Source of the DNA: Pelomyxa schiedti
Lineage: Eukaryota; Protista; Evosea
Assembly (NCBI GenBank): GCA_020536535.1
Contig: JAHLWZ010000846.1
Coordinates: forward strand, 15,373-79,372
Length of the DNA: 64,000 bases
Direction of reading: 5' to 3'
Shown here: piece after piece, positions 1-64,000 of the stretch
How the letters are laid out: the number at the start of each line of letters is the position of its first letter
How positions within the stretch are numbered: position 1 is the first letter of the stretch
The notes under the pieces: generated by a model
Told to the model about the DNA's origin: nothing
Databases searched by the model: none
Seen by the model: only the letters and a program-made list of their open reading frames with translations
Translations under genes and position numbers: made by a program

Positions 1-635
1 GACGATGACGCTGAACAGGTGGAAGCGTCGGGGGGAATCATGCCGCCGCCAATGGACTGGGCCATCATACTGGAGCTGGCGTCGAATGCGGAGGAGGACA
101 TGCCTGGATAGGGACCGCTGTTGGCAGGGGGAAGTGGCAGAGGCGGAGCCGTGGGCTGCACGACCCACGCGCCATCGACAACAGGGAAGTCGGGGGGAGG
201 AGGAGGGGGCGGAGGAGGGGGCTGGGACTGGAACGGGAGGGGAACGGCCCCGGTGGCAGGCGAGTACATCTGCTGGGGCTGGTACTGCGAGGGAGGCGCG
301 GCAGGATAAAACAACAGCTGCTGAGGTGGCGGCTGCGGCGGCTGCTGCTGGGGCCCCAGGGTCGCCGGCGAGCCAGACATTGGGTGGTACGGGTACTGCT
401 GCGTCGGGGAAGGCGGGGGAGCCGAAGGATACGGCGGGGCCACCACAGCGACCCGAAGGTGCGGGGGTATGTCGTCCATGGAGCCCACCTGCTGCGCGCC
501 GTAGCCTCCGCCCTGGAGCAGCGCGGGCGGAGGCGGGGGAGGCGGCTGCTGCGGGGGTGCCGTGGGCTCTTCGGGTTGTTGCTGCTGCAGTGGGGGCGAC
601 GGCAGCATCGTGGTTATGAAGGCTGCGGGGTCCAT
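1..635 (-). CDS. Pro/Gln-rich N-terminus of a gene running off the left edge of the window
   Basis: ATG at 635 opens a frame that stays open to the window edge (MDPAAFITTMLPSPPLQQQQPEEP...PPYPSAPPPSPTQQYPYHPM...). It is divergent from the gene at 743. No domain is visible. Confidence 0.65.
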   Translation of the reverse strand, partial: MDPAAFITTMLPSPPLQQQQPEEPTAPPQQPPPPPPPALLQGGGYGAQQVGSMDDIPPHLRVAVVAPPYPSAPPPSPTQQYPYHPMSGSPATLGPQQQPPQPPPQQLLFYPAAPPSQYQPQQMYSPATGAVPLPFQSQPPPPPPPPPPDFPVVDGAWVVQPTAPPLPLPPANSGPYPGMSSSAFDASSSMMAQSIGGGMIPPDASTCSASS

Positions 636-742
636 TTGGTCCTGGGGTCCTTTTGTCGGTTCGACGGGTGCTTGGTGTTAGTGCTAGTAGGGTTTTTCTT
701 ATTTCCGGTGGTTTCGTTTTTTCTTTGTTTCAACCAACGGTA

Positions 743-2807
743 ATGGCGACGATGAATTCACGAAGCAGGCGTAATTCGTATACGTGCACGTTTGGCAGTA
801 TCGTGTGCTTCCTACTTATGGGAGCATCCTCCGCCCTGAACTTAGTGGTTGATGACGACCTCGTCGTTGTGGGTGCTGAAACTAATACGACCAATACCTC
901 CGTGAGCGGCGGCGATACTACGCTTCTGTGCTTTGGTGGGCTGCTGCAGTTGCTGTATATTACATCTAATTACCCCTCTTTTTTTTTTTTAAAAAAAGAA
1001 GCCATTTCTGTTACTCACGGAATATAAGAGGGCGATCAGTGGAACGCCAATCCCTGTCCGGCAGGACCAAATAAAACTCTTCCTGCACAAGTTTACATAG
1101 GGGTGTACTTTACTGTCCTTACAAATGTAGACAGCTTCGCAAGCACCTTTACTGCCCAAGGGTTCTTTTCCTTTTCCCCTTTGCTAACCTTAATGGAAAT
1201 AAACCAGAATTGTTTGGTATAAGTGGAGGACATGCCAGTTCATGCGGAATATACCATACCGGTACATCCCTTCCCCCTTTTTGATTGGTTTTTATATATA
1301 TTTTTTCAAGGCCTTTTTTGACACTTTACATGGAAAACTCGATGGGTGACGTAGTTGACCCAATCCCTCAAAGGATTTGTCCCCAAGACATTTCTGATAC
1401 TCCCTGCCCAGTATGCAATGTACCTGGCGATGGTAGTGTCTTTTCTTTTGTGTTCCTTCGCCTCATTTTTAACCACTCAAGGGTGGTCTTACTACAGCTA
1501 TAAGTTTCTTGTTGAGGTGCTTCTAGCTGACTAATTGAAAGTTGGTATCGACTCCTAATTCTACAAATAGTTCGATATGAATATGTTTTACAAGTCATGG
1601 CCTCTGGATGTTCAATTCATCTCGATTTCTTTTGAGGACTTTGTCTTTCCATGTAAAATGGTTACACTTATTCCTGACCCTGACTCTGGTGTCTCCCCTG
1701 ATATCAACCCACTTGGGTTTCTGGTATGTCACCATTGCCCATTGTCATTTCATTGCCCCCCAAAAGGTTGGAGATATGGCTGCTTACAGCTCAACCAACA
1801 ACTACACCACTAATTTTGGGAAAGAACTAAATGTAACCCCTGCTTATTCGCGCTGTACAATTGGAGTGCACATTAGCCGTTCCCCAACTTTTTATGCTTT
1901 GAGGGTACGGATAATTGAAACTTATTTTATCCTGAAACTGAATACCAGATTCTCCCACCTGCGTTAATTGTACAAATAGTATCGATCATCGTTATATTTC
2001 TAGATCCGACTGAAATACAAGCAAGACTAGGAGCCGCTGTATCCGGTCTTCTTGCCCTTGTTTCACTCTGTATTGGCACAAGTGAGTTGTTCCTACTTCA
2101 ATTCATCAATTTCTATTGAATTAAAATAAAATAGGTGCCAAACTCCCGGACATTGGAGATGTAGGCCATTGCTATTTTCACGAAATTGACTAAACAATCC
2201 ATAGGTGTCAATAACTGACATAGTATACGACTGGTTCTTTTTTCTCACTTTTGTTGTTATCGCGGAATCAGTCTTTGTGAATAGGTAGCAGGTCTTGACT
2301 CTATTTCTTACTTAGCAGATAAATAGGAAGATACAAAAGTTCCAACAACTCAACCTGGATAAAGCCCTAGATGCCAATCATTCAGCGTTCGCCACTGCTC
2401 TTGGTGATGTAAGCAGTGCCTCTGCTGTTGATGTTCCCCTTCCAGAACGGGATACCCTGACCGAGAAAGACTTGATTGGGGAAATTTACTCCTCAACTGT
2501 TTCTTCAGGTCTCTCCACTTTCAGTGACGACAAAAACGTGGAGATGGATAACTTCTTCGAAAAGAAACTTAAGAAGAAACTGAAGAAGTCAGTAAACCAA
2601 TTCAAGTTAACAAACGAGGTATTTCTTCCACTCACTTAGTGCCCCTTCTGAGATTAGTGACAGTCAAAGCTGGAATTTCTACAGACCTTGGAAACTGCAA
2701 GGGTATATGACAGAATAACGGTAATGGGTGTTTCTCTTGCAACACCACTTGGGGTTCTTCTTATTTCTTTGTGTGCAGTGTATGCATACAAACAAAGAAA
2801 TGATTAG
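743..2807 (+). CDS. Pentameric ligand-gated ion channel (Cys-less/Pro-loop type), multi-exon
   Basis: N-terminal hydrophobic signal. Spliced sequence gives AQVYIGVYFTVLTNVDSFASTFTAQGIVWYKW, YMENS, Pro-loop KSWPLDVQFISISFED, M1 ILPPALIVQIVSIIVIFLDP, M2 QARLGAAVSGLLALVSLCIG followed by KLP, M3 SITDIVYDWFFFLTFVVIAESVFV and M4 ITVMGVSLATPLGVLLISLCAVY. Stop TAG at 2805-2807. Confidence 0.85.
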
Positions 2808-2880
2808 AAAAGAAAATTTCTGTTTTTATTTTTCCCTTTGTACAATGGATGTATAAACACCACGGTAAATCTGCCGAACC

Positions 2881-4809
2881 TCAACTGTCGGATTCCATCT
2901 CCTCCAGCACCAAGTCCAGAAGTTCCTCGACTTGTTGTGGAGGTAGTTTGGACTCGCGTAAAGGTGACGATTCTGTCCTTCTTGCATCATGAGACATAGG
3001 GGCAGAATGGTGTATTTCTTGAGTCTGTCTTGGTTGTGGCCGAAGGCTAAAGCTCAGTTAGTACGAAAATAATACTGTAAAACGGTGTAAAGTTATGGAG
3101 TTTTCTGTTTTCCGGTTGTATTAAAATGTAAATGAGTTTACCTTGCTACTAGAACGGGTAACCCTTGTGAGCCACGGACAGTGTTTACATGCCGCATTAC
3201 AATCTTTAACAGGTCACGGATAGAATCGGTACTTGTACCCCATGACATGAGTGCAGTCTGGAGGCTTGGAAGTTTGTTTTTTGGTAAAGATGTGGGAACA
3301 GGGGGAATCTTACGAGTCAACTAGCTGTGGGGATGGAGGCGGTGTGCTTCTTTGTACTATGCTGAGTGCCCCTGGAGAGTCCATGCTGATGTGCTTCGGA
3401 AGGTGGTACTTGGTATCTTCAACGAATTCCATGAAATCGGGAAAGCTACTACTACGAAGGAGCTGGCTGGAATCTGCGCAGAGGTATGGTGGGGGAGTGG
3501 TGATTGTAGGTGATTTGATTGCTGGTGAAGACAGGGAGGCGGCGAAGGGAAGTAGATAAGGAGGTGGCGAGGAAGGGAGGGGAGGAGAAGGCGTTGCCGG
3601 GCCGTGTGTTTGAGAGCAATTCTGTGCGGAAGGTGATAGGAGCATGCGGGGAGAAGTGACATGCTGTGTAGGCAGGGTGCTTGTGTTCCCTGATACAATA
3701 GGTAAGCGAATAGCTGAAGTAGTCACACCAGTTGAGGATGTTGCAGAGGATGGCAAAGGAGGGGGAGTATAGCTAGGTATAACACCCACAGACAGAGAAA
3801 ATGGTTGTTGGCTGGCACGGGATAGAGAAGCAGATGATTGACGAGGTGGGGATGCTGAGTGATATGCATGGTGCTTAGAAGACGCGTGGTGATGACCACT
3901 GGTGTGTGCCTTGCGGCCATGCCGGACGTCAAGGGGGGTCTGTGGTAGAGATGGAGAAGAGGTTTGTGCAACGGAGCCTTCCTGAGAAATAATGTGAGCA
4001 GCAGTAACGCTCCCGCTTGCACTTCCAGTAGCAAGTATGGAAGTAGCGATAGGACTGACAGTAGCTGGTGGTGCCGCGTGCGTGGTGGCAGTTGCAGTTG
4101 CAGCAACGGTCCTAGGGGAGCGTGGTGAAGAAGGAGGGTTTATCTGTACAACAAACTGGGCATGTGACTGAGACCTAGAGTGATGCCGCGGAGAGTGAGC
4201 TGGGCTGCTTGTGTCCCCCAGTAAGATACTGTGAATGCTGCTGCTGTTGATGTTGCTGATGTTGATGTTGCTGTTGCTGTTGCCCTTTGAGTCCCTCTCC
4301 CTCTCCCTCTCCCGTTCCCTCTCCATGTCAGGCGGCTCCGGCAGCGGCTCGCTGGCAGGAGGCGTGGGCGGGGTGCAACACAGGGAGGGAGAGGGATGGG
4401 GCGAGGCGGAGGGGGCGGAGGCAGGCGTGGTAGTAGGCGACAGGCTGCCGTCTGTCGCGTGCCCCCCGCCGTGGGTGCGCGTGGTGTGCGAGTGGGCGCC
4501 GATGAGAGAGTGGTGGCGCCCCCCTGCCTCTCCGTCGCTTTCTCCCAATTTGCTGCTGCTGCCGCTGCCGCCGCCGTGGCCCCCTGGTTGCTGTTGCTGT
4601 TGCTGCTGCTGGTGGGAGTGGCCGTGATGGGGGTGAAGCGGCAGCGAGGCGGAAACGACTCGGTCGGTGAGCGAGGACGAGGCCACGGACTGCGCCCTGC
4701 GGTGGTGGTGGGGCGTCCCAGGGGTGCGGGACTGCCGCGGCGTGGTGGGGGACGAAGGAGAGGCCACAGCAACTGCCGCGGCGGGCGTGTCGGGTGTTTC
4801 GTCGCACAT
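2881..4809 (-). CDS. Hypothetical Ser/Pro/His-rich protein with a short helical C-terminus
   Basis: A first exon of about 500 codons is followed by two GT-AG introns leading to SLQTALMSWG...LPVLVAR and ...QVEELLDLVLEEMESDS-TGA(2881). No family recognised. Confidence 0.65.
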
Positions 4810-5010
4810 CACTCGTCACACGGGGCGAACCGGCGGTTGTTGACAAACAACCGATTGGCTTTTGTTTATCGTTTTTTTTTTTCCTTTTGGTTGCTGGTGT
4901 TTAGGAGAAAAGATGTGCGGTTCTGTTCCATTTGATGGGACAGGCAAAAACATTGAGGTTGGAGGGAACCCTTAACGTGGATTCGTAAATAGTGACTGTT
5001 GTGGGAATGC

Positions 5011-6086
5011 TTAGTGGAATCCATTTAGGAATTCTTCCAGAGCCTGCTGGAACCTAGAAAGAAATTACTTGAGTTCTGAAAGGTGAGGTGTTTAAATGTA
5101 CATTGCGGGTGCATGAACTTCAGGACAGTGTGTCTTCCATGTAGGCTCAGTTGGTTGAATTGCAGGAAATGTAACAAGTCTTGCATTCTAAAAGTCGTGA
5201 CTAGTAGTAAAATAACTGGACGGGTGTACCTTAAACAATTCAAGTACTTTGTTGCTATTGCTGAAAGGAACAAAGGCGTCATCTACGGCCCATATTAGAA
5301 GTACTGGTTTCGCCGAGAGAGAGGTGGGTACTTCACTGTAGAATATAAGTTCCAATCACCGCATGTTAGACAGCAACATACTGCGCAGTCAACTTTGAGC
5401 CGATTGCTGGTGCAATAAGTACAATTCCTAGAATCGGATGTGAATGGGTCTGGGCAGAAATAACTGCTGCTGCTTTTGAAACAACATAACCCCCATAGCT
5501 TCTCCCAAGTAACACAACTGGCTTCTCATGCAATACTTGAGCAAGCAGAGCGCACAGTGCTGGAACGTCATCATCTGTTGGTGCACTTTCAGAAGCAGTA
5601 CCACCTGGTGTGGAATCTCCATGCCCAAGCAAGTCAACGGCATAGTGTTCAATACCTTGAAATAACACAGAAACAGGTGAGGATATGTCCATGCGTTGTC
5701 TTTGATGTCAAGTCTTGGGTGATTTGTGCTTTCATTTCATTCCACTGTCTTATCCCATTAATTAGCAAATAACACAGTGCCTCCAAACAAAATATTCATT
5801 GCAGGGCTCGGCATTATCCTTTGTCACATTGCCCCTCACCCATAATTAACTGGCACACACAAGAGACATAAAAACACGAAACTTCCGACCTCGCACCTCG
5901 CGAAACCAGCCACTCAAAGTGGGGAGCCCAGCACTCCGCGTTCTGAGTGCGCCTGTCCATGCCGTGCACCAAAACCAGCGCGAAAGGCGACGTGCCGCGG
6001 TGCCGCAGTGCGTGAATTTCCCTTCCGGGCTTAAGAACTACTCGCACGTGCTCGTGACGGTGTGGTGTGCTCGCCTCGCTTGTCAT
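5011..6086 (-). CDS. Alpha/beta-fold hydrolase
   Basis: Motifs LVLVHG, YAVDLLGHGDS, nucleophile elbow LLGRSYGG, LGIVLIAPA, PVLLIWAVDDAFVP and catalytic His in HCPEVHAPAMFQQALEEFL. Canonical introns restore the frame. Confidence 0.85.
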
Positions 6087-6154
6087 TCTCACACACACTC
6101 AAAAAAAACACTCAAAAAAAAAAACGAAAAAGTTAATTTTAGACATGTGAAATT

Positions 6155-7571
6155 TCAGTGGAGGGACTCGTTCATTCTTTGGAGTACAACTTCGCGGATG
6201 TAACCGTTGTCTTCATCTCTGTGGTAGGGGTTGAGACCGGTGGGAGAGTCGTTCATTTCAAGGATGGTGTGCTTCCCGTCAGGGTGTTTCACTGTTGCAA
6301 GCATTGTGTTGTTAGATAGGGGTTGGACATTGATTTAGGTTTGTGATACGCATACAGGCATCAATGCTCAGAATGTCCAAGCCTCCCCAGACTTTACTAG
6401 CCTCCTCAACCCAGAACCGGTATTCATCAGTTACCTCAACATCTGTTGTGAAGTAAGGCAAGCGGTAATGTACAAAATAATATTACCATTAACTTCCGCT
6501 TCTCCAACATTTCCTTTCCAATGACTGGAAACCCTGTGATATGCGCGGATATGGTTCCCAATCTTCTGCACACGGATATCACCAATATTGGTGACAAATG
6601 GTTCAAGGGTTATGTAATCATTGTAAAGGGCCACAGTGCCTGAGAAGTCATTGAAGTCTCCTCCGGGCCCACCAAATTTCATTTTTCCGTACCCTCCCAG
6701 TGAAGTTCCCACCTGAAACATTAATGATTCGCAAATGGTACAACTAAAGTACCTTGGCAACAACTCCACCAGTGAAATCATGCACAATATGTTCAGTTGT
6801 ATTTGGAAAGTAAGTCATTGGGACCAGCGGAAATTTATCTTTGCCGACTCTTTTTTGAATGGCCATAAGCTCGGCAATATCTAGAAGGTGTTAAAACAAA
6901 TTAAAGTTGAGGTGGGTTTAGTACTTGCTGCGCGCTGTGTGCTAAAGAAAATAGACTGCAGTGAGTTTACAGAGGGAATCCCAGCTACCATAAAACCCAT
7001 CAAGGTATTCATGAAGGTCTAGGAGTGAAAAAAAGGTCGGATATCTGTAGCTAGCTATTTGGGGTAGTACCTGACCATGAAGGCCATTAAGGAATTGCCT
7101 TATCAGCAGGAAGTCAGGAACACAATCTCTCAAGTTCTTTTGCGTAGTACCAAAGATAGGTTCCCTGTAAATTAGTGCAATCATTAGAAAAAATGCTCCC
7201 TAACGAAATTGATACTTCGAAGGAGCAAGTTGGCAATGACAGACTCTGTTAGCGTCCACCCACAACGTTATCAAAGCCCATTCCGATTGTTCTACCTAAA
7301 TATCAGGAAAAGAAATAAGAAAATGAAACAGTAGTCCAAGTAAACGTGGGAATAGATTAATCTTGAAAGAGCAAACCTTGACCGGTTTGCCATTGACAAC
7401 TGCGCCCTTGAAAATCTGGTACCAGTTGCTCCTGGGGTCGGCATCCAAAACCAGCAGCGTGTATTCAGTCTTCTCAGCCACAATGGGACCCTTGGCTCTT
7501 ACTGTCTTGATTGGCCCAGTCGGTGGTGGAGGAGGCGGCAACGACGCACCGTTGGTAGTGGACGAAGCCAT
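6155..7571 (-). CDS. SYN: Synapsin-like protein (pre-ATP-grasp plus ATP-grasp C domain)
   Basis: Segments LLVLDADPRSNWYQIFKG, KVEQSEW, PDFLLIRQ, AGIPSVNSLQS, KDKFPLVPMTYFPN, DIRVQKIGNHIRAYHRVSSHWKGNVG and WGGLDI are collinear with the synapsin C domain as I recall it. Confidence 0.85.
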
Positions 7572-7712
7572 TTTACTCTTTGACTTTGTTGGTTGAATTG
7601 TTGTTGTATTTTTTTAAAAAGAGAAAAAGAAAAACGTCTGCTTCCTTTTTAGGAGCTGCTTGAAAGACGAAAAGAGCGTGAGTGTTGTTGGTGGGCGTGC
7701 AACGAACAATGA

Positions 7713-8631
7713 ATGCATTTGGCGCATTTCTCGTATCCGAAACGCAACCAACACTTTGTTGTTCGTTGACACTTCTCATTTCATGGGTTTGCGAAATAGT
7801 TCGACCTAGACGGCACTTTGTTGGACACGCACTCTATCATTCAAGCGGGGCTTGTCAACTTCGCACTGAAGAACGGCGTATCACCAGAGCAGGCGCCATT
7901 TTTCGGCACTGATGAGTTCTACTTGACAACACTGGGTGTGCCACTGCGGTCCGTCTTGGCCAAGGTGCTCAAAATTGACCCGTCTGATTCGTCGCTTGAG
8001 AATCACTGCTCTCAATACAGAGCCTGGCAGTCTGCTGCGTATTCCAGTGCCGATCCGTCAGCATTGGTGTTTCCGACCGTGAGAGAAGGGCTTCTAGCTT
8101 TAAAGGCTTCTGGAAAACGGCTTGCAGTTGTGTCTACCAGAGCTATTAATTCTGTGGAGCACTTGCTGAAAATTACTGGACTGAGGGACTTGTTTGAAGT
8201 TGTATGTGGACGTACACTCGTTATTACTGTTCCGCTTACAGGTTTTCTTCCGTACACTGTGCAGGTGGTGGGACTTGAATCAACAGCCAGAACGAAGCCT
8301 CAACCAGACCCTCTCCTTTATGCCATGAAATTATTGAATGTATCTCCGTCCCAGTGTATAATGATTGGAGGTGATTAACATGCTCAGCGTGACCAATTTC
8401 ACTTATCCCCCTTCCATATTCAGATACAGAACATGATCTTTTTGCAGCACAGGTTTTTCACTCTATAGTGATCTTTCCACTTACACCTATTACGAATATA
8501 TTGATACACAGGCCGCCAGCACTGCTGCAGCTCTGGTGAATTGGTCTAAGGAAAGAGATAAAGTAATTGCAACCGTCAGCCCACATATATCACATCTTCA
8601 TGTCATCACCTCCTTCACGCAACTCCTGTAA
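7713..8631 (+). CDS. HAD-superfamily hydrolase, subfamily IA (phosphoglycolate-phosphatase-like)
   Basis: Motif I FDLDGTLLDT, motif II LAVVST, motif III TKPQPDP and motif IV MIGD (after splicing). The start codon is approximate. Confidence 0.85.
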
Positions 8632-8839
8632 CCTTTGGCTGTGTTGGTCACCAAAGATTGTCCTAGTGAAACTCTGTGAGACACGAACAACTTTTTGGAG
8701 CCATAAGAAGCAGAAACTACACCCACTGCCTGCATATTTTTTTTTTTTAGCTTGATGGCTGAATGCCCAAAGAGATAAGTTTTTCTTGAGAGGAAACATC
8801 GGTTTTTCTTAGGTTTTTTTAAAAAAACGCTACGAGAAA

Positions 8840-10941
8840 ATGGGTAACGCGGCAATGGGCGCTAGTGATGCCAACGCCTTCCGAGTTGCACTCAACGGCG
8901 CGTCGCACAGCGGCGTGCGTGGGGGCCTCCCCAAGGGGGACTGCATCACCTACGGTGGCGTGTTCAACGAGGCCGTGTTCCCCATGAAGGACGACGAGGC
9001 CAACACCACCAGCACCACCGGCGACCTCGGCATCCTGCGGCCCCTCGTCGAGTGCGCGGTGGAGCCCGCCCCCGACTCCTCCTCCTCCTCCTCCTCCGCC
9101 GCCGCCGCGACGACGACGACGACGCCGGACCGCAGCGGGGGCTGGGTGGCCGTGGCCCTGTCTGCCGACGCGTGCGACGGCGACGCGGTGGCGTGCCGCG
9201 CGGGGCGGTCCATTCATTTGTCTGTGTGCTTGGACATCTCCGGATCCATGACTGATACTTTCACAACTCCCAAGGTTTGGTTGGTTGTGTGTTAGTGCAT
9301 TGGGTTAAGTGGGCTGATGCGGGCATGTAATGTCGCGCTTTGGGTCTCCCTTACCTGGCTTCTTCTCTGCTTTTTTTTTTTGGTTACTTTTTTCAAAATG
9401 ACAGACAGAAGAAGAATTGTTGGCAGCTCAATCCAAGATGGATGCGGCCAAGCAAGTGGTCATGTCACTTGTGGCTTCAATGTCACCTGTGTGGCTTCCG
9501 TTTTTTTTTTTTTTTTTTTTTTTTTGGTTGGTTTTGTTTTTCCTTTTTTTGCTTTCTTCAACGGATACTCACCCTCAGAAAGGGAGACCATTTTTCGTTG
9601 GTTACATTCAACGAATCTGCACGCGTTGTACAACCTCTCACTCCAGTTTCTGCCTTGGATAAGTTGGCATTTCATCAGGCAGTATCGTCTCTTTCTCCAG
9701 GAGGAGGTACATCACTCTGTGCAGGATACACACAGGTAACATCACACATTTTGGGAATTATATGACTCGATCATAGGCAACAAGCGTGTTTTCACCTGTA
9801 AAGGGACCCCTCATAGAGCACAGGATTGTTTTTGTGACAGATATGTGCGACAGTAACCCTGACCAAGAGGGCACCTTGTTTGGGCTGGTTGGCATGAATG
9901 CAGAAAGGGGAATATACACCTCCATTGTGGGTCTTGGTGTTGACTTCAACGTTGCTGTGACTGAAAAGGTGACGCGCGTCAGGGGGGCAAACTATTTTTG
10001 TGTATTCAGTCCAGAGTCTTTCCACAAAATGATGGTTTCCGAGTTCTCCTTTAATTTCTTCCCGATTGCTTTTGATGTTCAGCTCAGAATGTCTGTTGAC
10101 ACCTCTTTGTACGAAATTGGGGAGGTTTTGTTACTCTTAAGAATGCCATGACCTCTAACCGCTTTTTCTTCTCAGATTTTTGGGAACTCTCTCTCAGAGA
10201 GAAGAGATGGCCAAGTTATACAACAAGAGAGGTGGATGTATTCTACGCATTGTCTATTTCCGGAACAATTAAAACAGAGCGTTTTTACTTTACTGTGTGC
10301 GGCGCAGCACTACAATGCTACACAGCTTCCCGAGGCAGCCCTCTCCCAAATTGTTAGTTACATCTGCCCCACAGTAACATGTACAATTTCACAGGTGCTA
10401 ATCCTCTCTTTTTAAAAACGAACAAGACTTATAACAGTCCAAGGTGAACACTGTATTTGCATCTCCCACAAGATGGCATGTATCCCACACCACCGCTGTA
10501 CGTGGTAGTGTTCTACTGGTGAAAATCAAATCCACTCCAAGGCCTGCCACATCTATTACGGGCCCATCTACGCTCAAGGTTTCAGTACATTACACAGGAC
10601 CAGCAGATACCCCTTACGGTGTAAGCACACTTGTTACTGTGCCACCAGGAGCACCCCAGAACATCATTTTCTCTGGAGAAGGTGTTAGGAAAGCTTTGTG
10701 GCTCTACCGTTATGTTAACAACATCAAAACGTGCCTTGGCGCTGCGGAAACTTCCACCCCCCCTGGTTCTGTTCCCCCAGAGTCACTTGCAAAGCTTAAG
10801 GCATTTATACCACAATTCTCACAAGAGGTTACTGAACACTGGCCCACTGACAATGTGATGCTTGATGCCAAGAGCAATCTTCAGTTACTGTGCAATTTGT
10901 GTGATAAAAAGCAAAAACAAGAGCAGTGTTCATTACAATAG
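8840..10941 (+). CDS. von Willebrand factor A domain protein
   Basis: MIDAS motif LSVCLDISGS, then FSLVTFN, SPGGGTSL, RIVFVTDM and TSIVGLGVDFN. Multi-exon; stop at 10941. Confidence 0.8.
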
Positions 10942-11016
10942 AAGGAAAAACCTGTACAAAATCTTTTTTTCTCCAGAATTTTTGTATGTGTTGGGATGCA
11001 ACGGTTTTTGTCTGGT

Positions 11017-13781
11017 TCAGTCAGAAGGAGGGCCTTGTTCATCACTAGAATGTTGTCCGGACAGGTCATCCTCGTCAGTTCTGGAGGGTCTCTGAGAATT
11101 GTGCATGCTGCCTAAGGGGGAGGATGATGGTGATGAGGTAGAGGATGGTGTGGGTGATGTGTTTGTTGTTGCGCGGCCCACAGAGCCGCGGAGGGACATT
11201 TCTGCTATTCTCGTTTTGCTGTCCTCACTGCAGCAGGTGAGTTCTTCTTCTGAGAATAGGCATAGTTTGGGTTTAGAATAAGAAAGCGAGATAGTAGATA
11301 TACCTTGGGGGTTCATTGTGGACAGCGATAGACCGCCAGAGGCGGTGGTGCCGATGTGGTGCCGGCTGCGATGATGGTGGTGGTGATTACCATCAATATT
11401 CTGTTGCTGTTTGACATTGGCTTCTGGGTGCATTTGTGTAAGCTGAATTTGAGGTTGTTGGAGTGACTGTTGTGGATTAGGAAAAATCTGGGTTTGTTGT
11501 GGGTGTGCTGAGGGCATTTGTTGCTGGGACTGCTGTTGCATTTGCTGCTGTTGTAAATTTTGCTGCTGTTGCAGCTGTTGCTGTTGGGTTTGTTGCGGTG
11601 TTTGTTGCTGGATAGGTTGGCTTTGTTGTGTCATTTGCATTTGTTGTGTGCTGGCAGCTGCTGCCGCCGCTGCTAGAAAACGTTGGTGTAGTTGTTGCTG
11701 TTGTTGTTTGTTGGCTAGCATAAAGGGAAGTTGGGGGTCGTTGCTTAAATTTCCTAACGCCATCATTCCAATGCCATTCATCATGGAGGCCAGATTTGGG
11801 TTTTGACTACTCAGTACTCCTCCAAGACCCGGCGGAGAACCTGTTCCAGATGTACCACTCACCATTGGTGTCATTCCTCCCAGTCCCAGAAGTGGTGACA
11901 TACCCATATTCATGTTTGTTCCACTTTGCCCAACATTGGGTGCTTGTGATTGCTGCAGCATGAGAAGGAAATGGTCGAGCTCCATATCTGCTCCTCCAGC
12001 ATCCGCTGTGAAAAAAAAAAAAGTATGGTTAAAGAGCTTAGTTGTATTACGAAGAACATACCTGGGCTGTGGTGTTGCTCAGAACTATGTGAGAGGGCAG
12101 AGTGAATGGAAGGTGCATTGTGCCCAACTTGAAGTACACTCCCACTGGCCCCATTTCCAGAGCCCCCATTGGAGTTGTATAAGGCAAGGAGATTTGCGGC
12201 ACCGTTTGGACTCCCTCCAACACTATTTTGGTTACTGCTACTTGATCCTCCACTGGATACAGCTTGAGTTCCACTACCACCTCCTACAAACACGTTTGCT
12301 GTATTGGAGCCTACTAGTCCTGGGGGTCGTGTATTAAAGTCTGTTTTGGTAACTAGGTACTCGGAGATTTTTTGGATGCGCATCTCCAGCTGCTCCTCTC
12401 GCGATTTAGACTGTAAAAGAACCTGTTGTCCTCTTAGAGTTGTGAGGCGAATCACAAGAAGAAAATTATAAGGATAAGTGCATACGTCCTTCAACTGCTG
12501 TATAGTACTTTGAGTGTCACCGTTTTGTTTTTGCAACTTCGCAATTTCAGTGAGAAGGCACTTGTATAATGCTGAACTGTCTTGATCCGTAAGGATGGGT
12601 GTGCTGCTTGCCATTTGCGGCGTGGCACTCAGTACCCCATTATTATTGTGGGTCTGAAGGACTGGCCCTCCACCAGGGGAGAGAAGACTTCCAGGAGGCA
12701 GCGTGCCTAGATTGTTGGGTGGCTTCTTATGAACAGGTTTTCTGCGTTGTATGTGCTTGAGCAAATGAGGCGTGTCAAATCTGAAGTAGTCGTGCATAAA
12801 TGCATATCCCTCACGAGATTCAACCTTGTGGAATCCATATATGTTCAGCTGCCGTACAAAACTAGAAGAAGTTGAAATAAGTCTCACAATAGTGACACTT
12901 CACTTACGAACAAAAGTTGGAATGTTTGAAAAATTTTGGAAGCACTCCAGTTGCAAATTCAACAGGATCCCAAACAATAAAAGCTTGGCGATTATGCTCT
13001 TCACTCCAAGAGATCAAGTGCTTGATTGTGGTGACAATTAGTTTTGAATTTGTATTCATAGTTGAAATTTTGGTTCCCCCAGGCCCATCCCTTTGCGAAA
13101 AAAGAAAAAAAAAAGTACCTGAGTAGAGGCATCATTGACAAGCTCGTACAATTTACACACAAATGGTGCAATGCCATCTTGGGCAGCATTGAGGCTTGTA
13201 ATGGAAGAAATTGGGTTCGTTACATTCGTAACAGAGGAAACACCCCCAACGCCATTGGCACTTCCGCCGCCCAAAACGCCGCCATTGAACAACCCCCCTC
13301 CCGAGTTGCCAAACACGCCCCCGCCTCCCGTGTTGTTGATTCCAATCCCAATCCCACCCATTCCGCCAATCCCGAGTCCCCCCATTCCCCCGATTCCCAT
13401 TCCCATTCCCATCCCCATGCCCATCCCCATTCCCATGCCCATGCCAATTCCCCCCATTCCCATAACTCCGTTGGCGCCGCCGAGCCCCATGCCGCCATTT
13501 ATTCCAGATATGCCCGACAATCCGATGGCGCCGTTTCCGCCGCCGTTCCCGTTGCCGTTGGTGTTGCTGCTGCTGTTGTTGCTGTTGTTGCCGGTTGGTG
13601 TACCCGGGGGCCCGCCGCTTACGTTCATCGCGAGCATGCCTCCGTTGACGGCGTTCATGAGGCTGTTGCTGCTGTTGATTGTGTTTGGGGGTGACGACGA
13701 CGATGACGACGGAGTTTGTACGGCGCTGGTGGTGACGTTGTCGGACGGCGACTGTGACGAAGGGTTATTATGGGACTTCAT
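11017..13781 (-). CDS. HSF: Heat shock factor-type transcription factor
   Basis: HSF DNA-binding domain APFVCKLYELVND...[39 protein letters not shown]...IQRRK, then a heptad region (LTEIAKLQKQNGDTQSTIQQLKD) and poly-Q tracts. Confidence 0.9.
13385..13455 (-). repeat. Coding hexamer repeat (CCCATN)n on +, encoding Gly-Met dipeptide repeats in the HSF N-terminus
   Basis: Read directly; it translates as GMGMGMGMGMGMGMG on the minus strand. Confidence 0.8.
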
Positions 13782-14298
13782 TCTACACTCAAACCTCCGC
13801 TGAATGAAACAACCAACACATTAGGTTTTTGTTGATCAAAAAGGGTAAAGAAAGAAAGGAAAAATAAAAAAAATAGCCGATGTCTGTAACGCACCCGATG
13901 TTTGTCGCCACACTGTTCCGGTTTTGTTTTGTTGCAAAAATTTCGCATTCGGAGAAACGAAAGAAAGCACCATCTGGAAGTCTGTTCGTCGCCGAATCCC
14001 GATCATCACCCCCCTCCCTGGGTGAATCTCGAGCCTCTTTGTTTGGTGACTGATTGCGAAAGGTAGGCCATCATTTTCAAATTCCTGTCATCCCCGGAAG
14101 CCTGCTGTAGTTTCGGATGATGCAATTTGTCAATGTTTTGTGATGTCCGGATGACAGGCAGCAAACAAAAAAAACCAACAAAAACCAGCTCGAAGGGAGT
14201 CGGTGGTTGCCGAGATCGAGATTAACGGTGGTGTGACGTGAGTGAGTAAGCTCCCGCAACGTAACAAGGGATTTGTGCGCGTATCTACCAGAACCGAG

Positions 14299-15531
14299 AT
14301 GGGACGTCAAGAACGAATAGCGAGCGCGATTGCATTGTGCGCGATACCGATCGCGCTGTGGTACGCAATGGAAGCGCGTCACTTTGTGGCTGATAAACGC
14401 GAACGTATTCGCGGACAAGATCTGGGGGGAGGAGTTGGCGGTGGGGCGTATGACACGGAGGAAGATCTGCAGAGTTTGAGTTCTGTTGTGCGCGACTTTG
14501 GTGTTGCTGCAGCTTTCACTGTGGCCATTGTGGTGTTTCGCGTACTGCTTTCCAAGTTTGTTTTGAGCTCGCTTACTGAGGCCTGGGTCAATCACAAGGA
14601 GTGGGACGAATCTGAACTGAGACAGAGACGGGTGTGTTTTGTTGTCTTGCTTGAACTGACATGACTGAACTCGTTGACTAGCTGAATGAATTGAATTACT
14701 GACAGATAATTGTGCACAGGAAAAATTTGAACACTGCTTCTTCCTTTCTTTGTATTACATAACTGCAACTGGCTTTGGGTGGTACGCTCTCTATGACAAG
14801 TCGTGGGTACCAGCTGCAATCGTTCCAGGGGCAAGCGGCGAAGTCAATAACTGTTGGACAAACTTTTGGTTCCAGTTCAATGAAAGATGCACTGAGGTAT
14901 GTGTATGTAAGCACTGTTTCTACTTAGTAACGTTATCCCCAAGGTCAAGCTATATTACATGCTCTCTCTTGGTTACACTTTCCAGTCCCTCTTCTTTCTT
15001 ATTGTACGGAAGCACAGGAGGAATTTTTTCGAGATGGCCATACACCACACCCTGGAAATGTTGCTCATTATCTATTCATGGGGCTATGGTTATGTAAGGA
15101 TTGGAACGCTAGTGCTCGCTCTGCACGATGTGGGAGATGTGTTCATCAACGTGTTGAGATGTGCAAACGAGCTCAGGTTCGTTAAGACGTCGGTGTTTTT
15201 GCTGCTGTCAACTTTAGTAACATGGGTGTGGTTCCGGCTCTGGGCCTACCCGTGGTACGTGATCAGAAGTACCATGTTTTACGCCTATGACATTGTGATG
15301 TCCACTGGTGGAGGTGTCGGTGAGAGTTCCCTTATTGCACACGAAGGCTACTACTTCTTCAATGCTATGCTATGCGCACTCTATGTACTCCATTGGTTCT
15401 GGTTCTACATGTTCTTGAAGATTACGTACCACGCACTATTCATGAATCGTGTTGATGACGAAGTGGATGTTGTTGTCACTGAGAAACATGAGCAAGAACA
15501 AACAACACCCACCACCAAAAAAGGCCAATAG
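14299..15531 (+). CDS. LAG1: LAG1/LAC1-type ceramide synthase (TLC domain)
   Basis: Lag1p motif RKHRRNFFEMAIHHTLEMLLIIYSW...RIGTLVLALHDVGDVF, several TM segments and LHWFWFYMFLK. Confidence 0.85.
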
Positions 15532-15567
15532 CCCTGTCCCACCTTACCCCAAAAATTTTGCAATGCA

Positions 15568-15589
15568 AAAAACCAAAATTTTGGTTTTT
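15568..15589. repeat. Perfect 22-bp palindrome between two convergent stop codons
   Basis: AAAAACCAAAA|TTTTGGTTTTT, read directly. Confidence 0.85.
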
Positions 15590-15618
15590 CTCCTATTCTA
15601 TTTCATTTTACATTGAGT

Positions 15619-17933
15619 TCAAGGCAGTTGCTTTGGTGGTTTGGGAATTGCTTGGTTGCGTGCTCGGGCAACTGCTTTTGTGAGAACTGCTTTAAGAATG
15701 TCGAACGCGGAGCCGTAAAAAAGACGCTCGCAGCCAGCTACATAATTACCAGACACAAAAACCTTGGGGAAGTACTGCTTCCGTCTTGTTTGTTGTTTTG
15801 TATTAGTGTTAGTTTGGTTGCATTTTTGACTGAAGAGTGCGTACGTGTATTGAACCAAGGCAGACTCGAATTGAGGAGGTCTATCGGTTGTGATTACCCA
15901 AGTCACTTGGTCCAACACCCCTTTGAAATGGTTTAGAGTGTGAGGTATAAATGGCTGTGAAATACCAATGGACTGGAATACTTCACAAAATTTTTTCATT
16001 TCTGGTGCTGTTGTTACAAGTTGTGTGTAAACACATATAGAGGTACTCTTGACCTCCTATCCTCTTGCTTAAAAAAGTTGTATAACATGAATAGCGTACC
16101 ACGTCAATCTGAGTCAAAAATGGGTGATCCACGGGTAATGGATCCAAGACCACAAGACCCAAGGTATCCCGAAAGGCCTCAGGGATCTATTTGCAATGAG
16201 TGTAAGAGGACACAAAAGTGATAGTACTTTTTCAAATTCCACTTTCGACACTAAAGCCTGTCTTGTATAAGCTTTACAGTTTATCACATTTTCCTGATTG
16301 AGTCAGTTGAGGGAGTGTAAGCAGAAAACGTGGACGCACCCAATCAATAATGGCTCCCCGAAGATCTGAATCTGTAAGGTGGCACTCCAACAGGGATGCA
16401 TTGGTGAAATTCGCCTCTCAGTGGAAAATAGAGTTGGCACAAGGAGTTTATGTAACCAAATTTACATTTGTAAGATCAGCATCCTGGAATTTGGCCTGAT
16501 GTAATGTGGCTCCCTCAAAGCTACATCCATGAAGAATAGCTCTTTGGAATAAACCTTCAGATGTTATCCAGTACCAAGAAATGTAGCAACTTACAGCCTT
16601 TATGCAATTGAGCATTTGTAAATGTACAGTTTCTCAAATCGGATGTGAGAAAAACGCCACTTATACACGAAAGTGAACTGAAGTTGCTGTTATGAAACTT
16701 GCACTTAGTGAACTTTGGTTGGTCCTGCCAACAGTTATCTAACAAGTCATTGGGAGTGTTGGACACACAAAAACAGCATTGGCGAAGTTTAGATCATCTC
16801 CTTGTGACTAAAGAAAGGTTGGTGAAAGAGGTGGGAACTTCTACTGACTTTGGAGAAATTAGGCCTCGTAGCAATACAAGAAGTAAACGAGGCACCAGAT
16901 AATATAGATTTCATAAAAGAGGTGGAGGGTTCAAGTTCTAGACCAGAAAGGTCTAAATTCTGGAGTCTCAACCTCTCAAATTTACTCCTTGGAGCCATTT
17001 GGATAAAATCGGTTCTGAATTTGGTAAGTCTCATCTTCAAAATGTGTGGAAAAGAAACCTTGTCAAGTCAGGTCTACTTGAAATGTCGACAGCCCTTACA
17101 AGGGAATCAATTTGGAAGAACTCCGCTTCCATTAAAACGCCCTGAGACCATATGAACACAAGGTAAAACCGAGGAAAAACCCTACATCCAGGCTGACACC
17201 ACTATCTAGTAAAAGTCGACCTGTCCGTAAAAAATTCAATACAACTCGGAAGTAGACAGGATCCCTATCCAAAAAATAGGCCCCTGATCATTTCGTGGGT
17301 GTTTATGCTTTTTAATTGAGTATTCAAGCAATCAATTGAGATTAATACCACTGTCATCGGTTGCAGATGCCCTCAGTGAAGAGTTGAACATCCTTGCTAA
17401 CATACTGTTTTCATCTACACACGAGTTATTCCTTTTAAACCAAGCAAACAAAGGAAACACAAACCTAAGCACAAGGTCCTGCGGGCAGTGACAAAGACTG
17501 TACCTCCCACATTGAGGCGCAGCACGTCAGGCACCAAATCGCAGCTCCTCCTCAGCGTGTTAGCCCTCACCCTCCCAATCACAAAGTTCGCTCCCGCTCC
17601 TCCCCCTCCACCGCCACTGGAAGGGGTACTGGTCGTGGTCGTGGTCGTGGTAGTAGTAGCAGGAGTTGTCGTGGTGCCAGTGGGTGTGCCTGTGGCTGTA
17701 TTCGTGGCCGTCGCACCAGGGGCTAGGGCAGGGGCGGTTGCGACCGCGGCAGCAGTACTAGTAGGAATAATAATAGTGGGTGTGGTAGGGGTGCCGGGTG
17801 GGGTGGTCGGAGGCGGTATTTCCGACAAGCCGGTGGTGGATGTGGCAGTAGCTGGAGCTGTGGCGGTGAGGTTGGGTCTGGCCGGCGTAGATGTGCCCCC
17901 TGGGCCTACAACCGACGTCCCTACGGCAGACAT
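15619..17933 (-). CDS. KCTD-type BTB/POZ plus pentapeptide repeats plus C-terminal glutaredoxin-like domain
   Basis: VLRLNVGGTVFVTARRTL, AYFLDRDPVYFRVVLNFLRTG and VLMEAEFFQIDSL (T1-type BTB); pentapeptide-like segments LDLSGLEL, SDLRNCTFTNAQL and ATLHQAKFQDADLTNVNL; C-terminal SICVYTQLV...YFPKVFVSGNYVAGCERL. Joining of the last domain is inferred from splice phases. Confidence 0.7.
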
Positions 17934-18284
17934 TTCCGGCGAAAAAAAAAAAAACCAAACGGGCGAAAAGCCGTTTTTCCCTGAGTCTCCACCGTGTCTG
18001 AGATGAGGTGTTGCTCGATGGTGGTTTGGAAAAAAAAGTAGGGTGAGACGTACCTCTCTTGGCCAGAACTGTCGAATGTTGATCTCATCTATTCAAGCAT
18101 TGATGCCTTGATCTAAGTTGATTGCCTCTCACTGACTTTTGGGAAGGGGCCTTCTTGATATTTCGTCATAATTAAGTGTCTTTTTCCTCTGGCCACGTGT
18201 ACGGTGCTGCCGCCACAATTTAAGGAAAAGCCTTTGGTCTTTGGACAACAGCTCATAGTAATAACAAATCTGCGTATCAACTCA

Positions 18285-19058
18285 ATGGCCGCGTCAGCTC
18301 CCACATTCAACACGCTTGCTGCAACCTATGTAACTGTGGTATTTCGTTTGTGACTGGTACTCATACATCGCAAGGATAATAAGACCCCATTCAACATACA
18401 TGCCGATGTCGTGGCACTCATGTCCAAACTTCTCACCGTGACGGCTCGAACCAAGGTTATGGATTTTGGTTCTGGAACTGGTCTACTCACAGAGCACTTT
18501 GAGGGAAAAGTACTGGCTCCCCTCTCACATCCAACTCAACTCTGACAATTCATTCTTCTTTGCGTGCAGGTGGCCTCCATTCTTTGCATTGATCCCTCAC
18601 AGGGAATGTGTGATGAACTCAACAAGAAAGTAGCAGCGCGTGGCTGGCCCAATATCACCACACTATGCACCACTCTGGAAGGCAAAACACCAGATGATGC
18701 TTTCGCTCTCGTACAGCCACACGGTGCACCATTTGACCTTATCATTAGCAGCATGACAATGCACCACGTGCAGGACGTTGCCGGAGTCATAAAGTGTCTC
18801 GCGAGATGCCTTGCACCTGGAGGCGTTCTTTGCTTTGTGGATCTTGAAAAAACAGAGCAATCCCACAAGATGCACCCAGTGGCTGTACACCATCTCGTCA
18901 GACACCACGGCCTGCCCTGTGATACAGTCAAGATCTGGATGGACGAAGCCGGCCTCGTCAACACCACCTGCACCAGATCTCTGGCAATGAAGAGAGAAGT
19001 CGAAGGTGAGGGGCTGATGGAGTTCCCCCTCTGGTTGGCAATGGGCAACAAACCTTGA
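18285..19058 (+). CDS. Class I SAM-dependent methyltransferase
   Basis: VMDFGSGTG (motif I), ILCIDPSQGM, FDLIISSMTMHHV and LAPGGVLCFVDL. Two introns. Confidence 0.9.
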
Positions 19059-19272
19059 GATTTTTTTTTTTTTTGAAAGAAATGAGTTTCAATTCAGCAC
19101 TCGTTGCTAATTTTCGTCCGTTTCGTTCTTGGCATGTGGCTTAGCTCAAGTAATTATTAGTTCCCCTGCCCTCATGCCAAGATCAAAAAGCCCAAAAAAA
19201 AGGTCTGAAACGGAAGAAAAAAAAAGACAAATTAAAAATAAAAACAAAGAGGATCGGGTTGCGACAGCGACA

Positions 19273-22200
19273 ATGGACAGCACGACCGTTACCAACGTTC
19301 TAGCGCTATTGGACCCCAGTGAGCCGGCCGAAATTCGTGTTGCTGCCCTTAGCAGGCTCAACGACTTGGTCGACGAGTTTTGGTTTGAGGTCGCCGATCA
19401 AATCGCCGCTATAGAGGTCATGTACGAAGATCCTACGTTTGAAAAGCGTGACCTTGCCGCTCTTGTCGCCTCAAAGGTAAGTTTATCTTCGCCGTACTGG
19501 AGTATTAACGAAGTAAATTCAGGTCTACTACCACCTCGACGAATACCGTTCAGCTATGCAATACGCGCTGGGTGCTGGTGGCTTACTCAATATCGACGAT
19601 ACTACCAGCGAATTTGTCACTACAATCATCACGAAGTGCATCGATGAGTACACAAGATTGCGACAAGAACAAGAGCGTACTACTGATGTGGTATGCTAAC
19701 AAATAAAAATCTGACTTTTTTTTTTAACTAAATGAATCATATCCAGGTAATGATTGACGATAGACTTGTGAGTGTAGTCGAAAAGGTTTTTCAGCGGTGC
19801 TTGAAGCAGCGTGATTTCAAGTTAGCAATCGGAATAGCTCTTGATTCTAGGAGACTAGATACAGTACGGTTCCACTCCAGAGGCCACGTTTACTCACAGT
19901 CAGTAGGTGGAAGAGGCCATTAAACTTTCTGAAGGACACATGCTCAATTACTGCCGAAAACTTGCACTTGCCGATCAGCCTCTCACCGACAATTGGGTGC
20001 ACCCCACCCGCACATCAGCAGCATCACAGACTTCACGTGCCACACATTCGTCCAGCCACACCCTCAGCATTATAGACACCACTTCAACCCGTATTCTCCT
20101 TCCTCGTCCTTTCCGTTCGGACCTTTTCCGCCTCCTTGTGAAGTTATACAATGAACAACCTCAACCAGACTACCCTGCCCTCTGCCAGTGTTTAATACAC
20201 CTTGGTGACACCCAAGCTGTAGCTGCATTGTTGCTGAAATTGTTGGATCAGCCTGACAAAAATTCTGTACTACTTGCTTACCAAATTGCTTTTGACATTT
20301 GCGAGTCCTCCCCCCAGTCTGTATTGAATACATTGAAAGAACTTTTGTGTGTCAAAGAGGTACTTCAAATGATTTTTTTCTTTTTTTACGAGTTCTAAGT
20401 TGAGATATTAAGGTACCAACAGTCGAAACACCAAAACCTGCTGAAGCCACTGCAACACAAACAACAACTGCACCTACTCCAGCACAAACAACACCAACAC
20501 TTCCTAAGACTAATTTGGAAAAATTGTTGTCTATCATTTCTGGGGAGGTATGCACATTTTTTTTTATGCATCTAGTAGGATCACTCTAAGTTGTATTTCA
20601 GATCTCTATTAACCTGTACCTTGATTTTCTGTATCGACATAACAACACCGACCTCCTCATTTTATCAAATATCAAGAACTCCTTGGATAAGAGTTCTGTC
20701 TTGCATTCTGCTACTGTCTTCGCAAACGCGTGAGTACTCAATAATAATATATAATGACTTTCCAACCGTTTTTCCTTACACAATTGAACTTTAGGTTAAT
20801 GAATTCCGGAACTACTAGTGATACTTTCTTGCGAGATAACCTTGAGTGGTTGTCGAAAGCCACGAACTGGGCAAAATTCTCTGCTACAGCGGGGCTTGGC
20901 GTTATTCATAAGGGGCATCTCAAAGAAGCTAGGAAACTCCTTAGCCCCTATTTACCACAAACAGCAGGCGGCCCGGATCAAGGTTCTCCATACAGTGAAG
21001 GTGGGGCATTGTATGCCTTGGGCTTAATCCATGCAAACCACGGTGCCAGCATTCTTGAATACTTGCTTGGAGCACTAAAAGGTGCTGCAAACAAGGAGAT
21101 TGTTTTACACGGGTGTTGCTTAGGTCTTGGGTTAGCAGCCATGGGTACTTACCAATTCTTATTTATTTTTATTCTAATAATATTCTCAGCATCTGAAAAC
21201 GAAGGAGTTTATGATGAACTACGAACTATTTTGTATATGATGGTGGACAGTGCAGTTTCCGGTGAAGCTGCTGGCCTAGCCATGGGTCTTGTTATGTTGG
21301 GTTCTGGTTCCGCCAAGGCAATTTCCGAGATGATTGCCTACGCACATGACACTCAGCACGAACGTATTATTAGGGTATGAATTACCATTCTCACAACTTC
21401 CGTTTAACATAAAAAAAGGGACTTGCTATCGGTATGGCACTGGTTGTTTTTGGGCGCCAGGAGGAGGCAGATACACTTATTGAACAATTACTGCTCGACA
21501 AAGATGCCATTCTCCGCTACGGTGGGATGTACGCCATTGCTTTGGCTTACTGTGGGACTGGTTCTGCTCGTGCAATCAAGAGGCTTCTTCATGAAGTATT
21601 TTACTATTTTGATACTTTTGAGCTCAATGATGTTGCAGGCAGTGAGTGACGTTTCTGATGACGTTCGCAGAGCTGCAGTAACGGGTTTGGGATTCGTTTT
21701 ATGCAGGCAGCCACAGCAGTGTCCCCACGTTGTATCTCTCCTCACAGATAGTTATAATCCCCATGTCAGGTATTTATATCACTTTGTTTAATTTTGTCTT
21801 CTGGGTTCCTTCTCCCATTGAAAATATACCCTAGGTATGGTGCCACACTTGCACTTGGAATAGCGTGTGCAGGATCGGCACTTTCGGAAGCAGTAGATTT
21901 ACTTGAGCCAATGACCAAAGATCCCGTGGACTTTGTCAGGCAAGGAGCTATGATCTCCTTGGCACTTGTTCTCATGCAAACATCCAAACAACTGGAACCA
22001 CGCGTTGAAACAGTGTGCTTCAATAACTTCCTTTACATATTCTGACTTTCTCCAGATTTGTAAACTTTACGACTCCAAAGTGACTGAGAAAGGGGAAGAA
22101 CTTCTCAGTAAAATGGGAGCCATCCTTTCTACAGGAATCATCAATGCTGTACGCTTCGATAAAATCTTCAAAATCAAAGAAATAACATACCACACACAGG

Positions 22201-23168
22201 GAGGACGCAATACAACCGTGTCACTCCTTTCGCCCACGGGTCCTGTAAATTTCATTGCTGCAGTGGGTCTCGCCATATTCTGCCAGCACTGGTATGTTTG
22301 TTGTCAATTCAACAGGTATTCACACTTTAAAGGTACTGGTTCCCATATGTGCACTTCCTGAGCCTTTCTCTGATGCCAACCACCATTATTGGATTGGACG
22401 CTGATCTGAACATTGTGCCTTCATTCAAGTACAAGTCGGACGTCCCCCCACCAATGTTTGCTTATCCTGCCAAAGTGAAACCACCAGAGAAGGTAAGGAA
22501 AATAGTCCTCTCGAGCTGGGGTAACTTTAATGTAGGTCCAACACACGAAAGGAACAACCTCAACCCTTTCCTATAATCGAAATAAGCCGCAGGCCAAAAA
22601 AGCCCAGCCAGCTGACAAGAAGGACGACAAAGCAACAGCTATGGAAGTTGTACGTAATCTTTTCATCCCAAGGTATGCTAAAAGTTTACAGGACGATACC
22701 AAGAGCACTGGAAAACCTGCTCCTGCCACACAAACTAACTCCACACCAAATGTTGCTCCAACTTCCACTCCAACACCCACTCCAGCCCCAGCATCAACCG
22801 CAGCAGCAGCACCACAAAGTGCCACATCCAAAGAAGCAGCAGATCCCACAAAACCAAAGGAGGTGGAACCGGAAAAAGCAGTTCCACCACCACCGTTCGA
22901 AATTCTCGAGAATGCATCCCGCGTCACCCAGTTGCAGCGCAAATACATCGTATTCAGCCAAAATGCCGAGTACACGCCCGTCAAGAACGAGAACGCCTAC
23001 GGCATTGTCATACTACAAAAATCAACAACAGCCGCTTCCACAACAGCACCCGAAGCTGCAACAACCCCGGCTGACGTTCCTGCACCAGGTGCACCTCTGT
23101 CAATGTTCCCTCCTGAGAACCCACCTACATCCACCCAACCACCAACACCCTTTGAGTGGAACGAGTAG
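19273..23168 (+). CDS. RPN2: 26S proteasome regulatory subunit RPN2/PSMD1
   Basis: [43 protein letters not shown] repeats ([40 protein letters not shown]) and [10 protein letters not shown]. Confidence 0.97.
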
Positions 23169-23542
23169 GAACAATTTTAAATTAAGAGTTCTCCCAGTAT
23201 TAAGCTGTTGGGTTTTCCAAACACAAAGCTTGCGCAGAGCGTATGAAGCACCTGTTCAGGTGCCCACGCTCCCCCAGCTCGGTGCATACAAGAGGATCAG
23301 TTGCTAGGGATTTCTTCTTCCCATTTTTTCTACTATTTTGTGGGAAGCCGTGCTGGTGAGATTAAAAAGAAGAAGTCCCTAAAAAACGATCTTGGTGCTT
23401 TTGTCTACATCTCGTGTGGAGGAGAGGTGTACTGTTGGGGGTGTCAAAGCAATTGAGGGTCTTCAGTCTTCTTTGTGTCCCTTTGTTGTTGAGTGCAAGC
23501 AACTTGGCTGTGTTGGCATAAAGTTGGTTATCAGTTGCTGTT

Positions 23543-26246
23543 CTAGGTCAGGGTTACATCTGTTCTTGGTCTTTTGGAACTCCTTTTTGGATTCTGTGCA
23601 GGACCAGGGGCGCTTCGTTTCACCTGCAGCAGGACTCCCTCGTCAGTTTTGCTGGTGGTTGATGTGCACTTGATGGCACCGTCGTTATCATTGTTTGCTG
23701 CCGCCGCGGTCGACGAGGGTGTGTTGGCAGGGGCATCATCGACTGTCATTGGTGCAGTAGCAGCTGTTGCCGGTGATTTGGAGAGGTTGGAGTGTGCCGA
23801 TGATGTGGGGGATACAGCCAACTGGCATTGTGCCAATGTGGGTGTGTTGTTGCACACAGGCTTCGTTTCTGGAATGATTGTGAAGTAGCGGTGCTGCAAG
23901 GCGGTGTCGACGCTCACAGCCTTTTTGATGAGCGCTTGACTGAGGTCATTCCCGTCAGCAGTGCGACAGGAGGCACTCACGTGATGACTGACCAGGAGTT
24001 CGCCAACGAGCAACAGGTCGGATTCAGGGCCACTGACCTCGCCGGGGTGATTGTTGAACGCTCTGAGGTGCTCCAGCGGCCTCCCTCTCTCAATCTCGGC
24101 CCACTCCAAATCCACCAGAACCCAGTGGCCTTGTTCACAATCTCGCATCACATTCGCCCAGCGAATGTCACAATGGAAGATTTCGGCTTCATGCAGCGTC
24201 TTCAATGCGCACAGTATCGCTTTGATGGCAGAGGCAAGGTCCACTTGGTTGACAGGCATGTCGTCGAAGCATGGTCTCATCTGGTAACTCACATCCTTGT
24301 CAGAACAGAAATACCCCGCAGCCTTGAATGCCAGATTTGGGTTTCGGCGGGGCAGGGAGGAGAGCCTGTTGTACACCGTCCGCAGGATGGCAACCTGCCG
24401 GGATCCTTTGGAGTTGTTGTTTTGGTGACCTCAATTTCACTTGGAGGAGGTCTCACCGAAATGCGGAGTACCGCACGTGACTCCGGTCGGTAAATGGTTT
24501 CAGTTTTCATGATGTGTGTCTTGTGGAGGTAGCAGGCAATGCGAACCATGTTGATGCTTGCGATGACAATTTGTGTGAAGTCCTGTTGGGCGGTTGTTAG
24601 CAGTTGTCTGGTAAAATACACTTGATACACGTAAATTCGGGTTGCGGAAATGCTCACACCTCAATACAGCTATGTAAGAACTGGTGACCACCAAAAAGAA
24701 CGATTGAGTCATGGAACTGTGCTCCCCGAGGGTTGTTCTTGTTTGTCGTAAGGACAAATTGCATGGCAGACTTGTTAGCTGCAATCCCAAGATGAAACCA
24801 GACACGGTTCCAGATAGGGAAGAATGTTGACTTATCCATAAGGTCGCCCCTTCCTTTTCCCAGCATTTCCTTTTTCATTTCAACTGTTTTTTTTAGAGGA
24901 ACATACCAGAGAGCATTTCTATCTGATTGAGTAAAAGGGATACATCAGGGAAAACAGAGCCTGAGGTTGATGGCGTTCGCCTATTAGTGCTGGTTGGATT
25001 TCCGCTACTGTGGCCCAAAGGAGGCTGTGGCACATTCCCTGTGGGTGAGCAACCAACACTTGTACTTGCCCTTGAGCTTGATTTGCTTGCATTTATTGAT
25101 GAATGATCCTTTTCTATGACGGCAACTTGGAATCTGTTTGTGTCACTGATAATACATTCCAACTCTTTCCAAAGTCCTTCCACAAGCTGAAACTTGCGTT
25201 CTACTGTGCCTTCAGTGCCAACAGTGTTATTAAAATCACCCTGTGCAATGCTGCCAAAAGATATCAGTGTGAAATGTCTCTACTTCATGAAAAATTAAAA
25301 TATATTTGCCACCCAGTCAGGTGCGTGTTTAAAACCTGTTCAAGAACTTAGCTATCTTGGCTCCCAGACGTTGGTGCCCATGTGCAGCGTCCTCGATGCA
25401 CCAAGGAGGTTCAAGAAGCTTGCAACTGCGACCCTCGGCCGAAATTGACGACAGTGAGATGGGGATAGGAACTGGAAATTCTGATTTCAACAACTCCTCA
25501 ATGAGAGAGATCACTGCTGCAGGCGCAAGATACTCTTCCACAAGGTGATCTATTTTCTGTGCCGTTTCCGCCTCAATTATCAACAGCCTTTCAACCCAGC
25601 CAGAGAACCAGCTTTTCGACTCTACAAACCCCAGATTCAGTTTTTCTTTCTTTATAAAGACTGATATCATACCAGAAATGCTCCATACGGTTCTTTTTTC
25701 CTTTGCCCACACCTTGACAGCTTCAAGACTATTCAAACACCTCAGTTTGATGCGATCGTCCTGGATTGAAAAGAGATATTCTCTCAGATTTCTCTTCTCA
25801 CTCTCTGGCAGGCTGGAACTTTCAACTTGTAGAAGAAGAGTGGTGCATTTTTTGAACGCTTCTGTCTTTTCCTCTTCTTCTTCTTTTGCATAGGGAATCT
25901 CTTGTGTGCCTTTCTCTTTTGCGGCTTCTTCTTTTACGACGCGAATAACTGCGAGCACCAGCTCTTTATGCAAGTCTCTCCTTGGGGAACCGTTTCGGTA
26001 CAGAATGGGGTGTTGAATTACGTCAGGTAAAAAACGGTACAGATCACCGAGGGCGTCGACTTCACCGGCAAGAACCGACACGCACATATCTCGAACCACC
26101 AGTTGTTGATTGCTGTCAGGTGCAGCCGACGCAGACGCCGCAGCACTTGGTACGGACGATGCCATCTTCCGGTACTGCGGGGGTTTTTTTTTTATCGCGA
26201 TTGGCGATCGTACGGAGTGCCCGTTTTCGGATCCTGATCTGTTCAT
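23543..26246 (-). CDS. Crinkler-like protein: PD-(D/E)xK-type nuclease-like domain plus atypical kinase (possibly frameshifted)
   Basis: FPDVSLLLNQIEMLSVEMKK...GDLMDK (after a 23-nt intron), IVIASINMVRI, and kinase ALKTLHEAEIFHCDIRWANV...WVLVDLEWA. The junction near 24396-24430 needs either a weak-donor 35-nt intron or a frameshift. Joining of the 25329-26246 exon is inferred. Confidence 0.6.
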
Positions 26247-26594
26247 TGTTCTGTTATTCTCCTAACTTGACATTATTCCTGGGTGATGGTGACGTAACAT
26301 CTACTGTGGCTTGGTAGATATCCTCCCCAGGATCCCTCTCACAGCTCTTGAGGGATATAACATCATGGGGTAGTAGTTTGGGTTTAGCACCTCCACCACA
26401 TGTAGTAGTCGAGTCTCTAAAGGAATCAAGGGAGAACTTTGGGCAGGTCTCTCCGACTATCATCATTGTGGTGCGCCCACAGGGTGCAGGGCAAACACCT
26501 CATGCTAGTGTTTGCAGCAAAAGAAGTGTCCTCTTTGAATACCCATGGGAGGAAATCTGAGCTGTAAAATTTGTTTGAAACTAATTCGACGACC

Positions 26595-28365
26595 ATGAGC
26601 CACTCCCCTGGCACGACGGCGATCGACTGGGCCAAAGCAGCCTACGCCAAACTAGGCGTGGATGTAGATGCCGTGTTGGTGGCGATGCAAAAGGTAATTA
26701 CCTTATGAAAATGAAAGCCCGCCCTGACCCTTGTATGTGGCTACTTGCTGGTTTTTTTTTTGGGGGTGGGTGCGGGGTGGGCCGTAGATTTCATTGAGTA
26801 TTCCATGTTGGCAAGGCGATGACGTCGGGGGGTTTGAGCACACGGGGGCGGCACTTTCAGGAGGCGGAATTGCTGTCACTGGCGCTTTTCCTGGAAAGGC
26901 GCGATGCCCTGATGAATTGAGGCAGGATGCCGAATTTGCTTTCGGCCTTATTCCGGGCAAGCACAGATTCAACCTACACGCTATGTATGTTGAGGTTTTT
27001 CTTTTTGGTCCTGTTACTATTATTATACTGTTTAAAGAGCAGCTAGATTGCAACTGTTCCTTGTTGTTTATTGCGTGACTTTTAATGGAATAGATATGGC
27101 GACTTCAGTAGAGGATTCCTTGACAGAGATGCTATTACAATTCAAAACTTTGAACCATGGATTGCCTGGGCATCACGAATTGGAATAGCCCTGGATTTCA
27201 ACCCGACACTCTTCTCCCACCCAAAAGCTGCTGATAATTTCACCTTGACTCACCCCAATGACGGTACAGTCCAGTGCAATCGGGATTTTTCTTAGTATTT
27301 TTTTGTTAGCAATACGCTCTTTCTGGATTGAGCATGTGAAACATTGTCGCACCATAGCTGCTGAAATTGGCAGGCGCCTTGGGTCTCCCTGTGTTAATAA
27401 CTTGTGGATCCCTGATGGATTCAAAGGTACGATCACACACTCTATTTCTCGGCATCAAAAATCTCTATCAGATCTACCTGTGGATAGAATTGGATATCGC
27501 CAAAGATTAGTTGACTCCCTTGATGTTATTTACAAAGAAAAGTGGGCGTTTCATTGAGTTCCTGTTTAATCTATCTCTGTAGGTTACCAGCGAACTGTGT
27601 GAGAGACTCCGTGGAGGGAAAATTGTTTGGAATTGGCGCAGAGTCTTTTACTGTGGGGTCCCATGATTTCTACCTCGGTTATGCTGTCAAGAATGGTCTT
27701 ATGTTGTGCATGGATACAGGTCATTTCCATCCAACAGAATCTGTTGCAGATAAGGTATACACAAAACAAGAACGTAAAGACCGCCAACTGTTCCAAGATA
27801 TCTTCAACTCTTTTGTGTATGGACGAAATTCTGATTCACATGAGCCGGCCTGTAAGGTGGGACAGTGACCATGTGTGCATTCTTGATGAATCCGTCACCA
27901 CTATAGCTGAGGAAATTGTTAGAGCAGAAGCCATTTCTCGCGTCCATGTTGCCTTGGATTACTTCGATGGCAGCATTAACAGAGTACTTTTTTTATGCTC
28001 CTACATTATTACTATCGCTTGTGTGGAACCAATACTTATGGTGCACTTATGTATAGGTGGGTGCCTGGGTTATTGGAGCCCGCTCTGTCCTAAAGGCATT
28101 TTTGATGGCACTATTGCAACCCCACAGCATCCTAAAGGAAATGGAGCGATCCGGCAAGTTTGTTTTTACTTTTGCACCGATTACTGGCCAACCAAAATTC
28201 AGGTACTTTGAGCGCTTGGCACTCCTTGAAGAGCTCAAGTCAATGCCTTGGGGTGCAGTCTGGAACCAATTCTGTAAAATCAACCATGTACCGCGTGGGA
28301 ACAAATGGATTGCCGCCGTTTCCAAGTACGAGCGTGATGTACAAGCCCCAAGGTCCAGGACCTGA
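26595..28365 (+). CDS. rhaA: L-rhamnose isomerase (bacterial RhaA type) with 8 spliceosomal introns
   Basis: [96 protein letters not shown] and [17 protein letters not shown]. Confidence 0.95.
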
Positions 28366-28452
28366 ATGTATTCCAAAAGCAAGAATGAAACCAAACAAGA
28401 AAGAGAAGTGGTTTCTAATTGTTCTTTTTTTTTTTTCCCCCACAACTCGTTG

Positions 28453-30841
28453 TTAGTTGCCATAGGCAGACTTTTCTAGGTACAAGGGCTGCTGTTTACC
28501 TGGAAGGTAAATTTTGTTCTTGTGATTCAGCATGCCATTTCCGAGCCTGGAAAGGTATGATGCATAGACGAAGCCAGTGGCAAAGGCATCACAACCAGCA
28601 TGGTGCATCCCGATGTTGCTGTTACTGGGTGTGCTTGTTTGTGGGGAACCGTCTTGAACAACAGGGGGTGGCGATGCAACCAGAGCGGTGGGGAGCGGCA
28701 GTGCCGTTTGGCTTGGGGGTGAAGGTGGCGATGTAGTAGCGGTTTCTGTTGCTGTTGGATGGGTGGGCAGAGTGGAAGCATGGTCGGTGGATGGTTGTTC
28801 TGGGGTGTCTTGAGTGTCCGCGGTTGTGTCAATCGGATTTGGTGTGGGTGATGTAGTTGGCAGGGAAAGTTCTTCCTTGGGGTCCTCTGGGGGTGATTCC
28901 GTTGCTGCAGTAACCACAGTACTCACTGCTGGAATACTATGCTGCGGAGCAAAACGAGTTCGCTTCTTCTGTGGTTGACATGGCTGCTGATGTAATGCGC
29001 TTCTCGATTCTTCAGCATCGAGTATTTGATTAATATCATGTGAATAACGACATGACTTGTTCCAACGGCAGTGGCCTGTGGCCTTTCTGAAATTAAATAA
29101 TTATTTACAAAGCGGAGATATCATACAGCGTATGCGTTACAACACTTCAACTTATGTGGTGTTTGAGTTGTGGAGAGGTTTCTTTTGAAACTGAGGAAAA
29201 GAGGTGTGCAAATAACAGCTCCGCGGCTCTTTGACATCCTCTCACTTTGGTTTTTGTTCAAAAAAAAAAAAAAATGAAGGCGTGTTAACCATTTCGCAAA
29301 AAGATATTGCAAGTAGGAGGCAGTCTCATTAAACGATTTTTCAGCTATCCACTTTGTGTCGTAAAGGGGTGGAAAGTCATTTGATATCGAGTCAGAGAAT
29401 TGTTTCAGATCAGGAGGTAGTTCCCCAATGAAATTCTTATTGTATAAGAAAAGTTTAGAGAGAAAGGGACTGTAGCTACTTGGTAAAGGAAAACAAGATC
29501 TAATGAACCATTATGGAGAATAATGGGTATTTTTTGTTGGCGTAGAATATGTGCAAAAAGAGTAACAAGTGTTTCTGGGTAAGGTTAGGCCAGTGTTAGA
29601 AATTCATATAGTTAATTATTTGCTTACGGAGTACAAGGTGAGATTACAGGCAGTTTCTAAATTATGCTGTTTGCGCTTTGTGTTTTTCATATTATTGAAA
29701 TAAAAGAGGCAACAAACAACGTACTGTGGGATTTTGGCACAGATGGTTCTGCTGGTTCTTCTTTGCCTCCTCCCCAGAAGGGAATCCCTTTCAGAAATAG
29801 GTTATTCAAATCAAACCCAGTTTCCACCAGAAATTTCATTGAGCTGTGGTTGGTATCAACAAAAACCGTGGACCTTTAAGACGCACCTTGGTGTAACTTC
29901 AAAGAGGTCTTGCTTACAAACAAGCAATTCATACGTATGAACATTGTATCGTACTGCACCAGTTGAAGTGCATGTCCTTTTTGGAGCTGCTTTCACTCCT
30001 TCACCTTTCAATTTCCCTCCAATTTCTTGGTTTGGAGACAGCGGTGCTATCTGTCGTTTTACTTGTGAAGACTGTCGTACACTGGGATTTGTTGCAGGCT
30101 TAGCAGTGGCAGATGGTTGTGGAACACGGCTAAAGGCTGAGATACCAATTTGTACAAGGGACTGAGATTGAGCAACACTGCGGAAAGAGAGGTATCGGTC
30201 AGGGATAAGCCTAGGAATTCTCCAAGTTAAAAGTAACCAACAAGTCATTCCTTTCCATACTTTTCAGCTTTCAAGTTGCCAAATCCAGTGAACTCCGTAT
30301 CAATGGCAACAAAAGTGGCATGGCCAGTGGTCAGTACAATTTCATTCCACATACTTTCAAAGTTATCAACGCACACACTGACTGGGGGTGTGACAACAGC
30401 AACAGCAGTAGCCCCGGATTCGACTTCAAAACCAGGATTTGCAGTGGAGCCAGCACCGACTGACTCGGATGTAGACGTCGAAACTTCGCTTCGAAGCAAA
30501 TCAGGCGGAATAGCAAGTGCGGCGCAAAACGCGTCAGTTGGGCCACTGCCGTTGGGGCCGTGAGCCCAAAGATCTGCTGTAATATCGGTGTCGCGTTTAG
30601 TCGTTGTTTCGGTCGTGGTTACGCAAGTCGAAGATGTCGTGTTGGACCCGGTATCGCAGTCGCCACCAATGTTGGAATCCCGTTTATGGCGTGTTTCTGT
30701 GGCATCAGGAAGCTCAGTCGAATGGCACGAGGCAGTAGTTGCCTGCTCCGACTCAGACGCAGGCGACGACACCGTAACGAGAGGGGGGTCAACAGCAGCG
30801 GTACCCATAATTTCCGTGACCTCTCGCTTGGGCGTCTGCAT
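28453..30841 (-). CDS. TOE1: TOE1 (CAF1-family DEDD 3' exonuclease/deadenylase with a C3H1 zinc finger)
   Basis: FVAIDTEFTG, SLVQIGISAF, LHNGSLDLVFLYQNF, LYDTKWIAE, ASYLQYLF, C-x8-C-x5-C-x3-H finger (CNAYAATGHCRWNKSCRYSH), HHAGCDAFATG and HKNKIYLPGKQQPL. Confidence 0.88.
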
Positions 30842-30904
30842 TCTCGGTGGCGGCCGGCACAAATGGAAATGACGGACAGCGAAAAGAAACAACAAAAAAA
30901 GTAA
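30842..30904. promoter_or_regulatory. 63-nt gap between the divergent ATGs of TOE1 and PRP17 (putative bidirectional promoter or overlapping 5' UTRs)
   Basis: Position only; no motif identified. Confidence 0.5.
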
Positions 30905-32779
30905 ATGCTTCAGATCGCGGCCTACGGTGATGACGACGAAGTGGGCGAGGAGCCAGGACACAACAATGAGGGAAATAAAACAACCAACACGTCCCCTGCT
31001 ACCACAACACCGACAACCGCTTCCACATCAACAACAGCAACCACCACGCCCCCGGCGGCGGACCCAGGGACTGAGGTGATAGAGACCGCGGCCGCAGCGC
31101 CGCTGCTGGCCGACATGAAGAGCAAGATGTGCCTGCCGTCGCTGACGCCCGACGTGCTGGACCCCGCGGGGCGGCGGGCGTTCACGACGTCGACGCAGCG
31201 CGAGGTGTACTACAACCCGACGGCGGACGACCTCAACACGCCGCAGAAGGGCCCGCTGCAGCCGCACCGCAAGACGCCGCTGGGCTTCGAGAAGAACGTG
31301 CTGTGCGGCTTCGCCGACGACCTGTGCATCAGCCAGAACGCCTTCAACGAGCAGTTCCACACGTTCCACTCGTTCGGCTACGCCTCCGACCCGTCCGGCG
31401 TCGGCAAGATTGTGGGAGACAAGACCCAGGTCGCGGCCCGCGGCGGCCAGTTCATATTCGACAGGCCCCCCAAGAAGGCGCCAAAGTCGGCCTCCCGTGC
31501 CAAGGGTGGGAATCCCGGCAGCGGCTCGTACTTGGGTCCCTGGGCTCCCCCGGCCTCAGAGGTTGCTGCAAATGCAAAGGCTGCCGCTGCTGAACTTGCT
31601 GCTGCCAGCGCGGCGGACGCCTCTGCTGACCAGGCGGCGGCATCATCTTCTTCTTCTTCATCAGCTACTGAGGATTCTGCTGCTACTACTGCTAAGAACG
31701 GAGAGTCGGCGGCGGAAGGAAGTGGGAGTGGGAGTGCTGCTGAAGGTGGTTCTGGGGAGGATGGCACGTCGACTGTTCTGTACCTCAAAGGGGACCGGGA
31801 CTACCGCGGCCGCACATTCATTTCTCCTCCGTCTGATATCAAAGCTGGGCCGCATGGCTGCTTCCTTCCAAAGAAACGAATTCACACCTGGAATGCTCAT
31901 GCCAAAGGGGTTTCATGCGTTCGCTTATTCCCGAAGTTTGGCCACCTGATGCTATCTTCTGGATTGGATGGCCAGATCAAGATATGGAACGTGTATGAAA
32001 GCAGGCAATGCGTGCGAGCTTACCTTGGCCATTCAAAGGGTGTGCGGGACCTGTGCTGGAATGCTGATGGTACCCGATTCCTCAGCTGTGCCTACGATAG
32101 ACAGATACGGTGGTGGGACACTGAAACGGGTGCCGTTCTTGGCTCTTTTTCAAGTGGAAAAATACCATACTGTGTGAGGTTGCACCCTGAGCCAGCAATG
32201 CAAGATCAGTTCCTAGCAGGCTGCTCCGACAAAAAGATTGTACAGTTTGATATCCGTACACGCGGGATAGTGCTAGAGTATGACCAGCACCTGGGGGCAG
32301 TAAACACAGTCACGTTCATCGACTCCAACCGCCGGTTTGTAAGCAGCTCCGACGACAAATCCCTCCGAATTTGGGAGTACGGGATACCGGTGCCAATCAA
32401 GTACATCAGCGAACCACACATGCACAGCATGCCGAGTGTCACAGTTCACCCGAACGGCAAGTGGTTTGTCTGCCAGTCACTGGACAACCAAATACTGGTG
32501 TATAGTGCCCGGGACAGGTTCAAGCTCAACCACAAGAAGCGGTTCATTGGCCACATCACAGCCGGCTATGCCTGCCAGGTGAACTTCTCGGCCGACGGGC
32601 ACTACCTTATCAGCGGGGACGGGGAAGGTAAGCTGTGGTTATGGGACTGGAAGTCGTGCCGGGCATACCAGCACCTGCAGGCCCACGAGACCGTGTGCAT
32701 TGGCTGCGAATGGCACCCAGTGGAGCCGTCGCGAGTTGTGACTTGTGGGTGGGATTCCAAGGTGCACTACTGGGACTGA
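30905..32779 (+). CDS. CDC40: Pre-mRNA processing factor 17 (PRP17/CDC40), WD40 protein, intronless
   Basis: YNPTADDLNTPQKGP, FHTFHSFGYASDPS, DYRGRTFISPP, WD40 repeats, EPHMHSMPSV and GWDSKVHYWD*, all in one continuous 624-aa ORF. Confidence 0.95.
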   Translation: MLQIAAYGDDDEVGEEPGHNNEGNKTTNTSPATTTPTTASTSTTATTTPPAADPGTEVIETAAAAPLLADMKSKMCLPSLTPDVLDPAGRRAFTTSTQREVYYNPTADDLNTPQKGPLQPHRKTPLGFEKNVLCGFADDLCISQNAFNEQFHTFHSFGYASDPSGVGKIVGDKTQVAARGGQFIFDRPPKKAPKSASRAKGGNPGSGSYLGPWAPPASEVAANAKAAAAELAAASAADASADQAAASSSSSSSATEDSAATTAKNGESAAEGSGSGSAAEGGSGEDGTSTVLYLKGDRDYRGRTFISPPSDIKAGPHGCFLPKKRIHTWNAHAKGVSCVRLFPKFGHLMLSSGLDGQIKIWNVYESRQCVRAYLGHSKGVRDLCWNADGTRFLSCAYDRQIRWWDTETGAVLGSFSSGKIPYCVRLHPEPAMQDQFLAGCSDKKIVQFDIRTRGIVLEYDQHLGAVNTVTFIDSNRRFVSSSDDKSLRIWEYGIPVPIKYISEPHMHSMPSVTVHPNGKWFVCQSLDNQILVYSARDRFKLNHKKRFIGHITAGYACQVNFSADGHYLISGDGEGKLWLWDWKSCRAYQHLQAHETVCIGCEWHPVEPSRVVTCGWDSKVHYWD

Positions 32780-33043
32780 CATCTGACGTCTGAAGTACTC
32801 CTCATCTTTGTTTGGTGTTTGCATTGTGCAAGAAAATCAAAAGGTACCCTACCGCAAAAACACACCCGAAGAAGCTTCCGGCCGATGATCAAAGTTTTTC
32901 CTCACAATCAAAATAACGGATGGGAAAAAAGATCCACGTCTCGTAGACGAAAGAAAAGAGAAAACAAACGCCACACAAACAAAAAAAAAAAGTTTTTTTC
33001 CCACTTGTTCCACGCCGTGTGCTGCGGTAACAACGAAGCCACC

Positions 33044-36000
33044 ATGGGAAACATCACTCCCCTGCGTGCGTCGACGTCCTCGCCCTCGAGGCCTCGCTCT
33101 GGAGCCCTTTCTGGCATGAGCCTGGTGACCGTGGCGACGGTGATGCTTCTAACGGCCGGACTGAGCCGATCACAGACCACGCAGTGCAACGACGACTGCT
33201 CGGTGTGCGGGGGGTACACGCCCACGGCGGCCCCGACGACGTCGGCGACGTGGGCGGTGGCCAAGGGGTCGACCAAGATGAACGTGACGTTCTCGGTGTA
33301 CTACACTGGGTTTGGCATAAAGTGCCAGCCAAACGGCACCAAGCTGTCGACTGTGGCGCAGTTCAAGATCGAGTATTCGAGGGGATCTCCGACCCTGGCG
33401 TACCTGAATGGCACCGCTACAACGAAAGCGCTGGATTTGTATGGCCACAGATCCGTGGGTACGACGCAATAAACAACAATCTCTATTTATAGGTTTTTGT
33501 TTTGTTATTCATGTTTTCGCTTTTGGTTTTTGTTTTGTTTACCTTAATCTTTCCCCTTTTATGTTCTTGCCTCACAAAAACTTTGTGGTGCAGTGAAGCA
33601 ATTATCAAGTGGAGTTTATTGGTGGCATGCTGCACCGATGCCAATGAAACTGTTAGAATTTTCTATGAAAACCTAAACTACCCTAAATAACACCTAGGAT
33701 CGGCTGTACCGACCTTGTTCCTGCAAACAGTATCATAAAGTTTAGCTGTCCTTACCCGTCATACATTTGGAGTATTTCGTACGCATACGGCTTTAAGACT
33801 ACCCCACCTACTTGTTCAACACCTAAGTCAGGCCCAAGTAAGTTTTTTTTTCTTTTGGGTTAAAAGAAATCATTCTTGTAAGGTTATTGTGGTAGTATCA
33901 GTTCTGCAATCTCCACCGCTTGTGTTGACCCTAAGAATACATCATGTTCATACAAACTTGTGGATACTGGACCGTGCCATGCAAATGAATTCAAACATGT
34001 CTTCATTTCCTATCGGTGTTCTGGCTACCAAATCCCAGCTTCTGATACAATACAAAGTTTCTGTATTCTGGCATATCCTTCAGCACCAGGAATAAGCAGT
34101 CCAACTTCTGGATCAGTTTTATTTGTGTGTCTACTCCTGGTCCCCCTTTTTTTTCTAAAATGATGCCTTTAAGACGCGAACTCTTCTCTTGAAGTGGACG
34201 GTACCTAAGACTATTACCCCCTGTCCCAGCTACAAAATTCTTTATGATGTAAGCTACTCTTTCGTAACAAAATCTGGCAACACGACAAGAACACAAAAGG
34301 GTGTAAATACAACATCCCTACTTGTTTCTTTTTCTTCTGATGGTGTTTGCTTCTGGGTAAGGAGCTCACTCAAATTATCTTGATGCCAATCTTTGATAGA
34401 ATGTGACGGCCGTGGTATATCAAGGGTCGGCGCAGACATCAACATCTTCCTCGATGTGGAATTTTACATTGACTTCTCCCCAGCCACCAAACCCTCCCCG
34501 CCAAATTTACCCCAAAGATGGAGTATATCAGCCAGAGAACCCACCACTACTTAAATGGGGAATGATGGATGGCAAGTAAAGTCTCACCCTTCAAATCTAC
34601 TAAATTTCAAAGGTCCAAGTTGCCCTGCTGGGTTTTCCTTGTTCTGGCCAAACTTAACAAGCCCTGTTTACTGCTACAAATTTGTGTTTGAACCGCGCAC
34701 TTGGAGCAGTGCCAACCATTCCTGTCATTCGTATGGAGTGGATGTGACTCTGGCATCATTTTTATCAGCTGAAGAGTTGACTTTCGTAAAATCCTCCATT
34801 ACTTACAATGGAACGTTTTGGATTGGGCTTCATGACATTCAGTAAGGTGATTTTTACCAACTTTACTTATTTTTTAAGGCCTGAGGGATCCTTTTCGTGG
34901 CTTGATGGCGCCAGTGTTACGTATCTGCCTCCAGGAGGCGTAAAGGGATTCAACAATGATAGTTACGATTGTGTCTCTGCTTCTACATTTGATTCTGACT
35001 GGTATGTCGGCTCTTGCAGCAAATCTATGTTTTTCATTTGTAAACAAACTGGTAGTACAATGTCACTAGAGGTTTACTTTAACGTGAAATAAGGTTTCAA
35101 TCTGAATGTTCCGGCCTATCAGTCCTGGAGTGTTTACCTTGGTACTGCTGGTAGTACACCAGCACTGATTGCATCTGGGTTGCAGTATCCCTGGTACCAA
35201 CACAACATTCCTCTCCAAGACGGTGTCTATAATTGGTATGTTGTGGCAAACAACACCCAGTATCAAACACAATCCATTTCCACATTCAACTTCACGTACT
35301 GTACACCTTCACCACCATGGCCGTTCTCTCTGTTGACTCCTACTCCTGGTCAAGTCTTTTCTTTGCTGAACATGTCGACTTGCAACGTTACCTTGACTTG
35401 GGCAATACCCACATTTATGGGGCAAAGTTGTCCAGGCACAGGTTTGCCATTCGAGGTGTCATTCCAATTTACATTCATTGAAAGATGGATTTTACCATAT
35501 ATACCTTGATGACACTTTTCTGGGAACTACATTGGGCAATCAGTTGAGTGTAGTAGTAGCGACATCGAACCACACATGGTACGTTACTGCGGATAATAGT
35601 GCACTTCAAAGGAACTCCTCTAAAGAGTCTTTTCTGGTGTGCACTTCTATGCCCGAGGGAACACCAAGTCTCATTTCTCCTTTAACTGGAGACATATTTA
35701 TTATTGGGGAGTCTCTTCAGTGGGCCCCAGTGAGCTTTGGATATAATTGCCTTCCATCAGTGAAAGTTCTCATGCTGTGGTACAGCCGAAATATAAGCAC
35801 ATACAATGATACAAGGGCTTGGCTGTCTTTACCTTCTTCAAATGCGACCTTCTATTCTCCATCTGACCTCAGTGGAGGCACTTTTTACTGGGCCGTCAAG
35901 GCAAGCAATTCTATGCTCAGCCCAGTTTCTTATGTGCAAAATGTTACTGCCTGCAGCTACCAAAAACCCAGTGAGCCACTACTTTCTCCCGAGTCACCCT

Positions 36001-39000
36001 ATGAGACTACCTGGAGCAATGTAACTCTTGAATGGCAGATAGCTTCTTGTGGGGAGTCTTGTGCAACACCACCACTCTGCAATGTCACGGTCATTTTTAA
36101 CGGCACAGTCGTCTGGGCAACAGCCCCAACAACAGGCTCTTTTACTGTGTCAAATTTAACTGCTGGAGATCTGTGGTGGTACGTTTATGTTAACAATGGA
36201 CATCTTGAAAATGTGGGTGTGGGCAGTGTTTCTTACACTCCCCCTGCTCCGCCCATAACCAACACAACTGTTGCTGTGAATAAAACTGTTTCTGTCAATT
36301 CAACAGTCACTGTCAATACTACTGTACCACTCAATACAACCGTGACAGTGAACTCTACCGTTGCCATGAATTCGACTGTTTCCGTCAATCACACGGTTGT
36401 TATCAACGCAACAGTCTCTGTAAATTCGACTGTGACGGTGAACAAGACCAAAACTGTAAACACAACTGTAGCAGTAAATGTCACTCACACTACTTGGGAA
36501 TTGGTACCTGTAAACTGCACGGAGAATGTCACGATCTCTGTTAATTGTAGCGATGGTTCTCAAAAATCAGTGCTCTGTGCGAGCAACGGGACCATCTCAA
36601 TCAACTGTACTATGGTTATAGTTACCCGCGAAAATGTTACTGTGACTGCTAATATCACTGTCGCTGAGAACTCCACAATTTTGACTAATTCAACAATTCA
36701 AGTGAATAAAACTGTGACAGTAAATGAAACTGTAACCAAAAATGTAACAGTTATTGTGAACCAGACAGTGACTATCAATACAACTGTTCCTGTCAACCAA
36801 ACAGTAGTAGTAAACACTACAGTGCCCGTTAATCAAACAGTAGTTGTCAATGGAACCCTGCCTGTACTGTGTAACTGCACTCCTCCTGACGTGCCAATTT
36901 TATCCACTCCAGTTAATGGGTCTTATTTTCTTAGTACCCAAGTCACTCTGGAATGGGGTTCAACTTACAAGTCTTTTGGAAAAACTTGCAACGCCTCTAA
37001 TCTCAAGCAATTTATTGTTGAATGGCGTCAGGATGGCTCACAACACTGGAATTCTTCCATCTCATATGGAAAGACAATCACTAATGATTTCGCCCCTGCA
37101 TCGTGGTGGTGGCATGTCATAGCAAATAATGGAGTCCTCAATTCTACTTCAGAAGACAGACTCTTCCTTACATGCCTTACTTCAACACCCAAGCCACCTC
37201 AAAATTTGGCTCCCGCGGGTCTAGTTCTGGGAGCACTACCAGTTACTATTTCGTGGGAGTCACCAACTGATTGGGGGATTTCTTGCAAGCAAGCACAGTT
37301 CTTTTCGTTGATTTTCAATGGAGTCTCTCTCAGCTTCTCTTCTCAGACAATGCAATTTGTATCGTCAGTAACAGTAGGTACACTAAATAACGTTTCTGTG
37401 GCCGCATGCACAATGACGAAGTGTTCCCCAAGAATTTACTCCGCCTTTACATACTGTGTTCCAAGTGAGCTAAATGAAGCTCCGAACCCTCTAGAACCCG
37501 CAACTGGAGAAATGGTTCAAAATAATGCTCCTATCTTTTCCTGGAAAGCTCCGTCACTTGGGATTGTATGCACCAACAGTCACTCTTCATTTGTTGTGTT
37601 TGTTCTGGGGAATTCAAAAACATCAGAGGTCGTACTAAACACTACATTTAGTATCAACACTACTTCCTACGTTCTTGCCACGCCTTTACCTGATTTGTCT
37701 GTTGAATATTACTGGAGTGTTCAATACTTTAATGGAGAAAAATATACGCCTGCTGCCCTGAGCACATTCAGCACATGTAGTCACCAGCCTCCTACGTTGC
37801 CTGTCCTGCAATACCCATGCAATGGATGCACACTAGATTACACTAGTGTTATTGAAGTGGGCTGGTCCCAGCCTAGTTGTGGAATCACTTGTCCATACAA
37901 TAAACCATGCAAAACAATTTTATTCCTCAACAATGGAACAGTTACACTGACTGCACTACCACCTTCTACCAGGTTTTCCTGACTTTGTCTCATCCCACTG
38001 TTGACTTTATACAATCGCAGTTATACCGTTTTCCCATCTTTTGAAACAGTTGAAGGAAATGTGGTTCTATCACCTGGAAATTGGAGTTGGAGAATCGCCG
38101 TTAATAATACCGAAATACATGTACGTTTTCCAGATCCCTTGTTACAGAGTGTAATGTGGTTAAATTCTAGGTTCAAACAATTCCCAGTGTGTTCTTTTTG
38201 TGTAAATCGCAGCAGCCTTCTCCACCCACTCCTCTCTTCCCTCCGTCTGGATCTGCATTTTCCCAACTCTATGTTTATTTTAATTGGACTGTTCCGGCTT
38301 TTGGGAAGAGTTGCCTTTCTGAATCTGAAAATGTGATGACCTTTATGTTGATGAAGCTTGGAAGTGATTACCTTTCCGCAACAACTCTCAGTGTTCCATT
38401 TACTTCATTGAGACTCGAAGAAGGTTCCCGACAACTAGCTCTCCTTTACTCACAGTAACACAGGCAGTTATGAGTGGTGGCTAACTTCCTCTAACGGTGG
38501 CATGGAATCAGAAGAATCAGCGCATTTTTCTTTTAGTCGTAAGTACATCATGTTTTGTTATTTTTCACCCCCATGCCAGTGTGCATCCCCAAGGCCCCAG
38601 GTTACCCTGCCCTCGTATTTCCTTTAGAGGGAGAAATGGTTCCTCTTGATAGCCCTGTTGTGATAACCTCTCTTTATGACTGGGGTACCGAGTGCCACAA
38701 TAATGGACCACGCACATACAAATTATTCATAACTGAGCAAACTTCGTCCTGGCCTTCGGTTGAAACAGATTTAATATCACATGAGGATAACATGCCGGTA
38801 CATTTGGAGTTTAATGCTGGGAATTGGAGTTTAGATCAAACGTATATCCACCACTTTGCTGCTTCTTCTCCTCACAATGCAAATCAGATACTACTGGAGA
38901 GTTAGAGTAACCAACACGGTATGACACTTACAAGGGTAGAGGTCTTCTAATTCTTGTTAGGAACCCATCCAAGCAACAACCGATTACTTTCGGTTTACTG

Positions 39001-41090
39001 CTTGCGTACCATGGTCCCCAGTAGCCCCAACACTACTCTTCCCCGTTGATGCTTTCAACGTTTCCTATTCAGAGAAAATACTCTTTGCTTGGAGTACAAT
39101 AGCCACATGGGGACACATATGCCCTTCTGACGGTTATTCTCTGACCTTGCAGTTCATTTTAATGGCAGAGATCGGTATGTAATACCTCCAAAAAATTGAC
39201 TTAACCTTATGAAGAGAACTCCACCAATACCTGGTCTGTTATTCAAAATGCAAGTGTTCTTCCATCTGCGACATCGACATTGGCACCAGTTGCGTCAGGC
39301 ACCAACTATTCATGGTTCTTGGTAATGTCAAATGGATGGGAATCTGTGATAACTCAAATTGCCTTCTTTGGTACCACAAAAGAGTGTGTCGTATATATCA
39401 CTCAACTACCGTACTTACAGGCAGTTTAGTCCCTGCTCAAAAATTCTTTGTGTCCGGGGAACTTGTGTTGCCTACAGCAACGGTACTGTTGATTGCCTGT
39501 GTTACCCAAATTGGCATGGAGATTCCTGTGATAAAATGGACAGTGACGCTAAAGGTAACAGTGGCTCCACAATGCAACACCCAACCAACCTTTTGAGTAG
39601 AAGGAAAAAAAAATATGAGACTTCTTGGCCTTGTTGCCGTGCCTGGACTCCTAGTACCTGCACTCTTGGGAGCTGCAGTATTTGTACTTTACAGAAGAAA
39701 ACGCCAAGCTAGGTTGCGCTTACAATACTCCAAAATTAGCAGATTACGGTATTTCAATCAGTTCTCCCAGTTTCTATAACATCTTGGTGGGCAGATTCTG
39801 TGAAGTTAAACGTTTGTATGAGGATGACACACTACTGGAATCTCATAAAGACGCCGTGCGGGAAACTTTGGTACTGAGTTTTCCCCTTACCTCTAGTAAT
39901 GTTGTGCAGCTTAGAGAGGCAGAAGACGGTTCTTGGACTACATTGAAAAGCGTAATTCGAAGCACAGATATTACTCAACTAGATAATCTTGCTAAAAGCG
40001 CAGTATATTTCTTTGAGCGGCATGGAAAGGGATTGGATATGGTGTGCCTTCTGCCGAAATTGTAGTGCGAGGTTTCTTAAGACAATTTCAGATGCAATTT
40101 CTCATCACTGACGAAGTGAGAAATTGCAAAGAAGCCATAGCTCTATTCCGAGCAAATAGCTTCTCAACCAAAGCTTATAAGGTGTGTAGTACAAGGGCAA
40201 GCAATGGGTACTTATTCCGTAAAGTTCTACTCAAAAATGGTTGGACTTTCATACCTTTTCCAAACTCTTGGAGTGTTATTTGAAGATATTTGGCGCGAAG
40301 CCGCTAATGAAGAGGTTTTTTCCTCCTCAACTTAGTACTGTAACTTACAGGTTTCAGGAAATGGGCAGTATCACCAACGGAAGCGTTGAAATGATCCAAA
40401 CGAGCTATGAAGTAAATCCTGAGACTATGACGGAAGAAGTTGACGAATCTGTCAATGCACTTGCTGTAAAACTTGTTTGCACTAAATTCCTTATCCAAGT
40501 GGCACTCTCCGCAAATCGGGTTCCTCTTTCCTTACGTCAAATATGTGCTACTATACAAAAAGAGGTTAGCAGCTGACAGCAAAAGCACTCTTCTATTCTT
40601 ACTTACACTCTAGGTTTCTTCTACACTACCCGAGTACACACGACAGTCCCTTGGTGCCTTCTTCTTCCTGCGTTTTATCAATACAGCAATCTCTGTTCCA
40701 GAGGGGTGTGGTCCCCACTGATATCGTATAAAACAACAACTAAAATGTCTATAGCTATGGACTGCTGCCAGAAACTCCACCAGAAAATATTCGCAGGCAA
40801 CTGATAGTTATTTCCAAAATACTTCAGAACTTGGCAAATGGAGTAAAATTCGGTGACAAGGAACAGTTCATGATGAAGTTTAATGACTTCCTTGAAGACA
40901 ACGCTGCGAAGCTTCTCAAGTGAGCCTTTCAACATTTTTTCCTATGAGTAATGACTGATTCTGCAGGTTCTATGAACAATTGTGTTCCCCCGGCCCTGGA
41001 ACAGTAGAACCCATTGAGGTACCTGATGACTATTATGAGCCCGCTCTCTTGGTACTCGCGTACCACATGGATTCCAAGGCAAAGCTTTGA
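33044..41090 (+). CDS. Receptor-type RasGAP: signal peptide, C-type lectin, Fn3/Ig-like repeats, N-glycan hexapeptide hairpin, EGF, TM, RasGAP
   Basis: Kozak-like gccaccATGG and a hydrophobic signal; CTL about 34615-35045 (CPAG..CYK..TW..A..SC..WIGL..W.DG..DCV..W...C....ICK); recurring F..C..P..P.L..P linkers and Y.W.V.A.N strands; EGF CVRGTC...CLCYPNWHGDSC; TM LLGLVAVPGLLVPALLGAAVFVLY-RRKR; RasGAP LFRANSFSTK, GAFFFLRFINTAISVP and ISKILQNLANG. Exons at about 33440-33900 are uncertain, so single-gene continuity at the 5' end is inferred. Confidence 0.75.
36261..36860 (+). repeat. Coding hexapeptide repeat N-x-T-V-x-V: two arms of 13 units flanking a 4-Cys core
   Basis: Counted from the translated ORF 35478..37982. 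Confidence 0.9.
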
Positions 41091-41330
41091 AATCGTCTCC
41101 AGTTTTTTTTTGTAAAACCATGGTTTTCACTGATAGAAGTAAGTGTTCTAATCGAGAGATGATACCTGTGTTGCCTCCCACAGGAAATTATTTCTGTCCT
41201 GTTGTTTGGCCTATCTCTACCACTTTACGTTTCTACGGAAAAGAAAAAGCAGAACATCAACGCAGCAGATAGAAAGGGGAAACGAAAAATAAAAAAAAAA
41301 CCACCACACCACCGCGATCCAGCGCCCATA

Positions 41331-44300
41331 ATGAAGAGGGGCTCCTTCTTCACCCTACGCAAAAGCAAGCCCCTAGCTGCTCTTGGCGGCGACACAACCA
41401 CCGCCACCAAGCCCAGCGCCGACGGCGCCTCCTCTTCGTCATCGTCGTCATCATCGTCTTCGTCGTCTCTCGATGGAGCGACACGTCGCCCTGCGTCGTT
41501 GCAATCTGCGGTGCCGCTGGGCGGCGACGTTGATGGCGGCGACACCTCGTCATCGTCGTCTTCGTCGACGTCGTCGTCCGCGGGTGGCGCGTCGCTCGAC
41601 GACGGCGGGGCGCCGGACGCGGATCTGCTGGACTCGATGCCGCCGCCTCCGCCGCCGCCGCGCTTCGTGTGCCTGGCGTGCGGCATGGCGGCGCAGGACT
41701 GCAGTTGCAATGACGTGGACAGGACCCTGCTGCTGAGGGTGTGCGTGCCCGTCGTCATTGGTGACGTCACTGTCACTCAGAAGCAGGTGGAATGCTGTCA
41801 GAGGGCTATAAGGAGATACATGGAAAAGAGTATCTCTCTTACAACATGCTCACCCATTTCGAACAAACACACAAACAACAACCAACCCAACCCAAACCAA
41901 AATAAACAAACACAAGCAAAATCAATTGCACGCTAAAACAAAATTTGCAGAACACAACCAAATTCGCAGAACAAAAGTTGTGCAAGAGATACACACTACA
42001 GAGAAAACTTATGTGGGGCTTTTGGAGCATCTCATTACTGTAACAATTGAAATACTTTGGGTTTTTGCTTATCTGTTGCGTACAGAATTACTTGGGGCCT
42101 TTACGAAAAGCTCAAGATAGTGGCTCACAAATTCTTCCCAAAGAAATGATCGAGAAAATTTTCTCCAACATTGAGCATGTATTTGCAGTAAACCAAGTTG
42201 TTCAACGTATTGTATTCCCCAGTGGCTAAAACTTGATTTGCCCAGGAATTGTTGAAGCAACTTACAGTTCGGGTGTCAAGTTGGACAGAAGCCTCCACTG
42301 TTGGTGACATTTTTTTGGAGTTGGTATCAAATTTTGTTCTGTAAGACTTTTTCTTTTCCCTTACTCCCAGATAGGGCCCTTTCCTCAAAATATACACAAC
42401 TTACTGTGCAAATTACTATTCAGGAATCATGCAACTAGCAAGTCTTACCGAGAAATCTACACAGTTTTCCAGCTTTTTAATGGTTTTTTTTAAATTTTCA
42501 TCTTTGCTTCCTCATGTCCATCGTTAGAAAGTGGCTAAAACAGGAGGGTCAAACCAATCTCTCCCATCCTTGTTAATTTTACCTGTGCAACGAATTCCAA
42601 GATATCAATTGCTATTAAAGGTTCGCACTTGTTCTGGTTCTTGTTATTTCTTAAGTATTTGACAGGAACTTCAAAAGTTAACTGACCCGGCACACTCGGA
42701 CTACGGCAATCTTGCAACAGCCTTAGGGACAATAACCGAGGTTGCTCAACACATCAACGAAAACATCCGTGACAAACAACAACTAGAGAAGTTGTTGGCA
42801 CTGCAGAAACAATTTAGTGGATATTGTCCTGTAATCTTTCTTGTTCCCCATATTTTATTATTTAGAATTATTCAGCCACTGTTTGGGAGGTGCAGAGCAC
42901 TAGTTCGAGAAGGACCGCTGATTAAAATATGTAGAAAATCCCCGAAAATGCGGCACTTCTTCTTGTTCACTGATGTTTTGGTAGATACCCTTTTTTAAAA
43001 AACAATTCTTCAACTTGCTAACTGAGGGGGAAAATGCAGATTTATGGGGTCAAGATAGATTCTGTAACCGGAATTACTTACAAATACCACCGAAGTATCT
43101 CCCTTCTCCAGGGAAATGTTCGAGCCATTAACGATCGCGCTAGTGTGCATTTAAAACGTTGTAAATGAAAGGTTAACATGACTAGAAATTCAGCATGCTT
43201 TTGAAATATATGGAAAAGAGAAGTCCTTTGTTGTCTGTGCTAAAGATGATGAAGAAAAAAGCTCTTGGATAAATGATATAAGCAAGGTGTGCCGAGAAGT
43301 AAACGCAGAAGCAAGAGTATCAAAAAGATTCAGCAAACTTGGTATATTTCCAAGAAAAATTAATCCAATTAGCTAACTGGATATGACCACAAAGACTCGA
43401 CTAACGTACTTCCAATAGGCCAACCGGAAGAGGAAGAAGAAGACTCGGTGGTCTCTGCCCCAGTTTGGGTCCCTGATAATGAGTCAGAAAATTGCATGAG
43501 ATGTAACTTCAAGTTTTCATTTATTCATCGTAGAGTACGACATCCACTCCTATTCCTTTAATGACTCATTTTCTTTTTTAAAATTTACATATGCATTACT
43601 AGCATCATTGCCGTAGATGCGGTGAGTTTTAGTCCAGTTCCTCCCCTTGGTAACTTCTATCATAACAGGTAAAGTGGTGTGTGGTGAGTGCACACGAAAC
43701 AAGTACTTGCTCGAGAACGTCAACGAATATGCCAGGGTTTGCAAAGTGTGTTTTCAGGAATTAGTTAGCACATGTGGTGCTGAGAGGGGAATTGCCTCAG
43801 GAGAACTACCTGAAGGTAAGTGCATATGATTTGTGAACCAGGTAAATTAATGCTTACGCAGACCCCTTGGAATGGAAAAAAGAAAATGTCAAAGACTGGA
43901 TTGGCACAGTACAAGGTGGAATTTTTAAGAAGTACAAAAATGAGTTTAGAAAGTATGACGGAATGAAGCTATTTGAACTTGATCTGAAAGCCATCCATAA
44001 ATACATCCCAAATGAGGAGCTTGCAGCATCATTCTTCTACGAAATCAAGAAATTGAAGCAACAAACTAATGACCGAATTGGTCAAAATGCCGAAGCTGCT
44101 GCTGCTGGAGAAACGAAGCCTTCTCATTCGTCTAGCACAATAGGGACGTTGCCTGGAAGCAATCCTACACATTCACGCTCCGTATCATCGTCTTCAGAGG
44201 TTTTCCCTCCTCCCCCAAGCCGGGCAGTTCCTGATGCACCACCATCTCGGCCACCTCCAGTGAGGCCGGAAGATTCAGAAGAATCCTCTTCAGATTCTGG

Positions 44301-45826
44301 TTTTCTCCTTTAACGGGTTTTCTTTACACTCACTGAATAAAGGAAGTGATACAGAAACCTCAGAGTCAAGTTCCGATGAAGAAGCTATTGATTCAGCCTC
44401 AGGTTTTTCTGGTTTGTCTCCAACTATCCTCCAAGTCATAATGTGCTAAATCAGGTTCACACAACCGCACTCCCAGTACTTCTATTCCGAGCAGAGAAGT
44501 AGCAACGCCCCTGCCCAACACTCCAGCACCTGAGGTGTCAGCTCCAACGACTCCCCTTCCATCTGCCAATAAACCTGATGCATCACCTTCCATGTCTAAA
44601 CCACCCCCACCTCCACCTCCCACAGCACCTAAACCACAAAAACCAGCTCCCCCCACTGCCGCAAAGCCTATATTACGGACTCAAAAAAATGCAACTGGAA
44701 GCTTACAGCCCTCTGGCAGCTCACCATCCTTGATGGGTTCATCTTCTCCAAACTCTACTTTCACACGTACCAATTCTGGAACAGCATTGCATTCCAGTGA
44801 ACCAAAAACCCATGCTAGTCTCAATATGTCTGTAACTCTCTCGCAACTCCCACCAGCCCCCCACACTGCCGCTCCCCGGCCCCCTCCCCAAACGGATACC
44901 TCCCCTCTTCCAAGTTCCACTGAAACCAATCCGTTTCTCGAAACTGCCCATTTGCCAGCGGAGTCATCTAACCCTTTTCTGGATGAAAAAGCACCCACAC
45001 ACACTGTCTCGCCCCCACTCGCCACAATGGCTCCTCCTTCTCGGACACCACCAACACCAAGCACCCCTGGTTCTCGCAAAAAGCCTCCTCCACCTCCCGT
45101 ACCTTCTTACTCCCCTCATCCAGATTCTCCACCCCACCAGCCTCCCCCAGCACCCCCAAAGAAACCTTTACCTCCACATGAAAATCGCACAGTCACAGAG
45201 GCCCGTTCACCCAGTCCACCACTAACACAACCACCCCCGAAACCACCAGTTGCTCCACCCAAAACAGACAACAACACTGACCAAGCACCAACAAGCTACT
45301 CCAACCCCTTCCTGGACAGTGATGATGAAAACCAAGAGCCACCACAACAAGCATCTTCTCCCTCACCGCAGCCTCCCTCCAAGTCGCACACTCCAGCACC
45401 CACTGTGGCAACTTCCCCGCACCCCGAGCTCCCACAATCTCACCCTGCAGCACCACCCAAGTCACCAGTAGGCCGAAACCCTCCCCCAGCACCACCCACA
45501 CACACACAGAAAGTCGCTCCCCCTCCCAACAAACCCCCAACGCCTCCAACGCCTGCAGCAGAGACTAATCCCTTCCTATCTGATGACAAACCAACTCCGC
45601 AAAAGCCCCAACGCCCAGTCCCTCCCGCCAAGCCACAACACAACAACGAGGTCGGCAAGCCAACCGCCTCTCCTTTCAAGAACGAAGCCCCCGCCGCCGA
45701 ACCCCTAAATCCATTTTTGGACGACGAAACACCAGCTTCAACTTCAACTTCAGCTTCAGCCACCGAATCGTCCTCCAATCCCTTCCTAGACGATGACAAC
45801 CATGAAGATCCAGTGCAAGCTTCCAC

Positions 45827-45879
<53 letters not shown>

Positions 45880-46567
45880 CACAACCACGCGCAGTTTTCC
45901 AACCAAAAGTAAAACCATCAAGCACTCTCGCTTCTTCAACACCGGCAGCTCCACGCAACACAAACCCGTTCGAGGACGACGACGACGACGAAGGCTCACT
46001 ACCGACGCCTTCCGTTCCGCTAAAGACCCCCCTATTTAAATCTGCTAGCAACATCACCACGCCATCACGCACCCCGGTGCCACCACCAAAGACACCCACG
46101 TCGGCGTCTACAGCCCATAACTCACAAACATCCGGGACGCCACCCCTGAGGTCCTCAGAAAACGCTCTCACAAGCAGCAGCAGCGGCGACTCTGACAGTC
46201 TGCACTTCTCTATACCTCCGTTTTGTTCTAACATCACTAACCAACAGGTTCAACTCCCCAAGCGAAACACAGGCCTCTGCCACCAGGAGGCCGTCCACCG
46301 CCTCCGCCCCCAGGCTCAAATCCAGGTATCATCACCTTTTTTTTGAGCCCCCTGTTTTGTGTGCCATCACTGATTTCCCATACCTCCAAAAAATAAAACA
46401 ACAATCTCCTAGTTCTACGATCCAACACACCAAGTGCAGTATGAGTCCCAATCAAACAAACATACAAGTAACAGTAAACTAACAAACATAAGGTACCACC
46501 CAGATCTCCGTCTGTAGATCGGGATCGTCCCAGGGCACCACCACCTCCACCACCCAAAAAAATGTAA
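41331..46567 (+). CDS. FGD/frabin-like RhoGEF: DH-PH-FYVE, SAM-like domain and Pro-rich tail with 7 NPF motifs
   Basis: DH VVQEIHTTEKTY...LPVQRIPRYQLLL; PH LVREGPL...HFFLFTD...SWIND; FYVE WVPDNESENCMRC..RHHCRRCG.VVCGEC..RVCKVC; SAM-like LEWKKENVKDWI..KYKNEF..DGMKLFEL. The last exons are approximate. Confidence 0.88.
45828..45878 (+). repeat. (CAACAG)n microsatellite encoding a 17-residue poly-Gln tract
   Basis: Read directly. Confidence 0.9.
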
Positions 46568-46719
46568 TTTTATGACAGCACACCCCTGCGCTGTAAAAAG
46601 TGTTGAAGGTGTATTTTTTTGCTTGAACAAAATTCTCTCAAATCTCTATTCCCCGGTTCCGTTCGTACAAAAACGAGGAGTTGGTGTATCCAGCATTAAA
46701 AAAATAAAATACCGCGGGG

Positions 46720-49700
46720 ATGGGGTGGCTTGGGTTTGCTGTTGTGTTGTGGATAGGATCTTATGCTGTTTGTTGTATTGGGGCCAGTACCGACAACCCT
46801 GTTGCAGATCCAACGGCGGTTGTTGTACAGAATGTATGTCGGGACAAACAACTGTCAACGGAGTGACTTTGTTTGCAGAAAGCACGATTCACAGTGCTTA
46901 CTGATCGAATGATAAGAATGGAGTGGTCAAGAACGAGCACGTTTGAAGATTCTGCAACCTTTGTCGTTCTTAACAGGCTCACTGTGGTGCCTCAATTTTC
47001 ACTTTCTCAGACCTCTTCTTACGTCAGTAAGCAACTGCCTTATTTGACTCTGTACTCACCCATTAATTATAGAAATCTCCACTGAGTACTTGACTCTTAC
47101 TTATATGGATACGGGTGTGAAATTTTTCCTTGCGTTGGCCTCCTTGAACCCTCAAACCAGGACACAATGAGTTCAATAGTTCCAACTTACAGATATCTGT
47201 CTATGTTGATGGCACACCAGTCATATGGAACCCTTCTAGTCAAGATACTGGAAATTTACTTGGCACTGTTCGCACACTAGATGATACAGATGGTTTCCTA
47301 AATCTTGATTGTGATAAGAACTTGAGGTCAAGGGAACTATACTGCACTTACGGCATTGTATTATATCTGCTCTGTGATTGCGAAAACAAAGTGGGCTTAG
47401 GTTTCACAACTTGGGTGGACACTTTGGGATGACACTGATACACCTTTGTTTGACAATAGTGAGTACCAATGGCCCAGAGATAGGGCATCAAGTGATACCA
47501 TAGATTGGTAGGGCTTTTTAGTTTATTTGAACAAGAACAAATAATAATAACAAAAGGTATCTCTTTGGATATGGGCACGATTACCGGGGTGCTCTTTATG
47601 ACTTCACACTGATTTCTGGAAAAATTCCCCTCCCTCCACGCTTTGCTTTTGGAATATTCTTTTCCAGGTTTGTGGTGTGGGTTTTACATCGTTATAATTT
47701 CTTCCTGTGAAAGATATTGGGCTTACAGTGACTATGATACAAGAGAAATTGTTACTGAATATGAGGTTCACCAAACCCCATTAGATGTAGTTGTTACGGT
47801 GAGGTTTTTTTCCTCTTAACGCTTGCGCTTATTTTTCCCCTCTTTCTAAGGACATGGACTGGTAATACACATTTCTTTAAAAACTGTTCACCATCAAAGG
47901 CACATTACCTACTACAAGGAGGCAGATCAAGGAGTTAAAGATCAGGCGGGTGAGGTATTTTAGGCTCTCTTTTCTTTCTTGTAAATAATTTTCATGTAGA
48001 CAATCGGCTGGACGGGGTATACTTGGGATGATCATTTATTCCCTCATCCTGAACAATTCACTGCATGGTGCAAGCAAAAGGGCCTGAAAAATACACTTAA
48101 CCTTCACCCTGCTTCTGGGGTACCCTTCTCTCTGATATTATTCTCTTTTTACTTTGAAAAAGGTTCAGCCTTGGGAAGATAAGTACGAACCAATGGCTAC
48201 TGCTATGGGAATAGACCCTTCTACACAACAGGTTGTAACCAACGTCTCGTTTTTCAAAAGAATGACTCGGTGCTCAGTACGTTCCATTTGATATTGTCAA
48301 TTCAACCTATTCAAACAATTGGTTGGACATTGTGCTAAAACCTGTGGAAGACCAAGGTTTGAACACATTGGTTTTATATTGTCCCTGAGTATCTGTCTTG
48401 TAGGCATCGACTTTTGGTGGCTTGATTGGCAGCAAGGATGGAATGGTATTATATTCTACTTGGTGCATATCTTAATACAAAATAGGAAATCCCAATCCAA
48501 CCATAATGCTAAACTATGGTAGTTCTGTTACCTTTATAAGGATCTCTAATGCTATCGCAGTATTTTTTACCAATTCCCAACGTATTGGCGTTAATAAACG
48601 GGGAATGATTCTTCACCGGTTCTAATAGTCTTCCAAATTTCCACGCTAACTCTTCATAGATGGGGAGGGATGGGCAACCACCGCTACCAAGTTGGTTTCT
48701 CAGGAGATGTAATACCATCATGGTCATCCCTTAATTATCAGCCACACTTTACACTCACTGCTGCAAATGTTCTCTATGGGTATCTACATTCACCTGAAGT
48801 TCCATTTATAATTTCTCCAGGTATTGGAGTCACGACATTGGGGGTCACACAAATCCTTGTCCCACAGAACTGTACACACGGTGGGTTCAATGGGGAGTTT
48901 GGTCTCCAATTTTCCGTACCCACTGCACGAAGGAACCAAACAATGATAGAAGAGTAAGTAGACCTTCATGCCTCACATGCACTAAGTTGTTGAAGATCTG
49001 GGTATACCCTCTAGAGAACTTTGAAATCATGCGTGATGCAATTGTGTTGCGGTCTCGAGTAAACATTCTCCCCACTCTACTCCACTCATTGCGCTCAGAT
49101 GATACCCTATATCTACACGCAAGCTCGTCTTGCCTATGACACTGGAGTTTCAATTGTGCATCCCATGTACTATGATTGGGCAAGTGAAGCGGACTCTTAC
49201 ACGTCAAGTAAGACTCAGTTCATGTTCGGAACAGACGTTCTGGTTGCCCCAATCACCTCTCCCTTGAATGTACGTTCACAAACGGCACAAAAATGTAAGC
49301 TTCTTCATCATTTTACTTTCAATTGTTAACAAGAATTCTACACTAAGCTATTTGGATTCCCCCGGGTACCTGGATTGAGTGGTTCAGTGGAAACGTGTTT
49401 GTTGGCTCCTCCAATTTGGATAGGGAATATACACTTCATGAGACACCAGTCTTCGTCAAAGCAGGAGCCGTAAGTGACTCAGTACTACACAGTGTCTAAC
49501 TTCTGGAAAGGTCATACCAATGTTGCCTTCCAATAAAAAACTTCTTGGCAGTGCTCAATCGACATATACAGCACTTCACCTTACAATATTCCCATATAAG
49601 CAAACTGGTGGCTCTACCACTTTGTATGAAGATGATGGAGTTTCTGACGATTACATGTCTGATGGTGGCTATGCATTGACTGACATCACGTATTCCTAAT

Positions 49701-50442
49701 AGCAAAATTACTCTGATACGTTACTTTGAATCAGATACACAGTGGTTACTGATCAACAAGTTCAAGTCCTTGTTAGTCCATCTACTGGTTCCGTGTACAG
49801 TTTGACTCGCATCTACAATTTCTCTTTTGTTGGAATTTTCCCGCCCACTACCGTTTCGCTGAATGGGCAATCCCTTAGCTACGTGTATCAGCCTTCAGTT
49901 GAAGAATCGGGTAAGAACTTTTTTTCCTTCAATGGACTACTTACTTGAGGCTAGGGTGGTCGTATGATGGCTCTACCTTGACAATGACAGCTTGGAGCAC
50001 CACAAAGTTTTCTGTAACTTCATCTGTAACACTTGTGGTCAATCTTCCTAAGGGACAGGACTTGTCCTTTGGTCCTTTGGTTGGCTATACTGGTTGCTTG
50101 TCAAGATTGCAGCTGGCCAAGGTTTTTCTGCAAGTACTTTCACTTTTCCAACACAAAGAATCATAGAGCCTACTGGACCAACAGTGGGGCACTGGAGTCT
50201 ACAACGAGGTTTGTTCTTCTAGTCCCCTTTCCTGGCTGGCCAACACCATGTAGGATTACTATAATTTACTTAGCCTTGGAGAAACTGGAGAGAAAATAAC
50301 TAAGGATTTGACCACTGCCTACAGTCAATACACAACATTCCCGGCCTCGTTGACTGATGTAATACTGACAATGACAAATCTCACCAGCATATCTGAGAGT
50401 GTCAAAACTCAAGTGCTAACTTGGTTACAGAGTTGTGCCTGA
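46720..50442 (+). CDS. Secreted glycoside hydrolase family 31
   Basis: Signal peptide MGWLGFAVVLWIG; NPVADP..ARFTVLTDRMIRMEWS; VVTDMDWH; nucleophile region GIDFWWLDWQQG; acid/base region GNHRYQVGFSGDV; WSHDIGGH; ELYTRWVQWG; QFMFGTDVLVAPIT; LYEDDG. Confidence 0.9.
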
Positions 50443-50865
50443 GGACGCCACGCCAGTCAGGAAATAAAAACATACAACAAAACAACAAGTAAACACGAAA
50501 TCCAGTAAACCTTTCTTCGAACCTCCAACTTTGTGACGAGCTAGTAGAACGAAAAAACGGCAACAGTGGAATGGCAAGCGGAAAAAACTTTGGAATATTA
50601 TTGGTGTAGTAGGTACGACTGTTATGAAGGTGGAGAGCTTCTGGGGAGTGGAACTTTGTTGTGGAGGTTTGGTGTGGTGAGTGGGATAATTACTGACTTG
50701 GGTGGCTTTCATAGGTGCATGGGTAGGGTTGGGTACAGTAGAGTGTAGTGCAGGGTATCACAGTGCAGTACAGCCAGTCAGTGTGTGATGTTACTCATCC
50801 GCGTTACGGAGCTCACTCTGTTAGTGCCAGTACGGTAGGCATTTGGCGTGATCACCAAGGCAGTC

Positions 50866-51161
50866 CTGAGAGTGAAAGTGAGTGTTGTGTTAACAAGGGT
50901 GAGGGTTTTGTACCTCAGGTTGTGAGGGTTATAACAACAACAAAACTTGTAGTGTACGAAAAACAGGGAAATATGCACCAATATATCATCCAATCCTCCT
51001 CTGACTCTGGGGTTTGGTTAGATTTTTCGTGGAGAAGAAAGTTTATTACCTTGGCTGGCGTTTTGTTCGTAGGTTGGATTATGGGCTGCGTTAGGGTGCT
51101 GCGATTTCAGTGCTTCCCCGCCACCGTGCCTCGTTTTCTTTTTGTGGCGGTTTTGTTGCAT
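50866..51161 (-). other. Possible small spliced gene or transcript (about 68 aa, hydrophobic C-terminus)
   Basis: ATG at 51161; textbook introns 51049-51007 (GTAATA..CTAAC..CCAG) and 50913-50866 (GTACAA..TTAAC..TCAG). No homology recognised. Confidence 0.3.
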
Positions 51162-51616
51162 TGTGATGAAATCCGAAGGGTTTCGTGTTAAATCGATGGC
51201 GTGTGGGGGTAAATATTTTTGTGTTCAAGAAAAGGTGCTGTTGTTGGTTATTGTTACTGTTGTTGTTGAGCTGGAATGGGAGCCAAGGTGGCCGTGTGGT
51301 GTGGATGAGTTGAGTGTTGCAGGTTGTGATTGGAATTCATGAAGGTAGATGTGTTCGTGGCAGCGTGATCATCACGACGGCGTTGCTCCGTCCTCGCGTG
51401 CACGGTCCCATCATAGAGAGTGACTGGGTCCTGCGAAAGATTCGAGTTAGCGACACCAACACACGTGGGTGAACAAAAAACGCGGCGAAAACAACGAAGG
51501 GGGAAAAAACCACGCGAGAGATCGGTATGTTTACCTGTTCACGTGTGCATCGAGGAGCGATATCGGTGTCGCGTTTCGGCACAGTAGCCGTCGCTCGCGT
51601 GCGTGTCACTTTGGTT

Positions 51617-51645
51617 GGTTTTGGTTTTGGTTTTGGTTTTGGTTT
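51617..51645 (+). repeat. (GGTTTT)4+ microsatellite
   Basis: Read directly. Confidence 0.85.
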
Positions 51646-52176
51646 AGTTAAAATCTTTGGTTTAAATAATCCGGGGGAGGGGTAATTACTGCGAAAGAAA
51701 GGTGACGCCGGCCAAAACGGCAACTGTTACAGTTGCTCCGCCCAGTTGGGCGTACAATTGAATAGACTCTGAGACTTACACTGGCAATCACCGCAGACTG
51801 GTGGGGCTTCCACTTTCGTAAGACTCGGAGATCAGGCTCCAAGGAAGACCGCGGAGTAGATCTTGATCATCAAATAAATTCTTCGTCCATCAAAGTTCCG
51901 TAAGGTGTCCAAACGACGTTCAGACGGAGCCCGTATGTTACAGTGTGCATGCAGTGCCATGGAGACCGCCGCTCTGCTCGCCACACAGTCAAAGTCAATT
52001 GTGGGACCGTGCGTGTATTGTCAGTACGTGTTGGGGGATAGTTGTTTTATGTGGCTATTGCGTCGCCTCACACCCACTGTCTCGCGATGCCTCGGAATTG
52101 TGGGACACGTGCCGTGCACCCTTGATTTGACGCCAAACTCTCTCAACGAGGTTGTCCGTCGCTCGAGTGGCCATAA

Positions 52177-53337
52177 GTGTACGTTGTGACTGACGGGACC
52201 AGCCCACGGCACAATCGCCAGTTGTGGTCAGCACAGACGTATATGCCAAGTCCTGAATCCTTTGACAGCACAGCCACAACAGGGTCGATGAACATGATGG
52301 AGTTCATGTGTGTAAGTAACAAGAAAAATGAACCCACCACCTGCGATGTTGAGAGCACGTCACGGTCGTTCAGCGTGGTTTTCCGTTTACGTACGAGAAT
52401 TGAAATACTCGGAAGTGCCAGTACGAAAAATCTTGTGCTCACACTGAAGAAAGAGCAAGGGCCACAACGCGCAGAACCATTGTTTCTTTTGCGCAAGCTG
52501 CATGTTCGCCAGGGTGACAACGAACAGTTTCCTCCCACACTGATTGCCTTTCCTTTCGAGGAAGCTTTCGGCGAACAAGAAAACTCGAAGTGGTGTGCGT
52601 GGGCGTGTGTGACTCTCGGAGCGTTGTGGTTGTTGCACTGCGAGGCGGGCGGTGTGGTTGCATAAGCGGTCTACACGTAACGTCAAATAAAGTGCGTGGC
52701 TTTGGTGTAAGTGACAGCAGCAACTCTGTCACTGAGAGGGAGGAAACCCTCCGTCTGGTAAGCGACAAAGGCCGACATGATGTCCTCCGCGTATGGGACG
52801 TCGTCGTCGGCAGCGAGTGGCGCTGCGCCCGCGTCCTCGTCCTCGTCTTCTTCTTCTTCCTCGTCGTCGTCGTGGTGACTGGGTTCCAAATGAGGCTGCG
52901 TTGGGCTCTTTGTCTTCTTCCTCCTCCAAGCACCACCGCTCTGCCTTGATAAAATCGACTACCTCCGCTCCTACACCTCTGATTTCGTCAGCACCAAGGG
53001 CTCCCTTGTTAGAACGTTGGGGGATCCCGTTTGGTTCTAGTTGTCGGCTGCACCTGACAGCAATGAACTGCTTCTAGACCTGTGCAAGTAGTCTCTTGGA
53101 GATGATGTGAACTCGGTCCGTGAGCTGTATTGACATGGTTCCAAGGGAAAACATTCCTAAAGTGGTTGGTCTCACAGTGACGAGTCTGGCTTTTTCTTTT
53201 ATCCCCCACATCATCATCTGTTGGTTCCTCCTCAACCATCTCCAAGTCACCGGCAGCAGCTGCTACTGCACCAATGACAGTACAGCCTCGTCGACACCGG
53301 AATCTGTGACGTAGAACAGCAACTCATAACCAACTTT
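52177..53337 (+). pseudogene. Degenerate paralog of the Crinkler-like REase-kinase at 23543-26246 (opposite orientation)
   Basis: 53240-53281 matches the reverse complement of 23742-23783 at 40/42 nt; 53312-53337 matches 23545-23520 at 25/26 nt. Protein echoes: MMEFMCVSNKKNEP vs AMQFVLTTNKNNP, LLRKLHVR..PTLIAF vs ILRTVYNR..PNLAF, TLGALWLLH vs ILCALKTLH. Stops and frame changes follow the kinase helix. Confidence 0.7.
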
Positions 53338-53560
53338 GTCCGTGGTACAGCCAACCGTCATCCCAGTTTCTTCCTGTCAACGAGAAACATAAAAGAAGAA
53401 GACCCTCACTTGCCCGGAACCAACAGCACATCCACACTTGCCAAAAAGATCTTTTGTGCTTTTTGTACCCAAGCTATCCTCTTGCAACTAGGAGTAGAAA
53501 CAAAAATGGAATGAATATATTCCTACATCACACAAATCACCACACTCTCTGGTGCTTTCT

Positions 53561-56500
53561 TTACACACCAAACGTTGGGTTCTCAGTGGGGGAGGGAGCG
53601 TGGATTGGCCAGTGGACAGAATCGAGCTGTGATACCAGGGGCCCGGTTGTAAATCCCAGCCTGTTTGTGAAGAAGTTGAGTGAGGGGTGGGACGTGGCCA
53701 CCGAGCACAGCTTCCTTGGGTTGCCAACAACTTGCTTCATAACGCTCTGCACAAGCATTGTACCGATCCCTTGCCGTTGGTATTTAGTTGATACTGCCAC
53801 TTGGTACAGGAACCTGGATGGGGGTTAGAGAGAGTTGGTGTGTGACCTGTAGTGTTGTTGTTATTGTTTTTTGTTGGTATCATTATTATTACCCTTTTGG
53901 TGGAAAAGGAGTGGGATAATATTGATTTTTGTAGTGCCATGGTTTTTTTTGGGTGACAAACCATGGGTATTGGGAGGCCATTGCTTTCCGGGATTCTTCA
54001 ACCAGGCCGACCATTTTTCTTGTGTGGGACATGACATTTTTTGGAGAAACGGGCAGTATCCTGCTCTCTGGTGGGCACAGTATTACAACAGCAATAAGTG
54101 AATCCCGTTCCATGAGAACAAATAACATCTAAAATCAATTGGTAAGTTGTAATCATGTGTCACAGCACCGCACCCAAGATGAAATTTGTGTAGTCAATAG
54201 CTTTTTATAAAAAGCTGCAGCTTTTTCATTCCCTTTTTTCCCCTCCAAGGAGCGCACACCACCAGTGAATTGTTGTTTGAAAAATTCGTCTGTCTGTAAT
54301 GCCTCAATCAACAAGTCGACAATCTTTCATTTTCCAGGATTAGAGTGCAGAATGGGAGAAAGAGTACTTACTTTCAACACTATACCCTTCAGAACCACGT
54401 GTTGTGTTATTTTTCCCTCTCTAGAAATAGCATTTATGCCTCCGAAGGGTCTTTCTTGAGCTGAAGGGGTTAACAAAACCTCAGATGATGTAAACCTCTC
54501 GGAGATGATCATGCCCTCAAAGGGTCGTGAGGAAGATGACGAAAGTGATATCGAACGAGTGGGTGGTGGGTTACGCTCGGGTGATGGGGATACAACGGAG
54601 TTGTTGTGTGAAATATTAAGGCATGGTGTGGAGGCACTAAGGCTGGACGTGGGTGGTGATGCTGATCCGGCGGAAGTTCTCAATTGAGAAACCCGGGCAC
54701 GAACTTCTGGAGGGCTTGATTGTTGTGGGGGACTTGTCGTTCCTGGCGTTCCAATGAGTGGTTCACTTGCTTTGAGTGGAGTTGATGGGTGGGTGAGCAG
54801 ATAGGGATCACATGCCTTGGTGCCTGACCTCATAGTTTGTGTTGTATACAGTGATGGGACTGGGGGTTGTGGTTGTCTCGGTGGTGGCATCGTGTATTGA
54901 GATGGAGGATGTGGTGCCACTAGAGTCTGAGGAGTTGACATTGAATACTGGGAAGAAGGGGGATGAGGGACATACTGTGGAGGCTGGATGTTGTATGTTG
55001 AAATAGGTGGATGTGGTGAAAGGGATTGCTGAGGTGGCATGGTATATGTTGATGGAAGTGCTTGGAGTGAAGATTGGGTTGATGAGGAGGGTTGTGATGG
55101 AAAAGAATTTGCACCAGATGTTACTAAAGAGGACTGGTGAAGGAAACTATGCAAAATCCAATCTTGAATAGCCTGGATTTTGGCTGAGGGATCTTCATTG
55201 AGATAGCCATTCAGCCACTGTGTGATTTGTCGAAAAGGCGGCCTGAAAAGAGGTGAACATTTCCTTACAGAAGGAAACGGTACCTGGAGGAAGTTGGCAT
55301 TGCCCAGCACTTTCGAGAGACAAGAAATGAGAGTGTGCATCAAGGAAAAGGAGTTCAAAGCGCACACCTTTAACATGATCTCATAGATTGGTTGTGGACA
55401 AGTATCGGGACAAGGGAGGCGTTGCCCTTGTTCTAGAAATTCTATTACCTCCACCACTCCAGCAAGTTTGGAATATGGCAAAGCGCACTGAGTCCACATC
55501 TAGTGTGCATTTAGGTGCTGCTTTAAAGGAGAAGATAATCAACCTCCCACATCACAACCCCGAAACTGGAAGATTTTAGAAGAACAACTTTTTAAAAAAT
55601 ATTGGCTGTACCTCCAGACATCAGACTGTATAGTACATTCATTGTCCCTAATCCATTCCAAAGCACACCATCTAAACGGCATTACTCGGGTAGATGGTCT
55701 ATAGACATTATCAATCAATACACGACCAAGACCGAAATGTTAGAGTGGTTAAGGATATGCAAATGACACGTTCTTTCATTGACGAAGGAAATAAAGGATA
55801 TCTGCTATCTGCCAACTGTTAGTTTCGCGAGGATGAAAATCGAACACACTTTAGCACAAATACTCTTGTCTTCAAATTTGTATAGCACATTGCGGCATGC
55901 TAAGTCTCTGTTTGAGAAATTATGCTTAGTTTCTTATCCTCCACTTTTAACCAAGATATACCTGTGAATAATTGGTGGTTGGTGAGTAGACAAATACTCC
56001 ATTCCAGAGCACGCATCCTTACAGTGTGTTAACTTCCTCTAGAGGATAAAGAAAGAAAAACTTTGGCAATCTTAGCTAAAACTTCAGATGAAGGGTGAAA
56101 TTTTTTAATCAATTGATCAACTGATCCCTCAGCGAGTTCAGTTACAATATATTGTTTTTCATTGAATACAGCTATTCCTACGGAGATTCTGAGTGTACAC
56201 TTGACAAACTTCGTGCCTCACCATAAAAAGAGACAATATTGGGGTGCCGTAAAGCTGCTAATAAATCCACCTCACGACTTAACTCGCGGTATAAATCACT
56301 GTCATGGAGCTCTTTCATCGCAACAGGTGTTGCTTCACCCCATTTGCCTCATTGTGAAGTAAGTTTCTGAACAATTATAGTGACAACCAAACCTTTCCAA
56401 ACCTATTTTAGAGTGTGAGATAGATGGCCTGCTGAAGTGATAACAAATTACTTTGCCAAAATTGCCACTGCCAAGCAAACTCTCTGGTACAACATCAGTC

Positions 56501-57363
56501 AAAACAGATGTCTCTGCAGATATTGTTTTAGTGACTTGCTGCTGCTGGTTCAAGCAAAGGGTAACATAGGTTCGAATTTTTCCTCTCTCCCCAAGGTTTA
56601 CACCCTAAGAATGTCAGGCTTTTGCTTTGATTCTTTTCTTTGTCATACAAGAGAATTATAGTTGTCATCCGTCAGTCCATTCATGGAGGCGACAGTATCC
56701 AGTCCTTGTTGGAAGAAAATCTTGGAAGGATAAGAAATCATATAGAAACGGGGCATACATTGGATAGTTCTATGGCCCTTTGTTCCGGTATTGATATATC
56801 TTTGAATATTCTCTCCAAGTCTGCTTGTGACAAAATTGTTGTGAAGCCAAAAACATAGCTCAAGGAGGCCACACTGTATCTTTGTCAGTGCGGAGGGGAA
56901 AAAAAAGAAAAAAGTAATGATAATAATAACCACTAACAACGTGGACCACTGACCTTAATTGCCTCGGACTCAGCGACCCAGTGGCACCACTAGAAGGCAA
57001 ACCAAGGGACAAACTCGACAAGTTTGGCAATCCCAAGCTACGCGGCGACACCGCTCCCCCGCCCCCGCCTCCTCCTCCCCCCCCGCCGGTCCCCAGCGCC
57101 CCGCCGCCTCCCCCTCCCCCCTCGCCGTTGAGGCTGCCGCCTGCCCCCACGCTCGAGGACGCCGGCGCGGTGGGCGAGAGGAGCAGCGAGGGCACGAACG
57201 CGGGGGAGCGGCCGCGGGCAGGCGGCGGCGGGTGCGGGCCGTAGGCCGAGGCGCCCCCGGTGTAGGACGACGTGACGACGACGCTGGGGGGCGTGGTGGG
57301 CTCCGTGGACAGGGAGGGGGGCGACGATGCCCGCGTGTTGGTGGTGATGTACATCGACGACAT
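53561..57363 (-). CDS. SAM domain - tyrosine kinase - Pro/Ser linker - GNAT acetyltransferase fusion
   Basis: SAM LTDDNYNSLGVNLGERGKIR; kinase LGSGNFGKVWKG, VAMK, LRHPNIV, IIHRDLACRNVL, KIADFGLGR, MPFRWCALE and SDVWS; GNAT FLYQVAVSTKYQRQGIGTMLV...LNFFTNRLGF. Phase-compatible introns join the linker to the GNAT. Confidence 0.8.
55739..55801 (-). other. U12-type (minor spliceosome) AT-AC intron, 63 nt
   Basis: 5' end ATATCCTTT, branch site TCCTTAAC (55755-55748) and terminal AC. Removal gives G+AT TTC GGT = DFG. Confidence 0.92.
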
Positions 57364-57986
57364 TGAGGTGAGGGCTGGGGTGGGTGTGATCGCCGCTCGG
57401 CTCGGTACTCACTGTTCCTTCTGGTTTTTTTTTTCCCTTTTCCTCTCGCGGAGCTTTTTTTCTTGTTACGTTTCGATGCAGAAGTAGCTAAATATGGTCT
57501 GCGGGCCGCCAGCATACTAGGGCAGGAATGCTCCACTGACGAGCGGTTGCTCAATGCCCGGGAGAAACAACGGATACGACTCTTGGGAAACGCAGCAGAC
57601 CAGGGAGTGTTGGTTAAGCCCCCTTTCATTTTTTTTAAACTCGAAAAGACAATCCTCCTATTTTCCCTGTTTTTGTGCTTCGCAAAAAACAGTTCGGCAA
57701 TACAAAAAAATAAAAAGTAAAACCCACTTAACCAACAGCGATGTCTGACGGTAACGTCGTCCCCCCCCTTCCCATTATTTAAGTCGCGTTAGACCACCAC
57801 GCACTCTCCGTCGATGCGCCCAACCGCCGCAAACACCACAACACCAAACTCCCCAAACCAACCAACCAACCGATCCCATAACTAGCCGTTGCACGTGCAC
57901 GCGAGCAGTGGGCCAAGGCACGTAACGTCGGGGCCACCCCCGCGGCCACCAGCACCACCCCGGCGGCCCCCCTGCCCCTTCCCCCC

Positions 57987-60299
57987 ATGGCGGACCCCCT
58001 GGGGCTGCCGCCCATGGCCGACCCGCTGGGCCTCCCCCCGATGGCCACCCCCTCGGCCATGCCCCTCCCGGTCCCCGAGCCCGTCGCGGTCCCCGTGTCT
58101 GTCACTACTACTGCTACTGCTCCCAAGCCCTCGCCTGTTTCGTCCACGCCAACTCCTGCCGCGAGCAAGGCGGAGGACCCTCACGCTTCCGAGAAGGCGC
58201 AGTATGAAATTGAGAAGAAGAAAACCATATTGGTAACAAACATAAACCCGAAGACTACCAAGGAGCAACTCATTGCTTTGTTCAATTGCCCTCATGGTGT
58301 GAGGGAAGTAAAGTGGTATGCACCAAACTATTCCACCCCTAATTCTCGTTCTCTATCCTATCTCCTTTTATTTGGTTCTCTATGTACTTGGCGACCAGTC
58401 CTTTCCTTTCCTTTGCTTTTCTTCACTTTTCTTTTCCTCTCGTGGATGAACAACACATTTTAATGATGTTAAAAAAAAGGTACCATAAACTCAATACCAA
58501 TAACGCTTTGGTGGAATTCAATGAAGCTGGTGAGGGCCCACAAGGCCTCACCATTGAGAACTTGATTCAAGTTGATGGAAACTGGCTCAACACTGCTCCA
58601 AGCACAATTTGCATTCGTGAGGCTAATAAACTCGAAGTTGATATTGAACAACGGAAGGCTCGGTGTGTCTTTTCTCTTTGCGTTCCAAGCCTGACCTCAT
58701 GAAGTGAGGCTGTGAGAAGGCTAAAAGAAGCACAGGCCACTCCTTCTGCTGTTGTTGAAGACATGGAAGTGTGTTGTATTGTGGTGTTACTCTATTTGAC
58801 CTTTTGGGTAGATGTGGAAAGCCCGTGCAAAGAAAGCTGAAGAAGAACTGGAGCACAAAGACAAAATTATCGCTTTTCTCAAAGGGAAACTGGGAATGCC
58901 CCTGGTACCGTGTTGTTTTTTCTCTTGATCTTTTTAATTCTCCTTAGGAGGAAGAAGTTAAGCTGCCAGAAGAGACGAAGGAAACAGCTGCAGCTGCAGC
59001 AGAACCAGAACCATCAGCGTTCTCCTTACTTTTCCCACAGCTGGCCCTTCCTCTCCCACCTTTGCCCATGTCAAAGGAACCTGTCCCTGTTCCCCTTGAG
59101 GCTCCTTTGCCGGCCCCTATACCCATACCCCTCCCTATAGCCACCACTACCACAACACCTTCTGATAAACCGTCTGCATTTGCGTTAATTGCACACAAGA
59201 CCATGGCTCTTCTTGCTGTAAAATCCGAGCTTGAGGCACTTGCCAACAAATGGTATTCATACTTCCAGTAGTCAACAGTGTCAACACAAATTAGGCGAAC
59301 TGTCATGGCCCAGAAAGTCACTGAAATGGAAGTAACTCCCGCAATGCAGAAGCTTCAAGAAGAAAGGGAAAGAAAATCACTTGTAAAGACATACATGTGC
59401 CCAATCTGTTTTTCGGAAGTGCCTCTTGCGCAAATGTACGTGTTGGATTTGTGCTTCCATAGATTCTGTCTAGCGGTAAGTTCTAACTCCTAACCGTGGG
59501 TTACTAAATTGCTTCAGTGCATCAGAGATTACATGAACACAAACATTACCGAAGGCGCAACTGCCCTCAAGGTTAGATTTAATTGGTATTTTAGCTATGA
59601 CCTAACCCAAACATAGTGCCCAGAACCGAGTTGCACATGCCACATCACTCCTTCAGAGGTAAAGCAGCTTATGGACAGGTCTACATATCTCAAGTATGAA
59701 GACTTTAGCCTCAAGGCCGCTCTGGCAGCCATCCCGGATGTGAGGTGGTGTCCCAAAGCAAATTGCGGCAATGCTATGATTAGTGTGTACACTCTCGCCT
59801 TTTCATGATAGCCTAACTCTTGTGCTAGTAAGTGGAGGTCTTTCAGCCAAGTGTCTGAACCCAAAGTGCAGGTTCATGTTCTGCATCAAGTGCAGAGATG
59901 AATGGCACCCTGACATTTCTTGTGAAATGTATCAGAAATGGAAATGTATGTTGCTTTTTCCTTTCCCAGGTTTTTAACTTGCTATCTAGTGGAAAACAAC
60001 GAGGCTGATTCCCGCTTCGCCGAATGGGCCTCTTCTCACTCCAAACCATGCCCGAAATGCAATGCAGGAATCGAGAAGAACGGTGGCTGCAACCATATGT
60101 AACTCCCATAATCCGAATTCCCGCTTTCTAACCTCGTGCCTTCAAGGACATGCAAGGGCTGTGGGCATCAATTTTGCTGGCTGTGCATGGGTGACTATGA
60201 TGTACCTACCACCCTTTTCTTTTTGTGTATGTTAAGGCTTTATAGGGAAACCACTTCTCTACTGGGCCTTGTGCTGGAAAACAATTCACAGACAGCTAA
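57987..60299 (+). CDS. RRM-like domain plus RBR (RING1-IBR-RING2) E3 ubiquitin ligase
   Basis: [20 protein letters not shown] and NALVEF (RRM-like); [24 protein letters not shown]; [31 protein letters not shown]; RING2 [30 protein letters not shown]. Confidence 0.88.
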
Positions 60300-60388
60300 A
60301 CACCAATACTACACTAAAAAGAAAAGCTATCTACCCCTTCCTACCATCAAAATTTTTTCAAACACGAGGAAAAAAAAAAGAATCAAAT

Positions 60389-63300
60389 ATGTTGTCTGAG
60401 GTGACAGGTGGTGACAGCATTCCCCTGCGTCGTCTTTTTTTATTTTTATTCGTGTGTAGATACCAATGGGGATGGCGCCCTTGACACGATGACTGCATCT
60501 ACGGCTACCGCTTCTATGCTCACTTCAGTCGAGGCTCCTGCTTTACCTCGTGCCAATTCATACTCTGTTGTGACGGCAGATTCAAACACAACAAAGTCCA
60601 CAAACACATCCGAAACAACATCGACGACCGCAACCTCAACAACCTCGTTATCGACAGGTCGTAGTGTGAGTGCGAGTGGCAACGGGGCGAGCACTGCAAA
60701 TAATTTGGCAGATTCCGCAGGGTCTGCCTCTGCCATTTTGAGTGCTGCATCTCCTGTTTTAACCACCACTCCCTCTCTGGCTACTAACGAGGACGACTTA
60801 ACAGTGCTGACACTCTCTGAGGATCGCTATGGGTTTCCTCTCAATACTGAGGAGGCTAAGCGGTACTTAAAGTATGCCCCACAATACGAAACCAGGGACG
60901 CCAAGATGGAGCGAAAGTGGGATGCTATGTGCAAAAAATATAAGTGGGATATTACAGGGTTTCCTCCAAGTGCGTACTGTAGTTCTGGCCTTCAATCCTA
61001 ATATTTTTTACAGGGTCGGAATTAATGCCTTACAATCAATTCCGAGCTCTTGTTCTGAAAGGTGTACCAAGGAAATATCGAGCCGATGTAAATCTCCTGC
61101 AAATGGAACTCCTTTCTAACCAACACAACATTTAAGTTATGGAAGAAATTGAGTGGCGCCTGTGAACTACAACTTAATGAAGAACCTGGCTACTATGCTC
61201 AGCTGATTTCCAACTCCTCAAGTGTCATACAAACAACCGTCCGTGAGGAGATTGAGAGGGTAGGTCCATTTTACAGACCCAATTCTCAGCTCCCGTTTTA
61301 GGACCTTGGGCGAACTTTCCCTCATCATACTTTATTTTCTCAAGTGGATTCCTCCATAGTTCAAAGCATGCGGCGTATACTGTATGCCTATTCTACAAGA
61401 AATCGTAGTGTTGGATATTGTCAAGTATCTCCCCGAGAACTTGTAGGGCTGTTTAAGCTTCAGAATAGGGTATGAATATGCTTACAGGATGGATGCTTCT
61501 CTTTCTTCCTGAAGAGGACACATTCTGGATTCTTTGTGCCATCGTTGAATATATTTGCCCTTTGTACTATACCCAAAATATGATGGGGTGTCAGGTTTGA
61601 TAAACTCTCAAGTTTGCAAAGTAAATGGAATATAGATTGACCTGAGAGTTTTTGGAGATTTAGTAAAGCAAAACCATCCCAAAGAGTTTGAGCATCTAGA
61701 GTCACTGTGCATCTCCCTTCCACTTGTCACCACAAGGTGGTTTTTGTGTGCATTCATAACTGTGGTCCCTTCTGAAGTATTCTTTCTCTAGTTCAGGCAC
61801 TTTCTGTCCATTGACTTAGTTCCCAATTTCAGACTTGCCTTCGTATATGGGATGCCTTTCTCTTACACGGAACTATGATTCTATTTCGTGCAGGGGTGGC
61901 ATTGATCAGACTCTGCTCAAAAAAATTCATGAGGTACCTTCTTATTAAATCCTCGTCTTGACAAATTACAGTGCTGATTCAACTCTTCAAGTTGTAAAGT
62001 TTTTCCAGGACTTCCCTGCAACAGTGTTTAATCACAGTAAACTTTTTAAGGTCAGTGCAACTTTGGGGTGGGAGGGGATTATCTCCTTGACTTGGCGCTC
62101 AGCTTATTGAAGCCATGAGCCACATTACATATAAACGAGTTGAGTTCATGCACGCCAAGTACGAGGATGAGTTGAAACGGGAAACCGAAGAAATTCATAG
62201 AGCGAGAGATGTGCAACATCTTGCAAGGTTCACGAGCTGTATGCTTTCTCCATCAAACTCTCCCTTCAACACACTCCAGTTACCCGTGAAGAACTTGAAA
62301 GATTTTGGGATCAAGTTTCCAAACTCAATAATGTTGATCGTAACACCAGAGGAAGCGTTGTGTTCAATTTCGAACAGTTTCAAGGCATCCTTTCTAGTAT
62401 AGGTATCATTTTAGTAGTAAATCCCGTCATTGATATTACTTAGTTCCCGGGTGGCAACCAAATACTCCTGCCATGTTGCAACTTTTTAAGGTTTGTATTT
62501 ACTCTCATTTTTGTTATTGATCAGAGGAAAAGATTTTTGATGAAAATGGAGACAACAGACTGGATTTTCGAGAGGTTCTTTTAACTTTTGATTTGAGTTA
62601 TTAGTTTTTAACTTGAATATAGCTCATGACAGGCCTGTCTTTACTCTCTAAAGGATCGCTGGAAGACAAGCTTATGTGTAAGCAAGATCCCTCTTCATAA
62701 ATTTAATCACTTTCACAAGTATGCTTTCGCACTTACGACCCAGAAAACAAAGGATACATCAGGTTGACTAAGTGGTTTTATATTTCCTAACCCCTCTCCA
62801 GCAAAAGTGCTGTTGTTGATATGCTGTTTAGTGTGTACAAAAATTCTAGTCCTGCATTGGTTGCAAAGGACCCCGAGAAAATCATGTGTGCTTTAAAGGA
62901 CCTTGTGGATAAACTCTGTGTGCATCTGGGCATACACGGAGATATTCCTCTTTCCTTTGAGGTTTCGTTGTCTTTTTACCATCATTCGTCTCATTTTCAA
63001 GTGTACAATAGGACTTCAGACAATTTGTGAATTGCCAGCCTCAACTGATAGAGCATTTTGTTGTTACTGACCACTGTGAAGCGGAGATGGACCCCCCTTC
63101 TACACACACATCAAAGAAGAAAACAAACCCTAAGTATCAGCAATATGACCTGGACACACTACTGTATACCTCAGTTGGGCATGCAAGAGGTGCAGTCATT
63201 AAGGATTCCCTGCTAGGACAAGACGGGAAACCTGCCAAGTCAAAAAGCAAAAGGGCTAGCATAGGATCGAAATTTGTATTGATGCCGTCAACTGAAAATC

Positions 63301-63725
63301 ACGCTTCCACCTCCAGTGCCGAAGCAGGCTCGAGTTCATATTTGCACAGGGCAGCCAGTACAGGGAACGTTGGCACCAGCAGCATACCTATAGGAAAAAG
63401 CAGGGCAGAAAGACAAGAAGTGGGAGTTGTTGTGGGATCAGTTGGCTCTGTATGCGACGAAGAAATGCAAGTTGCTGACTTGGGGCCGCCAAGCTCCACT
63501 TACCCACCACTCACTTCTGTTGCTGTTGACCACCAGAACACAGAGTCATCTACGGAGCCAATTTACGAAACCCTAAGTGAAGCTGTGACCGAGCCACACC
63601 ACTACTCTGCCTTGAGCGTTCAGCAGGATGAACTACTGGACCCACTGCTAAGTGCACCAAAAGGTGCCATGGAGAGAGCGGCCAAATCACACCGCTGCCC
63701 GTGGTGCCTTTGTACTTGTCTATAG
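60389..63725 (+). CDS. TBC-domain Rab GAP with EF-hands and a C-terminal CaaX-like tail
   Basis: DRYGF, VLKGVPRKYRADLW, EEIERDLGRTFP, SVGYCQGMNML, LRIWDAFL; EF loops FDENGDNRLDFRE and YDPENKGYIS; ends CPWCLCTCL*. The start is 60389 (via a short first exon) or 60489. Confidence 0.88.
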
Positions 63726-64000
63726 CCCCACACTCCCAACAACAGCCCACAACAATAAATCAATTTTGGACTCGTTAAAATGTAAACAATTCTGGACAAA
63801 TTTAACATTGTTTCGCAAATCCTACGCTGTGACTGTTTCATTTGACGACTCTTGAATCGTCAAAGAGACCAGGTGTTTCCTGACTCGATTAGTTTGGGGT
63901 TGATGCGGGAAGAATTGTACATTCCGCAAAAGGATTTATTGCAATAAAACCTAATCGTTCGACAGCACCGAACATCCAATCACCAATTAATTTAGAGGGA

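Follow-up and report, generated by a model that had tools for sequence, protein, structure and literature searches.

Results

The window analysed here, a 64,000-nucleotide stretch of a Pelomyxa schiedti contig, carries a gene for a receptor-type RasGAP. Its annotated product, P0001 (2233 aa), matches the window across the query stretch and inside the segment that we call the module. The gene encodes, in order, a signal peptide, a Cys-rich region, a C-type lectin domain, Fn3-like repeats, an EGF domain, a transmembrane segment (TM) and a RasGAP domain, with Lectin_C and RasGAP recognised in P0001 by Pfam. This type-I topology (signal peptide, TM, cytosolic RasGAP) places the module in the ER lumen or at the cell exterior. 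The features of the locus are:

33044-41090, forward strand: whole gene, from the match of P0001 to the window, with the first ATG and stop codon located and the introns taken from RNA contigs
35483-37969, forward strand: single exon holding the module, 2487 nt, bounded by the RNA joints 35439>35483 and 37969>38018
35952-36239, forward strand: Fn3-like repeat before the module (P0001 ~777-872), collinear with the equivalent repeat of the paralog P0002 and with its repeat pattern visible
36240-36260, forward strand: Pro-rich entry linker PPAPPIT, from the translation
36261-36494, forward strand: N arm, 13 hexads N-x-T-V-x-V, from the translation; all 13 Asn and Thr are retained in the paralog P0030
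36495-36632, forward strand: 46-residue core, or knob, from the translation and the paralog alignment
36633-36866, forward strand: C arm, 13 hexads N-x-T-V-x-V, from the translation and the paralog alignment
36867-36878, forward strand: LCNC, from sequence comparison of paralogs and repeats
36876-37175, forward strand: Fn3-like repeat after the module (P0001 1085-1184), from phmmer matches and Pfam fn3 on matched relatives

Architecture of the module

The translated open frame gives a module of 202 residues (36261-36866), built as the initial annotation had described it: 13 hexads, a core and 13 more hexads. Its estimate of about 31 sequons in about 200 aa was also accurate, since the module holds 31 (30 NxT and 1 NxS), or ~15 per 100 aa, with 44 per 1664 aa elsewhere in the ectodomain. 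The units had been called strict, which is true of Asn1 and Thr3 (invariant in 26/26 hexads) but not of Val, found at position 4 in 21/26 and at position 6 in 17/26. Degenerate hexads (N11, N13 and C01-C03) adjoin the core on both sides. The core itself runs from WELVPV through a 33-residue Cys stretch with a central CSDGS to MVIVTRE, and after WELVPV amounts to four 10-residue units with a Cys near the start of each, the CSDG turn included. The Cys codons begin at 36516, 36546, 36576 and 36606, which confirms both the exact 10-10-10 spacing and the central SDGS turn noted earlier.

Across the hexads of P0001 and its paralog P0030, Pro occurs at sequon position x in 0/52 and at hexad position 5 in 8/52. 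It is confined to position 5, and so to one parity class of positions, and within any one arm the hexads that bear it are all of the same parity. P0001 and P0030 each carry 31 sequons, none with Pro at x, in a segment that is luminal by topology; this location, the strictness of the NxT pattern and the lack of Pro at x together suggest that the sequons are occupied. The related amoeba Entamoeba histolytica is reported to have an assayable oligosaccharyltransferase (PMC2064103).

The placement of the module between two Fn3-like repeats, as first proposed, also stood. With phmmer, the downstream repeat (query residues 293-406) matched P0002, P0003, P0013 and P0016. The match in P0013 spans residues 439-547, where Pfam assigns fn3 to 461-538, and Pfam also finds fn3 on an equivalent repeat unit of P0003. 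These fn3-recognised relatives are bacterial, and it is through them that the flanking repeats show homology to Fibronectin type III; Pfam returned no fn3 match on the window protein itself. In the LCNC that follows the C arm, the first Cys (P0001 1083) is present only in the two module-bearing paralogs, and the second is the Cys conserved at the N terminus of the Fn3-like repeat that comes next. We considered assigning the extra Cys to the domain before the module, in which case the module would be inserted as a closed loop, and rejected this as a firm argument because comparison with the bacterial repeats assigns the second Cys of the CxC to the N terminus of the following repeat.

Transcription and conservation

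The reading frame through the module is open for 861 codons. One RNA contig runs continuously over 35807-37969 with the module unspliced, and the RNA contigs that retain the module have the adjoining 40-50-nt introns removed. The region is therefore kept in spliced RNA, contrary to the earlier concern that it might be spliced out of the mRNA. At the DNA level, TRF detected no tandem array at the module and no inverted DNA repeat was found there. The 18-nt units have a mean identity of only 55-58%, and their synonymous codons are scrambled. Given the lack of DNA repeats and the scrambling of codons among hexads, we rejected an origin by recent tandem or inverted DNA duplication. The hexad array is neither chance nor a recent DNA repeat.

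The paralog P0030 is 64% identical, with lengths of exactly 13+46+13 and no indel. All 52/52 arm hexad sequons are kept in P0001 and P0030; in the core, 29/46 residues are identical and all four Cys hold the same spacing. Indels are rare across the entire P0001/P0030 alignment, so that zero in these 202 residues alone is not significant. Synonymous sites are saturated between the two (pS 0.65), which means that gene conversion does not account for their similarity. With dN at 0.23 in the module and 0.30 in the flanking folded domains, this saturation points to purifying selection on the module at least as strong as that on its flanks. A third paralog, P0002, lacks the module and has GKIEIG at its site; from this comparison, the module takes the place of a linker of 6 residues that joins two Fn3-like domains, a replacement confined to one lineage of the gene family.

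The initial annotation had asked whether homologs keep their arm lengths equal. The only homolog, P0030, does have 13+13 hexads; length co-variation is beyond a single independent homolog, and because both paralogs inherit the ancestral module, the equal arms count as one evolutionary observation. Substitutions in the two sequences were not significantly correlated between arms (mirror r=0.34, permutation p=0.13), and the correlated-substitution peaks between mirror-paired hexads or residues simply track the 6-residue period.

Together, these data establish the module as genuine: a structural insert, transcribed and maintained by selection, in the ectodomain of a receptor-type RasGAP. With glycosylation predicted from the form and location of the sequons, it is very probably a real functional glycosylated structural module.

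Database searches

No homolog of the module other than P0030 turned up when 1.84 billion representatives were searched exhaustively, a separate search for shorter fragments (223-710 aa) yielded none either, and the module is known so far only from two paralogs of one species. Pfam placed no family on the module when the exon was scanned, and none, Hexapep included, when the whole proteins P0001 and P0030 and the module alone were scanned at E<=10. Searching PDB sequences with the profile of the two paralogs yielded nothing but low-complexity similarity to a repeat in a LIM-domain protein, and the ESM Atlas offered no credible neighbour, its best score of 0.81 being too low to be useful. With Pfam, PDB sequences, the Atlas and the representatives all empty, the view that no named domain family applies was upheld, and the module belongs to no known protein family. 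Metagenomic look-alikes (P0011/P0026, P0020, P0027 and P0012) share runs of N-x-T-[VI]-x-x hexads with it, and P0011/P0026 have about 6-7 hexads either side of an Fn3-type domain. None has the module's Cys core, and the E-values of only 1e-5 to 1e-3 indicate compositional resemblance with no demonstrable homology. The Atlas model of P0011 has a pLDDT of 0.52.

Structure prediction and periodicity

AlphaFold2 run on Fn3-module-Fn3 from a single sequence gave an unusable model (mean pLDDT 37), and the module with the two-paralog alignment reached a mean pLDDT of 39.6, with the core alone interpretable. Arm pLDDT was <40 in both runs, and the arms were drawn differently in each. The core (pLDDT 64-75) was modelled as beta strands, and strands 76-100/104-109/115-120/124-148 have exact mirror symmetry about the SDG turn. 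This centre lies 3 residues away from the one defined by the Cys, so in the predicted register, which we derived from strand limits and not from coordinates, the cysteines are not opposite one another. The nested C1-C4/C2-C3 disulfides of the initial annotation are not supported by this model.

Two further proposals of that annotation concern the arms. A two-stranded ribbon of ~100 residues would be consistent with the mirror layout, even offset, Pro parity and mirror-symmetric core strands, and the arm pLDDT lends it no support. As for glycans all on one face, the offset between arms is even (46 residues), so a hairpin would place all Asn and Thr on one face and Val on the other. A 12-residue super-period was not significant in the N arm or the C arm of P0001 or of P0030 (p 0.23-0.57), and the hexads had no 18-residue periodicity (p 0.84-0.95).

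Discussion

We tentatively favour, at somewhat below an even chance, a stiff and densely N-glycosylated beta stalk whose arms are folded back with the Cys core as the tip. With the strand extended, the Asn-x-Thr sequon of each hexad would face one way and its Val-x-Val stripe the other. The two equal arms would be antiparallel and paired together, most likely by folding back, and the 46-residue core, predicted to be disulfide-bonded, would cap them. The flanking Fn3-like domains would remain adjacent, and the module would jut sideways as a glycan-coated rod of up to roughly 25-30 nm. The features that favour folding back are the mirror architecture, the even offset, the degenerate hexads adjoining the core, the Pro parity and the lack of a 12- or 18-residue super-period. 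We consider it nearly an even call that the arms interact antiparallel in some form, and unlikely that they form literally one two-stranded ribbon.

A two-stranded ribbon would leave its valine face exposed, which counts against folding back. Burial of this face would be required, whether through ribbon twist or through pairing with a second copy, which would imply dimerisation. We know of no solved structure with an isolated two-stranded ribbon of such length. A known stalk that folds back is that of streptococcal antigen I/II, in which the A-region helix pairs with the P-region polyproline helix and the V domain sits at the tip. There, as in the module, matched-length repeat arms flank a tip, and the antiparallel pairing proposed here would likewise return the chain to its start. 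The antigen I/II arms are an alpha-helix and a PPII helix of unlike sequence, whereas the module's arms share the same beta-type hexad; its tip is merely a 46-residue Cys knob as against the V domain, and the two have no sequence relation.

Somewhat unlikely, in our estimate, is a linear "bottle-brush" spacer, in which the arms lie apart and the chain is kept extended by dense N-glycans and beta-branched residues. The Cys core would then be a small mid-chain knot, and the ectodomain would be up to ~60 nm longer, with its lectin half pushed off the membrane. The insertion site, a linker within a beads-on-a-string ectodomain, fits this reading, as do the sequon density of 15 per 100 aa and the arms without a confident AlphaFold fold. 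Surface receptors commonly rely on glycosylated repeat stalks. An example of the stalk solution is given by the bacterial periscope proteins (PMC8201768). A linear spacer gives no account of the equal arms or the mirror layout, however, and the conserved alternation of Val4 and Val6 is unexpected in a solvent-exposed disordered stalk, as is a repeat number that is the same in anciently diverged paralogs; nor is a Pro content of 2.5% mucin-like.

Mucin-like (PTS) stalks are disordered, O-glycosylated and rich in Pro, Thr and Ser; they evolve fast and vary in repeat number. The module resembles them as a repeat-built, putatively heavily glycosylated segment between folded ectodomain modules, which presumably stiffens and extends. 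It differs in that its glycans are predicted to be N-linked, via strict NxT sequons, and not O-linked, in its composition (Val 25%, Thr 24%, Asn 15%, Pro 2.5%) with an alternating hydrophobic stripe, and in a fixed repeat number under purifying selection. On the Pro and Val content, the constant repeat number and a dN below that of the flanking domains, we rejected its assignment as a PTS stalk. The periscope proteins SasG and Aap are, as the module may be, long thin beta rods that lack a conventional hydrophobic core and project a lectin-like head. Their single-layer beta-sheet rods differ in being built of ~50-130-residue domains of varying copy number, with no glycosylation and no mirror symmetry (PMC8201768, PMC9999234).

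A beta-solenoid is improbable. The arms, for example as a left-handed beta-helix in which three hexads make a turn, would form two short solenoids joined by the Cys core, with Asn and Thr as structural ladders and not glycosylation sites. The hexapeptide motif is [LIV]-[GAED]-x2-[STAV]-x, and V-N-x-T-V-x is loosely like it, with V6 and V4 fitting positions i and i+4. Asn is favoured at left-handed turn positions, and the hexads are all equivalent, just as the faces of this three-sided helix would be. The module shares with the hexapeptide-repeat proteins (Pfam Hexapep PF00132, Hexapep_2) a six-residue period, an aliphatic followed by a turn-prone residue and, four positions further along, a residue that is small or beta-branched. 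Position i+1 is always Asn, however, in place of Gly, Ala, Glu or Asp; there is no HMM match to Hexapep or any other family at E<=10 and no PDB sequence relative; 13 hexads are no multiple of 3 or 2; and the 18-residue periodicity of a three-hexad turn is lacking. Every hexad is also a sequon in a secreted domain and, with these sequons occupied, glycans stacked at intervals of 4.8 A along a ladder would be expected to clash.

More doubtful still is a compact two-sheet sandwich, with the arms as amphipathic beta-meanders packed by their Val faces and glycans coating the outside of each sheet. Arms of the same length would make matching sheets, and the Val stripe would be buried with no partner molecule. 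The low-confidence AlphaFold N arm, drawn as 8-residue strands with a 12-residue period, and the Pro at hexads of one parity per arm are in keeping with it. That super-period reaches significance in no arm of the two paralogs, the arm pLDDT is below 40, and 13 hexads would make 6.5 strands. Finally, a low-complexity expansion without function, or else intronic or untranslated sequence annotated in error, for which one might cite the single species so far, is extremely improbable and already contradicted by the RNA, paralog and dN/dS data, namely a module kept in spliced RNA, the long open frame, dN well below saturated dS, and Asn and Thr retained in 52/52 hexads despite scrambled codons.

Returning to the stalk with folded-back arms, its fullest version is a free-standing N-glycan-coated beta ribbon of ~25-30 nm, with two strands, or with four if two receptors dimerise via their Val faces and the extra Cys that follows the C arm. 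Such a ribbon might also be a built-in multivalent glycan ligand for the family's C-type lectin domains, coupling lectin-glycan self-recognition to RasGAP signalling. We regard this as a long shot; if true, a glycan-coated ribbon of 25-30 nm would be an architecture without solved precedent.

The significance of these findings is limited by their basis in two paralogs of one species, with the role of the module inferred from sequence and models. Dense N-glycosylation in strictly periodic arrays is rarer than the O-glycosylation of mucin stalks, and the module is a compact, natural and conserved array of this kind, with 26 putative glycosylation sites in identical phase, mirror-symmetric around a predicted disulfide knob. 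It could reveal how N-glycans and beta-branched residues make a rigid extracellular rod and, if the arms pair, would provide a beta ribbon of unusual length and a new scaffold on which to display glycans. For the Archamoebae, it represents a lineage-specific innovation in the little-studied receptor-type RasGAPs, in which a lectin ectodomain is directly joined to a RasGAP.

A symmetric hexad module in a single open frame

The plus-strand frame coding for the module is open from 35397 to 37979, and its translation contains two arms of six-residue units around a cysteine-bearing core:

36261-36494, + strand: N arm, 13 hexads N-x-T-V-x-V (translation)
between 36494 and 36633, + strand: core, consisting of WELVPV, a 33-residue Cys segment and MVIVTRE (translation)
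36516, 36546, 36576 and 36606, + strand: core Cys codons, spaced exactly 10 residues apart
36633-36866, + strand: C arm, 13 hexads, then LCNC (translation)
35483-37969, + strand: module-bearing exon (RNA contigs)
P0001 residues 880-1081: the module in protein coordinates

This hexad-core-hexad pattern is far above chance expectation. The initial annotation described the arms as 13 plus 13 strict N-x-T-V-x-V units. The count stands, and Asn1 and Thr3 are invariant (26/26) in the module of P0001, the protein encoded here; the strictness does not extend to valine, which is found at position 4 in 21/26 hexads and at position 6 in 17/26. Degeneracy is greatest in the hexads adjoining the core. Translation bore out the four cysteines at 10-10-10 spacing with a central SDGS turn, CSDGS being the centre of the 33-residue Cys segment. 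The estimate of about 31 N-x-T/S sequons in about 200 residues was also accurate, as we counted 31 in the 202-residue module (30 NxT, 1 NxS) versus 44 in the remaining 1664 residues of the ectodomain. The module is composed of 25% Val, 24% Thr, 15% Asn and 2.5% Pro.

A recent DNA-level repeat was ruled out as the origin of the module, because TRF reported no tandem repeat over it, no inverted repeat was found in the module-coding DNA, and the 18-nt hexad units have a mean identity of 55-58% with scrambled Asn, Thr and Val codons.

The module lies in the ectodomain of a receptor-type RasGAP

The protein encoded at this locus was identified by representative and word-indexed searches as P0001 (2233 aa), a Pelomyxa schiedti entry whose annotation reads GTPase-activator protein for Ras; the source genome is a single-cell assembly (PMC8887013). 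Pfam matched Lectin_C at residues 398-503 and RasGAP at 1979-2166, with weak matches to EGF and to a TM segment. The N-terminus has a hydrophobic stretch resembling a signal peptide, which together with the domain layout places the module in the extracellular or ER-luminal part of a type-I membrane protein. Repeats of ~95 residues flank the module on both sides. The downstream repeat matches segments of two bacterial proteins (P0003 and P0013) that Pfam calls fn3, so the label "Fn3-like" is justified and the earlier placement between two Fn3-like repeats holds.

The gene (33044-41090) belongs to a small receptor-type RasGAP family with Fn3-like repeats, EGF, TM and RasGAP, plus a C-type lectin in the Pelomyxa members. 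At least three of its members are Pelomyxa paralogs, and one relative comes from Rigifila ramosa (CRuMs). The ORF list places neighboring genes at 23543-26246 (candidate Crinkler-like kinase) and 53561-57363 (candidate tyrosine kinase).

The module is retained in spliced RNA

The module region is present in two single-cell RNA-seq runs. A 4600-nt contig is unbroken across 35807-37969 and further downstream omits one 40-50-nt GT..AG intron after another, showing that it derives from spliced mRNA; the other run contains a 707-nt contig spanning 36329-37034. The module is therefore not spliced out of the mRNA, an outcome that the initial annotation had listed as refuting its model.

The RNA contigs (runs X3 and X4) define at least 14 introns at 35439-40222, only 39-50 nt long with GT..AG ends, and these joints are absent from the assembly-derived runs X1 and X2. 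At 34571-34612, 41 nt skipped by an RNA contig were labeled GG..AA with 2 nt of slack. If the cut is moved by 1, the intron becomes GC..AG with donor G/GCAAGT, in agreement with the annotated protein (…MMDG/PSCP…), and a nearby GT..AG alternative would alter the reading frame; this is probably a non-canonical GC-AG intron. Two third-codon differences between the X3 contig and the assembly fall within the module, 36506 A>C (synonymous, Val GTA>GTC) and 36779 T>C, which look like allelic or strain variants.

An old, selectively maintained insertion

The sole other module-bearing protein found, including among 1.84 billion representatives, is P0030, a paralog of 2238 aa encoded on a different contig of this genome, for which the source record's "succinate dehydrogenase" is a wrong name. 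The remaining matches among these representatives were low-complexity look-alikes with weak scores (E 1e-6 to 1e-3) and no Cys core, and no homologs of fragment size turned up in a dedicated search. P0030 is 64% identical to P0001 overall and its module aligns with zero indels, keeping 26/26 arm sequons, the four Cys and the CSDG turn. Its arms, with 13 hexads each, are also equal in length, although the two paralogs share one ancestral module and so amount to a single observation of equal arms. Identity at hexad positions 1 to 6 is 26/26, 17/26, 26/26, 19/26, 9/26 and 15/26, respectively.

Synonymous sites between the paralogs are saturated (pS 0.65-0.72), and dN is 0.23 in the module versus 0.30 in the folded repeats flanking it. 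Hence the duplication is old, and gene conversion does not account for the similarity; the dN values indicate purifying selection on the module at least equal to that on its folded neighbors. P0002, a third Pelomyxa paralog collinear with P0001 on both sides, has six residues (GKIEIG) at the module's place, and the Rigifila relative (P0016) also lacks it, identifying the module as an inter-domain linker insertion specific to one lineage.

Two metagenomic proteins, P0011 (137-335) and P0026 (133-373), possibly archaeal, have ~5-7 N-E-T-x-x-x hexads on each side of a single Fn3-type domain; the Atlas model of P0011 is poor (pLDDT 0.52). Their layout of arms around a tip element could be convergent design in an unrelated protein.

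Fold and candidate architectures

As the initial annotation anticipated, the module has no named domain family: Pfam including the Hexapep models (E<=10), PDB sequences and the ESM Atlas all left it unmatched. It differs from mucin-like PTS domains in composition, fixed length and slow evolution, and from hexapeptide-repeat beta-helices in lacking an HMM match. We rate it as behaving like a glycosylated receptor stalk, yet one without a sequence family, and consider it very probably a functional, beta-structured, densely N-glycosylated stalk. For a fold-back stalk whose arms match in length, the closest parallel in architecture would be streptococcal antigen I/II.

The N-arm to C-arm distance is even (46 residues), and therefore any core-centered hairpin pairs hexad positions of the same parity. 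In such a hairpin Asn1, Thr3 and x5 would share one face, opposite Val4, Val6 and x2, and both candidate registers would set Thr3 opposite Thr3 and Val6 opposite Val6. Pro in the hexads of P0001 and P0030 is found at position 5 only (8/52), never at positions 2, 4 or 6. This would fit a ribbon whose odd positions are non-hydrogen-bonded sites, and the absence of Pro at the sequon x would fit selection for usable sequons. The arms contain no 12- or 18-residue super-period, so every hexad is in an equivalent environment, which would be in keeping with either a three-fold symmetric helix or a continuous ribbon and would not suit a strand-turn meander. When mirror-paired hexads were compared, their substitutions showed no significant correlation (r=0.34, p=0.13; two paralogs).

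Neither AlphaFold2 run gave a usable model of the arms (single sequence, mean pLDDT 37; two-paralog alignment, mean 39.6, arms <40). In the two-paralog run the core (model residues 93-131) reached pLDDT 64-75, with strands at 76-100, 104-109, 115-120 and 124-148 that are exactly mirror-symmetric around residue 112, the D of the SDG turn. Judged from strand limits rather than coordinates, these strands would form one continuous hairpin of ~35 residues per strand. Its register lies one hexad away from the one that direct pairing of C2 with C3 and of C1 with C4 would imply. The predicted strands thus lend weak support to a hairpin nucleated at the core and none to the nested disulfides of the initial annotation.

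We tentatively favor, at slightly below even chance, a module whose arms interact antiparallel, forming a side projection with a disulfide knob at its tip. The Val face of a ribbon would then need cover from a second copy or from coiling. A straight bottle-brush spacer is a less probable, though still serious, alternative. The literal two-stranded ribbon of the initial annotation is unlikely: alone it would expose its Val face, and we know of no solved isolated ribbon of this length. Solenoid arms are more doubtful still, since occupied sequons in stacked Asn ladders, 4.8 A apart, would be expected to clash, and a two-sheet sandwich is the least probable.

Directly after the C arm, a CxC (36867-36878; P0001 Cys1083/1085) has its first Cys in P0001 and P0030, absent from P0002. 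Predicted ectodomain Cys counts, which depend on gene models, are odd in P0001 and P0030 (61 and 63) and 52 in module-less P0002; the extra Cys and odd counts could be compatible with a free Cys or an intermolecular disulfide. The significance of the module is limited by its confinement to two paralogs of one amoeba, and its main interest lies in its strict periodicity and mirror symmetry.

Follow-up and report, generated by a model that had tools for sequence, protein, structure and literature searches.

A predicted U12-type AT-AC intron inside the DFG Asp codon of a tyrosine kinase gene of Pelomyxa schiedti

Introduction

Classical AT-AC introns of the U12 type (Hall and Padgett 1994; Tarn and Steitz 1996, both as cited in PMC10639083) start with ATATCCTTT, carry TCCTTAAC near the 3′ end, lack a polypyrimidine tract, end with AC, and interrupt the reading frame in a non-zero phase. 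A short spacing between branch site and intron end is expected for U12-type branch sites (PMC8329584). The pan-eukaryotic survey of Larue and Roy (2023), whose criterion for the presence of minor introns includes at least two minor snRNAs, reported 90 minor introns in the archamoebid Pelomyxa schiedti (PMC10639083). This catalogue was derived from the deposited annotation (PMC10639083). Among the annotated P. schiedti introns (n = 149,016), 98.41% are GT-AG, 1.59% are GC-AG, one is GT-GG, and none is AT-AC (PMC8887013). Mastigamoeba balamuthi and Entamoeba were reported to have neither minor snRNAs nor minor-specific proteins (PMC8136499).

Here I describe a 63-nt intron in a tyrosine kinase gene of P. 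schiedti, an anaerobic amoeba. The gene lies in a 64-kb stretch of DNA (the window; all positions refer to it), the end of contig JAHLWZ010000846.1 in assembly GCA_020536535.1. The intron is very likely a true AT-AC intron of the U12 type, and its excision is predicted. The intron has all the above traits of the classical AT-AC introns. Unlike them, it is only 63 nt long, resides in an archamoebid host, is preceded by an exon of 7 nt (or 3 nt), and is known from sequence alone. It shares both the species and the intron class with the 90 reported minor introns. Thus, it adds a new, well-formed case to a class that the species is already reported to have, and general knowledge of minor splicing is unchanged by it. 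It also resembles known cases of U2/U12 crosstalk (PMC8329584), in that U2-type introns flank a U12-type intron and a limiting role of minor splicing in expression has been suggested. However, the known crosstalk concerns exon definition in vertebrates with exons of normal size (PMC8329584), whereas the Pelomyxa gene has introns of about 40-60 nt and the exon shared by the two introns is probably 7 nt long.

Results

Position and sequence signals of the predicted AT-AC intron

The features of the locus, in the direction of transcription, are as follows.

55850 to 55907, minus strand: upstream exon, 58 nt, encoding the tyrosine kinase domain's catalytic loop, (H)RDLACRNVLYKFEDKSICAK
55809 to 55849, minus strand: probable U2-type GT-AG intron, 41 nt, with a GTGTGT start, a CAG end, and ACTAAC at 55823-55818 as its branch motif
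55802 to 55808, minus strand: putative micro-exon ATAGCAG, 7 nt, giving two residues, Ile and Ala, plus the opening base of the Asp codon in DFG, as deduced from frame and motif
55739 to 55801, minus strand: predicted U12-type AT-AC intron of 63 nt, which interrupts the DFG Asp codon in phase 1 (G/AT)
55793 to 55801, minus strand: U12-type 5′ splice site ATATCCTTT, matching the AT-AC consensus at 9 of 9 positions
55748 to 55755, minus strand: U12-type branch-point sequence TCCTTAAC, with the likely branch A at 55749 or 55750, 10-11 nt from the 3′ end of the intron
55739 to 55740, minus strand: terminal AC of the AT-AC intron, the sole 3′ end restoring DFG and the frame
55612 to 55738, minus strand: downstream exon, 127 nt, encoding (D)FGLGRVLIDNVYRPSTRVMPFRWCALEWIRDNECTIQSDVW(S), from the activation segment through subdomain IX

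The minus strand reads GCTAAA/GTGTGT...ACTAAC...GGCAG/ATAGCAG/ATATCCTTT...TCCTTAACCACTCTAAC/ATTTCGGT, where slashes mark the splice boundaries. With longer flanks, it reads TGT GCT AAA/GTGTGTTCG...GAAACTAACAGTTGGCAG/ATAGCAG/ATATCCTTTATTTCC...GCATATCCTTAACCACTCTAAC/AT TTC GGT CTT GGT CGT. Thus, the sequence and the layout given in the initial annotation (a 41-nt intron, a 7-nt exon, and a 63-nt intron) were found in place. The octamer TCCTTAAC occurs as a single copy in the 64-kb window. The spacer between it and the intron end, CACTCTAAC, has no polypyrimidine tract. The distance of the likely branch A from the 3′ end falls in the span of about 8-20 nt that is expected for a TCCTTRAC branch sequence. 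The AT-AC intron is the longest of the 11 introns in the kinase domain, the other ten being 41-58 nt in length. A nearer AC at 55745 was rejected as the 3′ end because it creates a stop codon (GTC TAA). If the 63 nt were retained, the frame would read IADILYFLRQ and then stop, 10 codons into the intron.

The predicted spliced protein

Removal of both introns gives ...HRDLACRNVLYKFEDKSICAK-IAD-FGLGRV..., which is part of an intact tyrosine kinase domain of 254 amino acid residues. After splicing of 11 short introns, this 254-residue ORF contains all the landmarks of tyrosine kinases: GSGNFG, VAMK, HRDLACRN, DFG, PFRWCALE, DVWSFG, and CW..P..RP. The first five follow the series GxGxxG, VAxK, HRDLAxRN, DFG, and PxxWxAxE of the protein tyrosine kinase family (PF07714), whose domain spans about 250 residues. 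The domain matched retrieved tyrosine kinases with E-values of 1e-56, 7e-44, and 7e-39. In the best match (E = 1e-56), CAKIADFGLGRV aligns without a gap to KIADFGLARV. The junction likewise opens no gap in the kinase alignment, where CAKIADFGLGRVLIDNVY stands opposite C-KIADFGLARVVKDDVY.

The individual exons agree with this. Parts of the exons correspond to PF07714 positions 27-68, 146-188, and 198-237. In EGFR and SYK chains, the counterpart of RDLACRNVL from the upstream exon is HRDLAARNVL, with the weak E-value of a 28-residue query. The downstream exon matches PF07714 (PK_Tyr_Ser-Thr) positions 146-188 with an E-value of 2.3e-6, and its initial F stands opposite the F of DFG in the ErbB4 and ErbB2 structures. 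This Pfam match and the ErbB alignment indicate that the sequence from 55738 onward is coding. The missing Asp can come only from the G of the micro-exon and the AT that follows the intron. Sequence and homology give good support both to the U12-type AT-AC identity of the intron and to the need for its removal to make the DFG Asp, as originally claimed.

The gene ends in an exon that encodes an acetyltransferase motif of the GNAT type (PF00583, E = 1.5e-7). The gene architecture is SAM (with a question mark), tyrosine kinase, linker, and GNAT. A search of representative proteins for the annotated product of this gene returned distant tyrosine kinases only, and a homologue search gave no match, either with the 390-residue ORF or with an alignment of two sequences that widened the length filter.

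Chance expectation and enumeration of splice solutions

Both strands of the window were scanned with a strict U12 pattern, namely RTATCCTT, followed 20-150 nt on by TCCTTRAC and, 5-15 nt after that, by AC or AG. The pattern occurs once in the 64-kb window, whereas 200 shuffles gave a mean of 0.01, an expectation that does not include the further demand that the junction rebuild a catalytic motif in register. The 5′ element by itself shows no enrichment: RTATCCTT has five copies in the window versus 2.9 expected, and RTATCYTT is not enriched in the window either. Relaxed U12 scans of the window gave only weak candidates besides the AT-AC intron. The GTATCCTT at 62757 on the minus strand was dismissed as a U12 intron for want of a coding context. 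With a single strict match and no other strong candidate, the intron is indeed the sole U12 intron detected in the window, as had been noticed at first reading. One U12 intron per 64 kb would fit a genome total of no more than some hundreds. Physarum polycephalum, an amoebozoan like Pelomyxa, has an active minor spliceosome (ref. 20, as cited in PMC10639083), as Pelomyxa presumably does. Physarum is described there as having undergone massive minor-intron gain, in contrast to the single strict-consensus U12 intron in the 64 kb of Pelomyxa DNA.

Splice solutions with one, two, or three introns were then enumerated exhaustively for the interval from the HRD exon to the MPFRW exon. When only GT-AG and GC-AG introns were allowed, 153 combinations were in frame and free of stop codons with introns of at least 20 nt (121 with introns of at least 30 nt). 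None of the 153 restores DFG. The claim that no GT-AG solution rebuilds the motif therefore holds, even when up to three introns and GC-AG sites are admitted. When AT-AC was permitted, every solution with DFG and an intact activation segment (12/12) ends its intron at 55739, and 10 of the 12 use the exact intron 55801-55739.

The upstream U2-type intron and the putative micro-exon

The 41-nt U2-type intron fits its RNA-confirmed neighbours (44-48 nt, with a CTAA-type branch about 11-13 nt before the AG) in length and in branch motif. The micro-exon that it leaves is probably 7 nt in length, judging from the frame and the splice signals. At exon position -1, the donor for the 7-nt exon shares its A with two further donors of the gene, both AAA/GT; the first AG past the ACTAAC branch motif is used; and the distance from branch to acceptor is 10-11 nt, near the 11-13 nt of the neighbours. 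All three points favour the 7-nt reading.

The initial annotation gave 7 nt as the length of this exon. That length is the favoured one, and a 3-nt exon CAG (55804-55802) is the alternative to it. With the same U12 intron, the upstream U2-type intron would then be 55845-55805 and the motif AKVSDFG instead of AKIADFG. This intron is also 41 nt in length, is also GT-AG, and leaves an equal spacing from HRD..N to DFG. KVSDFG is as typical of kinases as KIADFG, and one retrieved tyrosine kinase carries it. However, the donor of this register has a T at exon position -1, which is absent from all of the about 13 donors of the gene. The register also passes over the first AG (CAG, 55811-55809) in favour of an AG 4 nt further on, and its branch-to-acceptor distance is 14-15 nt compared with about 11-13 nt in the neighbours. 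The 3-nt exon is the less likely of the two. An upstream intron of 32 nt or 34 nt, with the AG right after ACTAAC, was rejected because it is too short and its branch point would lie 2 nt from the AG.

A 7-nt exon fits the character of this gene, since other tiny exons, below the micro-exon limit of about 30 nt, are present: one of 10 nt (GTTTGGAAAG, 56402-56393, GKV-WKG-KWG), one of 22 nt, and one of 26 nt. The 10-nt and 26-nt exons were assigned by homology, while the 22-nt exon was seen in an RNA contig.

RNA evidence

Contigs of the kinase gene are present in three single-cell RNA runs. They come from the minus strand and show that the gene is transcribed and spliced. The following GT-AG introns are removed in the RNA contigs: 53961-53814 (148 nt), 54173-54129 (45 nt), 54371-54324 (48 nt), 55543-55500 (44 nt), and 55611-55566 (46 nt). 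The 22-nt exon 55565-55544 is present in an RNA contig, as is the 3′ part of the downstream exon (55663-55612) together with its GT-AG junction. From these junctions and the 22-nt exon, it follows that the gene is expressed and spliced and that tiny exons are processed in this organism. The RNA contigs are 3′-biased; they span 53400-55663, end 76 nt short of the AT-AC intron, and have no coverage in 55664-57600. RNA confirmation of the AT-AC junction is thus the main gap in the case, and excision at these very sites is a prediction.

Discussion

Could the major spliceosome alone account for the locus, leaving the AT-AC signals unused? If just one GT-AG intron, 149 nt in length (55847-55699), were removed, AKV would be joined in frame to PSTRVMPFRW, and the product would be a pseudokinase or a dead isoform. 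It is the only single-intron GT-AG solution that retains a long part of the downstream frame. A gene finder limited to GT-AG and GC-AG, as was evidently used for the published annotation, would pick something like it. Moreover, the last bases of the 63-nt intron, CACTCTAAC, resemble the U2-type branch motif of the neighbouring introns. However, the first AG lies about 40 nt past that putative U2 branch, compared with about 11-13 nt in the other introns of the gene, and 149 nt is long beside the 41-58 nt of most of them. The product would have neither DFG nor the start of the activation segment. The 149-nt intron drops 39 nt encoding FGLGRVLIDNVYR, which is a textbook tyrosine kinase activation segment by comparison with ErbB chains and PF07714. 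In addition, an AT-AC 5′ splice site and a branch site would have to have arisen together by chance, at about 0.01 per window even before the frame is taken into account. The 149-nt intron is therefore highly improbable as the true one, although an isoform without DFG may arise from it. A point against a genuine U12 intron is the minor spliceosome loss reported for the closest sequenced relatives, M. balamuthi and Entamoeba.

For the preferred reading, a U12-type intron next to a U2-type intron, the following course of splicing may be proposed. Recognition would be by intron definition, with U11 paired to ATATCCTTT and U12 to TCCTTAAC over the length of the short intron. This mode is expected because the introns of the gene are only about 40-60 nt in length, and exon-definition complexes do not fit because the shared exon of 7 nt is too short. 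Removal of the upstream 41-nt U2-type intron would leave the 7-nt exon (less likely 3 nt). Excision of the AT-AC intron would join ...ATAGCAG to ATTTCGG..., creating GAT-TTC-GGT (DFG). The U2 branch A (55819) is about 19 nt from the U12 5′ splice site (55801), a spacing that makes simultaneous assembly of both spliceosomes doubtful. Thus, the U2-type and U12-type introns are probably removed sequentially. No simpler mechanism is apparent, and it might proceed in either order. The AT-AC intron would be constitutive, as its removal would be required for any functional product. Its removal presumably depends on U11, U12, U4atac, and U6atac.

It had also been suggested that the intron acts as an on/off gate for the kinase. 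Slow or conditional minor splicing would then set the amount of active kinase-GNAT protein. Rate-limiting minor splicing is established in animals (Patel 2002; Younis 2013; Niemela 2014, as cited in PMC8329584), and a retained AT-AC intron would indeed truncate the protein at the stop codon mentioned above. However, retention of any other intron of the gene would truncate the protein too. Since any other retained intron would be destructive as well, the position in DFG has no special regulatory meaning: it adds nothing to the ordinary damage of intron retention, and regulation does not depend on the place of an intron in a motif. There is nothing specific to the AT-AC intron in this idea. I found no specific support for the gate and consider it very unlikely.

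Retention of a minor spliceosome in P. schiedti, which had been concluded from this single intron, agrees with the 90 minor introns of the 2023 survey. For the same reason, it is already published and is not a new claim. The accompanying picture of a compact protist genome does not fit, as the genome is 52.4 Mb in size and has 7.43 introns per gene (PMC8887013). At the gathering thresholds of Rfam, a search of the 64-kb window detected no snRNA gene of any kind, U11, U12, U4atac, and U6atac included. Although M. balamuthi and Entamoeba belong to Archamoebae like Pelomyxa and have lost the minor spliceosome (PMC8136499), Pelomyxa evidently keeps U12 introns. If these are real, the loss is not common to all Archamoebae. 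The present intron offers a clean, motif-anchored case of the need for U12 splicing in an archamoebid, although the machinery is gone from its sequenced relatives. In addition, U2-type and U12-type introns only 7 nt apart would constitute a handy natural substrate for the question of spliceosome order where there is no room for both.

There is also a practical consequence for annotation. Since the published annotation has no AT-AC intron, the gene models, and any catalogue based on them, very probably lack the present one. If GT-AG alone were allowed, a predictor would probably settle on the in-frame intron 55847-55699 and yield a kinase without DFG. The kinase gene is therefore likely to be mis-annotated, and other genes probably are as well. 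The AT-AC intron is most likely missing from the 90-intron catalogue too, unless the boundary correction of the tool rescued it. Because the gene models contain no AT-AC introns, 90 minor introns is probably an underestimate.

A broader idea, put forward tentatively and perhaps going too far, is that P. schiedti has a whole class of AT-AC U12 introns of about 58-63 nt, all of them missed by an annotation limited to GT-AG and GC-AG. If so, genes like this kinase would be mis-modelled, for example as DFG-less pseudokinases. An AT-AC intron beside an exon of 3-7 nt would demand a fixed order of the major and minor spliceosomes. Given its reported absence from Mastigamoeba and Entamoeba, the minor spliceosome would not have been lost in the common ancestor of Archamoebae, and whether there was one loss or several would hinge on the branching order.

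Elsewhere in the window, exact look-ups of four neighbouring ORFs gave no match. The ORF at 30905-32776, the only one that could be placed, shares 100% identity with pre-mRNA-processing factor 17 (PRP17) of Pelomyxa schiedti; this locus ends short of the kinase gene.

Splice signals of the AT-AC intron and the GT-AG alternative

The branch site of the 63-nt AT-AC intron (55801-55739, minus strand), which interrupts the Asp codon of the kinase DFG motif, sits within ATATCCTTAAC (55748-55758, minus strand). Thus, the octamer of the U12 5′ splice site, ATATCCTT, recurs in full inside the intron, where it overlaps with the branch-point octamer TCCTTAAC. This second copy has no usable 3′ end downstream, and the overlap may be either chance or a remnant of the intron's origin. 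The final nine bases of the intron, CACTCTAAC (55739-55747, minus strand), are similar to CTCTAAC and CACTCTAAA, branch motifs in U2-type (major-spliceosome) introns of the same gene, and the branch-like motif at this 3′ end includes the terminal AC. The motifs compared with CACTCTAAC are:

53824-53830, minus strand, U2-type branch motif
about 56408-56416, minus strand, U2-type branch motif

One in-frame GT-AG intron of 149 nt is possible at 55699-55847 (minus strand). Its removal would join AKV to PSTRVMPFRW, and both DFG and the beginning of the activation segment would be lost. Gene prediction that allows GT-AG introns alone would probably select it, and the kinase gene would then resemble a pseudokinase.

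Tiny exons and short introns

The kinase domain is interrupted by 11 introns of 41-63 nt each, and the gene contains very small exons:

56451-56403, minus strand, 49-nt U2-type intron on one side of the 10-nt exon
56393-56402, minus strand, 10-nt exon GTTTGGAAAG, predicted from homology
56392-56348, minus strand, 45-nt U2-type intron on the other side of the 10-nt exon
55544-55565, minus strand, 22-nt exon, present in an RNA contig
55284-55309, minus strand, 26-nt exon, predicted from homology

The 10-nt exon is required because GKV-WKG-KWG past the glycine loop is unreadable without it; with it, this segment aligns with GEVWKGYI and GEVYAGYW of other tyrosine kinases.

Sequence differences in the DNA-like and RNA runs, and the PRP17 gene

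Compared with the window, a contig of the DNA-like run X4 carries two substitutions and lacks 2 nt at each of two places within the first intron, which is T-rich. In the 5′ coding region, which is G-rich, it has an inserted CCCC that lies 23 nt from the contig end. These differences are probably assembly noise in low-complexity sequence:

56908-56915, difference in the X4 contig
57061, difference in the X4 contig

At position 54895, in the Pro/Ser-rich linker exon, the single-cell RNA run X1 has C, while the genome and RNA run X2 have T, which could reflect an allele or variation between cells.

The window also carries a splicing-factor gene:

30905-32779, plus strand, PRP17 (pre-mRNA-processing factor 17)

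The deposited product has 610 aa, while the uninterrupted ORF encodes 624 aa, and a database look-up found that the translated locus differs from the deposited protein. Therefore, the deposited model uses another start or a small intron.
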